64,000 nt of DNA from Thermodesulfobacteriota bacterium (GTDB lineage: Bacteria > Desulfobacterota > Desulfobacteria > Desulfobacterales > C00003060): NCBI GenBank assembly GCA_034189385.1, contig JAXHVD010000002.1:64001-128000 (forward strand), given 5' to 3'. A model generated the notes under the pieces. The model was not told where the DNA came from and ran no database searches. It saw only the letters and a program-made list of their open reading frames with translations. The translations under genes and the position numbers were made by a program. Within the stretch, counting starts at the first letter, position 1; each line of letters begins with the position of its first letter. Positions 1-64,000 of the stretch are shown one piece after another.

Positions 1-8
1 CAGCCTGA

Positions 9-680
9 TCATTTTGATTCTACCCCTAGCCCTCGAGGTGTCATCCATCTCGCCAGCAGGGAAAGCAGACCGTCAACCATGAGGGCGAGCACAGAAACCA
101 ATACCCCGCCAATGATGATCAGGTCCATACGAGCGTTTCTCAATCCCCGGAAGATAGGCACGCCAAGGCCCCCTGCCCCGATCAAAGCGGCAATGGCTGC
201 AATGCCGACAATGAGGACGGTGGCATTCCTTAATCCTGCCATGATAACGGGAAGGGCAAGGGGAAATTTGACCTTAAAAAGCAACTGCCTTTCGGTCATG
301 CCCATCCCCCTTCCAGCTTCGATCACTGCAGGGTCCACCTGCCGGATGGCCGTATAGGTGTTGCGCAAGATTGGAAGCTGGCCATAGACAATCAGCGTGA
401 TGACAGCGGGCACAAAGCCAATGGCACTTAATCCCATGTAGCCAAGGAGCAGCATGAGGAGCCCAAAAAGGGCCAGGCTTGGAACCGTCATCATGATCTC
501 TGCCAGGTAGAGAACCCCATCTGCCAGGCGTTCCCGCCCTTTTCCTGCGATGAAGACTCCCAGGGTACAGCCCAACATAGCCGCTATGACCATGGCAACA
601 AGGCTCAAAGTCACATGATCGACGCCCCACCTTGCCACCATGTCAGGATGGCTGAGCACGAATTCATAGACTTCTGTCAT
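9..680 (-). CDS. Osmoprotectant (glycine betaine/choline/proline) ABC transporter permease, ProW/OpuBB-like
   Basis: Hydrophobic 223 aa with EAA loop (EAGRGMGMT) and GAGGLG motif typical of OpuBB/ProW permeases. Confidence 0.85.
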   Translation of the reverse strand: MTEVYEFVLSHPDMVARWGVDHVTLSLVAMVIAAMLGCTLGVFIAGKGRERLADGVLYLAEIMMTVPSLALFGLLMLLLGYMGLSAIGFVPAVITLIVYGQLPILRNTYTAIRQVDPAVIEAGRGMGMTERQLLFKVKFPLALPVIMAGLRNATVLIVGIAAIAALIGAGGLGVPIFRGLRNARMDLIIIGGVLVSVLALMVDGLLSLLARWMTPRGLGVESK

Positions 681-791
681 AAGCTGTCACCGTCTATAAG
701 AAGAGCATCCAATAAACGAGCCGCCAGCAGCGCCCCCGGGGGCAGGCAAGAATAGTATTGTCCCACATCCTTGTTCGTGGTAGACTCGCAG

Positions 792-809
792 AAATATTTC
801 AATTGAAAC
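792..809. promoter_or_regulatory. Putative MarR operator (TTTCAATTGAAA palindrome)
   Basis: Perfect 12-bp palindrome at 797-808 between the divergent permease and marR; similar ATTTCAGTTCAAAT at 1647-1660. Confidence 0.5.
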
Positions 810-833
810 CTTTTTTACAGACGATACAGGACT

Positions 834-1325
834 ATGTCAAATAATCTACAAGCATCTACGCAATGGGTCCCCGTTGAGGCCCCGCCAGATCCCGTAAAAC
901 AGATCATCTACCAGATCCGTCGGCTCATTCAGGCAAGAGAGCTTTACACCAAGGAGCTGAACAAAAAATATTCGGTAACGGCAGCCCAACTCAATTGCCT
1001 TCTCGCCCTCCATGAAAGCGGGCCTTTACCCTTGTCCCATATCGCCAAGCTCATTATGGTGAAGTCCAGCACCGTCACAGGGATCATTGACCGTTTGGAA
1101 CAAAAAGGGCTTGTGGAGCGAGTCAGAACCTCTCGAGATCGCCGAGTGATCACCATTCAGTTGACAGAAGCTGGAACCAGGCTAGCCAATAATGCCCCTC
1201 CCCCTATCCAACAGAAGATCATGGATGGCCTCAAAAAACTTCCCAAAGAGGATATAGAGCGCATTGTGACAGGTCTCAATATGCTCACGACCATGTTGGA
1301 CGTCCAGGACCTGGAAGTGCGATAG
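834..1325 (+). CDS. MarR-family transcriptional regulator (EctR/CosR-like)
   Basis: wHTH signature STVTGIIDRLEQKGLVER..DRR....LT. Confidence 0.9.
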   Translation: MSNNLQASTQWVPVEAPPDPVKQIIYQIRRLIQARELYTKELNKKYSVTAAQLNCLLALHESGPLPLSHIAKLIMVKSSTVTGIIDRLEQKGLVERVRTSRDRRVITIQLTEAGTRLANNAPPPIQQKIMDGLKKLPKEDIERIVTGLNMLTTMLDVQDLEVR

Positions 1326-1619
1326 ACCGCTTTGGAGGGCCATTTATATCCACATACACTTGAGGCAGATCCTTAAAATGCCATGCCCTGTGGGCAGAAA
1401 GACATTCACTCGCCGTGAGTCGGGTCTGCTACCCGTGTCTAAAGCAAGCTCATGGAAGCGTCTGAATTGTTTACAGGAGTGAGCAAAATCGGGTTTTTCA
1501 AAAGCTAAATGCTTACAAAGGGAAGAACCGTGGTAGCTGCTTTTCAGGCGCTCTTCTGCTGATAACACAATGATTTTATTGGGACTTGAAAGGAGAGCCT
1601 GAAAACTCTAATAAAAACC

Positions 1620-1665
1620 TTGACATGTCACACAGCCTCGAGTATGATTTCAGTTCAAATATTTC
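1620..1665 (+). promoter_or_regulatory. Sigma70 promoter of the MttB/AsnB operon with overlapping operator-like site
   Basis: TTGACA (1620-1625), 17-bp spacer, TATGAT (1643-1648), overlapped by ATTTCAGTTCAAATATTTC. Confidence 0.7.
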
Positions 1666-1810
1666 GACATCATATCATGTCAGCAAAACCATTCTGAAGC
1701 GTTACTTCCCCTTCAATCCCCTTTGAATGACTGCACAATAGACCTGCCGCCCACATCGTGTGTGGGGCACCCGTCTATTGGGAGTGACACTGTTTTGCGA
1801 GGAGAGTTTT

Positions 1811-3025
1811 GTGAACCAAAAAGAGGTGGAAAAATCGAGGTCGTTGTTGGGTAAGGATGCCGTGGAAATGCTCATGCAAGTCCACCAGGATGCCCTGTGG
1901 ATACTGGAGAACCTTGGTGTGGGCTGCCAAGAGCCGGAAATCCAAAAGGTATTTCGGCAGTTTGAGGCGGACGGGTTGGCTGTGGTCTACGAAGACCGCG
2001 TGTTCGTGACCTCCAGCCTGGTGGAGGAGTGCCTCCAACGGGCGCCAGGGGTGAGTGACTTTTTTGTGCCCAGGAACAGCTTCTTCATCGGCGGTACAGC
2101 GCCCTATGTCTATGACGATGATGCCGGAAAGGGCGGGCTGGCCCCCACACCCCAGCATTTGATCCGAATTGCCCAGATAGCCGAGGAGCATAGAATGGTG
2201 GCCGGTATGGGCAGGGGGATAAAGCTGAAGGACGAAGTGGAGCAGATGAACATCATGGCCGCGCATTGTACGAAGCCCCTCTATTTTGCGGTGACCTCCG
2301 ATGGCGCCTTGGCCAGGGCCAAAGAGATCCACGAACAGAGAGGGAACATTATGATCGTGTTTTGCCTTACCCGGCCCCCTTTGGAGGTCAACGAAAACTT
2401 CTCCGGCCACTTCGTCAAGGTGGTCAGGGCCGGGTTGCCGGTATTTATCTCAGCCATGCCCATGGGCGGCATCAGCGCCCCCTATTGCTACAACGGCGTT
2501 CTGGCTATGACCCATGCCGAGGTCCTCTTCGGCATCTGTGCAGCCCAGCTGCTCCATCCAGGGGTGACGTGCGTTCATGCAGGCTTTCCCACCATTGCCG
2601 ATCCTCGGATTGAATACAATCCAAATTATGGCCTTGTGAGTCACAATTTCTTGAATATCCTCATGACCCACCTGAACCTTATGTTGGATCTGCCCTCCTT
2701 CCAGAGTGGCGGTACCACCCATGAAGAACACCCCACGGAGCAAGCCTTTGCAGATGCCAGGATGGGCCAAGCCCTATGTCTGAAATACGGATTTCACATG
2801 ATCCGCCATCCCTTTGCCTTTCTCCGCTACCTCATCGACTTCTCCATAGCCAAACTCGAAAAGGCGGCCAGAATCGCCGAGGAAGTCACTCCTGAAGAGG
2901 CCCCAGAGGTGGAAACGCCCACGTACGACGAGAGGGGCATGGAGTCCATCAAGCGTATCGGTTTGGGTATGTACATGGAAGATTCCCTTACCACGGCGAA
3001 CCTTGGAAGGATCTTCGTTAGTTAG
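1811..3025 (+). CDS. Trimethylamine methyltransferase (MttB) superfamily protein, non-pyrrolysine, short
   Basis: N-terminal H..ALWILE.LGV, MPMGGISAP, AEVLFG; GTG start at 1811 preceded by GAGGAG; paralog of 8645..9823. Confidence 0.75.
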   Translation: MNQKEVEKSRSLLGKDAVEMLMQVHQDALWILENLGVGCQEPEIQKVFRQFEADGLAVVYEDRVFVTSSLVEECLQRAPGVSDFFVPRNSFFIGGTAPYVYDDDAGKGGLAPTPQHLIRIAQIAEEHRMVAGMGRGIKLKDEVEQMNIMAAHCTKPLYFAVTSDGALARAKEIHEQRGNIMIVFCLTRPPLEVNENFSGHFVKVVRAGLPVFISAMPMGGISAPYCYNGVLAMTHAEVLFGICAAQLLHPGVTCVHAGFPTIADPRIEYNPNYGLVSHNFLNILMTHLNLMLDLPSFQSGGTTHEEHPTEQAFADARMGQALCLKYGFHMIRHPFAFLRYLIDFSIAKLEKAARIAEEVTPEEAPEVETPTYDERGMESIKRIGLGMYMEDSLTTANLGRIFVS

Positions 3026-3051
3026 AAACTATTGCAAGGAAGGATTGAATA

Positions 3052-4671
3052 ATGTGTGGGTTAGCAGGATGTGTTGGGACAAATGACCTTGGAACCGTTA
3101 ATCGTATGCTGGATGCCCTTCCCCACCGTGGTCCCAATGACAGGGGCCTCCATACGCATGGAGATACGGTTCTGGGGCACACGCGACTATCCATCGTAGA
3201 CGTGGCCCAGGGTCGTCAGCCCATTTTGGTAAAAGGGGGAAGCGCAGGCGTTATCTGCAACGGCGAGGTTTACAATTTTCGAAACCTTAGAGGCAAGCTT
3301 TCGCCTAAGCACCGGTTTGTGACCAAATCGGATACTGAGGTGATCCTCCATCTCTATGAGGAGAAGGGGCCGGAATGCGTCAGAGAGCTGGACGGCATGT
3401 TCGCCTTTGCGGTTTTCAACGGTGATGATTTTATGCTGGCACGGGACCCCATTGGTATCAAGCCCCTCTATTACGGTTATTATAATGATAACCTCTATTT
3501 CAGCTCAGAACTGGGCGCCATGACCCTGGCCGGTGTTGACGAGGTGCATGAGTTTCCTGCGGCCCACTACTACACCCTTCAGGAGGGTTTTGTCGAGTAT
3601 TACCAGATCCCAGAGATTCAGGACCATCTCCTCACCGATATTGAAGAGACCAGCTGCTTGATTAGAGAGACCTTCATCAGGGCGGTAAAAAAGAGATTGT
3701 TGGCCGACCCGGAAGTCCCTGTGGGTTCTTTTTGCAGTGGTGGGCTGGACAGTAGTCTGGTTGCAGCCATTGCGGCTGAAGAGATCCCTCATCTTCACAC
3801 CTTTGTGGTTGGGATGAAGGACGATCATGGGGATGTGAGCGACGATATAAAGGCGGCGCGCATTGCTGCCGGCCACATAGGCTCCACCCATCACGAATTG
3901 ATCTTCACGGAGGATGAATACTATGAGGCCCTTCCAAAAGTGATAAGAAAACTTGAGAGTTATGACCCTTCCTTGGTTCGCTGTGCCATCCCCTGCTACT
4001 TTACCTGCAAGCTTGCAGCCGATTATGTCACTGTAGTTCTCACCGGTGAAGGCGCAGACGAGCTCTTCACAGGCTATCACTACATGAAGCATTTTCCCTT
4101 TGATAAGCTGAACATGGAGGCCAGGCGCTGCATTGGCAACCTTCACAATATCAACCTGCAACGGGCCGATCGTATGGGCATGCTCTTCAGCCTCGAACTC
4201 AGGGTCCCTTATCTGGATGTGAACATGATCGATCTTTCTATGAAGATCCCGCCTGAGCTCAAGATTCGAGAGCACAAGGGCGCCAAGATCGAAAAGTGGA
4301 TCTTACGCAAAGCCTTTGAAGGCACCGGTTATCTCCCAGACGACATCCTATGGCGATATAAGGTTCAGTATACCCAAGGAGCCGGCTGCGAGAGCCTAGG
4401 GGAGACGCTGGCAGAAAAAGAGATGAGCGAAGACGAGTTTCAGAAGATCAAGGCTGAAAATCCCAAGGCCACCATTAACAACAGGGAGGCTGCCTTTTAC
4501 TATAAGATTTTTCGTGAGTCTCACCCGCAGGATTCTATTCTTGGCTCCATCGGGATCTGGACGGGCTTTGACTTCGCAGAGGAAAGAGAACGGGTGCGGG
4601 GAACGGTGGACGGAGACCTAAAATACGAACATGGAGAAAAGGAGTCCAAAAACAGGACCATGGCTGTGTAA
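3052..4671 (+). CDS. Asparagine synthetase B-like amidotransferase (glutamine-hydrolysing)
   Basis: N-terminal MCG, HRGP, NGE, SGGLDSS PP-loop, TGEGADE. Confidence 0.9.
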   Translation: MCGLAGCVGTNDLGTVNRMLDALPHRGPNDRGLHTHGDTVLGHTRLSIVDVAQGRQPILVKGGSAGVICNGEVYNFRNLRGKLSPKHRFVTKSDTEVILHLYEEKGPECVRELDGMFAFAVFNGDDFMLARDPIGIKPLYYGYYNDNLYFSSELGAMTLAGVDEVHEFPAAHYYTLQEGFVEYYQIPEIQDHLLTDIEETSCLIRETFIRAVKKRLLADPEVPVGSFCSGGLDSSLVAAIAAEEIPHLHTFVVGMKDDHGDVSDDIKAARIAAGHIGSTHHELIFTEDEYYEALPKVIRKLESYDPSLVRCAIPCYFTCKLAADYVTVVLTGEGADELFTGYHYMKHFPFDKLNMEARRCIGNLHNINLQRADRMGMLFSLELRVPYLDVNMIDLSMKIPPELKIREHKGAKIEKWILRKAFEGTGYLPDDILWRYKVQYTQGAGCESLGETLAEKEMSEDEFQKIKAENPKATINNREAAFYYKIFRESHPQDSILGSIGIWTGFDFAEERERVRGTVDGDLKYEHGEKESKNRTMAV

Positions 4672-4735
4672 AGGTCACTTCTTACTGTGGCTGTGGTCTT
4701 TCGGCGAAATACAGTAGCTGCTGGGAGGACGGAAA

Positions 4736-6217
4736 ATGGCAAGCATAGCAGGGATTATATCGCAGCACGGTAGAATCAACGCCAATTGCACCAAGCAAGT
4801 TGGAAAGATGTTGAAACTCATGCGTCACAGAGGTCCAGATAATTCTATCATCCGAACCTTGACAGACGACAGAGGGGCATTGGGTGCCAATGAAATCAAC
4901 CTGACGCCGCAGATGACCCATTGCACATCCCTGGACGAATCTCCATACATACTCTTTGATGGGGAACTCCACAATGACAGGCCCAACGGCCAGAGCGACA
5001 TAGACCTCTTCAAGGAATACTACGAAAAGTATGAGAGAAACTGTTTTTCCCGTTTAGATGGAAGCTTCTCCTGTGTCATTGTGGAAAAAGACGAAGAGGT
5101 TATCCTTGCCCGGGATCACGTAGGGGCGCGGCCCCTCTTCTTTGGCTCTGACAACAGCGTGTTTTATTTCAGTTCGGAGATGAAGGGTCTGATAGACCAT
5201 GTTCAATTCAATATCCAAGAGCTTGCTCCAGGATGCCTCTTGAGTAGCAAGAAGGGGATGACAGATTTTGCGCCGTTTGCTGCTGAGGTGCCGGAAATCG
5301 GTGACTTGAAGGAGACGGCCGCCGTGCTAAAAGACCTCCTCGTAGAAGCGGTGAGGCAGAGAATGGATGGGACGGATGCCGTCTCTTTGAGCGGAGGACT
5401 GGATAGTTCCATCGTGGCCGCCATTGCCAAGGAGTTCAACCCCAATCTCAAATTGTTTACCGCTGCGGTGGAGCGAAAGCCAGGCCCAGACCTGGAAAAC
5501 GCCAAACACATGGCGGAATACCTGGGGTTGGAACATTACATCTACATGATCTCCGATCAAGACATCGTTGATTTTATCTCCGATGCCGTCTGGTATTTAG
5601 AGAGTTTCGATGAGGACTGTATATCAGGCATTATTTCCAACTACTATATGTCCAAAATGGTCAAGCAATACTGTAATATGGTCCTCGTTGGGGAGGGGGC
5701 GGATGAGTTGTTTGGCGGCTATCGCATGGTCCTGAAGAACCCCAAGGTAAAGAGTGAGGAGCAAAGAGAACGGCTTGCTCAGAAGCTTGTGGATATTGCC
5801 TATAATACGGCCCTGAGAAGGCTTGATAGGGCCTGGATTGCCAATGGCGTCGTCTATCGGACGCCCTTCCTGGATACCAAGATCGTTGCCTTCAGCCAGA
5901 AGATACCTATGGCGTGGAAGATATACGGTGAGAAGCAGACAGAAAAATTCATCCTAAGAGAGGCCTTCAGGGATATCCTTCCAGAGAGAATCGCCAATCG
6001 TGAAAAGCTCAGGTTTGCCATGGGTACGGGTATGGACGATGTGATGGACGAGGTCGTGGCCGATAAGATCAACCCCGAAGAGATAAAGCAAAGGCCTAAG
6101 GCAGCCTATGGCCTGCCTTTTGCTTCCTTTAAGGAGCTTTATTATTACGACGAATTCCTGCAGCTCTTCCCACCATCTTACGAGAAACAGACCATCCGCT
6201 GGGATCCGTTTAAATAG
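4736..6217 (+). CDS. AsnB-like ATP-dependent amide ligase with degenerate glutaminase domain
   Basis: SGGLDSS and GEGADE retained; N-terminus MASIAG lacks Cys and has DGE in place of NGE. Confidence 0.85.
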   Translation: MASIAGIISQHGRINANCTKQVGKMLKLMRHRGPDNSIIRTLTDDRGALGANEINLTPQMTHCTSLDESPYILFDGELHNDRPNGQSDIDLFKEYYEKYERNCFSRLDGSFSCVIVEKDEEVILARDHVGARPLFFGSDNSVFYFSSEMKGLIDHVQFNIQELAPGCLLSSKKGMTDFAPFAAEVPEIGDLKETAAVLKDLLVEAVRQRMDGTDAVSLSGGLDSSIVAAIAKEFNPNLKLFTAAVERKPGPDLENAKHMAEYLGLEHYIYMISDQDIVDFISDAVWYLESFDEDCISGIISNYYMSKMVKQYCNMVLVGEGADELFGGYRMVLKNPKVKSEEQRERLAQKLVDIAYNTALRRLDRAWIANGVVYRTPFLDTKIVAFSQKIPMAWKIYGEKQTEKFILREAFRDILPERIANREKLRFAMGTGMDDVMDEVVADKINPEEIKQRPKAAYGLPFASFKELYYYDEFLQLFPPSYEKQTIRWDPFK

Positions 6218-6232
6218 AAGGAGAGTCTACGT

Positions 6233-7570
6233 ATGTCATTTCCAACAAGCTACAAGTATGTCATTGTGGGGGCCGGCATTCACGGTCTCAGTACTGCCTA
6301 CCATCTGGCCAGGGAACTAAGGAAGAAGAAGTCCGCTGGGTCAGGAAAAGACATTCTGGTCATAGACAAAACAGCCATTGGGGCCGGGGCCTCGGGAATC
6401 GCCTGCGGCGTTATCCGAAACAATTACTACCAACCTGCCATGCAGGAGCTTATTGCCCACAGTGTAGGCGTCTGGGAAGAGGATGGTGAGGGATATGGCT
6501 ATTATCCTGTGGGCTATATGCAGATTTCCCCTGAGTCCATGCATCTTGATGTGGCCGGGATTCACGGCCGGCAGAAAGACATGGGGTATCCATCTGTATT
6601 CATTGAAGGAGAAAAGGAATGTCTGGCCTATATGAAAGAGAACATCTTTCATGACTGGCAGGCGAAGAATATTACCTCCGTCTTACACGAGAAAAAGGGC
6701 GGTTACGCCCATAATACGAGATCGTTGTACCGGCTCGCAGACAAGGCGGAGGCCGAAGGGGTTCGAATCCTGACGGGAGTGGAGGTCACTGGATTTAGGA
6801 CTTCTAACGATGTTGTGACTGCTGTTCAAACCCTGAAAGGCGATATTGCCTGTGACTGGGTGGTTATTGGCGCGGGCCCCTGGGCCAAAGGTTTTTGGGA
6901 CATGCTAGACCTTCCCAAGGAGATCGCCGTGAGAGGCCCTGACGGTACGATGCACGATGGTATGAAAATGTGGACATACTGGTGCCTTGAGGAAGGCACC
7001 CTTGGCGTGCCTCCAGAGCATGGCATGAATAACGACGGGAAGATGCCTCCAGTCATTCATGTGGATTCAGACGCCCCTCTCTATTCTAGCGAGGATGGTT
7101 CTCTTATCACGGACAAGATGTGGGGCATCTACTACAAGCCGGACTTCCACTTCAAAGGGATCCAGGGTGGTTCCACGCCCTACATTGTGGAAGGGGAAGA
7201 GGTGGCGGTAGATCCCTACGGCATCGATTCCCCTGATTTCATTGCGGGCCCTGAATTTGCTCATATGTGGACCTCGGCCCTTGCTCATTGCCAGAAAAGG
7301 TACGAGGATAAGTATCGATACTACAAGAAGGAGCCCTCTGGAGGCCTCGGCGCTTTCACGCCCGATAATTTTCCCATCTTCGATACGATGAAAGAGAATT
7401 GCTACATGATTTTGGATTCCAATCACGGCTACAAGATGATTGGAGTGGGACAACTGGTAGCCAAAGAGGTCCTAGGAACGGAGCAGGCCCTGCTCAAGCC
7501 TTTCCGTTTTGATCGCTACGCCAAAGGGGAGCTGCACCCAGTATCTAATAGTCCCTTTCCCTGGAGCTAG
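6233..7570 (+). CDS. FAD-dependent amine oxidoreductase (sarcosine oxidase beta / N-methylglutamate dehydrogenase-like, DAO family)
   Basis: GAGIHG dinucleotide motif, GASGIACG, TPD..PI, C-terminal HGYK. Confidence 0.8.
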   Translation: MSFPTSYKYVIVGAGIHGLSTAYHLARELRKKKSAGSGKDILVIDKTAIGAGASGIACGVIRNNYYQPAMQELIAHSVGVWEEDGEGYGYYPVGYMQISPESMHLDVAGIHGRQKDMGYPSVFIEGEKECLAYMKENIFHDWQAKNITSVLHEKKGGYAHNTRSLYRLADKAEAEGVRILTGVEVTGFRTSNDVVTAVQTLKGDIACDWVVIGAGPWAKGFWDMLDLPKEIAVRGPDGTMHDGMKMWTYWCLEEGTLGVPPEHGMNNDGKMPPVIHVDSDAPLYSSEDGSLITDKMWGIYYKPDFHFKGIQGGSTPYIVEGEEVAVDPYGIDSPDFIAGPEFAHMWTSALAHCQKRYEDKYRYYKKEPSGGLGAFTPDNFPIFDTMKENCYMILDSNHGYKMIGVGQLVAKEVLGTEQALLKPFRFDRYAKGELHPVSNSPFPWS

Positions 7571-7572
7571 TT

Positions 7573-7717
7573 GGTTTCCATTCAGAAATGGCATCTTTTC
7601 GCCCAATGCGGCGTTCTCCGCGGGTTCCTGTCCTCGACGTAGCGCTGCTACGCCTGTGGCAGCAACCCTTGTGCGGCCTTGTCTTGGACGAAAATCTACC
7701 CTTTCTGAATTGGAACC
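7573..7717. repeat. About 145-bp palindromic REP/MITE-like element
   Basis: Terminal IR GGTTTCCATTCAGAAA / TTTCTGAATTGGAACC (14/16), inner IR TTTTCGCCCAA / TTGGACGAAAA, central CGTAGC-gct-GCTACG hairpin. Confidence 0.7.
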
Positions 7718-7786
7718 TGGCCCCCGGTGTCCATGGTTTGTGGACTCATTTGTGGATGGACACTGGTAGGGCAGTGGAGTTGTTAA

Positions 7787-8635
7787 ATGGAGCTGACCAT
7801 CCTTGGATCAGGGGGATGCACGGTCATCCCCAAGCCTCTTTGTGGATGCCCTGTCTGTGAAGAGGCAAGGAGAAAAGGGGCGCCCTACGAGAGGACTGGG
7901 CCATCGGCATTCATCCATGATGTGAACCTGCTCATCGACACACCTGCAGAGATAGCGCTCCAGCTAAACCGATCCCCAATTGACCAGATTGATTACCTCC
8001 TCTTTACTCACCTGGATCCGGACCACATCGAAGGATCCCGCGTGGTAGAACATCTTGCCCTCGACTTTCGCACGTGGCAGGCCTATCCGGACAAAGAGAT
8101 CCAACTCATCCTCCCCGAGAAGCTGGACAATCGCTTGAGGGACATTCGGTCTATTTACGGACCCCTTATCGACTACTACGAAGAACAAGGTTTCGTGCAA
8201 AGGACCCCTTTTCAGGACAGTATCGAGCTAGGAGGAATGAGCATCACGGGTATTCCCATAGACCGTGGTTCTCAATGGTCCTATATATATGTGTTTAAAA
8301 GTAAGGGCCGAAAGATGGTCTATGCACCCTGTGACATTAAACCTTTCCCTGAGGACCGGCCTGAGGTTCTCAGGGCGGACCTCTTGGTCATACAGCCTGG
8401 CATCTTTGAAGACGGGCTGAAGCATGGTTTTACCTATGGCGAGGATCACATCTCCAGAACAACGCTCTATACCTTTGAAGAGACCTTGGCACTGGCTAGA
8501 AGGATCCGGGCCGACCATGTCCTTTTCATTCATCTTGAGGAGTACTGGAACAGAAGTCATGATGACTATGTGGCACTGGAGGCAAGTCTAGACAACGTCC
8601 GATTTGCCTACGACGGCATGCACGTGAATGTGTAG
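7787..8635 (+). CDS. Metallo-beta-lactamase-fold hydrolase (PhnP-like)
   Basis: ILGSGG, CGCPVC zinc site, THLDPDH motif, AYDG at C-terminus. Confidence 0.8.
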   Translation: MELTILGSGGCTVIPKPLCGCPVCEEARRKGAPYERTGPSAFIHDVNLLIDTPAEIALQLNRSPIDQIDYLLFTHLDPDHIEGSRVVEHLALDFRTWQAYPDKEIQLILPEKLDNRLRDIRSIYGPLIDYYEEQGFVQRTPFQDSIELGGMSITGIPIDRGSQWSYIYVFKSKGRKMVYAPCDIKPFPEDRPEVLRADLLVIQPGIFEDGLKHGFTYGEDHISRTTLYTFEETLALARRIRADHVLFIHLEEYWNRSHDDYVALEASLDNVRFAYDGMHVNV

Positions 8636-8644
8636 GGAGAGAAC

Positions 8645-9823
8645 ATGAATATTGAGGACAATGACTATTTGGAGAGAATTCACCGTGACGCGCTTTGGAT
8701 TCTGGAAGAAGTGGGCGTGGCATGCCCTTCTTTGGAAGTAAGGAAGATTTTTGAGGCTACGGGCCTTGCCGCCTATGACGAGATGACAGGACATCTTCAC
8801 GTCCTGGCTCCCTTGGTAGAACAGGCCCTTAACACAGCGCCAAAGCGGGATGCGTATTGGATTCCCGAGGACTCCTTTGGAGTTGGGGGAACGGCACCCT
8901 TTGTCTATGATGATGAGACTGGTGACCTCATAGCGCCCACCTTCGAACATCTTGCCAAGATAGCCAGGATTGTTGACAACGCTGATGTCATTGACTTTAT
9001 GGCTAGGGGGGTTCTGATTAAGAAGGAAGAGGTGAAGGTTATAGACACCCTTGTGGAGAATTGCCATAAACCCATCTATGTAGCTGCTGTGACGGATGCA
9101 GGCATTGCCAGGGCTCAGGAAATCCATGAGACTAGAGGCGACCTTACTGTCCAATTTTCCATCATCAACAGTCCGTTGAATGTCATCGAAAGCATGATCG
9201 ATCCATTCCTTTTGTGCGTGAGAAAAGGGATCCCTATCTATGTCTCTACCATGCCCATGGCTGGCCTTTCGTCTCCTTATTGTATGTCCGGTCTCTTGGC
9301 CCTGACGCACGCTGAAGCCCTCTTTGGCATCACCCTGACCCAACTGGTCAACCCGGGACTCATGGTGGTCCATGCCGGCCTTCCCTCCATTGCGAACATC
9401 CAGAAGAACTATGCCGTGGACTTAGGACTCATCTCACACAACGTGGCCAACCTTTTGACGGAAAAGGTGAACGAGAGACTGGGGCTCCCGTCCATACAGA
9501 CGGCCTGCACAACGAGCCAGGAAAGGCCCAACAAAAAGGCCGAAGAAGAGGCTATCGCAGGATATGGCCTTATGAAAAAGTACGGTTTTCACCAGATGCG
9601 GCATGCCTTTGGATTCTTAAAGGAACTGATTTCTTTTTCCATCGCCAAGCTGGAAAGGCATATCGCCCTTTGCCAGGAGACAGGACCAGACCAGGCCCCC
9701 GAATATGACATTGAGCCCTATGACCCAGAAGGCCTTGATGCCATTAAGCGCAACGGCAGTCAGGCCAACTACATGCGGGACGATCATACCTTGAAAAATA
9801 CGGGGAAATCCTTTATGTGTTAG
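8645..9823 (+). CDS. Second MttB-superfamily protein, non-pyrrolysine, short
   Basis: IHRDALWILEEVGV, GGTAPFVYD, MPMAGLSSPYC; clear paralog of 1811..3025. Confidence 0.75.
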   Translation: MNIEDNDYLERIHRDALWILEEVGVACPSLEVRKIFEATGLAAYDEMTGHLHVLAPLVEQALNTAPKRDAYWIPEDSFGVGGTAPFVYDDETGDLIAPTFEHLAKIARIVDNADVIDFMARGVLIKKEEVKVIDTLVENCHKPIYVAAVTDAGIARAQEIHETRGDLTVQFSIINSPLNVIESMIDPFLLCVRKGIPIYVSTMPMAGLSSPYCMSGLLALTHAEALFGITLTQLVNPGLMVVHAGLPSIANIQKNYAVDLGLISHNVANLLTEKVNERLGLPSIQTACTTSQERPNKKAEEEAIAGYGLMKKYGFHQMRHAFGFLKELISFSIAKLERHIALCQETGPDQAPEYDIEPYDPEGLDAIKRNGSQANYMRDDHTLKNTGKSFMC

Positions 9824-9843
9824 GATAAGGAAATCTGCGGAAA

Positions 9844-10761
9844 ATGAAAGTAGCCGTTTATCAGACGAGCCCGGTCCTATTGGATGTGAAGGCCAACCTG
9901 GAAGGTGTGATTTCTAAGATCCATGAGGGTCGAGAAAAGGGGGCCAGGCTCATCGTGTTCCCTGAGCTGGCCCTCACAGGGTATTTCGTGGGGCAAAGAT
10001 ATCACGAAGTGGCTCTGAGGCTGGATTCTCCAGAGATCAAGAAACTAGCATCTGCTACAAAAGGCACGGCGGCCGTAGTGGGCTTTATCGAGGAATCCCT
10101 CTCTATGAACTTTTACAACTCTGCCCTTGTGGCCGTAGACGGAGAGATCTTTTTTGCGTACCGCAAACTCAACCTGCCCAACTACGGTGTCTTTGAGGAG
10201 CGGAAATACTTCGCCCATGGAAAACAGGTTCCTGTATTGAGACTCCTCGGCTTTAATATTGCTGTGTTCATCTGCAATGATCTCTGGCATCCCTCCCTGC
10301 CGTATCTCGGAGTGTGCCAAAAGGCAGACATCTTTGTGACGATCTTCAGCTCGTCACAGGGTTCCATGGGGGATGAATTCAGCAATATCGAAAGCTGGTC
10401 CATCATCGACAGTTTCTATTCGCGCATTTTTGGCATATATAATATCTGTGCCAACCGGGTGGGAGAAGAATGCTATGAAGAGAGGCGGTCTTCGGTCATC
10501 TATGAAACTGACGGGGCAGATTCAGCAGAGGCCCCATTTCAGATGTTCCAGGATACCACTTTCCGGTTCTGGGGGGGCAGTGAGATCATCAACCCTTTTG
10601 GCAACCCTATTGCAAAGGCTGCGCTTTACGAGCCGGACCAAATCTTCGGAGAGATTTCAAGAGACCTCCTCCGTCGAAAAAAGATCATGCTTCCCTACCT
10701 CAGAAATGATGATCCCTACTTCACCCATCGTGAGCTTCAGCGCATTTTGTATGGAAACTAG
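9844..10761 (+). CDS. Carbon-nitrogen hydrolase (nitrilase family), resembling the glutaminase domain of Gln-dependent NAD synthetase
   Basis: E-K-C triad: FPEL, YRKLNLPNYGVFEE, ICNDLW. Confidence 0.85.
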   Translation: MKVAVYQTSPVLLDVKANLEGVISKIHEGREKGARLIVFPELALTGYFVGQRYHEVALRLDSPEIKKLASATKGTAAVVGFIEESLSMNFYNSALVAVDGEIFFAYRKLNLPNYGVFEERKYFAHGKQVPVLRLLGFNIAVFICNDLWHPSLPYLGVCQKADIFVTIFSSSQGSMGDEFSNIESWSIIDSFYSRIFGIYNICANRVGEECYEERRSSVIYETDGADSAEAPFQMFQDTTFRFWGGSEIINPFGNPIAKAALYEPDQIFGEISRDLLRRKKIMLPYLRNDDPYFTHRELQRILYGN

Positions 10762-10923
10762 ACGGTCATCAAATTCCCGTTTCCGTGTCTCACTTGCCTG
10801 CGCCCATTTCACCACATAGGGGTAGTGCCCTTTCTTGTCAACAAGTCTCGCTGAACAGGCCTTTGAGTCCACGGCACCTGCTATGGTGGCGTCTTCGCGC
10901 CTCATGACCAGCCGTGACTCAGC

Positions 10924-10953
10924 TTGACAACTTGTCGCTGATTGATGTACAAT
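10924..10953 (+). promoter_or_regulatory. Sigma70-like promoter upstream of the hybrid kinase
   Basis: TTGACA, 18-bp spacer, TACAAT. Confidence 0.5.
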
Positions 10954-11113
10954 AATGCGAAATAACGACGAATTCAAATGGGAAGGCCCTGTGATAGACA
11001 AGAAATCCCCGTGTATGGAAGGAGTGTTCAAGGTGCTCGGAGTTTCGTTTTTTTCAGGGAGCAACTGGTAGGAATTTTCCCACGGGAGTGATGGTATTGC
11101 TATCTGCATACCG

Positions 11114-13009
11114 TTGAAAAGGGATCAATCCATGGAACAGGTTCAAGTGCTTAACGTGGCCATCGTGGGTGGGGGCCCGGGATGCAAGGCAATCATGAAC
11201 ATGATGTTTGCCGAAAAGTTGAGCCAGCTTCGGATGAAGCTCATTGGAGTGGCATGCACGAATCCTAGGGCTGAAGGTTACTGCTACGCCCAGGAAAAGG
11301 GCCTCTATACAACGAGAGACTATCGTGATCTATATGGGCTGGAGGACCTTGGTTTGATCATTGAGCTGACCGGTCGTGATGACGTTGCCAACGAGATCGG
11401 TCGAACCAAGCCTGACCATGTGCGACTTATTGACCACGTGGCTGCCCGCCTTTTCTGGGACGTCTTCCAGATCGAAGAGGAGAGATTAAAAGACCGGAAG
11501 CAGGCACAGGCGGCCCTTGAGAAGGCCGAGAAGGAAAAGGTGACCATCCTCGATAACCTGGTGGAGCATGTCATACGTGGGGATAGGGACATGAAGATCC
11601 TCTGGGCAAACAGGGCTGCATGTGCCTCAGCTGAGTTGGCTCGCGAGGAATTGATAGGGCGCCATTGTTATGAGATATGGGCCAAGCGTAGCACCCCCTG
11701 TCCCGACTGTGCCGTTGTGAAGGCCATGGAGACTGGTCTTCCACAGGAAGTGCAAAAGACCACCCCAGACGGGAGAACTTGGTCTATAAAGGGTTATCCA
11801 GAGCGGGATGAACGTGGCCATATCGTGGGGGGTATCGAAGTCACACTGGATATTACTGAGTCGAAGCGTCTAGAAGAACAGTTCCAAGAGGCCCAGAGGT
11901 TGGAGGCTATTGGCACGCTTGCTGGAGGCATTGCCCATGATTTCAACAACCTTCTCATGGGGATCCAGGGGCGAGCCTCTTTGATGTTGATGGATATGGA
12001 TTCTAATCATCCACACTCTGAACATTTGAGCGGGATAGAGGATGCAGTAAAGAGGGGAGCCCATCTTACCAAACAGCTTTTGGGATTTGCCCGCGTTGGC
12101 AAATACGAGGTCAGGCCGACAGACCTGAACGATCTGATTGGAAAAAGCTCTGAGATGCTGGGTCGAGCCAAAAAAGAGATAAAGATTCGCAGGAAATACC
12201 AGAAAGACATCTGGACAGTGGAGATAGACAGGGGGCAGATAGAGCAGGTATTGGTGAATCTTTATGTGAATGCATGGCAGGCCATGCCCGAGGGCGGGGA
12301 TCTATACCTTGAGACCAAGAATGTCAAGCTTGATACAGATGATGCGAGGGCTTTCGACGTAGAGCCTGGCCATTATGTGAAGATATCGACGACAGACTCC
12401 GGAACCGGTATGGATGAGGCGACACGGCAGAGGGTGTTTGAGCCGTTCTTTACCACCAAGGAGCTGGGAGTGGGGACAGGCCTGGGGCTTGCCTCTGCTT
12501 ACGGTATCATCAAGAATCATGGAGGCGTCATTAGTGTAGATAGCGAACTAGACTACGGGACCACATTTAACATCTATTTGCCGGCCTCGGAGAAGGAGAT
12601 ACGAAGAGAGAAGGAGCCGCCGGGAGATGTCGTCAAGGGTACAGAGACAGTGCTTCTTGTAGACGACGAGGCCATGATCATGGACGTGGGCAAGGAGATG
12701 CTCACAGCATTGGGCTACAGGGTCATTGAAGCGAAAAACGGAAAACAGGCAGTAGAGCTATACGAGGAGAACCAGGACAAGATTGATATCGTGATCCTGG
12801 ACTTGATCATGCCGGATATGGATGGTGGCAAGGTATATGACAGATTGAAGGAGATGAACCCTAAGATCAAAGTGCTGCTTTCAAGCGGATACATCAGGGA
12901 CGACCGGGCGAACGGGATAATTGAACGGGGCTGTGACGGGTTTATTCAGAAACCCTTTGATGTGAAAGAGCTCTCCGGCAGATTGAGAGAGATTCTGGGG
13001 ACGAAATAG
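11114..13009 (+). CDS. Hybrid sensor histidine kinase (Rossmann-like N-domain, PAS, HisKA, HATPase, receiver)
   Basis: VAIVGGGPG; PAS with CY..C..C; AHDFNN H-box; GTGLGL; C-terminal receiver (VDDE, DLIMP, KPF). Confidence 0.9.
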   Translation: MKRDQSMEQVQVLNVAIVGGGPGCKAIMNMMFAEKLSQLRMKLIGVACTNPRAEGYCYAQEKGLYTTRDYRDLYGLEDLGLIIELTGRDDVANEIGRTKPDHVRLIDHVAARLFWDVFQIEEERLKDRKQAQAALEKAEKEKVTILDNLVEHVIRGDRDMKILWANRAACASAELAREELIGRHCYEIWAKRSTPCPDCAVVKAMETGLPQEVQKTTPDGRTWSIKGYPERDERGHIVGGIEVTLDITESKRLEEQFQEAQRLEAIGTLAGGIAHDFNNLLMGIQGRASLMLMDMDSNHPHSEHLSGIEDAVKRGAHLTKQLLGFARVGKYEVRPTDLNDLIGKSSEMLGRAKKEIKIRRKYQKDIWTVEIDRGQIEQVLVNLYVNAWQAMPEGGDLYLETKNVKLDTDDARAFDVEPGHYVKISTTDSGTGMDEATRQRVFEPFFTTKELGVGTGLGLASAYGIIKNHGGVISVDSELDYGTTFNIYLPASEKEIRREKEPPGDVVKGTETVLLVDDEAMIMDVGKEMLTALGYRVIEAKNGKQAVELYEENQDKIDIVILDLIMPDMDGGKVYDRLKEMNPKIKVLLSSGYIRDDRANGIIERGCDGFIQKPFDVKELSGRLREILGTK

Positions 13010-13208
13010 GCGTGTAAGGTCGGCCCAGACAATGAGAGGCGTGGGGGGGGGGCATTGCTCCTACTGGGCTTGAAAGGTATCGTTTTTTCAAGGCCCACTG
13101 GGGGTTGTGCAAAAGGCTTTCACCGTGTAAAAAGAATCCCTTTGCCTCTGTAGGATGAAGCCAAGGGCGGGTCCCCTGGTACTGGTTTTTGTTCCGTCCG
13201 TTTCAGTG

Positions 13209-13253
13209 AAAAAAGAGAGGGGCAACCAGGGGGGGGTGGTTTCTGGTTGCCCC
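13209..13253 (-). terminator. Rho-independent terminator (minus strand)
   Basis: 11-bp stem GGGGCAACCAG/CTGGTTGCCCC followed on the minus strand by TCTCTTTTTT. Confidence 0.6.
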
Positions 13254-13808
13254 AGTTGAGAGAGGAGGTACTCAGGGGTAAATGATCTAATGAGCCGCGC
13301 GTATTTCTTCAGCAAGACCTTCGCAAGCCAACAGGGTGCAGGCCGTTGAGATGATGCAAAAAGTCTTTCATGGTTTTCCTGCGTTTGCCATGCTGCCAAT
13401 GGGATTAACCATAGACGCAGAAGGATTGGCCAAGTTTGCGTTCTATTCAATTCTTGGAAACTAGCCGGCGCTTCCACAAACCAGGTTTCCCCATTGACAA
13501 GCAGGGCAGACAACAAACGATAGCCAGCCCTGTGAAGAACCGAAGGCCGGTGTGTTCTCTTTTCTGGTAACCTTCCATTTCCATGGCCCGTTCATCCAAC
13601 CTTCTGGGGCTGGCCTCTTGTCAGGGTTGTAAAAAGCCCCCTTCCGCTGTGTGATTGCCGGCCAAGATTGCGCAATGGACGTCTGGGCTTGCGGCAGTTA
13701 GGGGGGGGCATGCTGTAAAGTGCTGCGTAACAGAGTCGTCTTGACTCAAGGCTTTGCTGTTCTTTATCGTCGCCACTGGCGGAGGTAGAGAACTTGGTCT
13801 TCATGAAT

Positions 13809-14072
13809 TCACTTAGGCCTCCCTTGGCAGAATGGACAAGCGCCAAATTCTGCTCTGTTAAACCACGTTGCACAGAGAGGGCATTCCCCGGCAGGTAAAT
13901 GGCTGGCCTCGGGCCTTTTTGTCTGAGGCCGTCTGTGGTGTCCCCGTCTCCACTTTTTCCCGGGGGTCACGGCAAGGCCACAGCCGCAAGCGCAGGTTTC
14001 CGTGGCTGCCTCCTTTCTCCGTTGAAACGTCTGTTCTCTGACCTGTTGCGGGGATTTCATCGTCTTTCCCAT
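13809..14072 (-). CDS. Small basic Cys-rich hypothetical protein (CACGCG and two CxxC), phage-like
   Basis: 87 aa; CACGCG....WRRGH, CPLC, CPFC zinc-ribbon-like motifs. Confidence 0.45.
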   Translation of the reverse strand: MGKTMKSPQQVREQTFQRRKEAATETCACGCGLAVTPGKKWRRGHHRRPQTKRPEASHLPAGECPLCATWFNRAEFGACPFCQGRPK

Positions 14073-14183
14073 TGCCGCTTACATAAAACTCGGCTTTGTA
14101 AACACATTCTTGTGAGGACAAAGTCTATAAGTTCAAACTAACAAGTATATAAATAATGAAAAATTAATACTTTGTCAATCAAA

Positions 14184-14213
14184 TTAGTTTAAATTATATA
14201 TAATTAATACTAA
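14184..14213. promoter_or_regulatory. AT-rich 30-bp imperfect palindrome (operator-like)
   Basis: TTAGTTTAAATTATATATAATTAATACTAA, 26/30 self-complementary with a perfect 14-bp core. Confidence 0.5.
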
Positions 14214-14648
14214 CTACCTATATGTGGTACTGCTCGTCCCTTGTCCATACCCAATATGGTCAGGAACCCTCGTAACCCATAAAAAAGATCACGCTGTGTC
14301 CGGTAATGGAGGGCAAGACCGGGGCGAAGAAGAGACAAGGTCGGGCCAAGGAGGTGAGGAAAAGGTGCAGATGGGCAGACTCCGAGCTTTTCCAAACGGT
14401 TACCCTTCATGTCAGGCAGGACTTGACCTGTTCTTTGTCTCCCTATAGGTTGATTGCAGAGGGCATTTGCCTCTCTGATGAGCCAGTGAAGATCTTGCTT
14501 TTTCCTGAGAGGTGGGGGGCTGATATATAGGCGAAGGCCGAAGTCCAGCATATACAGAAGATCCTGATGTCGGCTTCTGCCGGTAGGACAGAAAATTCGA
14601 TTTTTTGAGGTCTTACGAGACCATCTTTGTTGATTCTCTGCGTGCCAT

Positions 14649-15248
14649 TTGGCGTCTAATAAGGTGAATGAGGATATCCTGGATGAGAAGAGGCTCGTCT
14701 CCTTGCTAAAACAAGGGCAGGAGGAAGGATTTCGCCTGCTTGTTCGACAGTATCAAGCCAGCCTCCTCAAAATAGCCTATGGTATTACCCTAGACAGAGA
14801 AGAAAGCCTGGATATCATACAGGAAGTCTTTCTCAAGGTGTACAACAACATCCAAACCTTCAGAGAAGCATCGAGGCTTTCCACGTGGCTCCATCGCATT
14901 ACTGTCAACCAGTGCCTTAACTGGAGGAGAAAATGGAAGCGGAGGTTCAGGTGGCATCATAAATCCATTGATGAAGAGGGGCTGTTTGACCACCCCGCCT
15001 TGGGAACGAGCGATTATGATCCGGAGATCCTCTACCAGAACAGGGAGATGAGAGAAACGCTTTTGGCTGCCCTGAAAAAGCTCCCCAAAGAGGCAAGGGC
15101 CGTGTTTGCATTGAGGGAACTGGAAGGTCTTTCCTACGATGAGATTGCCAAGGTGTTGAACATCAAAAAAGGAACGGTCAGTTCCCGGCTCTTTCACGCG
15201 CGCAAGATGCTAAGACAGGGGCTGAAGCCTCATCTCGAACAAGTGTGA
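14649..15248 (+). CDS. ECF RNA polymerase sigma factor (start possibly GTG at 14664)
   Basis: Region 2 (DIIQEVFLK, STWLHRI) and region 4 (LSYDEIA..L....GTVSSRL.HAR). Confidence 0.92.
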   Translation: MASNKVNEDILDEKRLVSLLKQGQEEGFRLLVRQYQASLLKIAYGITLDREESLDIIQEVFLKVYNNIQTFREASRLSTWLHRITVNQCLNWRRKWKRRFRWHHKSIDEEGLFDHPALGTSDYDPEILYQNREMRETLLAALKKLPKEARAVFALRELEGLSYDEIAKVLNIKKGTVSSRLFHARKMLRQGLKPHLEQV

Positions 15249-15526
15249 TCAAACAACAAGGGGGCAATATGTGACAAACTCTTTTACATGACAAAGCGCA
15301 TCTGTTATGACCAAACTGAGTCTGGGAAGGCTTTGGACAACCCCTTCTGACTTGGTTCTGTGTAACCTTTTTGATCTGCCAGGGCGGACCGCTCATCCCG
15401 ACGGAGTCGGGAATGGGTACCACAAAAAACCCACAATGGACGTTCGAAAGAGTTGTGGAAGGGTCTCTCTGGGACAATGGGGCGCTCTATTCTTACGTAC
15501 CTGCGTGCGTTCGACAGGGGAACTGG

Positions 15527-15976
15527 ATGGCACTCAAAAGACTCAACTATTTGGTTTTATTAGTTATTATTGGGGCTATATGGCCAGTTGCTCTGTGGGC
15601 AAGGGGCAATATTGCCATTGATGTCAAGACGGTGCTGGCATCTCAGAAATCGGAAGACTTGGATCCCAGGTTATCGTCCTTAGTAAAGGAACTCCAGTCT
15701 GTGTTCCGATATTCTTCATACCGGCTTCTAGGTGAGGACCGTGTAGATCTGACCATGAAAGAGACCGGTACCGTTTTCCTGCCTGGAAATCGGGTCCTAA
15801 AGATGACCCCTATGAAGATTGCAGGAGATAGAATTGAACTAAAACTTGTCATCCTGAAGAAAAAAAAGCAGATATTCGAAACCCTCATCAAACTTCTGAA
15901 CCACACAAGCCTTACCGTGGGAGGACCCAAGCACCAAGACGGTGTTCTCCTCTTTAACATTTCCGCCTCCTTCTAG
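15527..15976 (+). CDS. Secreted or membrane-anchored hypothetical protein in the ECF locus
   Basis: N-terminal hydrophobic signal followed by a beta-rich domain; lies between sigma and anti-sigma genes. Confidence 0.7.
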   Translation: MALKRLNYLVLLVIIGAIWPVALWARGNIAIDVKTVLASQKSEDLDPRLSSLVKELQSVFRYSSYRLLGEDRVDLTMKETGTVFLPGNRVLKMTPMKIAGDRIELKLVILKKKKQIFETLIKLLNHTSLTVGGPKHQDGVLLFNISASF

Positions 15977-16462
15977 TCTCCTGCCAAGGGGCCAAGGCAG
16001 CCGAATAATTGGGCTGTTACCCAAAGAAAAAACCCTTTCAGTGGTTTATTGAAGCGTTTTTTGTGAACAAATTTTGGCAAAGCGCAAGACAAGCGATGTC
16101 AACTCGTTGAGCCTGCAAGGCAAGTATAGCGCAAAGGTTGCGCCTGACGGCTTGAAGAGCGCCACGACATGCGACATCGCCTGAAGGGAGCCTTGGTCGT
16201 CAATTGAGGCTTCAGAACAGACGAAAAGGAATTTGGGCAACAGCCCGACACGGGTGACCCCGTCGCACAAAGACAGAACCCCAATGGAGTGAAAACGATC
16301 TTTCATCCTTTGGACCAATCCACAGCAAGGCTCTGTGCAAACACCATGTGACACTCATGAAGCCTCCAGCCCCGTTCACAAATCTCTTTTTCGAGTGAGT
16401 TTTTTTAAAAGACCGGTGTCTAATAGAATAGAACGCCACATCTGTGAGGCAAAAGGACGATT

Positions 16463-16954
16463 ATGAGCCGAAATATGTGTGATGAGGAGTTGTTAAGCCG
16501 CTTTTTTGATCAGGAACTCGGACCGGAGGAGTCTGTCCATATGAGGGAACACGTGGATCATTGTGCTTCCTGTCAAAAAGCCCTTCAAGAGAATCAGACC
16601 CTCTCAGTCCAGTTTAAAACTGGTTTGGATCAAGGGCTTTCTGGTGTTGACCTTGGAAAGATTGAAAAAAACGTAATCGCGGTGATCTGTAGACAAGACG
16701 TCCAGTGGTGGATGGGACTGAGGGATCTGCTTTTTTCCAAAAGATTCTTTTTCCCTGCCGCAGCCATGGCCGTTGCGCTTCTCTTCTTCACATTGTTCAA
16801 ACCGCCGGCATCTATACCGGGCCCCAGCGCTATCGTAAGCTCTTTCGAGGGCGATGTGGCATCTGTCATGATCTTGGAGACACCAGAATCGCACCAGACC
16901 ATCCTCTGGATTAGCGAGAATGTGACTTCTGCCGGGGACAATGGCAATGGATAG
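16463..16954 (+). CDS. Zinc-finger (zf-HC2/ZAS) anti-sigma factor with one TM helix
   Basis: HVDHCASC (HxxxCxxC) motif followed by a TM segment. Confidence 0.85.
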   Translation: MSRNMCDEELLSRFFDQELGPEESVHMREHVDHCASCQKALQENQTLSVQFKTGLDQGLSGVDLGKIEKNVIAVICRQDVQWWMGLRDLLFSKRFFFPAAAMAVALLFFTLFKPPASIPGPSAIVSSFEGDVASVMILETPESHQTILWISENVTSAGDNGNG

Positions 16955-17065
16955 TGCTGAAACAATGGTTGATCTTTTGGCATGAAGCCTTTACATGCCA
17001 CCTCATGGGATGAGGTGGCGTGACAAGAGTTAATGGACTCAAAAAAATCTCTGTAAAGGAGGAAA

Positions 17066-17527
17066 ATGGAGCTTATGAAGAAGAGAGTATTGCTCGTGTT
17101 GATGGTTTCAGGCTTGGGCGTGGCCTTTCTATTTGCCGGTGTCTATGCCACGCAACAGGCGCCTGACAATGTCACCATGCATTCACCGGTCTTTGAAGAG
17201 CACAAGAAGGCCCTCGTGACATTTACCCACAAGAAACACAATGTGGACTACAAGATCGCCTGCGCAGACTGCCATCATGTGTACAAAGATGGGAAGAATG
17301 TGTGGAAAGAGGGTGATGAAGTCAAGAAATGCATGGCCTGTCACAGCGAGGCCAAGGCCCCAAAGCCAAAGGAAGGTGCGCCCAAGCTCAGCAAGGCAGA
17401 AAAGATCAAGAAGTACTACTACTCAGCCATACATGAAAACTGCGTGGGCTGTCACAAGGCCTTAAAGAAAGAAGCGAAGCCTACAGGTCCCACGGCCTGT
17501 AAGGAGTGTCATCCCAAGAAGCAGTAA
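17066..17527 (+). CDS. Tetraheme class III cytochrome c3
   Basis: Signal peptide, VTFTHKKH, and four heme motifs CADCHH, CMACH, CVGCH, CKECH. Confidence 0.92.
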   Translation: MELMKKRVLLVLMVSGLGVAFLFAGVYATQQAPDNVTMHSPVFEEHKKALVTFTHKKHNVDYKIACADCHHVYKDGKNVWKEGDEVKKCMACHSEAKAPKPKEGAPKLSKAEKIKKYYYSAIHENCVGCHKALKKEAKPTGPTACKECHPKKQ

Positions 17528-17543
17528 CGCTCAAAGACTAAGG

Positions 17544-17580
17544 ATAGGGTGGGGGTCCCTTACGGACCTTACCCTATTTT
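17544..17580 (+). terminator. Rho-independent terminator after cytochrome c3
   Basis: ATAGGGT..GGTCC / GGACC..ACCCTAT hairpin followed by TTT. Confidence 0.6.
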
Positions 17581-17743
17581 CTGGAATCATCTGTGGCGGT
17601 AGCGCGCCAAACTAGGGGTGTCGCCCATAAACGTGGTCAGAACATCGTCTTAGGCCCATGATCTTAATGCTACCATGGTGCTGGCATCAGACAGGAAGAC
17701 AGGCTTGACGTGCCAATCAATGATCACAGGTGAGCAGACAGCG

Positions 17744-18628
17744 TTACAAGACCCCGCGGTAAAACGCCAGTTGTCTTGCATGGGGTTCGAATCGCCGGGC
17801 GAGATCCGATTTTTCCTTGGCACTGAGGGGTTCTTCTTTTCGACCTGCCTGTGCCAGTGTCTTGACCTCCTCTATAGTTGAACAGCCAACAATAACGACC
17901 GTTGTGTCGTAGGACAGGGCGCATCTGATGAGTTCTTCTGGTGTGGTCTCTAACTGGGGATGGATGTAATAAGAGGCACCCAGGACTTTCATGGCGATGA
18001 CGGCCCTGCCCTTTTTTTGGGCTGCAGGGAAGGTTGAGGTGAGAAAACCGCCAAGCACGACTTCCACCGGGTTGACGGGCATCATCACTGTATCTACTGG
18101 CCACTCGATAACCGCCCTGGTTAAGACGGCAGGGTCATGATGCCCGGTGACCCCAATGAAACGGACCTTGCCAGAGGCTTTGGCTTCCACAAAGGCTTCT
18201 AGGGCCCCGCCAGGGCCTGAGATGACGTTTAGATCCTCATCAGTTCTCAGGTCATGAATCTGCCACAAATCCAGATAACTGGTTCCCAGGCGATCAAGCG
18301 TGCTTTCAAGGTCTCTCAAGGCCCCTTGGCGATCCCGGCTCGCCGATTTGCTGGCCTGGAAGATCCTGGTCCGCTCATCAGGAAACTCCCGCCAAACAGA
18401 ACCATAATAGACTTCGCTATCGGCGTAAACATGGGCTGAGTCAAAGTAGGTGATGCCCTGGGCGATGGCCTCCTGGATGACCGTCCGGGCCTGGTCGATC
18501 TTTCCATAGGTACGCAGGATCCCTTCACCGCCCAACCCGATTGCCGTGACCTTTTGACCTGTTACGCCGAATGGTCTCATTGGCATAGCCGTACCGCCCA
18601 TGGCCCCCTCCTCTGCAGAGAAATCCAT
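17744..18628 (-). CDS. Aldo/keto reductase
   Basis: GLGG, GITYFDSA.VY, YLDLWQIH, GKVRFIGVTGH. Confidence 0.9.
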   Translation of the reverse strand: MDFSAEEGAMGGTAMPMRPFGVTGQKVTAIGLGGEGILRTYGKIDQARTVIQEAIAQGITYFDSAHVYADSEVYYGSVWREFPDERTRIFQASKSASRDRQGALRDLESTLDRLGTSYLDLWQIHDLRTDEDLNVISGPGGALEAFVEAKASGKVRFIGVTGHHDPAVLTRAVIEWPVDTVMMPVNPVEVVLGGFLTSTFPAAQKKGRAVIAMKVLGASYYIHPQLETTPEELIRCALSYDTTVVIVGCSTIEEVKTLAQAGRKEEPLSAKEKSDLARRFEPHARQLAFYRGVL

Positions 18629-18791
18629 GTTGACATCCCATTCTTCAGATTATAACAGTACTATATCAAAACGATTTTTCAAATTGCATAGGGATAGAGG
18701 CTGGAAAAGCCCTTTCTCGCCTCCGGCTTCACAGGACAAGCACAGCCCGTCATGGGAGAGGCTGGGGTGAGTTGAAGGATGGAGGGGAGAT

Positions 18792-19727
18792 TTGTTTAAG
18801 CTATCTAAGACAATCAGGGAACATTGGGACAAAAAAGACATGTCATTTAAAGAGAATAGGTTAAAGGTCGGCCGAAATGACCCTTGCCCTTGCGGCAGTG
18901 GCCTGAAATACAAGAAGTGCTGTCTTGGGAAAAAGAGCCCCCCTTTTGAAAGCCTCAAGGATCTGTACTTTCAGAAGCACAAGATCCGTCTTAAAGCTCG
19001 AGGAGACATTGAACATATCAGAACGGCAGGACGTCTGGCCCTGGAAACCCTGGATTTGGCCGAGGAGGCCATCAGGCCAGGGATCACGACCGATGAGATC
19101 AACACCCTGGTCCATGAATTTACGCTCAAAAGGGGTGCCATTCCTGCCCCCCTCAACTATAAAGGCTTTCCTAAGAGTGTATGCGTTTCTGCCAATGAAG
19201 TCATTTGTCACGGGATTCCTGGGGACAGGGTCCTAAAGGAAGGAGACATTGTCAATGTAGATGTCACTCCTATCTTAAATGGATATCATGCCGACACCAG
19301 CAAAACCTTTTTCGTTGGAAAACCGGGTGCGAAGGCAAAAAGGATCGTTACCGTGGCTCGAGAGTGTTTGAGAAGAGGCATGGAAGAAATACGTCCCGGA
19401 AACACCGTGGGAGACATAGGTTGGGCCATTCAGACCTATGCAGAAGGGGAGGGCTGTTCAGTGGTGAGAGAATTCGTGGGCCATGGTGTCGGGTTTGAGT
19501 TTCATGAACCCCCTCAGATTCCCCACTACGGTCAGAAAGGAGAAGGGGTTGCCCTGGTTCCAGGCATGGTGTTCACGGTGGAACCCATGATCAACTTGGG
19601 CAAAAAAGACCTTCGGATTTTGGAAGACAGGTGGACAGCCGTGACAGCCGATGGGTCCCTTTCTGCCCAGTTTGAACAAACGATCCTTGTTACGGTGGAT
19701 GGCTTTGAAAGCCTCACCCCTTTTTGA
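18792..19727 (+). CDS. map: Type I methionine aminopeptidase with N-terminal SEC-C motif
   Basis: [45 protein letters not shown]. Confidence 0.93.
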
Positions 19728-19828
19728 CTGAAACCAAGGTTTCCGCTGGTCTCCACCCACCGGAGCGGAGCCTGCCTCTATGGGACGAACGGATCCCGCT
19801 TTAAACCATCCTTATCAGACATAATACC

Positions 19829-20746
19829 TTGATTTCCCGCTTTGTAGAAGAGGCCAAGAATTTAGGGTTTGTAGCTGTGGGCTTTTCCAGGCCCCAAAAG
19901 CCTTTGTTCTTTGATCAATTCTGTTCATGGGTCAGTGCCGGCAAGCATGGAGAAATGGCCTGGCTAGAACGGTATCAGGAATTGAGAGAGAATCCAACGG
20001 GGCTCTTGGCGGGTTGCCAGACAGTGATCTCCTTGGCCTATCCCTACGGCTCGAAGAAGCCGATGACCCCTGACGGTTTTACTGTGGCAAGATATGCAGA
20101 ACCGCGCAAAGCGGACTATCACGATCGGTTGAGGAGACTGGCCCGGCAGTTGATCCATGACCTTGCCGACAGGTATCCGGGAAGTAAGACAAGGATCTGT
20201 GTTGATTCGGCGCCCATTCTTGAAAGGAGCTTCGCCTATGCGTCGGGCATGGGGTTTATTGGGAAAAACAATATGCTCATTGTCCCTGGTCATGGGTCAT
20301 ATGTCTTCCTGTTGGAGATTCTTACTACGGCCCTTTTGCCGCGGTCGACGAGTCCGCCCATGGAAACCCAATGCGGCTCCTGTACCCGATGCGTAGATCT
20401 TTGTCCCACTGGGGCCCTTGAAGGTCCCTTTTCTATAAATGCCTCAAAATGCCTGTCGTACTTGACCATTGAGTATAGCGGGGCAATCGACCGTCAGACA
20501 GGAAGAAAAATGTCACGCTGTTGTTTTGGTTGCGATGTCTGCCAGGAAGTGTGTCCGTTTAACCAGGGCCGGTCAGCAATGGATCTTTGCCTGCCGTCAA
20601 CAGACGAGATCCTAGCCATGGGGAAAAGGCATTTTGAGAGGAGGTTTGGCAACACTGCCTTTGCTCGAGCAGGCCTGGAAAAGGTGAAGGCCAATATCAG
20701 GGCTGTGAGATCTCAATCCCCCCGTTCATTTTCAGAGCCACCCTGA
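19829..20746 (+). CDS. queG: Epoxyqueuosine reductase
   Basis: DYH, VDSAPILER, GKN, CGSCTRCVDLCPT, CLSYLTIE, GCDVCQEVCP. Confidence 0.9.
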   Translation: MISRFVEEAKNLGFVAVGFSRPQKPLFFDQFCSWVSAGKHGEMAWLERYQELRENPTGLLAGCQTVISLAYPYGSKKPMTPDGFTVARYAEPRKADYHDRLRRLARQLIHDLADRYPGSKTRICVDSAPILERSFAYASGMGFIGKNNMLIVPGHGSYVFLLEILTTALLPRSTSPPMETQCGSCTRCVDLCPTGALEGPFSINASKCLSYLTIEYSGAIDRQTGRKMSRCCFGCDVCQEVCPFNQGRSAMDLCLPSTDEILAMGKRHFERRFGNTAFARAGLEKVKANIRAVRSQSPRSFSEPP

Positions 20747-20752
20747 AAGACT

Positions 20753-21685
20753 ATGATGGAGTGTGTACTTCTCGGTTCAGGGGGCATGGCGCCCATGCCC
20801 TACCGCTCACTGACCTCCCTGGCTGTCCGCCACCAGGGAGATCTCTATCTCTTTGACGCCGGGGAAGGGGCTCAGGTAGGTCTTAAAAAGGCCAAGTTAG
20901 GCATTAAGGCCCTTCGGGTCCTTGCGATCAGCCACCTGCATGGAGACCATTGCCTGGGTGTACCAGGGCTTCTCATGATGAGAGCTCAGGTGCCGGAGCC
21001 CGGTCCTCTCACCATCCTTGGGCCTTCGGGGATCAAGGAATTCATTTCACATCTGCACCAGTCTCTGGGCTTTTTCCTCAACTATCCAATGGAGTTCGTG
21101 GAATGGAACGAGGCTGCCTCTCATGTGGCTTATGAGGATGAAAGGGTCCGTATCCTTTGGAGGCCTCTAAAACATACCAGCTTCTGCCTGGGGTATCGTC
21201 TTGAAGAACACCCCCGTCCAGGGAAGTTCAGAGCCCAGGCGGCACAGGCCCTTGGCGTGCCAAGTGGCCCCATGTGGGGAGAACTGCAAAGGGGCAATGA
21301 AGTGATCTTGAAAGATGGGACCAGGATCTCTCCGAATCAGGTCTTGGGCAGTTCCAGACCAGGGCGTCAGGTGTGTTATGCCGTGGACACCCGACCAAGC
21401 AAGGACCTGTATCGCCTTTGTGAAGATGTGGATCTGGCCTTTCTGGACGGTATGTTCCTTCCAGAACACGAGGCAGAGGCAGAGGCCAAGGGGCATATGA
21501 CGGTAGATGATGCTGCCCGTGTGGCTTCCAGGGCAGGCGTTGGCCGGGCGGTCCTTGTGCACATCAGCCCCCGGTATCGGGAGGAAGTGCTGGAAGAACT
21601 CACCGCTGCGGCAGTCAAGAGATTTGAAAATGCTGAGATGGGCCGCGACCTTCAGTCATACCTTGTTGACCTGAAGAACGAGTGA
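20753..21685 (+). CDS. rnz: Ribonuclease Z
   Basis: DAGEG, SHLHGDH, GVPSGP exosite, DTRP, HISPRY. Confidence 0.9.
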   Translation: MMECVLLGSGGMAPMPYRSLTSLAVRHQGDLYLFDAGEGAQVGLKKAKLGIKALRVLAISHLHGDHCLGVPGLLMMRAQVPEPGPLTILGPSGIKEFISHLHQSLGFFLNYPMEFVEWNEAASHVAYEDERVRILWRPLKHTSFCLGYRLEEHPRPGKFRAQAAQALGVPSGPMWGELQRGNEVILKDGTRISPNQVLGSSRPGRQVCYAVDTRPSKDLYRLCEDVDLAFLDGMFLPEHEAEAEAKGHMTVDDAARVASRAGVGRAVLVHISPRYREEVLEELTAAAVKRFENAEMGRDLQSYLVDLKNE

Positions 21686-22240
21686 AGCTCAGCGATCCGG
21701 CAGCGGAATAGGTGGTTGAAACATAATACCTCAGATTGCACACGTATCACCTTTCTGAAATAACCGGTAAAAATGTGCCAAAGTCTCTGGAAAACCGAAG
21801 GGCTCTGGTTTGGACTTTTCTATCCAATGGGAGCCTCGGGATGGAGAAATCCGCTTCTCTTCGGCCTCCAATGCCTTCAGTAGCTGTGCGGAGATTGTAG
21901 GTGGCAATGGCTGTAGACCTTCGTTCAGCGAATTTCTCCATCCCTCTGTTGCCAGATTTGGGGGGTGCCAGTCTTGATACACCTGCTGTTGGTGAAAACG
22001 AGTGATGCGAAACTAGAGGCACTATCACCGGGTCATGGCACGTGTCAGCCCCATTGCTATTTCCTTGGGTTTTGAGAAATGAAAGATATCGGTTTGGGTA
22101 AAGGCCGACGAGTGATTATATTTTTGTGACATGGTATTTTCTCTCAAAGGGGGACAGGGCCGAAAGGAGACAGGCACAGGGCCCAGAAAGCTTTCGGTCA
22201 CGATAGCAACACCTGCGGCGATATGAGAGGAGGGGATCAC

Positions 22241-22438
22241 ATGACAACGGTGAAGATAAAAGGGATGTCGTGCAATCATTGTGTCATGGCCGTTACCAAG
22301 GCCCTAAGGGAGATCGACGGGGTGAAAGACGTGGAAGTTGACCTCAAAAAAGGTGAGGCCACCTTTGACGCCACAACGTCCGTCCACATGGACATGGTGC
22401 GTACAAAGATCAAGAAGGCAGGCTATGACGTTGACTGA
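22241..22438 (+). CDS. copZ: Copper chaperone (HMA domain)
   Basis: GMSCNHC motif, about 65 aa, RBS GAGGAGG, overlaps copA start. Confidence 0.88.
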
Positions 22439-24662
22439 TAAAGTCACCCTGAACATCGGCGGTATGACGTGCGCAGCCTGTGTCCGGCGGATAGAGACTG
22501 CCTTGAACATGGTGGACGGGGTGGATAATGCTTCTGTAAACCTTGCTACGGGAAAAGCAACGGTCATCCACCACTCAGCTTGGGCCGGCTTGGAAGAACT
22601 GAAAACCGTCATCTCTGACGCCGGGTTCGAGTTGCTGGGTATTTCAGAACAGGCCCTTGAGGACTCTGCACAGCTGGCACGGGAAAGGGAAATAAAAGAG
22701 CTGAAGGTGAAGTTCTTTGTGGGCCTGGCATTGAGTGTCTTTGTTTTTGCTGGTTCCATGCAAGACTGGTTTCCCTTCCTTCGGCCGATTCCGAGACAGG
22801 TGATGCTTTTTTGTGTCTTTGGGCTCACCACCCCTGTGGTCTTCTGGGTCGGGGGCCGGTTCTTTTCAGGGGCCATCAAGGCTGCTAGACAAAGGACCTC
22901 AGACATGAACACCCTGGTGGCAGTGGGCGCCCTTTCCGCTTATCTCTATTCCACTGTGGCCACCTTCTTTCCGAATGCTTTTGCAGGTGCAGGTGTGGCT
23001 CCCCATGTCTATTTCGACGGGGCGGCTATGATCATCACACTGATCCTTTTGGGCCGGCTGCTGGAGGCCAAAACCAAGGGAAAGACCTCCCAGGCTATCA
23101 AACGGCTCATGGGGCTCAAGCCCAAGACTGCCTGGGTCATAAGGGACGGCAAGGGAATGGATATCCCCATAGAGGCCGTGACAAAAGGGGACCTCCTATT
23201 GGTGCGGCCCGGGGAGAAGATCCCCACAGACGGAGTCCTCGTCTCAGGATCATCTTCAGTGGATGAATCCATGCTCACGGGAGAAAGCGTTCCTTTGGTC
23301 AAGGGGGTGGGAAACGAGGTCTTTGCGGCGACCCTCAATAAGAGCGGGAGCTTCACCTTTCGGGCGACCAAAGTCGGGGCTGAGACAGCGCTTGCCCAGA
23401 TTATCCGACTGGTGGAAGAGGCACAAGGATCGAAAGCCCCCATTCAACGGATTGCCGACAAGGTGGCATCCATTTTTGTGCCCGTGGTTTTTGGGATTGC
23501 CGTCCTGACTTTTGTCGTCTGGTACTTCCTCGTGCCAGAGCCCGTATTCAGCCGTGCCCTCCTCAATTTTGTCTCCGTCCTGATCATTGCATGTCCCTGT
23601 GCCATGGGCCTGGCAACACCCACAGCAGTGATGGTGGGTACGGGTCTTGGGGCAGAAAACGGTATCCTGATCAAAGGTGGAGAAAGCCTGGAAAAGGCGT
23701 ACAAACTCACTACAGTGGTTTTTGACAAAACAGGCACCTTGACCAAAGGAGAGCTTGAGGTTACAGACGTAATTACCGCAGAAGGGGTGGAGCAAGAAGC
23801 GCTTCTAAGGGCCGCCGTTTCTGTTGAGGCTGTTTCGGAACATCCCCTGGCACAAGCCGTAGTGGAGAAAGGACGTCAGCAAGGAATCCTTCCCGGGGCC
23901 GTGACTTCCTTTGAAGCCATATCAGGGCTGGGGGCAAAGGCTGTGCTACATGGCAGCAAATGCCTTGTCGGAAACGGGCGGTTCATGGAAAAAGAGGGCA
24001 TGAAGATCAATGGCCTGTACCAAGAGGGAAAAAGGCTGGCCAACGAGGGCAAGACCTGTGTCTTTGTAGCAGAAGGGGACCGTGCCATAGGTCTCATTGG
24101 CCTTTCAGATGTGCCCAAGGATTCAGCTGGCGAAGCGGTGACTGCCCTGAAGGCCATGGGCTTGGAAGTGGCCATGATCACCGGCGATAATGAGACCACT
24201 GCCAGGGGCGTAGGCCATGCCGTTGGCATCCATGAGATAATGGCCGAAGTGCTTCCTGGTGAGAAGGCAGCGGCAATAACGCGTCTAAAGGCCGAGGGAA
24301 AGACCGTAGCCATGGTAGGAGACGGCATCAACGATGCCCCTGCCCTGACAACGGCAGACATCGGGATTGCCATCGGTGCCGGGACGGATGTGGCCATGGA
24401 GGCCAGCGATATTACCCTGATCAGAGATGACCTGCAATCCGTTCCCGCAGCCGTGCGGCTTTCCTTTCAGGCCATGAAGGTGATCAAACAGAACCTTTTT
24501 TGGGCCTTTTTCTACAACAGTCTTGGGATTCCTATTGCAGCGGGCGCCCTATATCCATTTTTTGGAATCCTGTTGAATCCTGTCTTTGCGGCAGCGGCCA
24601 TGGCCATGAGTTCCGTTTCCGTGGTCAGCAATTCGCTCCGTCTTAGAAACTCATGGCCCTAG
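22425..24662 (+). CDS. copA: Cu(I)-translocating P1B-type ATPase
   Basis: GMTCAAC, TGES, CPC, DKTGT, SEHP, GDGIND, YN and MAMSS motifs. Confidence 0.95.
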
Positions 24663-24701
24663 TTGAGAAGCGGGTAGCCGTTTCCATCGGCTCCTGGCCT
24701 G

Positions 24702-26090
24702 CTAGATCTTTGCCTCCAGCGGCAGTGTTATCGTGAATGTGGTTCCGGCCCTCTCCTCGCTTTCAACCACAATCTTGCCACCATGGGCTTTGACAATGTC
24801 ATAGGTAATGCTAAGGCCGAGTCCAGTCCCCTGTCCCACCGGCTTGGTAGTGAAGAAAGGGTCAAACACCTTGAAAAGATCCCTCTTAGGAATACCGCAC
24901 CCTGTATCGGAAATGGATAACTCCACGCATTTGTCATCTGCCCGATTTCCTTTTTGTTTGTAGCTCCCAGCTATCGTGATAGTCCCCTTTGCTTCAATGG
25001 CCTGAGCCGCATTAACCAGTATATTCATAAAGACCTGGCTCACCTTGTGAGGGAAGCACTTGACCTTAGGGAGTTCATCAAAGTTTATGACAATCTCCAC
25101 CTTATACTTGAGTTCGTTGTGTATGATGTTCAGAGTGGCATCCATGACCTCTTTGATGTCGACATACTTCAGCTCTTCCTGGTGAACCCTGGAAAACGTC
25201 TTAAGGTCCTTGACAATCTTGCCCACCCGTTCAGTTCCATCGAGGGATTCTTCTGCCAGATTCACTAGGTCTTGCAGGATGAAGTCGATTTTTTGTCTTT
25301 CCTTAAAGTCTCTAATCTCTTCAAGAGAGTCTTGCCCCTTGCTCCAATGGCTTCGATCCACAAGGGCTTCCAGCTGTTCATACTTCTCTAGAAGATCTCG
25401 AATTCTTACGCAATACTTTTTGATACTCGACAGGTTGCCGTTTATAAAGGAAATGGGGTTGTTCATTTCGTGGGCCACCCCGGCAGCAAGGGTACCGATA
25501 GAGGCCATCTTCTCAGATTGAACGAGAAGGGCTGTCTGCTGATCCACTTTCTCTTTCAGGTTTTTGTTGATGTCTTCCAGCTTACTAGAGAGCAACTCTC
25601 TTTCGGACTCAAGGTTCCACTGGTTGGTCAGGGCACGGGCGAATTGCTTTATCTCTCCAGGGTGGAAGGGCTTGCGGAGATAAAAGAGGTCATCCCGGCC
25701 AGTGACCCGGATGATGTCATCGGGTTTGAATTCGCTGAAGGCTGTGACAATGACAAGCTTTATCCTAGGGTCCATCGCCCATATCCGCTTGGAAGTCTCA
25801 GCCCCATCAATACCCGGCATCCTCATGTCGATAAAGGCTGCGGCAAAATGGTGGTTATGGTCAACCGCCTTTTGAACTGCCTTGACTGCTTCTTCTCCTG
25901 TCTCAGCTAGAGTCAAATCATATTCCTTTTCGTCTCTGGAGACCAACTCCGCTGCTTCTGCTGGTTCGTCACGGGGAGAAACCGATTTGGCGGTCAGGCC
26001 CTCCGTGGGATTTGGGCCGAGAAAATACTTGTAGGAATGCCTAATCCCACGATCATCATCAACAATCAGTATTCTGTTATTCTCTGTCAT
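24702..26090 (-). CDS. Receiver-domain / histidine kinase hybrid
   Basis: N-terminal receiver (VDDD, DMRMP, KPF), AHEMNNP H-box, GTGLGL. Confidence 0.88.
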   Translation of the reverse strand: MTENNRILIVDDDRGIRHSYKYFLGPNPTEGLTAKSVSPRDEPAEAAELVSRDEKEYDLTLAETGEEAVKAVQKAVDHNHHFAAAFIDMRMPGIDGAETSKRIWAMDPRIKLVIVTAFSEFKPDDIIRVTGRDDLFYLRKPFHPGEIKQFARALTNQWNLESERELLSSKLEDINKNLKEKVDQQTALLVQSEKMASIGTLAAGVAHEMNNPISFINGNLSSIKKYCVRIRDLLEKYEQLEALVDRSHWSKGQDSLEEIRDFKERQKIDFILQDLVNLAEESLDGTERVGKIVKDLKTFSRVHQEELKYVDIKEVMDATLNIIHNELKYKVEIVINFDELPKVKCFPHKVSQVFMNILVNAAQAIEAKGTITIAGSYKQKGNRADDKCVELSISDTGCGIPKRDLFKVFDPFFTTKPVGQGTGLGLSITYDIVKAHGGKIVVESEERAGTTFTITLPLEAKI

Positions 26091-26406
26091 TTTCTCCCGC
26101 CTCTTGCTACTTGCCAGGACCAATAACATGGCAAGGTTGGGAATCTATACCTTGACCGACTGCGAATCGTCAAGGGGATCCCTGTGACAGTACAGAATGG
26201 CCCCTATCGAATCCTGACGAAGCCTCCTTGAGTGGCAGCCTCATAAAGAGTAGGCTTCCATCAAGGGGGACAGATTCAGGATCGTTGTATCCAAGAAAAT
26301 CCCCTGCTTTGTGAGTAAACAAAGTCAAAGGATGATGACCCGTGTATCTGCGAGTGTCGAGGAGGAGGTTTGGTTTTCTGTTGGAATGATCAATGGGGAT
26401 TTGCGG

Positions 26407-26443
26407 AAAAAGCGCTCACAGGCAGGCGGGTGCCTGTGGGCTC
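26407..26443 (-). terminator. Rho-independent terminator of the small Cys-rich gene
   Basis: CACAGGCA/TGCCTGTG hairpin followed by a T-tract on the minus strand. Confidence 0.55.
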
Positions 26444-26495
26444 TATAGAAGTTGGAGGCCTAAGTGGGACTGGTGCGGCAGGTTACATCATCTTA

Positions 26496-26750
26496 CTAGT
26501 CGGCTGCAACTTCCCGGGAGGCAACCCTCTGTAACCTCGTAGGCTTCTTTAGCGCCATCTTGGCCTTATAGATTTCACATGCCTCATAGTTTTTCATGCA
26601 ATAATGCACAACGTTTACTATTTTTTGGCTATTCATATTCTTACAATAGCACTGATCAAAACGGCAGGCTATCAGAGGACACTGAGAGGTTACGTCCATC
26701 TTGTATAATTTAACCCTGGGCTTCTTTCCTTTTGTGATGTCTCTTGTCAT
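26496..26750 (-). CDS. Small Cys-rich hypothetical protein (84 aa)
   Basis: RBS GAGGAGG before ATG at 26750; CPLIAC..CYC...YC...Y..CEIY; has its own promoter and terminator. Confidence 0.7.
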   Translation of the reverse strand: MTRDITKGKKPRVKLYKMDVTSQCPLIACRFDQCYCKNMNSQKIVNVVHYCMKNYEACEIYKAKMALKKPTRLQRVASREVAAD

Positions 26751-26805
26751 TGACGATCCTCCTCGTGGCATATTCTTGTTCCTGTTCTGTTTATCATTCT
26801 CGTAA

Positions 26806-26822
26806 AGCCAGAAATGTGCCAA
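26806..26822 (-). promoter_or_regulatory. Sigma-54 (-24/-12) promoter
   Basis: Minus strand TTGGCACATTTCTGGCT = GG-N10-GC. Confidence 0.65.
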
Positions 26823-26984
26823 AGGGAAGATCTGTGTCTATCTTGTTGAAATATTAACGGATATGAGATGTCGATGGGCCTAAATGGAGTCGGCGGCTCA
26901 TCAAATTGACAGGGTGCTACCAGATGAGTCTATCAGGGTGAAAACGAAGGGCCTGCAGTAGTACAAGACTCGGGACATGGTGGG

Positions 26985-28358
26985 CTAGCCACTGATGCCA
27001 TATTTCTTTATCTTCCGATAAAGGGTGGCCTCTCCAATACCAAGGATCTCTGCCGCCCTTTTTCGGTTCTGACCACTCTTGCCCAGGGCATTCCGAATGG
27101 CCGCTTCTTCGTACGCATCCAGGCTATCTTCTGAGACACGAATGGTGTCCAGGGAAGGTTCTTCAGGGGAGAGATGAATATTCGAGGGTAAATCTTCAGG
27201 CATGATAGTTTGCCCCTTGCCTAAGGCTACGGCCCTGCGCAACACGTTTTCCAGTTCTCGTATATTTCCAGGCCAGTTATGGTTTTCCAGGCAAATGAGG
27301 GCTTCCTTTGAGATCTCTTCCACAGGTGAGAAGTCTGTGGCAAAGCGCTTCAAAAAAAAGTTTGCCAGCAACGGTATATCTTCTCTGCGATCCCGGAGGG
27401 GCAAGACATTGATGGCAACCACGTTCAACCTGTAAAAGAGGTCTTCACGAAAATTTCCCAGAGAGACTTCCTCAGTCAGATCACGATTTGTTGCTGCCAC
27501 AATCCTCACGTCTACGGGATAACTCGTGCTGCTGCCTACAGGTCGGACTTCTCTCTCCTGAATGGTTCTCAAAAGCTTTGCCTGAATGGCCGGAGAGAGT
27601 TCACCCACCTCATCCAGAAATAGCGTCCCTTTGTCGGCTGAACGAATAAGCCCCAGGGTAGAGATATGAGCTCCAGTAAAGGCGCCCTTTAAGTGGCCGA
27701 AAAGCTCACTCTCTATAACTGTTTCACTAATGGCGGCACAATCAACAGGAACAAAGCTCTTCTCAGACCGCAGACTATGATAGTGGATCGCCCTGGCCAC
27801 CAACTCCTTTCCCGTTCCAGTTTCCCCTTGAATAAGGACAGACGTATCCCCCGGTCCGATGTGAGCGATGGTCTCCTTCAATCTTAGCATGGCAGTGGCG
27901 TTACCGATCAGATGATCAAACCCGAACTGAGATTCTATCTTGTCTCTGAGGGCACGGTTTTCCTCCCTCAATGCCCATATGTTGTGTAGCTGAGCCACCC
28001 TAGCCCGCAACCCTTCAGGTGAAAAAGGCTTTTCCAGAAAATCATCTGCCCCCAGTTTCATGGCCTCCACGGCCTCCTTAATCCCCCCGTGGCCCGTAAG
28101 CATAATCACCATAAGCGCCGGGGAGGCCTTTTTCATCTCTTTTAAGAGGGCAAATCCGTCCATCCCCGGCATCTTGAGATCCACCAGTGCCGCGTCGATC
28201 CTTGCCTTGCCCATGATTTCAAGGGCATCCTCTCCGCTCTGGGCACTGTGAAGGTCATAATCATCGTCAAAGAAGACCCTCTTCAGCGAGGAAATCACCG
28301 CAGGCTCGTCGTCAACCATGAGGAGGGAGAATCTGGAGGGGCTGACCATCATGTTCAT
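26985..28358 (-). CDS. Sigma-54-dependent response regulator (NtrC family)
   Basis: Receiver, GETGTGKE, GAFTGA, FREDLFYRL, Fis-type HTH; start trimmed to the MNMMV cluster. Confidence 0.93.
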   Translation of the reverse strand: MNMMVSPSRFSLLMVDDEPAVISSLKRVFFDDDYDLHSAQSGEDALEIMGKARIDAALVDLKMPGMDGFALLKEMKKASPALMVIMLTGHGGIKEAVEAMKLGADDFLEKPFSPEGLRARVAQLHNIWALREENRALRDKIESQFGFDHLIGNATAMLRLKETIAHIGPGDTSVLIQGETGTGKELVARAIHYHSLRSEKSFVPVDCAAISETVIESELFGHLKGAFTGAHISTLGLIRSADKGTLFLDEVGELSPAIQAKLLRTIQEREVRPVGSSTSYPVDVRIVAATNRDLTEEVSLGNFREDLFYRLNVVAINVLPLRDRREDIPLLANFFLKRFATDFSPVEEISKEALICLENHNWPGNIRELENVLRRAVALGKGQTIMPEDLPSNIHLSPEEPSLDTIRVSEDSLDAYEEAAIRNALGKSGQNRKRAAEILGIGEATLYRKIKKYGISG

Positions 28359-28494
28359 GTCAATAATATTGCCATAAAATAGTAGGGATTTCAAGAAAAA
28401 ACTATCATATTGATAGTTCCGAGGCAAGGATCGTGTGCGCCTGAAAAAAAGAGGCCTTTGCAGCCCCGTGGAGATACCCAACGGGATGGGACGG

Positions 28495-28713
28495 TCAGAG
28501 CTGGGAATGGTTCTCTGACACCGTGTCGCCCTTTTCCTGAAAGTCAGGACAAGTGTGCGTGGGAAGAAGATACCAATCGTGGAGCGCGCAAATGCCGGCA
28601 TCTCCTCGACAGGAACCGTGAACAGAACTTAAAATATTGATCCCTTTGAAAGTCTCTTCAAGCATCAGGGGGTCATTGTTGAAGTGTTTGCAGTGACCAC
28701 ATACACGACTCAT
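28495..28713 (-). CDS. Small Cys/His-rich hypothetical protein (72 aa)
   Basis: ATGA overlap with the transporter stop; CGHCKHF, GIC, C..F pattern. Confidence 0.65.
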   Translation of the reverse strand: MSRVCGHCKHFNNDPLMLEETFKGINILSSVHGSCRGDAGICALHDWYLLPTHTCPDFQEKGDTVSENHSQL

Positions 28714-30371
28714 TTGATCGCCTGCCAATAATGACTGAATACCACCGTGGAAAGAAAGAAGCCCAGGGGGACGTTCACAATAACCCCAATGGTAAAGGCC
28801 CAAAAGGGTTTCATACCAAAGGTGAGCAAATCCTTAAACCTGGTAGACAGCCCGATACAAAGAAAGCAGAAGACAAAGGCCCAGGATCGAAGCTTCTTTA
28901 TGGGGCCAATGGCCCTTGAATAGAGCTCGCTTTGAAACCAGTCCGACTTGTAGTGGAGGTCCTTTAGCGCCCACCCCTGATCTGCTGTTGTTGTTGCCGA
29001 TGTCAGGTCGCTAAGCTCGTCCAATGACATCTTCCCTTTAAAGGTGATGACCGACCCCTCTGGATCATAGGCGAATTTGTGGGCAAGCTCTTCAGGCACC
29101 TGATAATCGGAAAAGTCAGCCTGATAGGCATGCTTCTGTGCCTTGGATTTGAACGTCCCTGCCACAGCGCTTTTACCCACGTGGTCCTTTGGGGCAAGGC
29201 CTGCAATAATACTCATGATGATACAGGCACTAAAGAAACCCAAAACGAATTTCGGAAACCGGTCCCATATAACACGGGCGCCGACGGTGGCGCCCTGGTC
29301 CCTTTCCCAGAAAGTACAAGAGACAACGGCGAGGACAAAGGCCCATATCCCTATCCAGATGTCCCTGCCGATAACCTTCATCAGCGTAAAGGCATGGATG
29401 GCGGCATCTCCGTATTCCGTGGCGATCTCTGCCACTACAGCAAACCCTGCAGCGTCGGCGTATTCTGAGGTCCCAACCCAGGCACCTGCCTCTCCAGGTG
29501 TGATGGCATACCAGGGGGATGAGTCGGTCACAGGCACGCCAAGGGGAGGAATCATGAACTTGGTGACGATGGCTAGGGCGAAGACCATGACGATAGCCCA
29601 AACAGAGACCACTCCAATGCCGATAGCGATGTGATCCTTGTCAGCCCTTACGGCTCCGCCAATGGCAATAGACCCTGAGACCCCACAAACGGCACCACCA
29701 GTACCCAACACGGCCCCAAATCGTCGGTCCAGCTTGAAGATGCGCGTGGCTGCCAGAAAGATAGTCATCCACGTCCCAACAGACACAATGGTGGCCTGCA
29801 AAAATGCTATTCCACCGGCTTCAAAGATCAGGGTCAAGGGTAAGGTCGCCCCCAAAAGGACGATACCTGTCTTGATATAATACTCTGTTCGCATGGCAGT
29901 GTGAAACCACTTGGGCATTTTCTTGATGTTACCAATGATGATACCGATCAACAGGGCAAGGAGTGGTGCTCCGAGATGCCAGGTCTTCATGAATTTCCAG
30001 GCAGCGAGATAGAATATGGCCAAAGACCCTAAGAACACAATGAGATAACCAGGAATAAACTCCTTCAGGCTTCTGCCCATGGCCAACATGCTAATGGAAA
30101 ACACCAGGCCAAATCCCAGACAGATGACGGCATAGGCAACCACATGTTTCACAAAGTCTTGACCTATGGCACTGATATTGGACCAGGAGCCCGGAGTGAC
30201 TGCAAATGCTTTAATCGTGCTCCCCGCCCAGAAGACCCCCATAGCCAGCGCAATGACGCCCAAGCCTAACCAGACAGCCCAGTAGTCTTCCGTTGTAAGT
30301 AATTTAGACCGGCTCTTTGCCGAAGTGGGCTGTACTCCTTCTGATTGGCTTTCCTCTCCTTGATCTGCCAT
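28710..30371 (-). CDS. YeiH/UPF0324 putative sulfate exporter family membrane protein
   Basis: EDYWAVWLG, EYYIKTGIVLLG, VCGVS, AWVGTSE, KVIGRD, FPKFVLGF. Confidence 0.88.
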   Translation of the reverse strand: MADQGEESQSEGVQPTSAKSRSKLLTTEDYWAVWLGLGVIALAMGVFWAGSTIKAFAVTPGSWSNISAIGQDFVKHVVAYAVICLGFGLVFSISMLAMGRSLKEFIPGYLIVFLGSLAIFYLAAWKFMKTWHLGAPLLALLIGIIIGNIKKMPKWFHTAMRTEYYIKTGIVLLGATLPLTLIFEAGGIAFLQATIVSVGTWMTIFLAATRIFKLDRRFGAVLGTGGAVCGVSGSIAIGGAVRADKDHIAIGIGVVSVWAIVMVFALAIVTKFMIPPLGVPVTDSSPWYAITPGEAGAWVGTSEYADAAGFAVVAEIATEYGDAAIHAFTLMKVIGRDIWIGIWAFVLAVVSCTFWERDQGATVGARVIWDRFPKFVLGFFSACIIMSIIAGLAPKDHVGKSAVAGTFKSKAQKHAYQADFSDYQVPEELAHKFAYDPEGSVITFKGKMSLDELSDLTSATTTADQGWALKDLHYKSDWFQSELYSRAIGPIKKLRSWAFVFCFLCIGLSTRFKDLLTFGMKPFWAFTIGVIVNVPLGFFLSTVVFSHYWQAIK

Positions 30372-30516
30372 CCTTTACCTCCCTTTTTGAAGACAATTCA
30401 TAACAACCAGCTCAGATCATTACATTTTTCACCCTATCCAAAACAACGGCCTTTTGCAAGAAAAATCGAACAGTGAGAGTTGAAGATGGAGTAAAAACCA
30501 AAAATGGTGCGGGTAA

Positions 30517-31599
30517 CTATGCTCCCAGCCTCTTGTAGCATTGTAGACAACATGGCGGTAACTCGGGTAAGCGGTCATTGGGTTTACTTGAACTGTAAGG
30601 GATAAAGAGCTGCCTGAACTGTACATAGGTCTCCTTATTCCATATTCGGGTTAGGTTTTCATGGCGAATGTTGCCAAAGGACATCTGCCTTATGGGAAGG
30701 CGTTGATCTTTGAAAGTATAGTACGCAGATTCTCCGTCACCCCATGCCTGGTTTCCGCAGAGTACCGGGTTGGTAAGGACACAGGGGACAACGTCACCCT
30801 CAACACTTACGACGCATGCATGGCGAACGTTTTCCCGGCAGCTAAGAGAGGCATGGTCCAGTTGCGGACCATGATACTCAAAGATGATGTCCTCCAGTGC
30901 GGTTCGGTCCCTTGTTCTTTCCAGTGCCATGGAGTAATAATCTCCATGGGCTGTGTCGTTGAAGATAGCCTCTTTAAAGAGTTTGGGATCAACGATAAAG
31001 GTCAAGTTACTGGCAATAACCTGTTTTGCACCCACCGATTTGGCAAGAGAGGGAATACCGTCGAGTTCAGCAAAATTGGATTTGAGCATGAGATAGGCAA
31101 GATGCACTTCGGGCTTCTGAAGTTTCTTTTTGGCCTTCATTCTTTCCAACAGCAGTAGGCTTGAAATGACCTTGTTCAAGTCAGTCCCCTTCCGGAACCG
31201 GTTGTGGGTCTTTGCCGTGGTCCCGGCAAGGCTGATGCCAATAATGTCCAACGGCAGATCTATCAACCTTTCTATGGTTTCCTCAGTGAGCAGGGTACCG
31301 TTTGTGGTGAAGCCGACCTGTTTGCCTTGGTCTTTGCAGATTCGGGCCATGTCAAAGAAATCCGTGTTGAGTAGGGGTTCTCCCCATCCCTGTAAGTAGA
31401 CCAGGTCCGTGTATTTTAGGAAGGGGATCAACCTACTAAACAGCTCCATGGACATGTGCCTGTTTGGCCAGCGGTTCTTCATGATGGTGTGAGGGCAGTA
31501 GACACACGATGCATTGCAGTGGGTCGTTACCTCAACCTGCACCCAGTCCAGGGTGGGGCTCGCGATCTTGTCCAATTGTCTGGTTAGCCATTCGAACAT
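30517..31599 (-). CDS. Radical SAM protein with SPASM/twitch domain
   Basis: CNASCVYC, GWGEPLL, TTNG, GDVVPC, FGNI, C-terminal CxxC. Confidence 0.88.
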   Translation of the reverse strand: MFEWLTRQLDKIASPTLDWVQVEVTTHCNASCVYCPHTIMKNRWPNRHMSMELFSRLIPFLKYTDLVYLQGWGEPLLNTDFFDMARICKDQGKQVGFTTNGTLLTEETIERLIDLPLDIIGISLAGTTAKTHNRFRKGTDLNKVISSLLLLERMKAKKKLQKPEVHLAYLMLKSNFAELDGIPSLAKSVGAKQVIASNLTFIVDPKLFKEAIFNDTAHGDYYSMALERTRDRTALEDIIFEYHGPQLDHASLSCRENVRHACVVSVEGDVVPCVLTNPVLCGNQAWGDGESAYYTFKDQRLPIRQMSFGNIRHENLTRIWNKETYVQFRQLFIPYSSSKPNDRLPELPPCCLQCYKRLGA

Positions 31600-31695
31600 A
31601 TTGGACACCGGTACTATACAGAGGCCCATTTGTCTACAGAGAGGTTTGCTTTGACAGACTCTCCGGGCTAATCTATAAGGCAAGCAGGAGAAGAG

Positions 31696-32289
31696 ATGTC
31701 GGCGTGTATTTGGGCAATTCTGGTTGTCGTGGGGGGCCTTTTCGTGTGCAAGTTGTGTTATGTGTTCGCCACAGTCGGCGCCCTTCCCCTGACCCAGGGA
31801 GCCCTGTTCACGTCCACTGCTTCGTTGAGGATAGCGTCGTTTCTCGATGCCGTGCCCATGAATCATGAAGAGTTGCTTGTGGATTTGGGATGTGGAGACG
31901 GGCGGGTCTTAAGGGAAGCGAGGAGGCGATACGGCGTGAAGGCAATGGGCTTTGAGGTGAATATCCTGGCCTATTGCGTGGCCCGTGTCTTGAGCTTCCC
32001 AATGAAAGGTGTGGAGATAAAGTGGAAGGACTTCTGGCCTGTCAGTCTTGAGAATGCGGATGTGGTGTTCTGCTATTTGTTTCCCGACGTCATGAAGCGC
32101 TTGGCCGCCAAACTTGAGGTAGAGCTTTGCCACGGGGCCCGCGTGGTGTCGTGTAACTTTTCTATTCCGGGGTGGAGGCCCATGGCAACCATTTGTCCAG
32201 AGTCTGCCCGCTATAGCGACCCCATCTATGTTTATCGCATCCCGGATTCATGCCCCTGCCGTCGACGTGGGCACATTCAAACCAATTGA
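31696..32289 (+). CDS. Class I SAM-dependent methyltransferase with N-terminal TM anchor
   Basis: VDLGCGDGR, ADVVFCYL, RVVS..F. Confidence 0.85.
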   Translation: MSACIWAILVVVGGLFVCKLCYVFATVGALPLTQGALFTSTASLRIASFLDAVPMNHEELLVDLGCGDGRVLREARRRYGVKAMGFEVNILAYCVARVLSFPMKGVEIKWKDFWPVSLENADVVFCYLFPDVMKRLAAKLEVELCHGARVVSCNFSIPGWRPMATICPESARYSDPIYVYRIPDSCPCRRRGHIQTN

Positions 32290-32744
32290 GGCCTTCTATT
32301 GAGTCATGGGGACCTCCCTGAGTCTCACATGGGATCTCTTGAAAAATGGATCAACTGCCTTATGTTGGAGGTTAGGAATCAGCTTCAAAAAAATCCGTTG
32401 AAAGAATTGCCATTAGTGGTACAAGAACTACCCGAAAAACGTGCTTTGGGGGGCACGTGCACTGTTTGGAAATGAAGTGGCAGCGGGTCATATGTCCTTG
32501 TGTTTGCGATGAAATCCCGTTTCTTAGTCCCAGAACTTGTTTTAGGTGCTCCCGCTACTGACGGAGGTTCATGTCCCGTTGAAGGCGGTATCACGTATCT
32601 GAAAACGGTTCCCGTCCATGGGTTAAACCGCAGTCCAGCCTGCTGGTGCGTTCTCAAGAAATCAGAACTCAAGACACTCACTTAGCTCTTCATGGCTTCC
32701 ATCCGGGTGAAAGAGCCGCTCAAAGATTCAGGAATTGGGATGAC

Positions 32745-33836
32745 ATGAAAGCAATATTGGCCTTAGAAGACGGCACCGTGTATCATGGCAACGCCTTTGC
32801 GGGGCAGGGGGGGGTGTCTGGCGAGGTTGTTTTCAACACGAGCATGACGGGTTACCAGGAAGTTCTAACGGACCCTTCGTACAAGGGGCAGATCGTCACT
32901 TTGACGTATCCCCTCATCGGCAATTACGGCGTCAACGATGAAGACGTGGAGTCTGACAGGATTCAGGTTGAGGGGTTTGTCGTTCGGGAGTATGAGCCCC
33001 TGCCTAGCAATTGGCGATCTCAAAAGGCCCTGGCCGATTATCTGAACGAGCAAGGGGTAATGGCCATTGAGGGCATAGATACGCGGGCTCTGACGCGACA
33101 CATTCGGTTGGCAGGAGCCATGAAGGGGGTCATTTCGACCAGCGACCTTGACCCTGCTTCTCTAGTCAAAAAGGCGAAGACTTCCCAAGGGCTGGTGGGG
33201 CAAGATTTGGTAAAAGAGGTCACCTGCCGAGAGGCGTACAGATGGCCACTGCCAAATGGAACTCGTTTTCAAGTGGTTACATTGGACTGCGGCATGAAGT
33301 TCAATATCCCTCGGAGTCTGGCCCGACGAGGATGTCGTGTGACCGTTGTGCCAGCCTATACCAGTGCTGAGGATATCAGGGCGATGAACCCCGACGGCAT
33401 TGTGCTTTCCAACGGTCCTGGTGATCCGGAGCCACTCACCTATGTTGTTGACACGATTAAGGATCTCATTTCAGACTATCCAATCTTTGGTATCTGCCTT
33501 GGCCACCAACTCCTGGGTCTGGCCTTTGGTGGCAAGACCTACAAACTAAAATTTGGGCATCGCGGGTCCAACCACCCTGTTAGGAATCTGCTCACTGGCA
33601 AGGTGGAGATTACGGCCCAGAACCACGGTTTCTGTGTGGATATGGACTCCATCAAAGACCCGGACATTGAAATAACCCACATCAACCTGAACGACCAGAC
33701 CCTTGAGGGGATGAGGCATCGAAAGCTTCCCATCTTCTCGGTGCAATACCATCCTGAGGCCTCTCCCGGCCCCCACGATTCCGACTATCTGTTTGATGCA
33801 TTCATAGGCCTCTTGGAAAAGGGGAACGGCAAGTGA
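32745..33836 (+). CDS. carA: Carbamoyl-phosphate synthase small subunit
   Basis: GEVVFNTSMTGYQE, SNGPGDP, GICLGHQ, QYHPEASPGP. Confidence 0.97.
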   Translation: MKAILALEDGTVYHGNAFAGQGGVSGEVVFNTSMTGYQEVLTDPSYKGQIVTLTYPLIGNYGVNDEDVESDRIQVEGFVVREYEPLPSNWRSQKALADYLNEQGVMAIEGIDTRALTRHIRLAGAMKGVISTSDLDPASLVKKAKTSQGLVGQDLVKEVTCREAYRWPLPNGTRFQVVTLDCGMKFNIPRSLARRGCRVTVVPAYTSAEDIRAMNPDGIVLSNGPGDPEPLTYVVDTIKDLISDYPIFGICLGHQLLGLAFGGKTYKLKFGHRGSNHPVRNLLTGKVEITAQNHGFCVDMDSIKDPDIEITHINLNDQTLEGMRHRKLPIFSVQYHPEASPGPHDSDYLFDAFIGLLEKGNGK

Positions 33837-35362
33837 TCCTCATCATTGATTTCGGCTCCCAGTACAACCAACTTATTGCAAGACGGGTCCGTGAGGAGCA
33901 TGTCTACTGCCAGATCGAACCTCCCTGGATCAGCATCGACCAGATAAAGGCCCTGGCCCCGAAAGGGATTATTCTGTCTGGCGGTCCGGCAAGCATCTAT
34001 GAAGAGAATAGTCCCAAGGCGGACCGCGCCATCTTTGACCTTGGTGTCCCCATCCTTGGCATCTGCTATGGGATGCAATACATGGTGGATGTCTTGGGGG
34101 GCAAAGTGAAGAGGGCCCAGCAAAGAGAATATGGGTTTGCCAAACTCCAGATAAAGGATAGCACCGGCATTTTCCAAGGCGTGTCAAAGGAGACAAAGTG
34201 CTGGATGAGCCATGGAGACACCATCGCAAAGGTGCCCAAAGGCTTCAGGATCATTGCATCAACACCAAGCACCAGGGTGGCGGCCACGAACCATCGGGCA
34301 AGGGACCTCTATGGACTCCAGTTTCATCCGGAAGTGGCCCATACGCCCATGGGGAAAAGGATGCTCAAGAATTTCCTACTTCAGATCTGTGGCTGCAAGA
34401 AGACCTGGACCATGAAATCTTTTGTGAAGGAATCGGTCCGCGAGATAAGGTCTGTAGTCGGAGATAAGAAGGTGATTCTGGGGCTCAGTGGAGGGGTGGA
34501 TTCCTCGGTTACTGCCTTGCTTCTTCATCAGGCCGTTGGTGGCCAACTGACGTGTATATTTGTGGATAACGGCCTCTTGAGATATGGTGAGGCAGCCCAG
34601 GTGAAGGGGCTTTTCAAGAAACACTTTAGCGTGAACTTAAGATATGTCAGCGCTAAGAGGAAGTTTCTACAAGGCCTGAAAGGAATTGTGGACCCCGAAA
34701 GGAAACGGAAGATTATTGGGCGCATTTTTGTCGAGGCCTTCGAAAGGGAGGCACGGAGACTCAAGGGGGTAGATTTCCTCGCCCAGGGGACCTTGTATCC
34801 GGACATCATCGAATCTAGGTCGGCCTTTGGAGGGCCCAGTGCTGTGATAAAATCCCATCACAACGTGGGGGGCTTGCCCAAGCGGATGAAACTCAAACTC
34901 ATCGAACCCCTCAGGCACCTTTTCAAAGATGAGGTCCGTGTTTTGGGCAAAGAGTTGGGTCTTCCTGAGAGCCTTGTCTGGAGGCAGCCCTTTCCGGGGC
35001 CTGGTCTGGCCATTCGCATCATAGGTGAGGTGACACAGGCGAGACTATCCATTTTGAGAAAGGTGGATATGATTTTGCTTGATGAGATAAGATCAGAAGG
35101 CCTGTACAAGAAGCTATGGCAGTCCTTTGCAGTGCTTTTACCCTTAAAAAGTGTGGGTATCATGGGAGACCAGAGGACCTATGAGAACATGGTGGCCATT
35201 CGGGCAGTGACGAGCCTGGATGCCATGACCGCTGATTGGGCGAGGCTCCCGCACACCCTTCTGGGACGGATATCCAACCGTATCATTAATGAAGTCAAGG
35301 GCGTCAATCGCGTCGTCTATGACATCAGTTCCAAGCCGCCGAGCACTATTGAATGGGAATGA
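33833..35362 (+). CDS. guaA: GMP synthase (glutamine-hydrolysing)
   Basis: DFGSQY, GICYGMQ, QFHPE, SGGVDS, IKSHHNVGG, KPPSTIEWE. Confidence 0.98.
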   Translation: MILIIDFGSQYNQLIARRVREEHVYCQIEPPWISIDQIKALAPKGIILSGGPASIYEENSPKADRAIFDLGVPILGICYGMQYMVDVLGGKVKRAQQREYGFAKLQIKDSTGIFQGVSKETKCWMSHGDTIAKVPKGFRIIASTPSTRVAATNHRARDLYGLQFHPEVAHTPMGKRMLKNFLLQICGCKKTWTMKSFVKESVREIRSVVGDKKVILGLSGGVDSSVTALLLHQAVGGQLTCIFVDNGLLRYGEAAQVKGLFKKHFSVNLRYVSAKRKFLQGLKGIVDPERKRKIIGRIFVEAFEREARRLKGVDFLAQGTLYPDIIESRSAFGGPSAVIKSHHNVGGLPKRMKLKLIEPLRHLFKDEVRVLGKELGLPESLVWRQPFPGPGLAIRIIGEVTQARLSILRKVDMILLDEIRSEGLYKKLWQSFAVLLPLKSVGIMGDQRTYENMVAIRAVTSLDAMTADWARLPHTLLGRISNRIINEVKGVNRVVYDISSKPPSTIEWE

Positions 35363-35432
35363 TGGCACCTGCCTGCAGCCCCGGCGTTTTGAGGTAGTAT
35401 GTTTCCTGGAAAGGGCCTGTCGGATTTCGGAG

Positions 35433-35498
35433 AAGGCACAAGGCTTAAGGCATAAGGTGCAAGGAAGAAAACCCCTAAGCCTTACGCCCTTCGCCCTT
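35433..35498. repeat. Heptamer tandem repeats with a complementary arm
   Basis: AAGGCAC-AAGGCTT-AAGGCAT-AAGGTGC then CCTAAGC-CTTACGC-CCTTCGC. Confidence 0.6.
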
Positions 35499-35569
35499 TA
35501 AACATTGGCGGGGCTTTCCGAGTGGGACCAATGCCTGCCATGAAGGATTTGTAAGGACCTAAAGAACCT

Positions 35570-38500
35570 ATGCCCAAAAGGACTGACATATCAAAGATCA
35601 TGATCATTGGCTCCGGGCCGATCATTATCAGCCAGGCCTGTGAATTTGACTACTCAGGCACCCAGGCCTGCAAGGCCTTGAAAGAAGAAGGCTATGAGGT
35701 AGTGCTTGTAAACAGCAACCCGGCTACGATCATGACTGATCCTGAGACGGCCGATCATACCTACATTGAACCCATCACACCTGAGATAGTCACCATGATC
35801 TTGGAAAAGGAGCGGCCGGACGTTCTCCTTCCCACTCTCGGCGGGCAAACGGCACTGAATACGGCTGTGCAGGTGGCTGATATGGGGGCCCTGGACGCCT
35901 ACAATGTAGAGATGATTGCCGCCTCTGCCGACGTGATCAAAAAGGCTGAAGACCGTGACTTGTTTCGGGCTGCCATGAAGGCTATCAGACTGCGTGTGCC
36001 GAAAAGCGGCATTGCACAGGACATGGACCGTGCCCGAGAGATGGCAGGTGAAATAGGGTATCCGCTCATTGTTCGACCCAGTTTTACCCTGGGTGGAACT
36101 GGTGGCGGTGTTGCCTACAATCCTGAAGACCTTGAGAAATTGGTGGCCTGGGGTTTGGATGCCAGCTTGATTCATCAAGTCATGCTCGAAGAGTCGGTCA
36201 TCGGGTGGAAAGAATTCGAACTCGAGGTTATGCGAGATCAAAAGGACAATGTGGTCATCGTTTGCTCCATTGAAAATGTGGATCCTATGGGTATCCACAC
36301 GGGCGATAGCATTACGGTAGCACCGGCCCAGACCTTGAGCGACAAAGAATATCAGACGATGCGGGACGCTGCCATTTCCATCATCCGTGAAATCGGCGTG
36401 GACACAGGAGGATCTAACATTCAATTTGCCGTCAATCCGAAAGATGGAGAGATGGTGGTCATAGAAATGAACCCAAGGGTCTCAAGGAGTTCAGCCCTGG
36501 CCTCCAAGGCCACAGGGTTTCCCATTGCCAAGATAGCGGCCAAGTTGGCAGTTGGCTATACCTTGGATGAGCTGCCCAATGACATCACTGGGGAGACGCT
36601 GGCCTCCTTTGAGCCGACCATCGACTACTGCGTGGTCAAGATTCCCCGGTGGACCTTTGAAAAGTTTCCGGAATCTGAAGACTACTTGACGACAGCCATG
36701 AAATCAGTGGGAGAGACCATGGCCATTGGGCGCACGTTCAAAGAGGCCCTCCAGAAAGGCCTGCGTTCTCTGGAGATCGGTCGGTTTGGTCTAGGGGCCG
36801 ACGGTAAGGGGCGGTTGGAACAAGACGGAAGGCTCCCTTCTGAGGCTGAGATCAAAGGGAAGCTTCTGAATCCCAATTCCCAGCGGTTGTTCTACATTAG
36901 GTACGCCATAAAGGCGGGGATGGATTTGAAAGCCATCTACAGGTGGACAGGCATAGACCCTTGGTTTCTTCACCAAATAGGCCAGATTGTCCGTGGCGAA
37001 GAGGAGATAGCGGCGGCTCGTCATCCTTTGCCCTCTTCCCTCATGCGGAAGGGGAAGGTCTTTGGATTCTCCGATGTCCAATTGGCCCACCTTCTTAAGA
37101 CAGAGGAGGACGAGCTCAGGGCTCTGAGGAGGCAGCTTGAGGTGGGACCGGTCTACAAGTTGGTGGACACGTGTGCTGCTGAGTTTGAGGCCTCTACCCC
37201 CTACTATTATTCCACCTATGAGCAGGAAACCGAGGTCCGCAGTTCCCAAAGATCCAAGGTCATGATCCTTGGGGGAGGGCCGAACCGGATTGGCCAGGGG
37301 ATTGAGTTTGATTATTGTTGTGTTCAGGCCTCCTTTGCCTTGAGGGAAGAAGGCGTTGAGAGCATTATGGTCAACAGCAATCCTGAGACGGTGAGTACCG
37401 ATTATGATACGTCTGACAAACTCTATTTTGAGCCCCTCACCAGAGAAGACGTCTTGAATATTGTGGAAGCAGAAGACCCATTGGGGGTCATCGTCCAGTT
37501 CGGCGGGCAGACCCCGCTCAACCTTTCCATGGCCCTAGCCGAAGCCGGGGTCCCTATTATGGGCACTTCATCTCAGAGCATTGCCTTGGCAGAGGACCGG
37601 GAGCTTTTCAAAGAGGTCCTGAAAAAGCTCGGATTGAGGCAACCTGACAATGGGACAGCCATGGGTGTGAGGAGGGCCGCAGATGTAGCGGCGACGATTG
37701 GATACCCTGTGATGGTGCGGCCCTCCTACGTCCTTGGCGGGCGGGCCATGCAGGTGGTATATGACCGCCTCTCTCTAGAGTCGTTTATTCGCAAGGCCCA
37801 ACTGGCTTCTCCAGATCATCCGATCCTCATTGACAAGTTCCTGGAGGGTGCCATTGAGATTGATGTAGACGCCATTTCAGACGGTCAGACGACGATTGTG
37901 GGTGGCATCATGGAACACATAGAGGAGGCCGGTATCCATTCTGGCGATAGTGCCTGCGTACTCCCCCCGCAGGGCCTGCCGACGTCTCTTCTGGAACAGA
38001 TCAAGGCGGATACCCGTGCCCTTACGAGGGAACTGGGTGTGGTGGGCCTGATAAACATCCAGTTTGCCATCAAGGACGAAGAGATCTTTGTGCTGGAAGT
38101 CAATCCCAGGGCTTCCCGGACCGTTCCTTTTGTCAGTAAGGCCACTGGTGTCCCCCTGGCCAAGCTGGCGACAAAGGTCATGCTGGGAAAGACCTTAAAC
38201 GATTTGGGACTCACTCGAGAGGTGGTGCCCACCCATATTTCAGTCAAGGAATCGGTCTTTCCTTTCAATCGTTTTGCCGGTGTGGATATCCTTCTTGGCC
38301 CAGAGATGAAATCTACAGGTGAGGTTATGGGAATAGACGGAGACTTCGGCAGGGCCTTTGCCAAGTCCCAGCTGGCGGCAGGGCAGAACCTGCCAACAGA
38401 AGGGGCGGTCTTTGTCAGTGTCAAAGATGGGGATAAGGATGGGGTTTATCCTGTGGTTCGTCAACTGTATGACCTGGGCTTTGACTTCTTGGCTACTAGG

Positions 38501-38806
38501 GGAACCTCCCGTTACCTGAAAGATGCTGGCATCCCTAGCAGGATGGTGAAGAAGATTGCCGAGGGCCGTCCCAATGTGACAGATCACATCAAGAATGGGG
38601 AAGTACAGTTGGTGATTAATACGCCGTCAGGGAAGGAGGGGGCGGGCGGGGCGCGCACGATCCGTCAGGCCGTCCTAGGCTATGGTCTTCCCTATGCCAC
38701 AACTCTGGCCGGGGCCTGCGCCATGGCCTCGGGCATTGAGGCGATGAAGACGAAGGGGCTCAGCGTGCAGTCCCTTCAGGGTTATCACAGGCAGAGCAGT
38801 CAGTGA
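35570..38806 (+). CDS. carB: Carbamoyl-phosphate synthase large subunit
   Basis: MPKRTDI, EFDYSG, duplicated ATP-grasp domains, MGS domain. Confidence 0.98.
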
Positions 38807-38930
38807 TGATGCCTGGTTGGTTGCAAGGGGGTAGACGTGAGTCGTCGTCGGCCACTCATAGGGCACACCTGGCGTTTCCCCTTTGGCACAGAAAAAAGAG
38901 ATGATGAGCTTTTTAAGTTGTTACGGGCTG

Positions 38931-38980
38931 GCGAGCGACGTGAGAAGCAATGAGCAATGAGTGAGGAGTGACAGATGACG
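38931..38980 (+). repeat. Degenerate heptamer tandem repeat
   Basis: GAAGCAA-TGAGCAA-TGAGTGA-GGAGTGA-CAGATGA. Confidence 0.45.
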
Positions 38981-39011
38981 GGATCGCCGGTGAGAGGGGA
39001 CGGAAGTTCAT

Positions 39012-40472
39012 ATGGAGGCTAGAGACTGCAGCATGTTGTCCCGGTGTGGTGGACCAAGAGAGGCATGTGGTGTCTTTGGGGTATTTGGGCATCACGATGC
39101 CGCCAAGCTGGCATATTTTGGGCTCTATGCCCTGCAGCACAGAGGGCAAGAGAGCGCTGGTATCGTCACCTCAACGGGGACGTCAATCCACGAACACAAG
39201 GGAATGGGGCTTGTACCTGAGGTCTTTAACGAACCAATCCTCAACAGCCTTCGCGGTGACATGGCCGTCGGGCACGTCAGGTATTCCACGACAGGGTCTT
39301 CTGTTTCAAAGAATGCGCAACCCTTTGTGGTCTCCCATGGTGGCATGACGTTAGCCATTGCCCACAACGGAAACCTGACCAATGCCAGAACAGTCAGAGA
39401 CGATCTGGAGAAAAGGGGGTCTATTTTTCAGACCACCATGGACAGCGAGATCATCGTCCACCTCCTGGCCCGAAACTTGCGGCATGGTCTAGAAGAGGCC
39501 TTGGTTGAGGCGGTTTCCCAAATTGAGGGGGCCTATTCATGCGTCTTGATGACGGAAGATAAGCTCATTGCCTTTAGGGACCCCAATGGCTTTCGGCCTC
39601 TCTGTCTCGGGAAACTCAACGGGGGGTATGTTGTAGCCTCTGAGACCTGTGCCCTCGACTTGATAGACGGCCGGTATCTGAGGGATATCGAGCCTGGTGA
39701 GATACTCGTCATTGACAAGGACGGCCTGAAGTCGATCAAGCCCTTCTCTCCACGTGAACCTACTTTTTGTATCTTCGAATTCATCTATTTTGCCAGACCT
39801 GACAGCAACATCTTTGGCCAGAATGTGTATACTGTAAGAAAGAGGTTGGGAGAGAAGCTGGCCCAAGAGTTTCCTGTTGAGGCTGATTTTGCCATGCCCT
39901 TCCCGGACTCTGGAAACTATGCCTCTATTGGCTTTTGTCATGGGTCGGGCATTCCCCTTGAGATGGGAGTCATTCGCAACCACTACGTAGGAAGGACCTT
40001 TATCGAGCCTGCCCAGTCCATGCGGGATTTTGGGGTCAAGGTGAAACTGAACCCCGTTCGAGAGATCCTCAAAGACAAACGTGTGGTGATTGTAGAGGAC
40101 TCCATTATACGGGGTACCACGAGCAAGATGCGGATCAAGACCCTGCGTGAAGCAGGGGCCAGGGAGGTTCATATGGTAGTGAGTTGTCCGCCCCACCGCT
40201 ATCCTTGTTATTATGGCATTGACTTCTCAACGAGGGGGGAACTGATTGCCGGCCAGCACGGGCTGGAAGAGGTGAAGAACTTCATCGGCCTGGACAGTCT
40301 ATGCTACTTGAGCCTGCCAGGAATGGTCGAGGCCACAGGACTTGAAAGAAACGGTTTTTGTTTGGCCTGCTTCGATGGCAAATATCCCATTCAGCCTGAA
40401 GAAGACATTTCAAAGCTGTGTCTGGAATGCCGCCAGTCTCAGGATGGTCGCCAACGGCTCGGCGTCTCATGA
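39012..40472 (+). CDS. purF: Amidophosphoribosyltransferase (propeptide, Fe-S type)
   Basis: EACGVFG after a propeptide, QHRGQE, GHVRYST, DSIIRGTT, CYYGID, CLAC. Confidence 0.97.
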   Translation: MEARDCSMLSRCGGPREACGVFGVFGHHDAAKLAYFGLYALQHRGQESAGIVTSTGTSIHEHKGMGLVPEVFNEPILNSLRGDMAVGHVRYSTTGSSVSKNAQPFVVSHGGMTLAIAHNGNLTNARTVRDDLEKRGSIFQTTMDSEIIVHLLARNLRHGLEEALVEAVSQIEGAYSCVLMTEDKLIAFRDPNGFRPLCLGKLNGGYVVASETCALDLIDGRYLRDIEPGEILVIDKDGLKSIKPFSPREPTFCIFEFIYFARPDSNIFGQNVYTVRKRLGEKLAQEFPVEADFAMPFPDSGNYASIGFCHGSGIPLEMGVIRNHYVGRTFIEPAQSMRDFGVKVKLNPVREILKDKRVVIVEDSIIRGTTSKMRIKTLREAGAREVHMVVSCPPHRYPCYYGIDFSTRGELIAGQHGLEEVKNFIGLDSLCYLSLPGMVEATGLERNGFCLACFDGKYPIQPEEDISKLCLECRQSQDGRQRLGVS

Positions 40473-41212
40473 AAATAGTAGCCATTATACCCTGCAGGTA
40501 CGACTCAAAACGGTTTCAGGGCAAGCCATTGATGGCCATCCTTGGCAAACCGATGGTCCAGTGGGTATATGAGAGGGCTGAAAAGGCAGACATTATCACA
40601 GATGTGTTCGTCGCGACAGATGACGAGAGGATTTGTAGTTCCGTTCAGGGTTTTGGCGGACAGGTGTTGATGACTGCACCAGGTCACCGGTCTGGGTCCG
40701 ATCGAGTGGCGGAAGCGGCCGGCAGGCTTCACCTCAAGAAGGAGGATGTGGTCATCAATATCCAGGGCGATCAGCCGGCCTTCGACCCACAGTGCCTTTT
40801 GGAGATCGTCTCTCCCCTGAAAGAGAACCCTGGCCTTGACATGAGCACCTTGATTTGCAGGATAAAGGATGCCGATGAGGTCCAAGATCCCAATTGTGTC
40901 AAATGCGTGTTTGACAGCGAGGGATTTGCCCTCTATTTTTCCCGTTCTCCCATTCCCTTAAATAGGGATGAGTCAGCGCCCTGTGACGTCTATAAGCACT
41001 TGGGGATATATGCCTTTAGAAAACGTTTTCTGGACCGCTTTGCGATGCTTCCAAAAGGGGAGCTGGAGGAGATCGAAAAGCTCGAACAGCTTCGCGTGTT
41101 GGAACACGGCTATCGGATCAAGGTGGTGGAGACTGTTCATGATTCCAAGGCCGTTGACACGCCAGATGACATGAAAAAGCTGGAGGCGATTCTTGGGACA
41201 AAGGATGATTAG
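40469..41212 (+). CDS. kdsB: 3-deoxy-manno-octulosonate cytidylyltransferase
   Basis: IIPCRYDSKRFQGKPL, NIQGD, ALYFSR, EKLEQLR. Confidence 0.93.
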   Translation: MKIVAIIPCRYDSKRFQGKPLMAILGKPMVQWVYERAEKADIITDVFVATDDERICSSVQGFGGQVLMTAPGHRSGSDRVAEAAGRLHLKKEDVVINIQGDQPAFDPQCLLEIVSPLKENPGLDMSTLICRIKDADEVQDPNCVKCVFDSEGFALYFSRSPIPLNRDESAPCDVYKHLGIYAFRKRFLDRFAMLPKGELEEIEKLEQLRVLEHGYRIKVVETVHDSKAVDTPDDMKKLEAILGTKDD

Positions 41213-41265
41213 GCGGCTGGCCAGTCTTGCTGCCACTTGGCTGCAGAGGCTGACCAGGAGATAAC

Positions 41266-44200
41266 ATGGGCCTTAAAAGAATCAAAAGGTTCCTAGCGAG
41301 AAGAGGAATAACGGGCCTTTACTTTGGAAAGAGTCTGAAGACAGTCCCAGAAGGCTCGCTGGTTCTTTTTCCCTATGAGCCCGACGTGTTGAGCTGCGGG
41401 ATAACCGGTGTCCTGTCCTTTAAGGGAAGGCCTGCCGGAGCCCATGGGCTTCCCATTCAGGATCTCGAGGATAAGATAGAGGCCCTGTCCAAGGTTGCAG
41501 GGCAGAGGCTTGAAGAAAAAGGGCCCCTGCAAGAGAAAGATGATCTTGGCACAACAGAGCTCATAGGTGAGACAAAACACCTCTGCCAGAAGCTTAGGGA
41601 GCATCGGGTTTTCTACGAAGTCTTCTCCCGTCGAGCCTATCAAAAACGACTGACCGACCTCTGTGAGAAGCTTGAGGCGGTCGTGGAGTCTGAAGACATG
41701 GAACGGGCTCGGAGGATAGGACGCCTGGCCGCGGAAGAATGTGAGGCCCTCGCGCAACGAATAACGGAATTGCGGGACATTCTGTGGTCTTTACGGCACG
41801 AGATCATTGAGAACATTGAAAAGATAACTGCCCTTGGACGATTTGACCAGTATGACTGTGACCCCCTCTGTGTAGGGCTCCTGAAGGAGGTCAACATTAT
41901 ATTTAACAACCTTGATCGACTTGAAGTCAGAGGCAGGGATTCTGCCGGGCTCTCTCTCCTTTTCGTCATGGACGAGGCCGCGTTCACTGGGTTTCGACAA
42001 GCATTAAAAGAGGCATCACTGCTTGGTGAGTTTGAGGAAAGACAAGGGAACCCGGTCTTGTTGAATCGCAGCATCGTAACGAATAAGCAGGACACTGGTG
42101 TCTCTGTGATCTTTACCTACAAGGTTGCTGCCGAGGTAGGAAACCTGGGGGATAATGTCCGGTACTTGAGAAATCAGGTGAGAGATGATCTGGTGCTTCA
42201 GCACTGCATGCGGTGCAGTCATGTGTATCACAGTGCCGTGGCCCACACCCGTTGGGCCTCAGTCGGTGAAATCAGCGAGGCCAATTGCCATCCCGTTGAC
42301 AGCTGTCCCAGCGATTCGCCTAGGACCATTCACGTTTGCCTTAATGGAGATATTGATAACTACCAGAGTCTTCGGCAAGATCTTGAAAGAGAAACGGGCA
42401 AGTCTATTCCAGAAGAGATCACCACGGACACGAAGATTATCCCCCTTCAGATAGAGAAGTATCTCAACAAAGGGGAGACCCTTGAGGGATCTTTTCGCCT
42501 TGCTGTCAGCGATTTTGAGGGTTCCCATGCCATTGCGATGCATAGCGATCTGGCTCCGGGCCAGGTTTTTCTGGCGCAAAGAGGAAGCGGGCAGGCTATA
42601 TTTGTGGGTTTGGCGGAAGGTCATTATGTGCCTGCTTCTGAAATATATGGGTTGGTTGAAGAGACCTCTTGTTATGTGAAGATGGATGGCGAGAAAGTGG
42701 TGGAAGGGATATCTGGCAAGACCCAGGGTCAGATATTTGTCCTGGATGGGAATTCTGAAGGGGGGCTCAGTGGCCTGAGGGCCATGTATTATGACGGAAC
42801 GCCTGTTGAGCTTTCTGGGGATGACGTCAAAGAGACGGAAATCACGCCCAGAGATATTGATCGTCAGCATTATCCCCACTATTTCTTGAAGGAGGTCTCA
42901 GAATCCCCCCGGTCGGTGGAGCAGACCATTGAAGGGCGTGTGGCCATCTTAGAAGAAGGTGGGAGGCAACATCCCCAGATATTGCTGGACACCACAGTCA
43001 TTCCTGCTCATCTGGAAGCGGATTTCAGGGAACATAAGATCCGCAGGGTGTTTTTTATGGGCCAGGGCACAGCAGGGGTGGCCGCTTCGGCCTGTGCAGT
43101 GTTTTTGAGAGAGTACTTGAGCCGAACGGAGATTCGGGTGGCCTCCTTTAAGGCCTCTGAATTCAGTGCCTTTGTCTTGGAAGGTCGTCTTGATGACGCT
43201 CTGGTGGTGGCCATCACACAGTCGGGAACAACCACCGATACCAATCGGGCCATTGACATGGCCAGAGAACGGGGGGCCTGCACGTTGGCTATCGTGAACA
43301 GGCGAGATTCTGACATCACCTTTAAGGTGGATGGGGTGCTTTATACAAGTAGTGGGAGAGACATTGAAATGTCTGTAGCTTCCACCAAGGCTTACTATTC
43401 TCAGATTGTGGCGGGCAGCATCTTAGGTCTGAAACTAGGCCAATTGGCGGGGAGTTTGACGGAAGAGTTCATCCTGGCAGAGATAGAGCACCTTTGGAAG
43501 TTGCCTTCGTCTATGAGGAAAGTACTGGAAAGACATACGGACATCGGCGAGTCAGCCGAGAGATTTGCCGTTACAAAGACATATTGGGCTATTGTGGGTA
43601 GCGGTCCCAACAAGGTCTCTGCAGATGAGATCAGGATAAAGCTGAGTGAGCTTTGTTACAAGACCATTTCTTCAGACGTGGTTGAAGACAAGAAACACAT
43701 TGACCTGTCTTCCGAACCCCTGATTTTTGTCTGTGCAGCCGGCAACCGCGAGGATGTAGTCAGTGATATCGTCAAGGACACCGCGATCTTTAAGGCCCAC
43801 CAAGCAGTGCCCATAGTGGTGGCCACAGAAGGTGAACACCGATTTGATCCTTACGCCGATGCGGTAATCTCCGTGCCTGACACAGAGAGCCGGTTCGCGC
43901 CCATCATAAACACCTTGGCCGGTCACCTCTGGGGATACTATGCGGCCCTGGCGATTAACAAAGAATCTCGATATCTGGTGCATTTCCGTGAAGAGATTCG
44001 TGAACATATTCAGGCCTCTACGGGAAAGGGCCTGGATGTATACGAGATCGTGCTGGATGAAGGTTTCAGAGAGAAAGCGGCCGAGTTTTACGGGGTGTTC
44101 AAGGAGCGGATAAGGGAGAATCGTTACGCCACGGCCATGGCCATACGCACGGCATCGGACCTGACGCTGTTGCTGAAGTACCTGGCCGGAAGACTCCCTA

Positions 44201-44955
44201 TCTCAGATTTTGAGTTTGACTTTGGAACCAAAGGGACAGCACCGAATATGTTGAGGACCTTTTTTGAATGCATAGGAAAGATCGTCAACGAATTGGTGCG
44301 ACCTATTGATGCTATTAAGCACCAGGCCAAGACGGTCACCGTGGGAACAAGCCGGATCTCAGAGAAGGTAGAGGGCCTTCTTTTTAAAGCCCTTGAAAAT
44401 CAAGGGTTCAGCAAGAACCAAATTACAACAAGTAATGTCTTGGTCTTAAAGCGTCTACAGGAGGTTCTGAGCGAAATAGCAGGGACGACCCTCTACAAGG
44501 TAGCAGGGCTTAATATTTTGGGAGAGCCCGTTGCAGATTCGACCATACACCTGTTAAAGAAAGAGGGAAGTGCTGAGGCCCTTGTTTCCAGAGTTGAGAC
44601 CGACAACAGACTGCGGGGTACCAAACGGATCATCGTCAAGAACGGAAACATCTTTATTGGCAAGGGAAGAATGGACAACCGGAGTATTCTTGCCGTCCCA
44701 ATTATGTCAACGGGTACCAAGGTCGATCACCTCTTGTTGTTCAATGTAGCATTTAAGGCACAGGTTGAGCTTCAGAAGAAGGTAGATGCCTTAGGGGGCA
44801 AATATCACCACATACGAAACATTGTGGAGGAAACAAGTCTTGCCTGGAAGGATCAGTTTTTGGAATTACTTGATGTGGAGCAACTTTTTGGGATGTCTGC
44901 TGAGAAGATCTCAGAGGCGATTGTTTCCAGTTTGAATAACAGACAAGTATCGTAG
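41266..44955 (+). CDS. glmS: Expanded GlmS-like glutamine-fructose-6-phosphate aminotransferase (GATase + 2 SIS + extra domains)
   Basis: CGI, RGRDSAG, AHTRWA, NGDIDN, TQSGTT.DT, VASTKAY, AKTVT; 1229 aa. Confidence 0.75.
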   Translation: MGLKRIKRFLARRGITGLYFGKSLKTVPEGSLVLFPYEPDVLSCGITGVLSFKGRPAGAHGLPIQDLEDKIEALSKVAGQRLEEKGPLQEKDDLGTTELIGETKHLCQKLREHRVFYEVFSRRAYQKRLTDLCEKLEAVVESEDMERARRIGRLAAEECEALAQRITELRDILWSLRHEIIENIEKITALGRFDQYDCDPLCVGLLKEVNIIFNNLDRLEVRGRDSAGLSLLFVMDEAAFTGFRQALKEASLLGEFEERQGNPVLLNRSIVTNKQDTGVSVIFTYKVAAEVGNLGDNVRYLRNQVRDDLVLQHCMRCSHVYHSAVAHTRWASVGEISEANCHPVDSCPSDSPRTIHVCLNGDIDNYQSLRQDLERETGKSIPEEITTDTKIIPLQIEKYLNKGETLEGSFRLAVSDFEGSHAIAMHSDLAPGQVFLAQRGSGQAIFVGLAEGHYVPASEIYGLVEETSCYVKMDGEKVVEGISGKTQGQIFVLDGNSEGGLSGLRAMYYDGTPVELSGDDVKETEITPRDIDRQHYPHYFLKEVSESPRSVEQTIEGRVAILEEGGRQHPQILLDTTVIPAHLEADFREHKIRRVFFMGQGTAGVAASACAVFLREYLSRTEIRVASFKASEFSAFVLEGRLDDALVVAITQSGTTTDTNRAIDMARERGACTLAIVNRRDSDITFKVDGVLYTSSGRDIEMSVASTKAYYSQIVAGSILGLKLGQLAGSLTEEFILAEIEHLWKLPSSMRKVLERHTDIGESAERFAVTKTYWAIVGSGPNKVSADEIRIKLSELCYKTISSDVVEDKKHIDLSSEPLIFVCAAGNREDVVSDIVKDTAIFKAHQAVPIVVATEGEHRFDPYADAVISVPDTESRFAPIINTLAGHLWGYYAALAINKESRYLVHFREEIREHIQASTGKGLDVYEIVLDEGFREKAAEFYGVFKERIRENRYATAMAIRTASDLTLLLKYLAGRLPISDFEFDFGTKGTAPNMLRTFFECIGKIVNELVRPIDAIKHQAKTVTVGTSRISEKVEGLLFKALENQGFSKNQITTSNVLVLKRLQEVLSEIAGTTLYKVAGLNILGEPVADSTIHLLKKEGSAEALVSRVETDNRLRGTKRIIVKNGNIFIGKGRMDNRSILAVPIMSTGTKVDHLLLFNVAFKAQVELQKKVDALGGKYHHIRNIVEETSLAWKDQFLELLDVEQLFGMSAEKISEAIVSSLNNRQVS

Positions 44956-45068
44956 CCGGGTTCCACCTATTGCAGGCCCATGTGTCAGAGCTGGGACAGT
45001 TGTCCTGTCCAGAGCGGACAATCGAAAGGAGTCTCTTGTGAACCCGTGAGCATTACTTCATTCAATAG

Positions 45069-46766
<1,698 letters not shown>

Positions 46767-46790
46767 GCGGGTCGTCTTAGATGGTTCAGG

Positions 46791-46833
46791 TGTTGACGGG
46801 CTGTTGCCCAATTTGAGCAACAGCCCGTTGACA
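46791..46833. terminator. Strong hairpin between the convergent pyrG and Thr-Cys repeat genes
   Basis: 12-bp perfect stem ACGGGCTGTTGC/GCAACAGCCCGT, extendable with G-U pairs. Confidence 0.6.
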
Positions 46834-46960
46834 GAGGGGACGGAAGCTTGTGTTTTCAGGGTTGACGTCCCCAGAAGACAAAAGTGCCCTTGATAACGCA
46901 GCCAGATGAACCTAGCTCACCGCGGCTACGCAGGGCACAGCCTTGTTCTTTTTTGTTTTT

Positions 46961-47467
46961 TTACCTGTACGGGCTCATTTCTCTACAGATGCGGCCGCGA
47001 CAGGTGTGTTCCCCACAGGTCACGGTGCCTCCACAGGTAGCTCCTCCGCTGCCCGCACAGGTGGCCCCGCAGGTAATGTTACCAAAACAGGTTTCGCTCC
47101 CGGCGCAAGTGGTCGTGCCGCGACAGGTAGCTCCTCCGCTGCCCGCACAGGTCACGGCTGTCGTGGCGAACTGTTCCCAGCCGTGATGAACCTCCGCGTC
47201 GGCGAGCTCTATGACTCTTTTGGGCCCGGCGGTGCTGAGGACATTTTCGTTGATATAGGCACCCCGCGGGTCGTAAACCTCCCCATCTAGGGCGATTCTT
47301 GAGCTGCTTAAATCGGACAGGCTCTTGTCCAGCGATGCAAGAAAAAGAGGTGATGAAGAATCCGCATCGCTTGCCGCCCCCGCTCCAATAGACAGAACAG
47401 GAAAAACAAAGAGGCCCGCGACTGCCAGGAGCCAGACGACAAGAAACGATCTCAAGCCCTTTTTCAT
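46961..47467 (-). CDS. Secreted 168-aa protein with C-terminal Thr-Cys repeat core (precursor-peptide-like)
   Basis: RBS GAGGAGG before ATG at 47467; Sec-type signal (MKKGLR, hydrophobic stretch, AGA); 10 Cys, 9 of them in TC dipeptides, in the last about 65 aa. Confidence 0.8.
   Translation of the reverse strand: MKKGLRSFLVVWLLAVAGLFVFPVLSIGAGAASDADSSSPLFLASLDKSLSDLSSSRIALDGEVYDPRGAYINENVLSTAGPKRVIELADAEVHHGWEQFATTAVTCAGSGGATCRGTTTCAGSETCFGNITCGATCAGSGGATCGGTVTCGEHTCRGRICREMSPYR
47033..47152. repeat. Exact 30-bp direct repeat within the Thr-Cys core
   Basis: ACAGGTAGCTCCTCCGCTGCCCGCACAGGT at 47033-47062 and 47123-47152 (encodes TCAGSGGATC). Confidence 0.95.
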
Positions 47468-47537
47468 TTTCTCTTCCTCCTCGGTTGTGGTGCTTGCCCA
47501 AGACAACAATCTTGAAATCACCTTAGAAAATAACATA

Positions 47538-47587
47538 AAAGTAAATATAATTATATTTACTTTAATATAGTTGAGTCCCTATGTCAA
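47538..47587 (-). promoter_or_regulatory. Sigma70 promoter overlapped by a perfect 26-bp palindrome
   Basis: Minus strand TTGACA-17 bp-TAAAGT; palindrome AAAGTAAATATAATTATATTTACTTT at 47538-47563. Confidence 0.7.
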
Positions 47588-47874
47588 GTTTTTTTGAGAA
47601 ATTGTTGGAAGGGTGGAAAGATTTGAAGGCCGTTGATCCGGCAGCCAGCGAAATTCTCTGGGGTTGGCTCCAGCGAAATAGCCAAAAAATAGTTTAATAT
47701 CAACAGATTATATGATATCCCTGGGCTTCTGACAAGAGATTTGACTGAGCCCTCATGGTGGCACCTTGACTCTCAATGAGCCGGGGGGCATCTGGTTTTC
47801 AAGTTCTTGAGGGACCTATTTTGTCCGCCGCGCAAAGGGGATTCGGGGTTCTGCAGGCGTCATCCCGTACAGAT

Positions 47875-50502
47875 TCAGTCACCCACAAGATCGTTCAGGA
47901 TCTTGAAAACGACCCTATATCTGTTCTGCTGGTGCCTGTTCGGGATGGAGCTGGCGTTTCCCAGGCCAACCCCCGAAAATGCCTTAGACATGGTGCAAAC
48001 CCATACCTTTCCTGTGCCAAAGGAGACTTCGGTGAGGCACGGAGCCCAGTGTCTCTCATGGTCCCCCCCATGGTCTTGTGCTGGCGCATACCATAAGCGG
48101 GGCTGTCCGCCCTTTACCTGGCAGATGCCATGGGCGGGGAAGGCAACACTCCGTTCGCTATTTGTCTCTTCAGAGAAGATATATGTGGCATCATCTGCGT
48201 CGCTATTGCCCTCTGAGGTGGTGTAGAGGATTTCTACGGAGAAAGGTTCTAGAAGCTGCCAGGCAAATGAGTCTTCAGCCCTGTCCGACGAATCCAGGAT
48301 TAAGGCCTTGCCACCCTGTGAAATATAGTCTTGAAAAATGGCCAGCTCCTTCTCGGAGAATTTTTTGTGGGGATTGATGATGATGATAGGATCTCTGTCC
48401 TTTTCAAGAGTGCGAACAAAGGAGGGTCTTACTTGCGGCACGATTCCGAGTCTCTGGGCAGAGACGAAAAAGGCACCGTAGTGGAGGGTATGGGTATTAC
48501 TCTTTTCCGGGAACCAGAAACGGTTTGCCAGAAAGATATCGGAGTGCTCACAGTCAAAGGTAATCTTCTGGAAATCTCTGAGCGCCGCAGGTTGTTTGTA
48601 GGACCATCGATGGATCAGGTCCACGTAGTAAGATGAGATGATCACTGTCATCATGAGGCATACAACAATGCTGCTATGATGCCTTCTCAACTCTTCAGAA
48701 GAAGGACTCAGAAACACCGCTAAAATGGCAAGGATACCAGATAGGAGTAACCCATACGGTTTCACATGGGCCCACCATGTGTTGGAGCGATTTAGCCACA
48801 TCAGGCTGTCCAGAAGCAGTTCAGGCTTGCCCTGATAAAACATGCTAAAATTGGACCACACTGTGCTGTCAGTGAAACAAAGGACCCGGCCCTTGCCTTC
48901 AAATGCTCCGGCCAACTGAAGAAAAAGACCAAACTCTCGGTCCTCGTAATGGGCCTCGTCAGGAAAAAAATGCTTGTTCTTATAGTCTGCTAGTCGAGTC
49001 ATCATGCCATAACCTATAATAGGTTTTTCATGCCAGACACGGGCGCTGAGCGTGCATCCAGTGGCGAACAAAATTTCTGGGGTGTGTTTTCCCACGGGAT
49101 GGCCCAGGGTTTTGGGCTGCCTGTAAACCGAAAACTGGCCGTAAATATCCCACTGGCCATTCTTGTCAAAGGACAGACCAAAGCGTTGAGCAAGATCGTT
49201 GAGGTGGGTCGACGTTCCAAAGACATCTGTGTGATCCCCAACGAGAAATAGTCCTCCACCATCATGTACAAAGGCCTCTAATGTTTCTAACTCTTCTCTT
49301 TCATACCTCCGGGTAGGGCACTTGAGGATGATGACATCCTGGTCTGCCAATAGGGCTGATCTTATCTCTTCTGTGTTCACTTTCACCTGATAGTAGTGCT
49401 CAAGAAATGTTCGTAAGCAGTAGTAGTTGTAGGTGGAAGCCATGCCATACCAGTTGGTATCAAAGGGCCGCATGGTCTTTTCCCACTGGCTGTGACTCTC
49501 GTCAATAAGCACCCTCCCGGCGTTCTTCGTTCCGGGATCGGTGAGTGATGATCCCATGATCCCCGCCATGATGGCCATGCAGACCAAGCCGGTCCAGCCA
49601 AGTACCCGTTTCGAAAGGCCCGCCCAGCCCAGACGTACGCGTCCAGTCCAGTTGACCTTCTTTGTCGACAAGGCCAGTCCGACTGCCAAAGGGACGAAAC
49701 TCAGTAGGCCATACACCGCATTCCACATCATGGTGATAGTGGCCTTGTCTGCCCAACCAAGAAAAATCCATAGGGACACAAGATATCGTGCCAACAGATA
49801 AGAGGCCCACAAAAAGAGAATCCTCAGCCAGCCTTTCCACGGCTTGTGTTGCACCATCAGCAACGAGCATAGACTGACACCGATGAGAATGAAAAGCCCC
49901 GGCAAGAGTCCTAAGGCATCTGCTGTGACCTGTATGATTCTGTAATCACCGTTGTAGTTGGCAACAAGGGTATGACCGTTAACAGAACAGGTTGTGCCCA
50001 GGAAGGTGAAAACCGTGGCAGCCAATGAAGCAAGCCAAGAGAGGCCTCGGTCATGACAGCCCAAGTAATACCAAAGGGGGACCAGGAGGCTTTCCACGGT
50101 GAGCAAAAGACCAGAGACCAGAAGCCCTGGGACTAGGGACCGGATAAAGACGCTGTTCCGGCCGCAGCAGAAAAGGGCCAACCCAGAGACAAGAATCCAG
50201 GGGCCAAGGGAGTGCGGATAGGGCATAAGCAGGCCATAAAGGATAAATGGCACAAGGATCCAGAGATAGTCCCATGATATGTCGAGCTGAATATGGCGCA
50301 GGGATATTATGAAAAGCGTCGCACCGCTGACAGCCAAGACATAGCCGAACCATGCTTCATACGTTGCCAGCTTGTAAGTGCTCACATAAACACCAGACCA
50401 ACAGGTCCAGGCGAAGCCCACACAGACGACTCCAAGCCAAAAGAGGACCTTTTTCAACATGTCTTCTCTACTGGTCTGTTTCATAGATTCGCTAATCTTC
50501 AT
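47875..50502 (-). CDS. Polytopic membrane protein: exosortase-like TM region plus two GIFT/DUF4350-like domains
   Basis: About 10 TM helices, then RVLIDESH...FVHDGGGLFLVGDH...GRVLCFTDS, 2 TM, then ITFDCEH...YISQGGKALIL. Confidence 0.7.
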   Translation of the reverse strand: MKISESMKQTSREDMLKKVLFWLGVVCVGFAWTCWSGVYVSTYKLATYEAWFGYVLAVSGATLFIISLRHIQLDISWDYLWILVPFILYGLLMPYPHSLGPWILVSGLALFCCGRNSVFIRSLVPGLLVSGLLLTVESLLVPLWYYLGCHDRGLSWLASLAATVFTFLGTTCSVNGHTLVANYNGDYRIIQVTADALGLLPGLFILIGVSLCSLLMVQHKPWKGWLRILFLWASYLLARYLVSLWIFLGWADKATITMMWNAVYGLLSFVPLAVGLALSTKKVNWTGRVRLGWAGLSKRVLGWTGLVCMAIMAGIMGSSLTDPGTKNAGRVLIDESHSQWEKTMRPFDTNWYGMASTYNYYCLRTFLEHYYQVKVNTEEIRSALLADQDVIILKCPTRRYEREELETLEAFVHDGGGLFLVGDHTDVFGTSTHLNDLAQRFGLSFDKNGQWDIYGQFSVYRQPKTLGHPVGKHTPEILFATGCTLSARVWHEKPIIGYGMMTRLADYKNKHFFPDEAHYEDREFGLFLQLAGAFEGKGRVLCFTDSTVWSNFSMFYQGKPELLLDSLMWLNRSNTWWAHVKPYGLLLSGILAILAVFLSPSSEELRRHHSSIVVCLMMTVIISSYYVDLIHRWSYKQPAALRDFQKITFDCEHSDIFLANRFWFPEKSNTHTLHYGAFFVSAQRLGIVPQVRPSFVRTLEKDRDPIIIINPHKKFSEKELAIFQDYISQGGKALILDSSDRAEDSFAWQLLEPFSVEILYTTSEGNSDADDATYIFSEETNSERSVAFPAHGICQVKGGQPRLWYAPAQDHGGDHERHWAPCLTEVSFGTGKVWVCTMSKAFSGVGLGNASSIPNRHQQNRYRVVFKILNDLVGD

Positions 50503-52954
50503 CTATTGTTCCAACAAGTTTTCTTAGAAAGTAGATGTTTGCCGAGCTTGCCCAATCCAGTTTTTCCAATCGGCCATTGAAGAAGAGGCCGTAGTCTGAA
50601 ATTGCCGTCAATGTGCCTTTTCCAACCTTGCGCTCCACGACAACAGGGTATTTCTCCTTAAATGCCGTACAAAGGATCTCTTCCTCTTTTAGCCCATCCA
50701 CTGCCATTGGATTGGCATTGTACATGAGGATCCCTTCACTGTTGTTTTCAGGGGCAACGGCCCCCAGTGGCGTTGATAGTATTTCCAGTCCATATGATTT
50801 GAGAAAATCCTTTGTCCCATGAGCACAGCGGTCCCCTGACAGCATGACAAGTTGTGCCCCCCTTTTCATGAATTCATCAAGCATACGGCATTCATCCTTG
50901 GAGTATGGTTTTGTCGTGGCCATGCTCATCATTAAGAGGGATTTTTCCAGAGCTCTCTCGTTGAATTGCTTCCAAGCCATGGGGATAAAGCCATTGCGTA
51001 CGAGGCTGTCTACCAAATATGTGTCTCCATCATCCTTGGCATAGCCTTCATGATCGCAAAGGGACATATGGGCATGATCGAGGTATGCAATAGGCCCGGT
51101 GTAGTCATGGTCTTTGTAGCATAAGTGCAACGCCCATTCTCCCATGATAATAGCTGCACTAACGGACAGGATCACCACAGTGACTATGGCAATAGACTGT
51201 TTTTTCCATGGTCCCACCCACAGCGCAAGACCCAGAACCAAGACGAGCACCAAGCCCCAGGGAAGGCCAACGGATTTTCCGTGAACCGCCCACCTGAAAA
51301 GATCAGAGACGTAGCGGTGGCAATAGGGTAGGGAGCCCATCTGTAGCAAGGCTGTGTCTCCAAAGACAATGACTTTGCCGTCTTCCAGTTTAGACTCTGC
51401 TGCCAAAACAATATCGCCAAGGGGTTCGTCTAGGTCGTATATTCGATCGCCGAGGTAGTTCTCTGATAAGGCGTTGGCCCTATCCCCGTCGTCTGAGAAG
51501 CCGTATCTGGCAATAAGAAAAGGGGTCGCTCTATGATTTAAGAGGCGCAATGAGGCGCCCACTGATACTCCCATGCCATCTTTGTCCCAGTCTTTTCTGT
51601 TTATGGGGTGTGGGCGCGTCAAGAAGGCATCGTTCCAGTAGTTGTTTAGAAAATGAGCAGAATCGAAGTTAATGCGGATGGGAACCTCTGACAGTAACTC
51701 ATTAGATCCTTTCATCAAGCCAGACATATCTGTATGATCGGCGAACACCATCAGTGTGCCGCCTTGTCTGACATAGTCATTTAGAATGGAATAGTCTTCT
51801 TCTTTCCATTTCTCGTTGAAGTTCATGACCACAAAGACATCTGCATTTGTTAACATTGCCTTTGATACTTGCCTTGTCAGTTTGACACGAAATCCGAAGC
51901 TTTCAAGGAAATCGGGAAGGACGCAGAAAAGCCCCGGTCTGTTGGTGGTACCAAGCTGTTCAAAGTTTGGTTTGTTCCAGGTCGTGATGCCTCCTTGATA
52001 GAGGACTAGACGACCACTATAGTCTCCTGCCGGCCACTGAGATGTCACATAGGAAACGGTAACCAACAACAACCAGAGGGCTGCAGTTCCAAGGATCATC
52101 TTTTTGCTCGCTCTGTGGGATTTCACTGCCTGCCCTGCGTCAGGTCTTGACGTGCCATGAAGAAAAAAATGGATGATCAAACACTCCATGACAAAGAGTA
52201 TGGGTGTAAAATCCAGGGCGGTGAACCCCTGTTCGGCCATGACGTCCCACGACATGGCTGCTGATCTTCGTTGCGTCATAACATAGGCCAACCATGCCAG
52301 GGATAGAGCCCCAAAATGGTTTACAGACAGCAGCACCACACTGACAACGACACCCCTTTTCCATAATTGGCGGAGCCAAGGGGAAATGCGAATCCACGTA
52401 TAGATGGTGCAGATCGCTAATCCCCACATGCCCATGGCAGTGGGGCCCAATTTCAGAGAAAGGCCAAAGATCCTACCCAGAAGATAGGACGCCTTCCTTG
52501 CGTATCCCTCTATGAAGAACCAGGCCGTTGGAGACAATTCTGCGGCAAGGCTCAATACAAAGTAGGTAAACAGCGTCCACATGATGGCTAGGCGAGCACC
52601 TCTGTGTCTGGGGGCAGCCCTTGGAATTGAAAGGATTAAGGTAAGTAGTGCCAGAAGATATGCCTGGGCCACAATAGGCTTGGTTTGTGGTTCAAGCCGA
52701 GACAAGACGAACAAGAAAGACAAGACAATGAATAGCCAGGACAGTCTTTGGTATGGGGCCTCTTTATCCATCTGACTGGCAGTGACCATTGCCACTGCCA
52801 GGAGAGAGAACAAGACAAGAAGTGCATTTGCCAGGGGCGAAACTCTGAGAATGCTTCCGGATGTGAGCAACACAGCAAAGGAGCTTAACCCAAATAGGAG
52901 TGTATTCGTCACTGCACGTCTCCAGAAGTCACATTGATCAGAAGAGGTCTGCAT
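50492..52954 (-). CDS. Paralogous polytopic membrane protein with two GIFT/DUF4350-like domains
   Basis: About 9 TM, then YVRQGGTLMVFADHTD...GKVIVFGD, 2 TM, then AYLDHAH...GKGTLTAISD; overlaps the next gene by 11 nt. Confidence 0.7.
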   Translation of the reverse strand: MQTSSDQCDFWRRAVTNTLLFGLSSFAVLLTSGSILRVSPLANALLVLFSLLAVAMVTASQMDKEAPYQRLSWLFIVLSFLFVLSRLEPQTKPIVAQAYLLALLTLILSIPRAAPRHRGARLAIMWTLFTYFVLSLAAELSPTAWFFIEGYARKASYLLGRIFGLSLKLGPTAMGMWGLAICTIYTWIRISPWLRQLWKRGVVVSVVLLSVNHFGALSLAWLAYVMTQRRSAAMSWDVMAEQGFTALDFTPILFVMECLIIHFFLHGTSRPDAGQAVKSHRASKKMILGTAALWLLLVTVSYVTSQWPAGDYSGRLVLYQGGITTWNKPNFEQLGTTNRPGLFCVLPDFLESFGFRVKLTRQVSKAMLTNADVFVVMNFNEKWKEEDYSILNDYVRQGGTLMVFADHTDMSGLMKGSNELLSEVPIRINFDSAHFLNNYWNDAFLTRPHPINRKDWDKDGMGVSVGASLRLLNHRATPFLIARYGFSDDGDRANALSENYLGDRIYDLDEPLGDIVLAAESKLEDGKVIVFGDTALLQMGSLPYCHRYVSDLFRWAVHGKSVGLPWGLVLVLVLGLALWVGPWKKQSIAIVTVVILSVSAAIIMGEWALHLCYKDHDYTGPIAYLDHAHMSLCDHEGYAKDDGDTYLVDSLVRNGFIPMAWKQFNERALEKSLLMMSMATTKPYSKDECRMLDEFMKRGAQLVMLSGDRCAHGTKDFLKSYGLEILSTPLGAVAPENNSEGILMYNANPMAVDGLKEEEILCTAFKEKYPVVVERKVGKGTLTAISDYGLFFNGRLEKLDWASSANIYFLRKLVGTIDED

Positions 52955-53127
52955 GAGCTGACCGTGGATTTCTGTTCTCTGCTATCATAAATGGTGGCAT
53001 GTTGCCAACACAGGGATTTCAAGGGGCCTTTAAACATGTTATGATACTGCGTCGCAAACAGGGCCTGAAAAGTGATTTGCTCCGGTGCCCATGTTCAAAT
53101 CAGTGCAAAAGGAGGACACCCCTGGCC

Positions 53128-53466
53128 ATGCAGGCACAAGAAATCAAAGCCATATCCAGCGAAAAGTACCTGGGTGAGATCATAGACTCGGGCTGGTCCA
53201 TGGTTGGTCCTAGAAAGGATCCAGACAAGAATTTGCGTTCAGCGAAGAACTTCTTTAAACGGGACATTGCCTTCGTCCCAGAACATGTCTTGAAGGCCGA
53301 CGGTTTCAAGATCGTTCCGCCCAGCAGTTTCACGCGGGGCCATCAGCTCATGTACAAGGACGACGGGAAACTGATCCGCTACACCAAGAGCCAGTACACG
53401 CTTACTTCTGGGGAATCTGAGGTCCCTCTCTATGTTTTTTTAAGGGAGGATGAAACGGACCTGTAG
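53128..53466 (+). CDS. Hypothetical protein (112 aa)
   Basis: AGGAGG upstream of ATG at 53128; protein-like composition. Confidence 0.6.
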   Translation: MQAQEIKAISSEKYLGEIIDSGWSMVGPRKDPDKNLRSAKNFFKRDIAFVPEHVLKADGFKIVPPSSFTRGHQLMYKDDGKLIRYTKSQYTLTSGESEVPLYVFLREDETDL

Positions 53467-53558
53467 GGCGAGATCGTTGTAAGAACTCCTAGATTCTCTA
53501 AGGCGTTTGTCTGCCCTGCCAACAACCATATAGCCGATAAGACAACCTGGTTTTACCC

Positions 53559-54443
53559 ATGCCGCTAGACATAAGAGACGCCCCATACCTGAATCACGAT
53601 GATATATTGGACCTGAATTTCATCAAGGACCCAGGAGTGTATGTTTTCAGGAGGCATTATCGCCAAGGATTGCGCTCCCATATCATGGAGATATTGAGCC
53701 CCCAGGCAGTGGCAAACGAAACACGGGGGGTCTATTTAGAGGGATCGATGCGATATCCAAAGGCTGAGCCCTCTAAGATGTTAAGGTTGTTTAGAGCCAG
53801 ATTCAACAGCCTCAAAGAGGCTAAAGAAGAGTTGACAAGGGTTAAACTCATAATGGCCTACCTTGCTCCTGATCATCTGGGAAGGCCTGAAGAATTCCTC
53901 GTCGATTATTCGCTATCTGGCCAAGGGGAGATCCTTCTTTGCGGTCTCCAGGAATATGTGCACGGTGAGGTCCTGGATCCTTGGAGTCTCCTGAATAGGA
54001 ACCATCTGGTGTCCATGCTAAACGACATGGGCTGTGATGGGGCCGGCGAGGCAGGCAGAGAAGGCGACCAATGGGCCCATTGCGTGCGGGAAAAGGCGGC
54101 CAGCCTTGTACAAAAGCTCAAAGAGATGATCATGGAGGCCCATCACGTACCGGATCTTGCGGGCATAGGAAATCTGATACTTACCCGGAACGGAGACATC
54201 AAACTTGTGGACATCAACAACATCTCCAGGGTTTTTTTTGACACGACTATCAGTCTCGATGACAGGGGGTATCCGGTCTGCGACAAATCGATTCAGGCCC
54301 TCTCCCTTCTTGAGAAGAAACTCCTTGGGAGGTCTTTAGGTAAAGATCACCCTATCTATGGGGTATTCCTTGATCCTGAAAGGATGAAAAACGTTGACGC
54401 GGCAGAAAATGCCTTCTACCTTTCTATGGAGACAAAGAAGTAA
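53559..54443 (+). CDS. Hypothetical protein with protein-kinase-like fold motifs
   Basis: LQEYVHGEVL hinge, PDLAGIGNL catalytic-loop-like, IKLVD(INN) DFG-like. Confidence 0.6.
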   Translation: MPLDIRDAPYLNHDDILDLNFIKDPGVYVFRRHYRQGLRSHIMEILSPQAVANETRGVYLEGSMRYPKAEPSKMLRLFRARFNSLKEAKEELTRVKLIMAYLAPDHLGRPEEFLVDYSLSGQGEILLCGLQEYVHGEVLDPWSLLNRNHLVSMLNDMGCDGAGEAGREGDQWAHCVREKAASLVQKLKEMIMEAHHVPDLAGIGNLILTRNGDIKLVDINNISRVFFDTTISLDDRGYPVCDKSIQALSLLEKKLLGRSLGKDHPIYGVFLDPERMKNVDAAENAFYLSMETKK

Positions 54444-54594
54444 GACTCTGGACAATCCGTAGCTGCAGCCCTTTTCTCAGCCGGAAAATGGATAAACACC
54501 TTGCACTATCAACTCGTGGTGACAGGGATTCCGTTTTTGATGCCAGCCACAACCGGTCTCATGCCACATTCTGATTGATCCATCATGAGTCAGC

Positions 54595-57246
54595 CTAGAG
54601 AAGGGCGTGTAACTTCCGCAATACCCCTTCGTATTCGTCTCTGCGGAAGCAGAAGTGCAGTTCCGAGAACCTTTCCCGCAAGGCCTTGACCTGATCGGTG
54701 ACATGGGCATTGTTCATGACCACGTCATGAATCAGGCCTGCCAGGGTCTGAAAATCTTCTTCCCGCATACCGAAGCGTGTCATTTCCGAAACGCCCATCC
54801 TGAGCGCCCCTGATGCAGTAAACCCCTCTTCATCTGTGTTCGCCTGGTAGTTGCAGATGATGTTGTTCGCTTCCAGGCGCCTTGCCATTTCAGGGCCGTG
54901 ACTGTAACCTACATCTATGACTACCTGGTGGGTCTCCGTAAAGTCTATGGCCGGATCACCTGCCACATCCAGCCCTGCATCCCTTAGGGCCCGGGCAAAG
55001 GCCTTGGCATTTGAAATGACCTGGGGTTGGTATTGGCCCTTAAAGTAATTCATCTCATACGTGGCCATGAGAAGCCCTACTACAGTGCCGAGGTGGTGGT
55101 TGGAGACAGATCCAGGAAAGGCACGGCGAAGGAGGGACTCCCACAGTTCATATTCCTCTTCGTTTTCTTTAAATCGACTACCCACAACACCACGTTGGGT
55201 CCCGAAAAAAGTTTTGTGGGTCGACCCAGTGACCAGATCAGCACCTTCCACAAAGGGTTCCTGAAAGTGAGGACCAAGGAGCCCCAGTACATGGGCCATG
55301 TCGTACATGACCATGGCACGGATGCCTTGCCTGTCCAGGAACTGGCGAATCTCCGCCACCGGCTCCTTGTGAAGGACCATGCTCTTTCCAAATATGATCA
55401 ATTCAGGTCGGTACTCCTCTATCAATTCCAGTGTGGCTGGGACATCGGTTTTAAAAGGGTTGTCAGGCAATACAGGGAACTTCACAACGGCCGGACGCTC
55501 TGTGCGGGGATTGCGGGCCACGAAGTCCTTAAGAGCTCCCATGGGCTGAGCACTCAGGTGCCCCCCCTTGCCGATGTGACTATTCATGACGTGGTGAATA
55601 CGCCGCGGCTCCACCTTTCGGTCCGTACGATTGATATAATCCACCATGGCGCTGAAGACGGCCGTGTTGGCCATCTGCCCGCTTACTAGGCGCAATTCCA
55701 CATTTTCGCAGCCCAGGTATGCCAGCATTTCCTGTTCCAACATCCGCTCGACCTCGTCGATGAAACCGGTCCCCTGGTAATAGAAGATCTCGGCATCATA
55801 GAAGGCCTTGGCCTTTTTGTGCTCGGCATAACGAAAGGCCGGGTCCATGACCGAGACCAACCGCGCCATAGGAGAAGGCGTCATCTCAGAGGGGATGAGA
55901 TTGATACACTCCCGTTGTCTCCAGAGGGTGTTTTCCAAGGTTTTTCCCAGCAGCCTTTCCACTTTGGCAGATGTATCCCCTGTGGGAAGCTCCTTGGCAG
56001 GCAGCTCGAAGTCGAAGAGGATGGGACGGACATAGGGCGGCGCATCTCCACGCATGTGAAAGGGCACCACCACGGCGTCTACCAACTTGCCCCTGATTTC
56101 TATGGTCAGCTTATCCTCTTCGATGATGTCACTGTCTAAGTATCCCAGACAGATGGAGCGGAGCTGACGTTGGTCTGTCTGCGCAGATTCAAGTCCCTCG
56201 CCCTCCACAGTCCACATGGGAACCATGGTACCGCTGGTGACGTAACCGACGTGCTTGTCCTGTTTAAAGACCTTGGCGCCTTCACGGGCGATCCCTCGGC
56301 CTGACACGGCGATGGGCTGGCTGATACGGGGAAGATCTTGGTTAAGGGAATAGTCGCGCCTCATGATTCTCTTAAAGGCCTCGTGCTGCCTGGTGAGTTC
56401 CTTGCGACCTAAGAACTCCCCCTTAAGGGGGGAGAGACTTACAGCAAACTTGGCAAGAGGACAGGCAAATATGGGGATTTCTTTGCCCTCCGGGTCTTCA
56501 CCCAATTCATGTCCGTAAAGCGGAAGGGCCGCCTCTAGCCTGAGCGTATCCCTGGCGCCCAGTCCGATGGGAGTCGCCCCTTTTGACAGGATCAGGTCCC
56601 ACAGCATGGGACCGTCTGCTCGGTCGGCGAAGAGCTCAAAGCAGATCGGCTCCCCTGTATAGCCGGTGCGGGAGACCTTGACCGTGGCACCTGCGATGGT
56701 CACCATGCCTACAGTGTTTCGCATGGGTTCCGGCAGTTGGCCGGACTCCACGATCTCTTGCATCACGTGACGGGACATGGGCCCCTGGAAGGCCAGCATG
56801 GCGATTTCCTTGGTGCGATCAATCAGTTCAACGTCGTCGAACTCCTTTAAGAGCGGCTGGAAGTGGTTCCAGGCCTTCTCACGGTTGGAGCCGTTTACCA
56901 CCAGAAGATATTCGTCCTCCACAAAGCGATAGAGGTAGGCGTCGTCCACAGCGCCGCCCGTTTCGTTGGGAATCATGGTATACTGAGCGCCCGTCTCCCT
57001 GATGTCCAGGGCTTCGGCGTTATTGGTCAAGACATGTTGAAGAAACCTCAATGCCCCATCCCCGCGGACGATGAATCGGCCCATGTGGGAAACGTCAAAA
57101 AGCCCTCCGCTCTTGCGCGTGGCAAGATGCTCCTCCACGATACCGCTAGGATAGAAAATGGGCATTTCCCAGCCCACAAATTCTACTATCTTGGCGCCCA
57201 AGGCCACGTGTTGGTCATAGAAAACGGTTCTTAGAAGTTCGCTCAT
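54595..57246 (-). CDS. gcvT: Fused glycine cleavage T protein and serine hydroxymethyltransferase (GcvT-GlyA)
   Basis: N-half: FDVSHMG, RTGYTGE, GLGARDTLRLEA. C-half: NLIPSE, GGHLS, YDMAH, STHKT (PLP Lys), VSNHH, LRMG. Confidence 0.9.
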   Translation of the reverse strand: MSELLRTVFYDQHVALGAKIVEFVGWEMPIFYPSGIVEEHLATRKSGGLFDVSHMGRFIVRGDGALRFLQHVLTNNAEALDIRETGAQYTMIPNETGGAVDDAYLYRFVEDEYLLVVNGSNREKAWNHFQPLLKEFDDVELIDRTKEIAMLAFQGPMSRHVMQEIVESGQLPEPMRNTVGMVTIAGATVKVSRTGYTGEPICFELFADRADGPMLWDLILSKGATPIGLGARDTLRLEAALPLYGHELGEDPEGKEIPIFACPLAKFAVSLSPLKGEFLGRKELTRQHEAFKRIMRRDYSLNQDLPRISQPIAVSGRGIAREGAKVFKQDKHVGYVTSGTMVPMWTVEGEGLESAQTDQRQLRSICLGYLDSDIIEEDKLTIEIRGKLVDAVVVPFHMRGDAPPYVRPILFDFELPAKELPTGDTSAKVERLLGKTLENTLWRQRECINLIPSEMTPSPMARLVSVMDPAFRYAEHKKAKAFYDAEIFYYQGTGFIDEVERMLEQEMLAYLGCENVELRLVSGQMANTAVFSAMVDYINRTDRKVEPRRIHHVMNSHIGKGGHLSAQPMGALKDFVARNPRTERPAVVKFPVLPDNPFKTDVPATLELIEEYRPELIIFGKSMVLHKEPVAEIRQFLDRQGIRAMVMYDMAHVLGLLGPHFQEPFVEGADLVTGSTHKTFFGTQRGVVGSRFKENEEEYELWESLLRRAFPGSVSNHHLGTVVGLLMATYEMNYFKGQYQPQVISNAKAFARALRDAGLDVAGDPAIDFTETHQVVIDVGYSHGPEMARRLEANNIICNYQANTDEEGFTASGALRMGVSEMTRFGMREEDFQTLAGLIHDVVMNNAHVTDQVKALRERFSELHFCFRRDEYEGVLRKLHALL

Positions 57247-57739
57247 GAATGGTCTCCTTTCCCTGTGAAAGGGCCGGATGGTATCAGGCTAGAAGGATTT
57301 CGTCAACTGAAGCCGGCCCTGCCAAGCAAGTGGATGTCTGGGATGAATCCACAATGAACAACCATGTCGCAATTGCATTCAGTGGTGTGATATGATAATC
57401 GCTAAACCCTTAGCCTTTGTGTGCCTTCCTGCATGGATCGGAGAATTCTAGCTCTCTTAAAGTGTGCCCTGTTCAGATGGTCGTTTCTGGATACTTGATG
57501 CCGGGTAAGCCTCGTCATTCGATCCAGACGTGTCCAGCGTCCACTTGATGGAAGGGCCGTGATCTCAGAGGGGATTCGGAAGCATCGAGTCAGGAGACGT
57601 TTCACTTAAAAAAACGTATCATTTTGGTGCTTTCAAAAGCTGTTTTACGAGGGAGATGGAGTCCGCCACGGCGGAGAAAAGGTTTTTTCAAAATGCTGAA
57701 CTCGTAAGAGAAAACAATATTGAAAGGGGAGGGATAGTC

Positions 57740-58144
57740 ATGAAAGAAATCAGTGAATTGAACCTACCGGATGATCTTCGCTATGCGCAAGATCACGAAT
57801 GGGCCAGGCTTGACGGCGACAAGGTTCGGGTCGGTCTTGACGACTATGCCCAGGATCAGTTGGGGGACATTGTATTTGTAGAGCTCCCCCAGGTAGGTGA
57901 CAGGTTCAAGAAGGGTGACGAGTTTGCCACGGTGGAATCTGTCAAGGCTGTGTGCGAGTGTTACTTGCCTGTGAGCGGGGAGATCATGGCGGTGAACACG
58001 GCTCTTGAAGAGGCGCCTGAACTGGTGAACAAAGACCCCTATGGTGAGGGATGGTTTGTGGAGGTGAAGCCTGACGATACCTCTGAGATGGACAGCCTTA
58101 TGTCCAATGTGGACTGCCTTGAGAAGCTGAAAGGAGCGGAGTAG
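57740..58144 (+). CDS. gcvH: Glycine cleavage system H protein
   Basis: HEWA, DYAQDQLGDIVFVELP, ESVKA (lipoyl Lys), PELVN.DPYG.GW. Confidence 0.96.
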   Translation: MKEISELNLPDDLRYAQDHEWARLDGDKVRVGLDDYAQDQLGDIVFVELPQVGDRFKKGDEFATVESVKAVCECYLPVSGEIMAVNTALEEAPELVNKDPYGEGWFVEVKPDDTSEMDSLMSNVDCLEKLKGAE

Positions 58145-59476
58145 ATGCGTTACTTGCCCCATACGACGGAAGACGTAGCTGCAATGCTTGATGTTGTGGG
58201 CGCTGACGATCTTGACGACCTCTTTTCCACGATCCCAGAGGATTGCGGTTTTAAAGGGCATCTCGATCTGCCCGAGGCATTGACAGAGTGGGAGCTAAAC
58301 GACCACATGAAAGGCCTTTCCGGGAACATGGCTGTCTCTCCGGCTTACAAGGTGTTTATGGGGGCGGGGAGTTACGAACACTTCATCCCTGCCTCCGTGT
58401 CCTATCTCTTGGGCCGATCAGAGTTTGTCACGTCCTATACCCCCTACCAGCCGGAAATGAGCCAGGGGACCCTCCAGGCGATCTATGAGTATCAGAGTCT
58501 TGCCGCCCGGCTTCTGGGCATGGAGGTGGCAACAGCGTCCCATTATGATGGGGCCGCGGCCTTGGCCGAGGCACTCTTGATGGCCGTCCGTGTGACCAAG
58601 AAGAAAAGGGTGGCGTTGTCCAGTCTCATTCATCCCCTTTACCGCCGCGTGGTTCGAACCTATTTTGAGCCCACCGGTTACGAAGTCACGGAACTGGGCT
58701 ATCTCCCAAACGGAACGACCGATCTGTCTGACTTGGACAGCATGGATGACCTTGCCGCCGTGGCCGTCCAGTCTCCTAATTTTTTGGGGTGCATTGAAGA
58801 CCTTGAGCCCATTGGTGAAAAGGCCCATGAAAAGAAAGCCCTCTTTATCGCCTCCTTTACAGAGGCCCTTGCCTATGGACTCTTAAAAAGCCCGGGGAGC
58901 CAAGGCGCAGACATCGTGGCAGGAGAAGGGCAGAGCCTGGGGATTCCCCGTTCCTTTGGCGGCCCGGCATTGGGCATGCTTGCCAGCAGCAAGAAGTACA
59001 TGCGTAGCCTGCCCGGTCGTCTCGTGGGCCTGACCAAGGACCTGGACGGAAAGAGGGGCTTTGTGCTGACCCTGGCAACGAGAGAGCAGCACATCCGACG
59101 GGAAAAGGCGACGTCAAACATCTGCACCAACAACAGCCTCTGTGCCCTGGCGGCTGCCATGTACATGGCCTCTGTGGGCGGGACAGGGATCCGGGAGCTT
59201 GCCCGGCTCAACCACGACAAGGCAGAGTATCTTAAAAGGGAGCTCAAGAAAAAGGGGTGTAACATTCCCTTTGAGAGTGCCACCTTTAACGAATTCGTTG
59301 TTAAATTTCCTGGAGACTTGGAGGGTGTGTATGATCGCCTTCTGGAGAAGAAGATAGTGGCAGGCCTTCCTCTAGGCCCTTACTATCCTGAACTTGCCAA
59401 CCACTTGCTTTTGTGCGTGACGGAAACCAGGACCAGGGAGGAGATGGACGCCCTGGTCCGGGAGGTGCAACAATGA
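58145..59476 (+). CDS. gcvPA: Glycine dehydrogenase subunit 1
   Basis: MRYLPHT, YTPYQPE.SQG.LQ, TREQHIRREKATSNICTN. Confidence 0.96.
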   Translation: MRYLPHTTEDVAAMLDVVGADDLDDLFSTIPEDCGFKGHLDLPEALTEWELNDHMKGLSGNMAVSPAYKVFMGAGSYEHFIPASVSYLLGRSEFVTSYTPYQPEMSQGTLQAIYEYQSLAARLLGMEVATASHYDGAAALAEALLMAVRVTKKKRVALSSLIHPLYRRVVRTYFEPTGYEVTELGYLPNGTTDLSDLDSMDDLAAVAVQSPNFLGCIEDLEPIGEKAHEKKALFIASFTEALAYGLLKSPGSQGADIVAGEGQSLGIPRSFGGPALGMLASSKKYMRSLPGRLVGLTKDLDGKRGFVLTLATREQHIRREKATSNICTNNSLCALAAAMYMASVGGTGIRELARLNHDKAEYLKRELKKKGCNIPFESATFNEFVVKFPGDLEGVYDRLLEKKIVAGLPLGPYYPELANHLLLCVTETRTREEMDALVREVQQ

Positions 59477-60930
59477 AGGAGTCCTTGGGTGGAACAGGTT
59501 TGATACTCAATGAGCCCCTCTTGTGGGAAAAGGGAAAGAAGGGAAGATCGGGTTTTTCTCTTCCAAGGCGGGACGTTGATTCCTTCCCTCTAGACGAGAA
59601 GCTCACAGGCGAAGGGCCTGACTTCCCCGATCTGAGCGAAGTGGACGTGGTGCGCCACTACACCAGGCTGGCCCAGTGGAATTTCGGGGTCGATACCGGC
59701 ATGTACCCTCTGGGGTCGTGCACCATGAAGTACAGTCCCAAGACAAACGAAAGACAGGCAAGCCTGCCAGGCCTTGCCGGAGCCCATCCCCTCATGCCGG
59801 CAAGCCTCTCTCAGGGGGCCCTTCAGATGATGTTTGCACTTGGGCAGTATCTTTCCGAAATCACCGGCATGGATGCCACTACCCTGCAACCTGCGGCCGG
59901 GGCCCACGGAGAGCTTACGGGCATGCTGCTCATTCACGCCTTTCACGAAAAGGGGGGCGGTGCCCGCTCTAAGATCATCGTGCCGGACACGGCCCACGGC
60001 ACAAATCCCGCCTCTGCCGCCCTTTGCGGTTATCGCCCTGTGCCCGTCGCATCAAATGACCAGGGGATCCTCTCCCTGGAAGCCATTTCCGAGGTCATGG
60101 ACGAAGAGACCGCCGGCATCATGGTGACCAACCCCAATACCCTGGGCCTTTTTGAAGAAAACATCCGACAGATAGCAGAGATCGTCCACGGCAAAGGCGG
60201 TCAGGTCTATTGTGACGGGGCAAACCTAAATGCCGTCATGGGGATCGTAAAGATGGGAGAGATCGGCGTAGACGTGATGCAGCTGAATCTGCATAAGACC
60301 TTTTCAACGCCCCACGGGGGGGGAGGGCCAGGTTCTGGTCCGGTGTGCGTGAAGAAGCACCTGGAGCCCTTTCTACCTGTTCCTCGGGTGACAAAGGAAC
60401 AGGGGGCCTACATCTTTTCCGAAGACTATCCTGATTCCATAGGCAAGGTGCAGGCCTTTTATGGCGCCTTTGGCGTCATGGTAAAGGCCTATAGCTATAT
60501 CCGCGCCATGGGTCCGGAGAACCTGAAAAAGGCGAGCCAGCTTGCAGTGTTGAACGCTAACTACGTTAAAGAGAGGCTGAAAGGGACCTTGCATCTTCCT
60601 TATGACAGACCCTGCATGCACGAATGCGTCTTCTCCGACAAGAACCAAGAGGCCCAGAAAATTGCTACTCTGGATATGGCCAAACGCCTTATGGACTACG
60701 GCTTTCATCCTCCCACTGTTTACTTCCCCCTGGTCGTACACGGTGCGATCATGGTGGAACCGACTGAGACGGAGTGCAAAGAGGACCTGGATCAGTTCAT
60801 TGAGGCCTTCAAGGCCATTGCCGAGGAGGCCAGAGAGAATCCGGACGTTCTCCACAAGGCCCCGAAAACCTGCAAGGTGAGAAGGCTGGATGAGGTAACG
60901 GCGGCCAGAAAGCCATGTCTTGCAGGGTGA
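59473..60930 (+). CDS. gcvPB: Glycine dehydrogenase subunit 2
   Basis: YPLGSCTMKY, QPAAGAHGE, NLHKTFSTPHGGGGPG, EPTETE. Confidence 0.96.
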   Translation: MKESLGGTGLILNEPLLWEKGKKGRSGFSLPRRDVDSFPLDEKLTGEGPDFPDLSEVDVVRHYTRLAQWNFGVDTGMYPLGSCTMKYSPKTNERQASLPGLAGAHPLMPASLSQGALQMMFALGQYLSEITGMDATTLQPAAGAHGELTGMLLIHAFHEKGGGARSKIIVPDTAHGTNPASAALCGYRPVPVASNDQGILSLEAISEVMDEETAGIMVTNPNTLGLFEENIRQIAEIVHGKGGQVYCDGANLNAVMGIVKMGEIGVDVMQLNLHKTFSTPHGGGGPGSGPVCVKKHLEPFLPVPRVTKEQGAYIFSEDYPDSIGKVQAFYGAFGVMVKAYSYIRAMGPENLKKASQLAVLNANYVKERLKGTLHLPYDRPCMHECVFSDKNQEAQKIATLDMAKRLMDYGFHPPTVYFPLVVHGAIMVEPTETECKEDLDQFIEAFKAIAEEARENPDVLHKAPKTCKVRRLDEVTAARKPCLAG

Positions 60931-60934
60931 GTCT

Positions 60935-61735
60935 ATGCCCTTTTTCAAAACCACTGATGCCTGCCGTCTCTACTACGAAACTCAAGGACTCGACTCAGAT
61001 AGACCGGTTGTTGTCTTTCTAAACGGCACCATGCAGAGCACGGTGAACTGGAAGGCCCATGTTGCAGCCCTGAGAGACCAGTTCCAGGTCCTTACGTACG
61101 ATGCCAGGGGCCAGGGACAAAGCGACTTGGGCAAGCAGAAGCTATCTCTGGAGGGCCATGCCGCAGACCTTGGTGCCTTGCTTGACCATCTGGAGATCAA
61201 AAAGGCCAACCTCGTGGGGCTGAGCCATGGGGCAAAGGTGGCCCTAGCCTACGCCGCCCATGCACCTGAGCGGGTCAACGGCCTTGTACTGTGCTGTGTC
61301 ACTGCTACGCTCACCCATCGTTCCAGGCTTTTTGTGCGGTCATGGTTGGAGACACTGAAAGAGGCCGGCCTTGAGGCCATGATATGGGCCTCTCTCCCCG
61401 TTGTCTTTGGAGAGGAATTCCTAAAGGCCAAAGAGAGGATTCTAAACGGATTAGTAAAGGCCACAGCAAGGAGAAACAGCAAACAGGCACTTACGGCCTT
61501 TCTTGAAGCCATCATTTCCTATCCTCCCTTGTCTCAGATAACCGGTGCTATCTCGATCCCTTCCCTTGTTATTTCGGCATCAGAAGATCCCATGATCACA
61601 GAAGAGGGGGCGAGAGAGCTTGCGAAGATTTGTGGCGGCAGGCATAAACAGGTGCCTGGGATAGGCCATTCTATTCCCAGCGAAGCGCCGGAGTTATTCA
61701 ACAAGACCGTACTGGAGTTTCTGTCAAAAACCTAA
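60935..61735 (+). CDS. Alpha/beta hydrolase (enol-lactonase/BioH-like fold)
   Basis: YDARGQGQS, GLSHG nucleophile elbow, EDP, GH. Confidence 0.85.
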   Translation: MPFFKTTDACRLYYETQGLDSDRPVVVFLNGTMQSTVNWKAHVAALRDQFQVLTYDARGQGQSDLGKQKLSLEGHAADLGALLDHLEIKKANLVGLSHGAKVALAYAAHAPERVNGLVLCCVTATLTHRSRLFVRSWLETLKEAGLEAMIWASLPVVFGEEFLKAKERILNGLVKATARRNSKQALTAFLEAIISYPPLSQITGAISIPSLVISASEDPMITEEGARELAKICGGRHKQVPGIGHSIPSEAPELFNKTVLEFLSKT

Positions 61736-62554
61736 GTGCTTATCGAGACTGTTTCCCATATGCTTGACCGGGTAGAGAAAAGCTGGATATGCGTTGAGCT
61801 CCCTGCCATGGATTACCGGGAAGTCTGGGATCTCCAAAGCCACCTTGTGGCGGCCAGAAAAGAGAGAGTCATTGACCGGGATCTTGTCTTGTTCGTGGAA
61901 CACCCTCCTGTCTTCACCCTTGGCAGCCACTGCGGGCTGAACAACCTGACGGTACCGCAGGGTTACTTGAAAAAGTCAGGAATTTCCGTGATCCGTGTGG
62001 AGCGGGGAGGAGACATTACCTTTCACGGGCCGGGCCAGCTTGTGGTGTATCCGATCATTGATCTGCGTGCCGCCCGGCTGCCGGTGACAGGACATATTGA
62101 GATGCTGGAAGAAGCCATGATTCAAACGGCCGAAGCGTGGGGTGTGCAGGCTGAAAGGAATCGAAGAAACAGAGGGGTTTGGGTAGGAGCGAACAAGCTG
62201 GGAAGCGTTGGCATCGCCGTCCGCCATGGGATTTGTTTTCACGGCATGGCCTTTAACGTCAATGTCTCACTGGAGCCCTTTGGATGGATGAACCCCTGCG
62301 GTCTAAAGGGTGTGGGGATCACATCCATGGAGCGGGAGCTTTCCAGGAAGATCTCCATGCATCGGGTCCGCGAGACCATGAAGCGTTCTATAGAAAGTGC
62401 TTACGGCGTTGAGCTTGTCATGACAAGCCTTGCGGCTCTGCCTGAGAGTGTTCGCCACAGACCCACACGGACGGGCGCAGACGGTTCTGCCGAAGGGCGG
62501 CAAAACAATAGGGCAAACACACACAGCAGCGGTGGTGACGCTTATGCTCCCTAA
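61736..62554 (+). CDS. lipB: Octanoyltransferase; C-terminus runs into a repeat element
   Basis: EHPPVFTLG, RGGDITFHGPGQ, KLGSVG, HGMAFN, NPCG. Confidence 0.92.
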   Translation: MLIETVSHMLDRVEKSWICVELPAMDYREVWDLQSHLVAARKERVIDRDLVLFVEHPPVFTLGSHCGLNNLTVPQGYLKKSGISVIRVERGGDITFHGPGQLVVYPIIDLRAARLPVTGHIEMLEEAMIQTAEAWGVQAERNRRNRGVWVGANKLGSVGIAVRHGICFHGMAFNVNVSLEPFGWMNPCGLKGVGITSMERELSRKISMHRVRETMKRSIESAYGVELVMTSLAALPESVRHRPTRTGADGSAEGRQNNRANTHSSGGDAYAP

Positions 62555-62603
62555 GCGAAAGCCGCAAGGGGCAGCCCCCGTTAGGTCGGTGTGGGTCTGT
62601 GGC
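62454..62603. repeat. 150-bp element with 15-bp perfect terminal inverted repeats
   Basis: GCCACAGACCCACAC (62454-62468) / GTGTGGGTCTGTGGC (62589-62603); internal TCTGCCGAAGG hairpin. Confidence 0.8.
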
Positions 62604-62614
62604 CATTAAGCAAA

Positions 62615-62977
62615 ATGGACATCAACCAAATTACCTACCAGATCAATGGAGCCATCTTCGAAGTGAACCGGGAACTCGGACCCGGATTTTTGGAAAAGGT
62701 CTATGAAAATGCTTTGTTGATCGAGCTAATGGACAGGGGGCTCGAGGCTGAGAATCAAGTCCCGATTAAGGTTACATACAAGGGCGAGGAAGTCGGGGAG
62801 TACTACTCAGATATCGTCGTTGAGAACCAGGTTATTATAGAGATCAAGGCCGTTGAGTGCCTACAGAAAGTTCATGAGGCCCAATTACTGAACTACCTTA
62901 AAGCATCAGGGTACAAGACCGGTCTTCTAGTCAATTTCACGTACCCTAAAGCAGAAATAAGGCGATTCATTCTATAA
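62615..62977 (+). CDS. GxxExxY protein (PD-(D/E)XK nuclease-like superfamily)
   Basis: LGPGFLEKVYE, DIVVE..VIIEIKA, AQLLNYLK, GLLVNF. Confidence 0.92.
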   Translation: MDINQITYQINGAIFEVNRELGPGFLEKVYENALLIELMDRGLEAENQVPIKVTYKGEEVGEYYSDIVVENQVIIEIKAVECLQKVHEAQLLNYLKASGYKTGLLVNFTYPKAEIRRFIL

Positions 62978-62996
62978 CTATTGACAAGATGTCCGT

Positions 62997-63054
62997 TTTT
63001 TCTGCCGAAGGTGGCAGAGAAAACTGTCTGTGTCCGTCGGTGTGGGTCTGTGGC
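62997..63054. repeat. Partial second copy of the repeat element downstream of GxxExxY
   Basis: TTTTTCTGCCGAAGGTGGCAGAGAAAA hairpin and GTCGGTGTGGGTCTGTGGC (63036-63054), identical to 62585-62603. Confidence 0.8.
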
Positions 63055-63070
63055 TAACTATAAATCAAAA

Positions 63071-63931
63071 ATGCACACACGAAAACCTCCCTGGTTGAAG
63101 GTAACTCTTCCCACAGGGCCAACATATGAAAACGTCAGGCGTCTTCTGAAGAAGAGCCGGCTTCATACGGTATGTCAGGAGGCCAAATGTCCGAACCTGT
63201 GGGAGTGCTTCTCACAAAAGACGGCAACGTTCCTAATCATGGGTCCCAATTGCACGCGCAATTGCCGGTTCTGTGCCGTGGGCCATGGCCCGTCAGGACC
63301 GCCTGACCCTAAAGAACCGGCCCGGGTGGCAGAAGCAGTAGAGGAGATGGGATTGCGCTATGTGGTCATCACCTCTGTCACCCGGGACGATCTTCCAGAC
63401 GGCGGGGCCAGTTTTTTTGCAGAGACCATCCATGAAATCCGCAAAAGGATTCCTCAGGTTCTTATTGAAGTTCTCATACCGGATTTTCAAGGAAATAGGG
63501 ATGCCCTTGAAGAAGTGATGAAGGCTCCCCCCGACGTCCTAAACCACAACATTGAGACCGTTCCCCGTTTATATCCTTTTGTTCGGCCAGAGGCGGTCTA
63601 TGAACGATCCCTTCAAGTGCTGGCCCATGCAAAAGGGTATAACCCTGTTATTCCTACCAAATCAGGCCTCATGCTCGGTCTGGGAGAGACTTCCGAAGAA
63701 GTGGAGAAGACACTCCAAGACCTTCTTGACACGCGTTGCACCATGCTTACCTTTGGACAGTATCTTCAACCCTCAAAGGAACATCTGCCCGTTGAACGGT
63801 TCGTACCTCCTGAGGAGTTTGATCGCTGGAAAGAAATAGCCCTTGAAAAGGGCTTTTCAGAAGTGGCCAGCGGGCCTTTTGTTCGCAGCTCCTATCATGC
63901 GAGAGAGCTGTATGAGGCTGCGAAGGTTTAA
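63071..63931 (+). CDS. lipA: Lipoyl synthase
   Basis: KPPWL, CQEAKCPNLWEC, CTRNCRFC, RDDLPDGGA, NHNIETV, VRSSYHA. Confidence 0.97.
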   Translation: MHTRKPPWLKVTLPTGPTYENVRRLLKKSRLHTVCQEAKCPNLWECFSQKTATFLIMGPNCTRNCRFCAVGHGPSGPPDPKEPARVAEAVEEMGLRYVVITSVTRDDLPDGGASFFAETIHEIRKRIPQVLIEVLIPDFQGNRDALEEVMKAPPDVLNHNIETVPRLYPFVRPEAVYERSLQVLAHAKGYNPVIPTKSGLMLGLGETSEEVEKTLQDLLDTRCTMLTFGQYLQPSKEHLPVERFVPPEEFDRWKEIALEKGFSEVASGPFVRSSYHARELYEAAKV

Positions 63932-64000
63932 CACGGACGAGAATCCCCCATAATTTTGGGAGGCGCCCTTACTATTTGACTCAAGGGCCAGTTATGGGGA

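Follow-up and report, generated by a model that had tools for sequence, protein, structure and literature searches.

Lanthipeptides are produced by dedicated enzyme sets (LanB/LanC, LanM, LanKC or LanL) from precursors comprising a leader and a core, in which Ser/Thr residues lie N-terminal to Cys at a ratio of about 1:1 and with ring-sized spacing, and one enzyme set may serve variable cores, sometimes in trans. All lanthionine-forming enzymes known to us are cytoplasmic and use ATP/GTP or glutamyl-tRNA. The GIFT/DUF4350 domain fold is shared by IFT52, OST48/Wbp1, site-1 protease, GldG and arCOG01314. The arCOG01314 proteins, which belong to a predicted secretion system, are described as having a signal peptide and a single helix at the C-terminus, with MoxR and vWA genes as neighbours (PMC5898192). 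Bufferins and oxazolins are MNIO-modified, Sec-exported RiPPs with a Sec signal peptide on a Cys-rich precursor; in the described cases bufferins have 4 to 6 Cys, and the signal is dispensable for modification (PMC11626156). Exosortases and archaeosortases (PF09721) are described with a Cys-His-Arg triad (PMC9263693).

The locus studied here lies in a 64,000-nt stretch of DNA from a Thermodesulfobacteriota bacterium (the window) and encodes two membrane proteins, A and B, and an exported client, C. It resembles lanthipeptide systems in that the clients have a leader and a core with Ser/Thr upstream of Cys at about 1:1 and ring-sized spacing, and in that one A-B set serves variable clients, with a second client on another contig in G013. 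It differs from them in that neither A nor B had a Lan-family match and no other gene family, transporters and peptidases included, was conserved across loci; A and B are polytopic membrane proteins with GIFT domains predicted to face outward, the client leader stands behind a Sec-type signal, and the largest cores reach 157 Cys within surface proteins. The Sec signal peptide on a Cys-rich precursor is shared with bufferins and oxazolins, but no MNIO (DUF692) or DUF2063 partner was present in the five genes scanned or conserved across loci, and unlike bufferins the clients show a Thr/Ser register and have a leader distinct from the signal peptide. Exosortases and archaeosortases share with A and B a weak membrane-domain likeness, an outward beta insertion, an Arg (in B) and dedicated enzyme-client gene pairs, whereas the catalytic Cys and His are absent from A/B, the client tag is N-terminal rather than a C-terminal motif-helix-basic tail, each chain carries two fused GIFT domains and the paralogue pair is obligate. 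Unlike the arCOG01314 proteins, A and B have 10-11 helices and two GIFT domains in each chain, with invariant residues of catalytic type, and go together with Cys-rich clients; MoxR ATPase/vWA neighbours were not conserved among the top neighbour clusters of A-B loci. Among the matches listed in literature searches on DUF4350/GIFT, exosortases and RiPPs, which took in few subscription papers and no supplements, the system was not described. From the sequences, we give an even chance to the proposal that A-B is a membrane enzyme which, after export, forms a lanthionine-type thioether between each client Thr/Ser and a Cys lying 5-9 residues downstream.

The three minus-strand genes reported in the earlier note are present in the ORF list of the window, the 820-aa and 875-aa frames overlapping as stated there (Table 1). 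The list gives gene C as 191 aa with a start at 47536; a purine-rich GAGGAGGAAG tract precedes the 168-aa start at 47467, which agrees with the N-termini of the homologues L089, L009 and L212. Gene C may have its own promoter, going by consensus matches, of which the region holds 10 for sigma-70-like sites, compared with 5.7 on average after shuffling (sd 2.2). The two downstream-strand neighbours were without a Pfam or NCBIfam match and the remaining neighbours, identified by their translations, are pyrG and gcv genes, in agreement with the earlier statement that Lan, YcaO, MNIO and radical SAM genes are missing from the adjacent genes. No RNA holder was listed.

Table 1. Features of the three-gene locus, by window position or protein residue
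Feature	Window position	Strand	Residues	Remarks
Gene A	50492..52954	-		820 aa, predicted membrane protein
Gene B	47875..50502	-		875 aa, predicted membrane protein; 11-nt overlap with A
Gene C, client/precursor	46961..47467	-		168 aa; homologues L089, L090, L009, L212
Predicted Sec-type signal peptide of C	47375..47467	-	1 to ~31	cleavage site inferred
Leader helix of C, SPLF motif	47306..47353	-	S39-P-L-F-x3-L	conserved in clients across phyla
Thr-Cys tract of C	46985..47164	-	T102-C161	same ends in L089, L212
Two sigma-70-like promoter matches	47559..47735	-		11/12 and 10/12; inside 407-nt B-C gap
A GIFT/DUF4350 domain 1			about 315-558	followed by 2 helices
A GIFT domain 2			about 622-814	
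B GIFT domain 1			about 327-573	followed by 2 helices
B GIFT domain 2			about 643-873	

That A and B are paralogues, as first suggested, was confirmed by their alignment (21% over 469 aa, E 9e-15) and by HHalign, which matched domain 1 with domain 1 and domain 2 with domain 2 at probabilities of 99.9 and 99.3. The order of helices, soluble domain, two helices and second soluble domain also held; the 9-10 helices first counted ahead of domain 1 were revised by a hydropathy scan to 8 (A) and 9 (B), with 2 more between the domains in each. The membrane region of B (~9 helices) has an outward beta insertion. Lys/Arg-rich loops alternate along both chains, and both GIFT domains are therefore predicted to face outward, as expected if the site of action is outside the cytoplasm. 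Both Pfam DUF4350 and IFT52_GIFT scored above cut-off, and A and B matched GIFT-type models only. The structures were predicted with pLDDT values of 91 (A) and 92 (B), and a fold search with the predicted GIFT domain recovered IFT52 (Z 21.9, rmsd 2.7 over 208 residues), the domain having the flavodoxin/GATase-like fold of the GIFT/DUF4350 family; the matches were dominated by GIFT domains, so these results speak to the GIFT domains. A sequence search of solved structures returned IFT52 alone (E 0.06 and 0.14), and no significant register emerged when HHalign was run against 14 PfpI proteins.

Several polar positions of the GIFT domains are invariant: H407, D431, E510, D514, D533, T534, D787 and N806 in A, and in B a set that includes E341, Y358, K394, E404, H424, N435, D545, S546, T547, S550 and R684. 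The motifs GG.L...[GA]DHTD and G.V..F.D pointed out earlier occur in both proteins, and of the D..H domain starts, DESH (B334-337) and DHAH (A626-629) are conserved while DCEH is weaker, H653 being kept in 86/135 rows. In the B model, D/E423-H424 comes after the fourth strand, a position that may correspond to the nucleophile elbow of class I glutamine amidotransferases and DJ-1 hydrolases, where a Cys nucleophile follows that strand.

The likeness of the A/B membrane domain to exosortases is weak. HHalign against exosortases fell in the right register at E 0.084 (B) and 0.013 (A), with probabilities of only 0.7% and 3%, the best ESM Atlas feature matches were exosortase clusters at 0.79, which serve as a lead only, and PF09721 gave no Pfam match in A or B. 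These matches, together with an exosortase Arg retained in B only (R239, 134/135 rows), would suit a transpeptidase of the exosortase type, cutting the client close to its leader and attaching it to lipid. However, the column of the nucleophile Cys, as placed by this weak alignment, holds Cys in 0/135 B rows and 0/91 A rows, the B consensus reading T-W-E-K-L-G where exosortases have E-A-C-S-G, and the His column aligns with Trp/Asn. A C-terminal sorting signal (motif, helix and basic tail) was found in 1/50 complete tract clients, several clients bear anchoring modules of their own (SLH, CWB2, choline-binding and T9SS-type tails), and true exosortases are encoded elsewhere in the genome. We consider such a transpeptidase the least probable of the readings, and highly improbable in itself.

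Gene C encodes nine TC units and 10 Cys behind a single N-terminal hydrophobic stretch (aa 9-27), and no other of the 55,847 reading frames of the genome has more than 4 TC in 70 residues. Its tract opens with spare T102/T103 ahead of the first TC, runs through the nine units and closes on a Cys without Thr (GRIC). The signal peptide and TC core recognised at first reading stand, but the supposed spacer between them holds the SPLF leader, in which S is invariant and P at least 90% conserved across 65 rows. An AxA-like motif was present in 38/54 clients and a twin-Arg-like motif in 2/54, Sec signals being called by hydropathy and motif rules rather than a trained predictor. Client length varies between 113 and 1300 aa, and the cores include T-x-C-P, G-S-x-C and T-x7-C types besides TC. 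The earlier note had overlooked this size range, the surface modules, the other core types and the offset Thr/Cys pattern. There were 0 in-frame TGA codons inside any tract at 160 loci that might encode selenocysteine, and an ESM Atlas search with the client gave no usable match. Counting against thioether formation, the leader score was absent in 33/88 tract genes in a leave-out test, some of them truncated or divergent. No SP[LIVMA][FY] motif preceded the tract in planctomycete or Desulfonema magnum clients, and in D. magnum the leader is carried by a DsbA-like thioredoxin instead, which also counts against it.

Cysteine makes up 15% and threonine 18% of tract residues. Even Cys counts, found in 29/50 complete clients, in 16/24 short clients and in gene C, likewise tell against thioether formation and lean toward a folding or redox station, in which A-B would hold leader-tagged Cys-rich proteins during disulfide formation or isomerisation and the Thr register would be structural. 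The leader-bearing DsbA-like protein adjoining the pair in D. magnum, the Cys of B at C483 (127/135 rows) and the scaffold role in which GIFT domains are usually described (PMC5898192) would fit the same role. We nevertheless think it quite unlikely: counts were odd in 21/50 complete clients, which also speaks for thioether formation, a thioredoxin-type neighbour was found by motif in 1/160 loci, the lone Cys of B is not a CxxC pair, and at numerous positions A and B have invariant Asp, Glu, His, Lys, Ser and Thr of the kind common in active sites. The Cys content could also reflect a metal-thiolate tract that A-B loads or exchanges, given that exported Cys-rich bufferins bind copper (PMC11626156) and that the conserved Asp/His/Glu clusters of A/B could bind metal. 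CxxC spacing is rare, though, with 25 intervals versus 871 at six and 281 at four. The conserved neighbours included no family of metal transporters or regulators, and the Thr offset is left unexplained; we consider metal handling very unlikely. Of the three functions first offered for the pair, to modify, anchor or metal-load the peptide, modification is the best supported, anchoring has little support, given the absent nucleophile Cys and the rarity of a C-terminal sorting helix, and metal loading does not account for the Thr register.

Whatever its chemistry, the three-gene system is widespread. Gene A lies directly ahead of B in 124/132 loci with room, and in genomes with B only at the locus a full-length A was found elsewhere in 5/5 tested. 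Taking as client any gene with a signal peptide plus SPLF leader helix, or with a Thr/Ser-Cys tract, a client lay within 5 kb of the pair in 55/67 loci with at least 2 kb of flank and in 37/41 locus groups (B clustered at 60%), each group being left out of the leader model in turn; the loci are related to one another, so P values exaggerate significance. As the earlier note predicted, a neighbouring exported Cys-rich gene is therefore usual at homologous pairs, with the nearest client no more than 1 kb away in 84/99 loci, although 12/67 complete loci without a nearby client count against the link. The 4.13-Mb genome itself (32,646 ORFs) contained 0 other leader matches and 1 other tract match. 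Among 61 kin genomes, B occurred in 3, and the leader was found in signal-peptide, Cys-rich ORFs of the same 3; the other 4 leader matches were in 19-74-aa frames without a signal or Cys tract. Chance neighbourhood of pair and client was rejected on the own-genome background, the leave-out client counts and the kin-genome co-occurrence. There was no conserved fourth gene; the commonest other neighbour family (10/78 groups) is a LamG/DUF7901 surface protein that is itself tract-bearing. The trio recurs in many bacteria and some archaea, and A/B-type proteins form 1,361 clusters at 50% identity (E up to 1e-30), a figure that pools A types, B types and fragments.

The arrangement of Thr/Ser and Cys bears on the proposed thioether. 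In TC clients, Thr/Ser directly precedes 1384/1462 internal Cys versus 8/32 last Cys, the last Cys lacking its own Thr in 24/32 tracts, although under the 16-residue gap rule a "last Cys" may belong to a following domain. Ahead of the first Cys, 34/38 tracts have a spare Thr at a distance of 4-10 residues, versus 14/56 spacer windows. A second, hand-picked set of 26 tracts gave 938/1007 for internal and 5/26 for last Cys. In the non-overlapping class, a single Thr stands 8 residues before the next Cys in 210/257 intervals, its distance from the previous Cys being variable, and archaeal clients with only 2-3 Cys keep, by eye, a Thr/Ser 5-7 residues upstream. Of 2144 Cys, 2088 could each be assigned a distinct Thr/Ser lying 5-9 residues upstream, versus 1654 +/- 12 in shuffles; downstream matching was likewise high (1888/2144) owing to the periodicity of the tracts, and direction is given by the tract ends and the 8-residue class alone. 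The spare opening Thr and unpaired closing Cys fit one Thr/Ser-to-downstream-Cys link per unit. Counted against this are a Thr 4-10 residues after the last Cys in 20/32 tracts, the fixing of Thr in the TC class beside a Cys to which it would not be linked, and the Cys excess of the G045 client (L213), in which several Cys have no upstream Thr/Ser.

The Thr content might instead mean that A-B decorates the tract without cross-linking it, a lipid donating a sugar, acyl or phospho group to Thr/Ser (or Cys) while the Cys form disulfides. In fold searches, OST48/Wbp1 of oligosaccharyltransferase (Z 18.4, rmsd 3.3, 220 aligned) was among the closest matches, as were glycosidase accessory domains, and on the outer membrane face B shows a conserved cluster of polar residues. 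Decoration is still unlikely, as it leaves the one-to-one offset at tract ends and the fixed Thr-to-next-Cys distance unexplained, and no glycosyltransferase or flippase family was among the conserved neighbours.

For thioether formation, the client would cross Sec unfolded, and the leader just behind the signal peptide would dock on the A-B complex. Macrocycles are reported to be poor Sec substrates (PMC11626156), and the rings should therefore form after export. The Thr/Ser hydroxyl would be activated without ATP, most plausibly by phosphoryl or acyl transfer from a membrane lipid held by the exosortase-like helices of B, in which H152, E/D195, K196, R239 and W260 are conserved. Since ATP and glutamyl-tRNA are both lacking outside the membrane, and we know of no catalytic role for the GIFT domain in the fold-match proteins, this activation step is a guess, and a lipid donor is doubtful overall. 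The conserved D-H-T and D-S/T-T clusters in the GIFT domains could then catalyse either elimination to dehydrobutyrine followed by addition of Cys, or a direct displacement. Gene C would acquire ten overlapping rings (T102-C107, T106-C115 and so on to T155-C161) with a loss of 10 x 18 Da, giving a rigid stalk or a stapled exported peptide.

A slightly less than even chance is given to the broader claim that A-B founds a family of lanthionine synthetases that work outside the cytoplasm without ATP and combine GIFT domains with a repurposed exosortase scaffold. On this view it would form up to ~150 overlapping Thr-Cys thioether rings in exported proteins and provide the first catalytic role for the GIFT fold. 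If true, a membrane enzyme stapling secreted proteins outside the cell would represent new chemistry, a new way of making ring-stapled proteins and a tool, programmable through the leader, for protein stabilisation. The proposal also offers a testable function for GIFT domains, which are uncharacterised in IFT52, OST48, site-1 protease and GldG, and even with another chemistry it leaves a widespread three-gene system with named substrates.

The three minus-strand genes that the earlier note had placed in the window, A and B for two membrane proteins of 820 and 875 aa and C for a 168-aa exported client with a Thr-Cys tract, were borne out by the translated sequence. The paralogues A and B (21% identity across 469 aa) share an 11-nt overlap and have two DUF4350/GIFT matches apiece, preceded by 8 to 9 membrane helices. 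C has a signal-like N terminus, ten Cys and nine TC units, a TC density that is unique within its own genome, where A, B, and C gave no second tblastn match. The spacer of about 70 aa described in C is present but also holds a conserved S-P-L-F-x3-L helix (the leader) just behind the signal peptide. A leader profile matched no gene other than C in this 4.13-Mb genome. Further features of the window and of homologous loci (L-numbers) are tabulated below; the 294-aa product of a hypothetical gene in the window carries D-L-A-G-x-G-N and K-L-V-D-I-N motifs, which we take to be reminiscent of a kinase fold.

Features noted in the window, its genome (G000), and homologous loci
Location	Strand	Feature
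Window 41266-44955	+	GlmS-like amidotransferase/SIS protein (named from translation) between kdsB and pyrG; 1229 aa, unusually long, extended at both termini
Window 52999-53466	+	Hypothetical gene, no Pfam or NCBIfam match; 80-82% kept in L089 (range for this and the next gene)
Window 53559-54443	+	Hypothetical gene, no Pfam or NCBIfam match
Window 54595-57246	-	883-aa fusion of GcvT-like and serine hydroxymethyltransferase-like domains (named from translation); 93% identity in L089
G000:C12:157446-158053		True exosortase match, split in two, with internal TGA, ~30 kb past the window end
L013:13039-19062		Client array, some copies broken; as in L010, L047, and L073, 2-4 paralogues with near-identical leader and tract and differing C-terminal domains
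L036:6494-9885		Transposase-like ORF interrupting gene A; no client found nearby
L077:17199-20978		Archaeal protein, TC tract followed immediately by Hint (intein-like) domains
L081:12998-13750		Desulfonema magnum, leader fused to DsbA-like thioredoxin (CVHC) directly after B, then a leaderless T-x-C client (1449 aa, GEVED domain)
L144:4364-8356		RHS-repeat protein adjoining the pair, with internal SPLF-like segment and G-S-x-C tract where the payload usually lies

Homologues of B were estimated at about 720 stretches in the species-genome collection and about 1200 in the metagenome collection, and 80 loci from each (160 in total) were kept for comparison. Named B-bearing records include deltaproteobacteria, Bacteroidota, KSB1, Eisenbacteria, Chloroflexota, Planctomycetota, Verrucomicrobia, Bacillota, and Thermoplasmatota. 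The system is patchy: of 61 kin genomes 3 carry B, as does 1 of 36 further genomes in the genus; around pyrG in 15 loci of the genus, C, B, A, and the gcv-side genes were all absent within 1.5 kb (0/15). The metagenome locus L089 has a gene order identical to that of the window. A directly precedes B in 124 of the 132 loci with enough upstream sequence (28 of the 160 were too short), and genomes without an adjoining A had a near-full-length A elsewhere in five of five cases, four with room at the locus and one without. Clustering of 1126 other neighbours revealed no conserved fourth gene; the family seen most often, in 10 of 78 locus groups, consists of surface proteins that bear a tract themselves. 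The literature searched held no description of such a system. We conclude that the three-gene system is real, widespread, and undescribed.

When leaders were scored with each locus group excluded in turn from the model, 55 of the 67 loci having at least 2 kb of flank (37 of 41 groups) had a leader or Thr/Ser-Cys tract no more than 5 kb from the pair. Among the 61 kin genomes, leader matches in real exported Cys-rich ORFs occurred only in the three that bear B, two of these matches being unlinked to the pair. The 54 dereplicated tract clients range from 113 to 1300 aa, and several terminate in SLH, CWB2, choline-binding, or T9SS-type modules. These sizes and modules indicate that the pathway extends beyond small peptides and is predicted to modify exported and surface proteins. 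Clients of L026, L032, L034, L037, L055, L101, L129, and L143 share the terminal tail T-[TSD]-W-G-x-[IVL]-K, which resembles a lineage-specific C-terminal sorting signal. Thermoplasmata loci (L061, L063, L067, L071, L158, and L161) encode leader-bearing proteins of ~220 aa, frequently as tandem pairs after B, with only 2 to 3 Cys, which flank a C-terminal membrane helix; most have Thr/Ser 5 to 7 residues upstream.

Four core types occur among the clients: T-C, T-x-C-P, G-S-x-C, and T-x7-C. The hypothesis that every Thr is partnered by the Cys following it was tested on our own loci, which are related rather than independent, leaving out 8 further leader genes that lack a tract of 4 or more Cys. 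TC clients have Thr/Ser before 1384 of 1462 internal Cys versus 8 of 32 terminal Cys. In 34 of 38 tracts a spare Thr, usually preceded by Pro or Ala, stands 4 to 10 residues ahead of the first Cys, compared with 14 of 56 spacer windows; the counts at both tract ends depend on the gap rule used to delimit tracts. For the 26 tracts of a second set, the values were 938 of 1007 internal Cys, 5 of 26 last Cys, and a spare Thr in 12 of 18. In the T-x7-C class, Thr keeps a fixed distance from the Cys after it (8 residues in 210 of 257) and not from the one before. A single rule for all classes, one Thr/Ser 5 to 9 residues upstream of every Cys, matched 2088 of 2144 Cys versus 1654 +/- 12 in shuffles, with downstream matching nearly as high inside tracts (1888 of 2144). 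Gene C obeys the rule, giving ten predicted rings; the G045 client (L213) violates it at several Cys. That A-B decorates its client without forming rings is a possible, rather doubtful alternative.

The predicted structures of B and A were confident (pLDDT 92 and 91), and fold searches matched the soluble domains to IFT52, site-1 protease, OST48, and proteins of GATase1/ThuA-like fold. In both proteins, [DE]-H-T and D-[ST] motifs are retained in domain 1; to these B adds conserved D-E-x-H-S-x-W-E, Y-N-Y, K394, and S550, and A adds D431, D488, E510, and D514; domain 2 of A keeps D626, H629, D787, E797, and N806. So many invariant polar residues at 22 to 30% identity suggest that A and B are catalytic. 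The membrane domain bears a weak likeness to exosortases, and sortase-type anchoring by A-B appears very improbable: in a weak alignment, most B rows have Lys, and none has Cys, in the column of the exosortase Cys; the exosortase His is missing, and B keeps R239. We read the membrane domain as a putative scaffold for binding lipid or helices rather than as a transpeptidase.

The most likely reading, to which we give an even chance, is that the client would be exported in an unfolded state, be caught by its leader, and be stapled Thr/Ser to Cys by A-B. PMC11626156 describes macrocycles as poor Sec substrates, so rings should form outside, where alternating Lys/Arg-rich loops in the alignments place both soluble domains of A and B. 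Homoserine O-acetyltransferase is among the GATase-fold matches (Z 10.6), as a fold precedent only. As a conjecture modelled on other membrane transferases, a lipid-derived phosphoryl or acyl group might be the donor that activates the Thr/Ser hydroxyl.

The strongest results against stapling are the leaderless clients and the leader-tagged DsbA-like protein of D. magnum, together with a slight excess of even Cys counts and GIFT domains that have no known catalytic precedent. A redox or folding station is an unlikely function for A-B, and metal loading distinctly more so. In view of the DsbA-like fusion, both helpers and substrates may carry the leader as a docking tag.

The trio does not qualify as a lanthipeptide, MNIO, exosortase, or arCOG01314 system (the last two as described in PMC9263693 and PMC5898192, respectively), and the GIFT domain family is the only one of the groups compared to which A and B belong.
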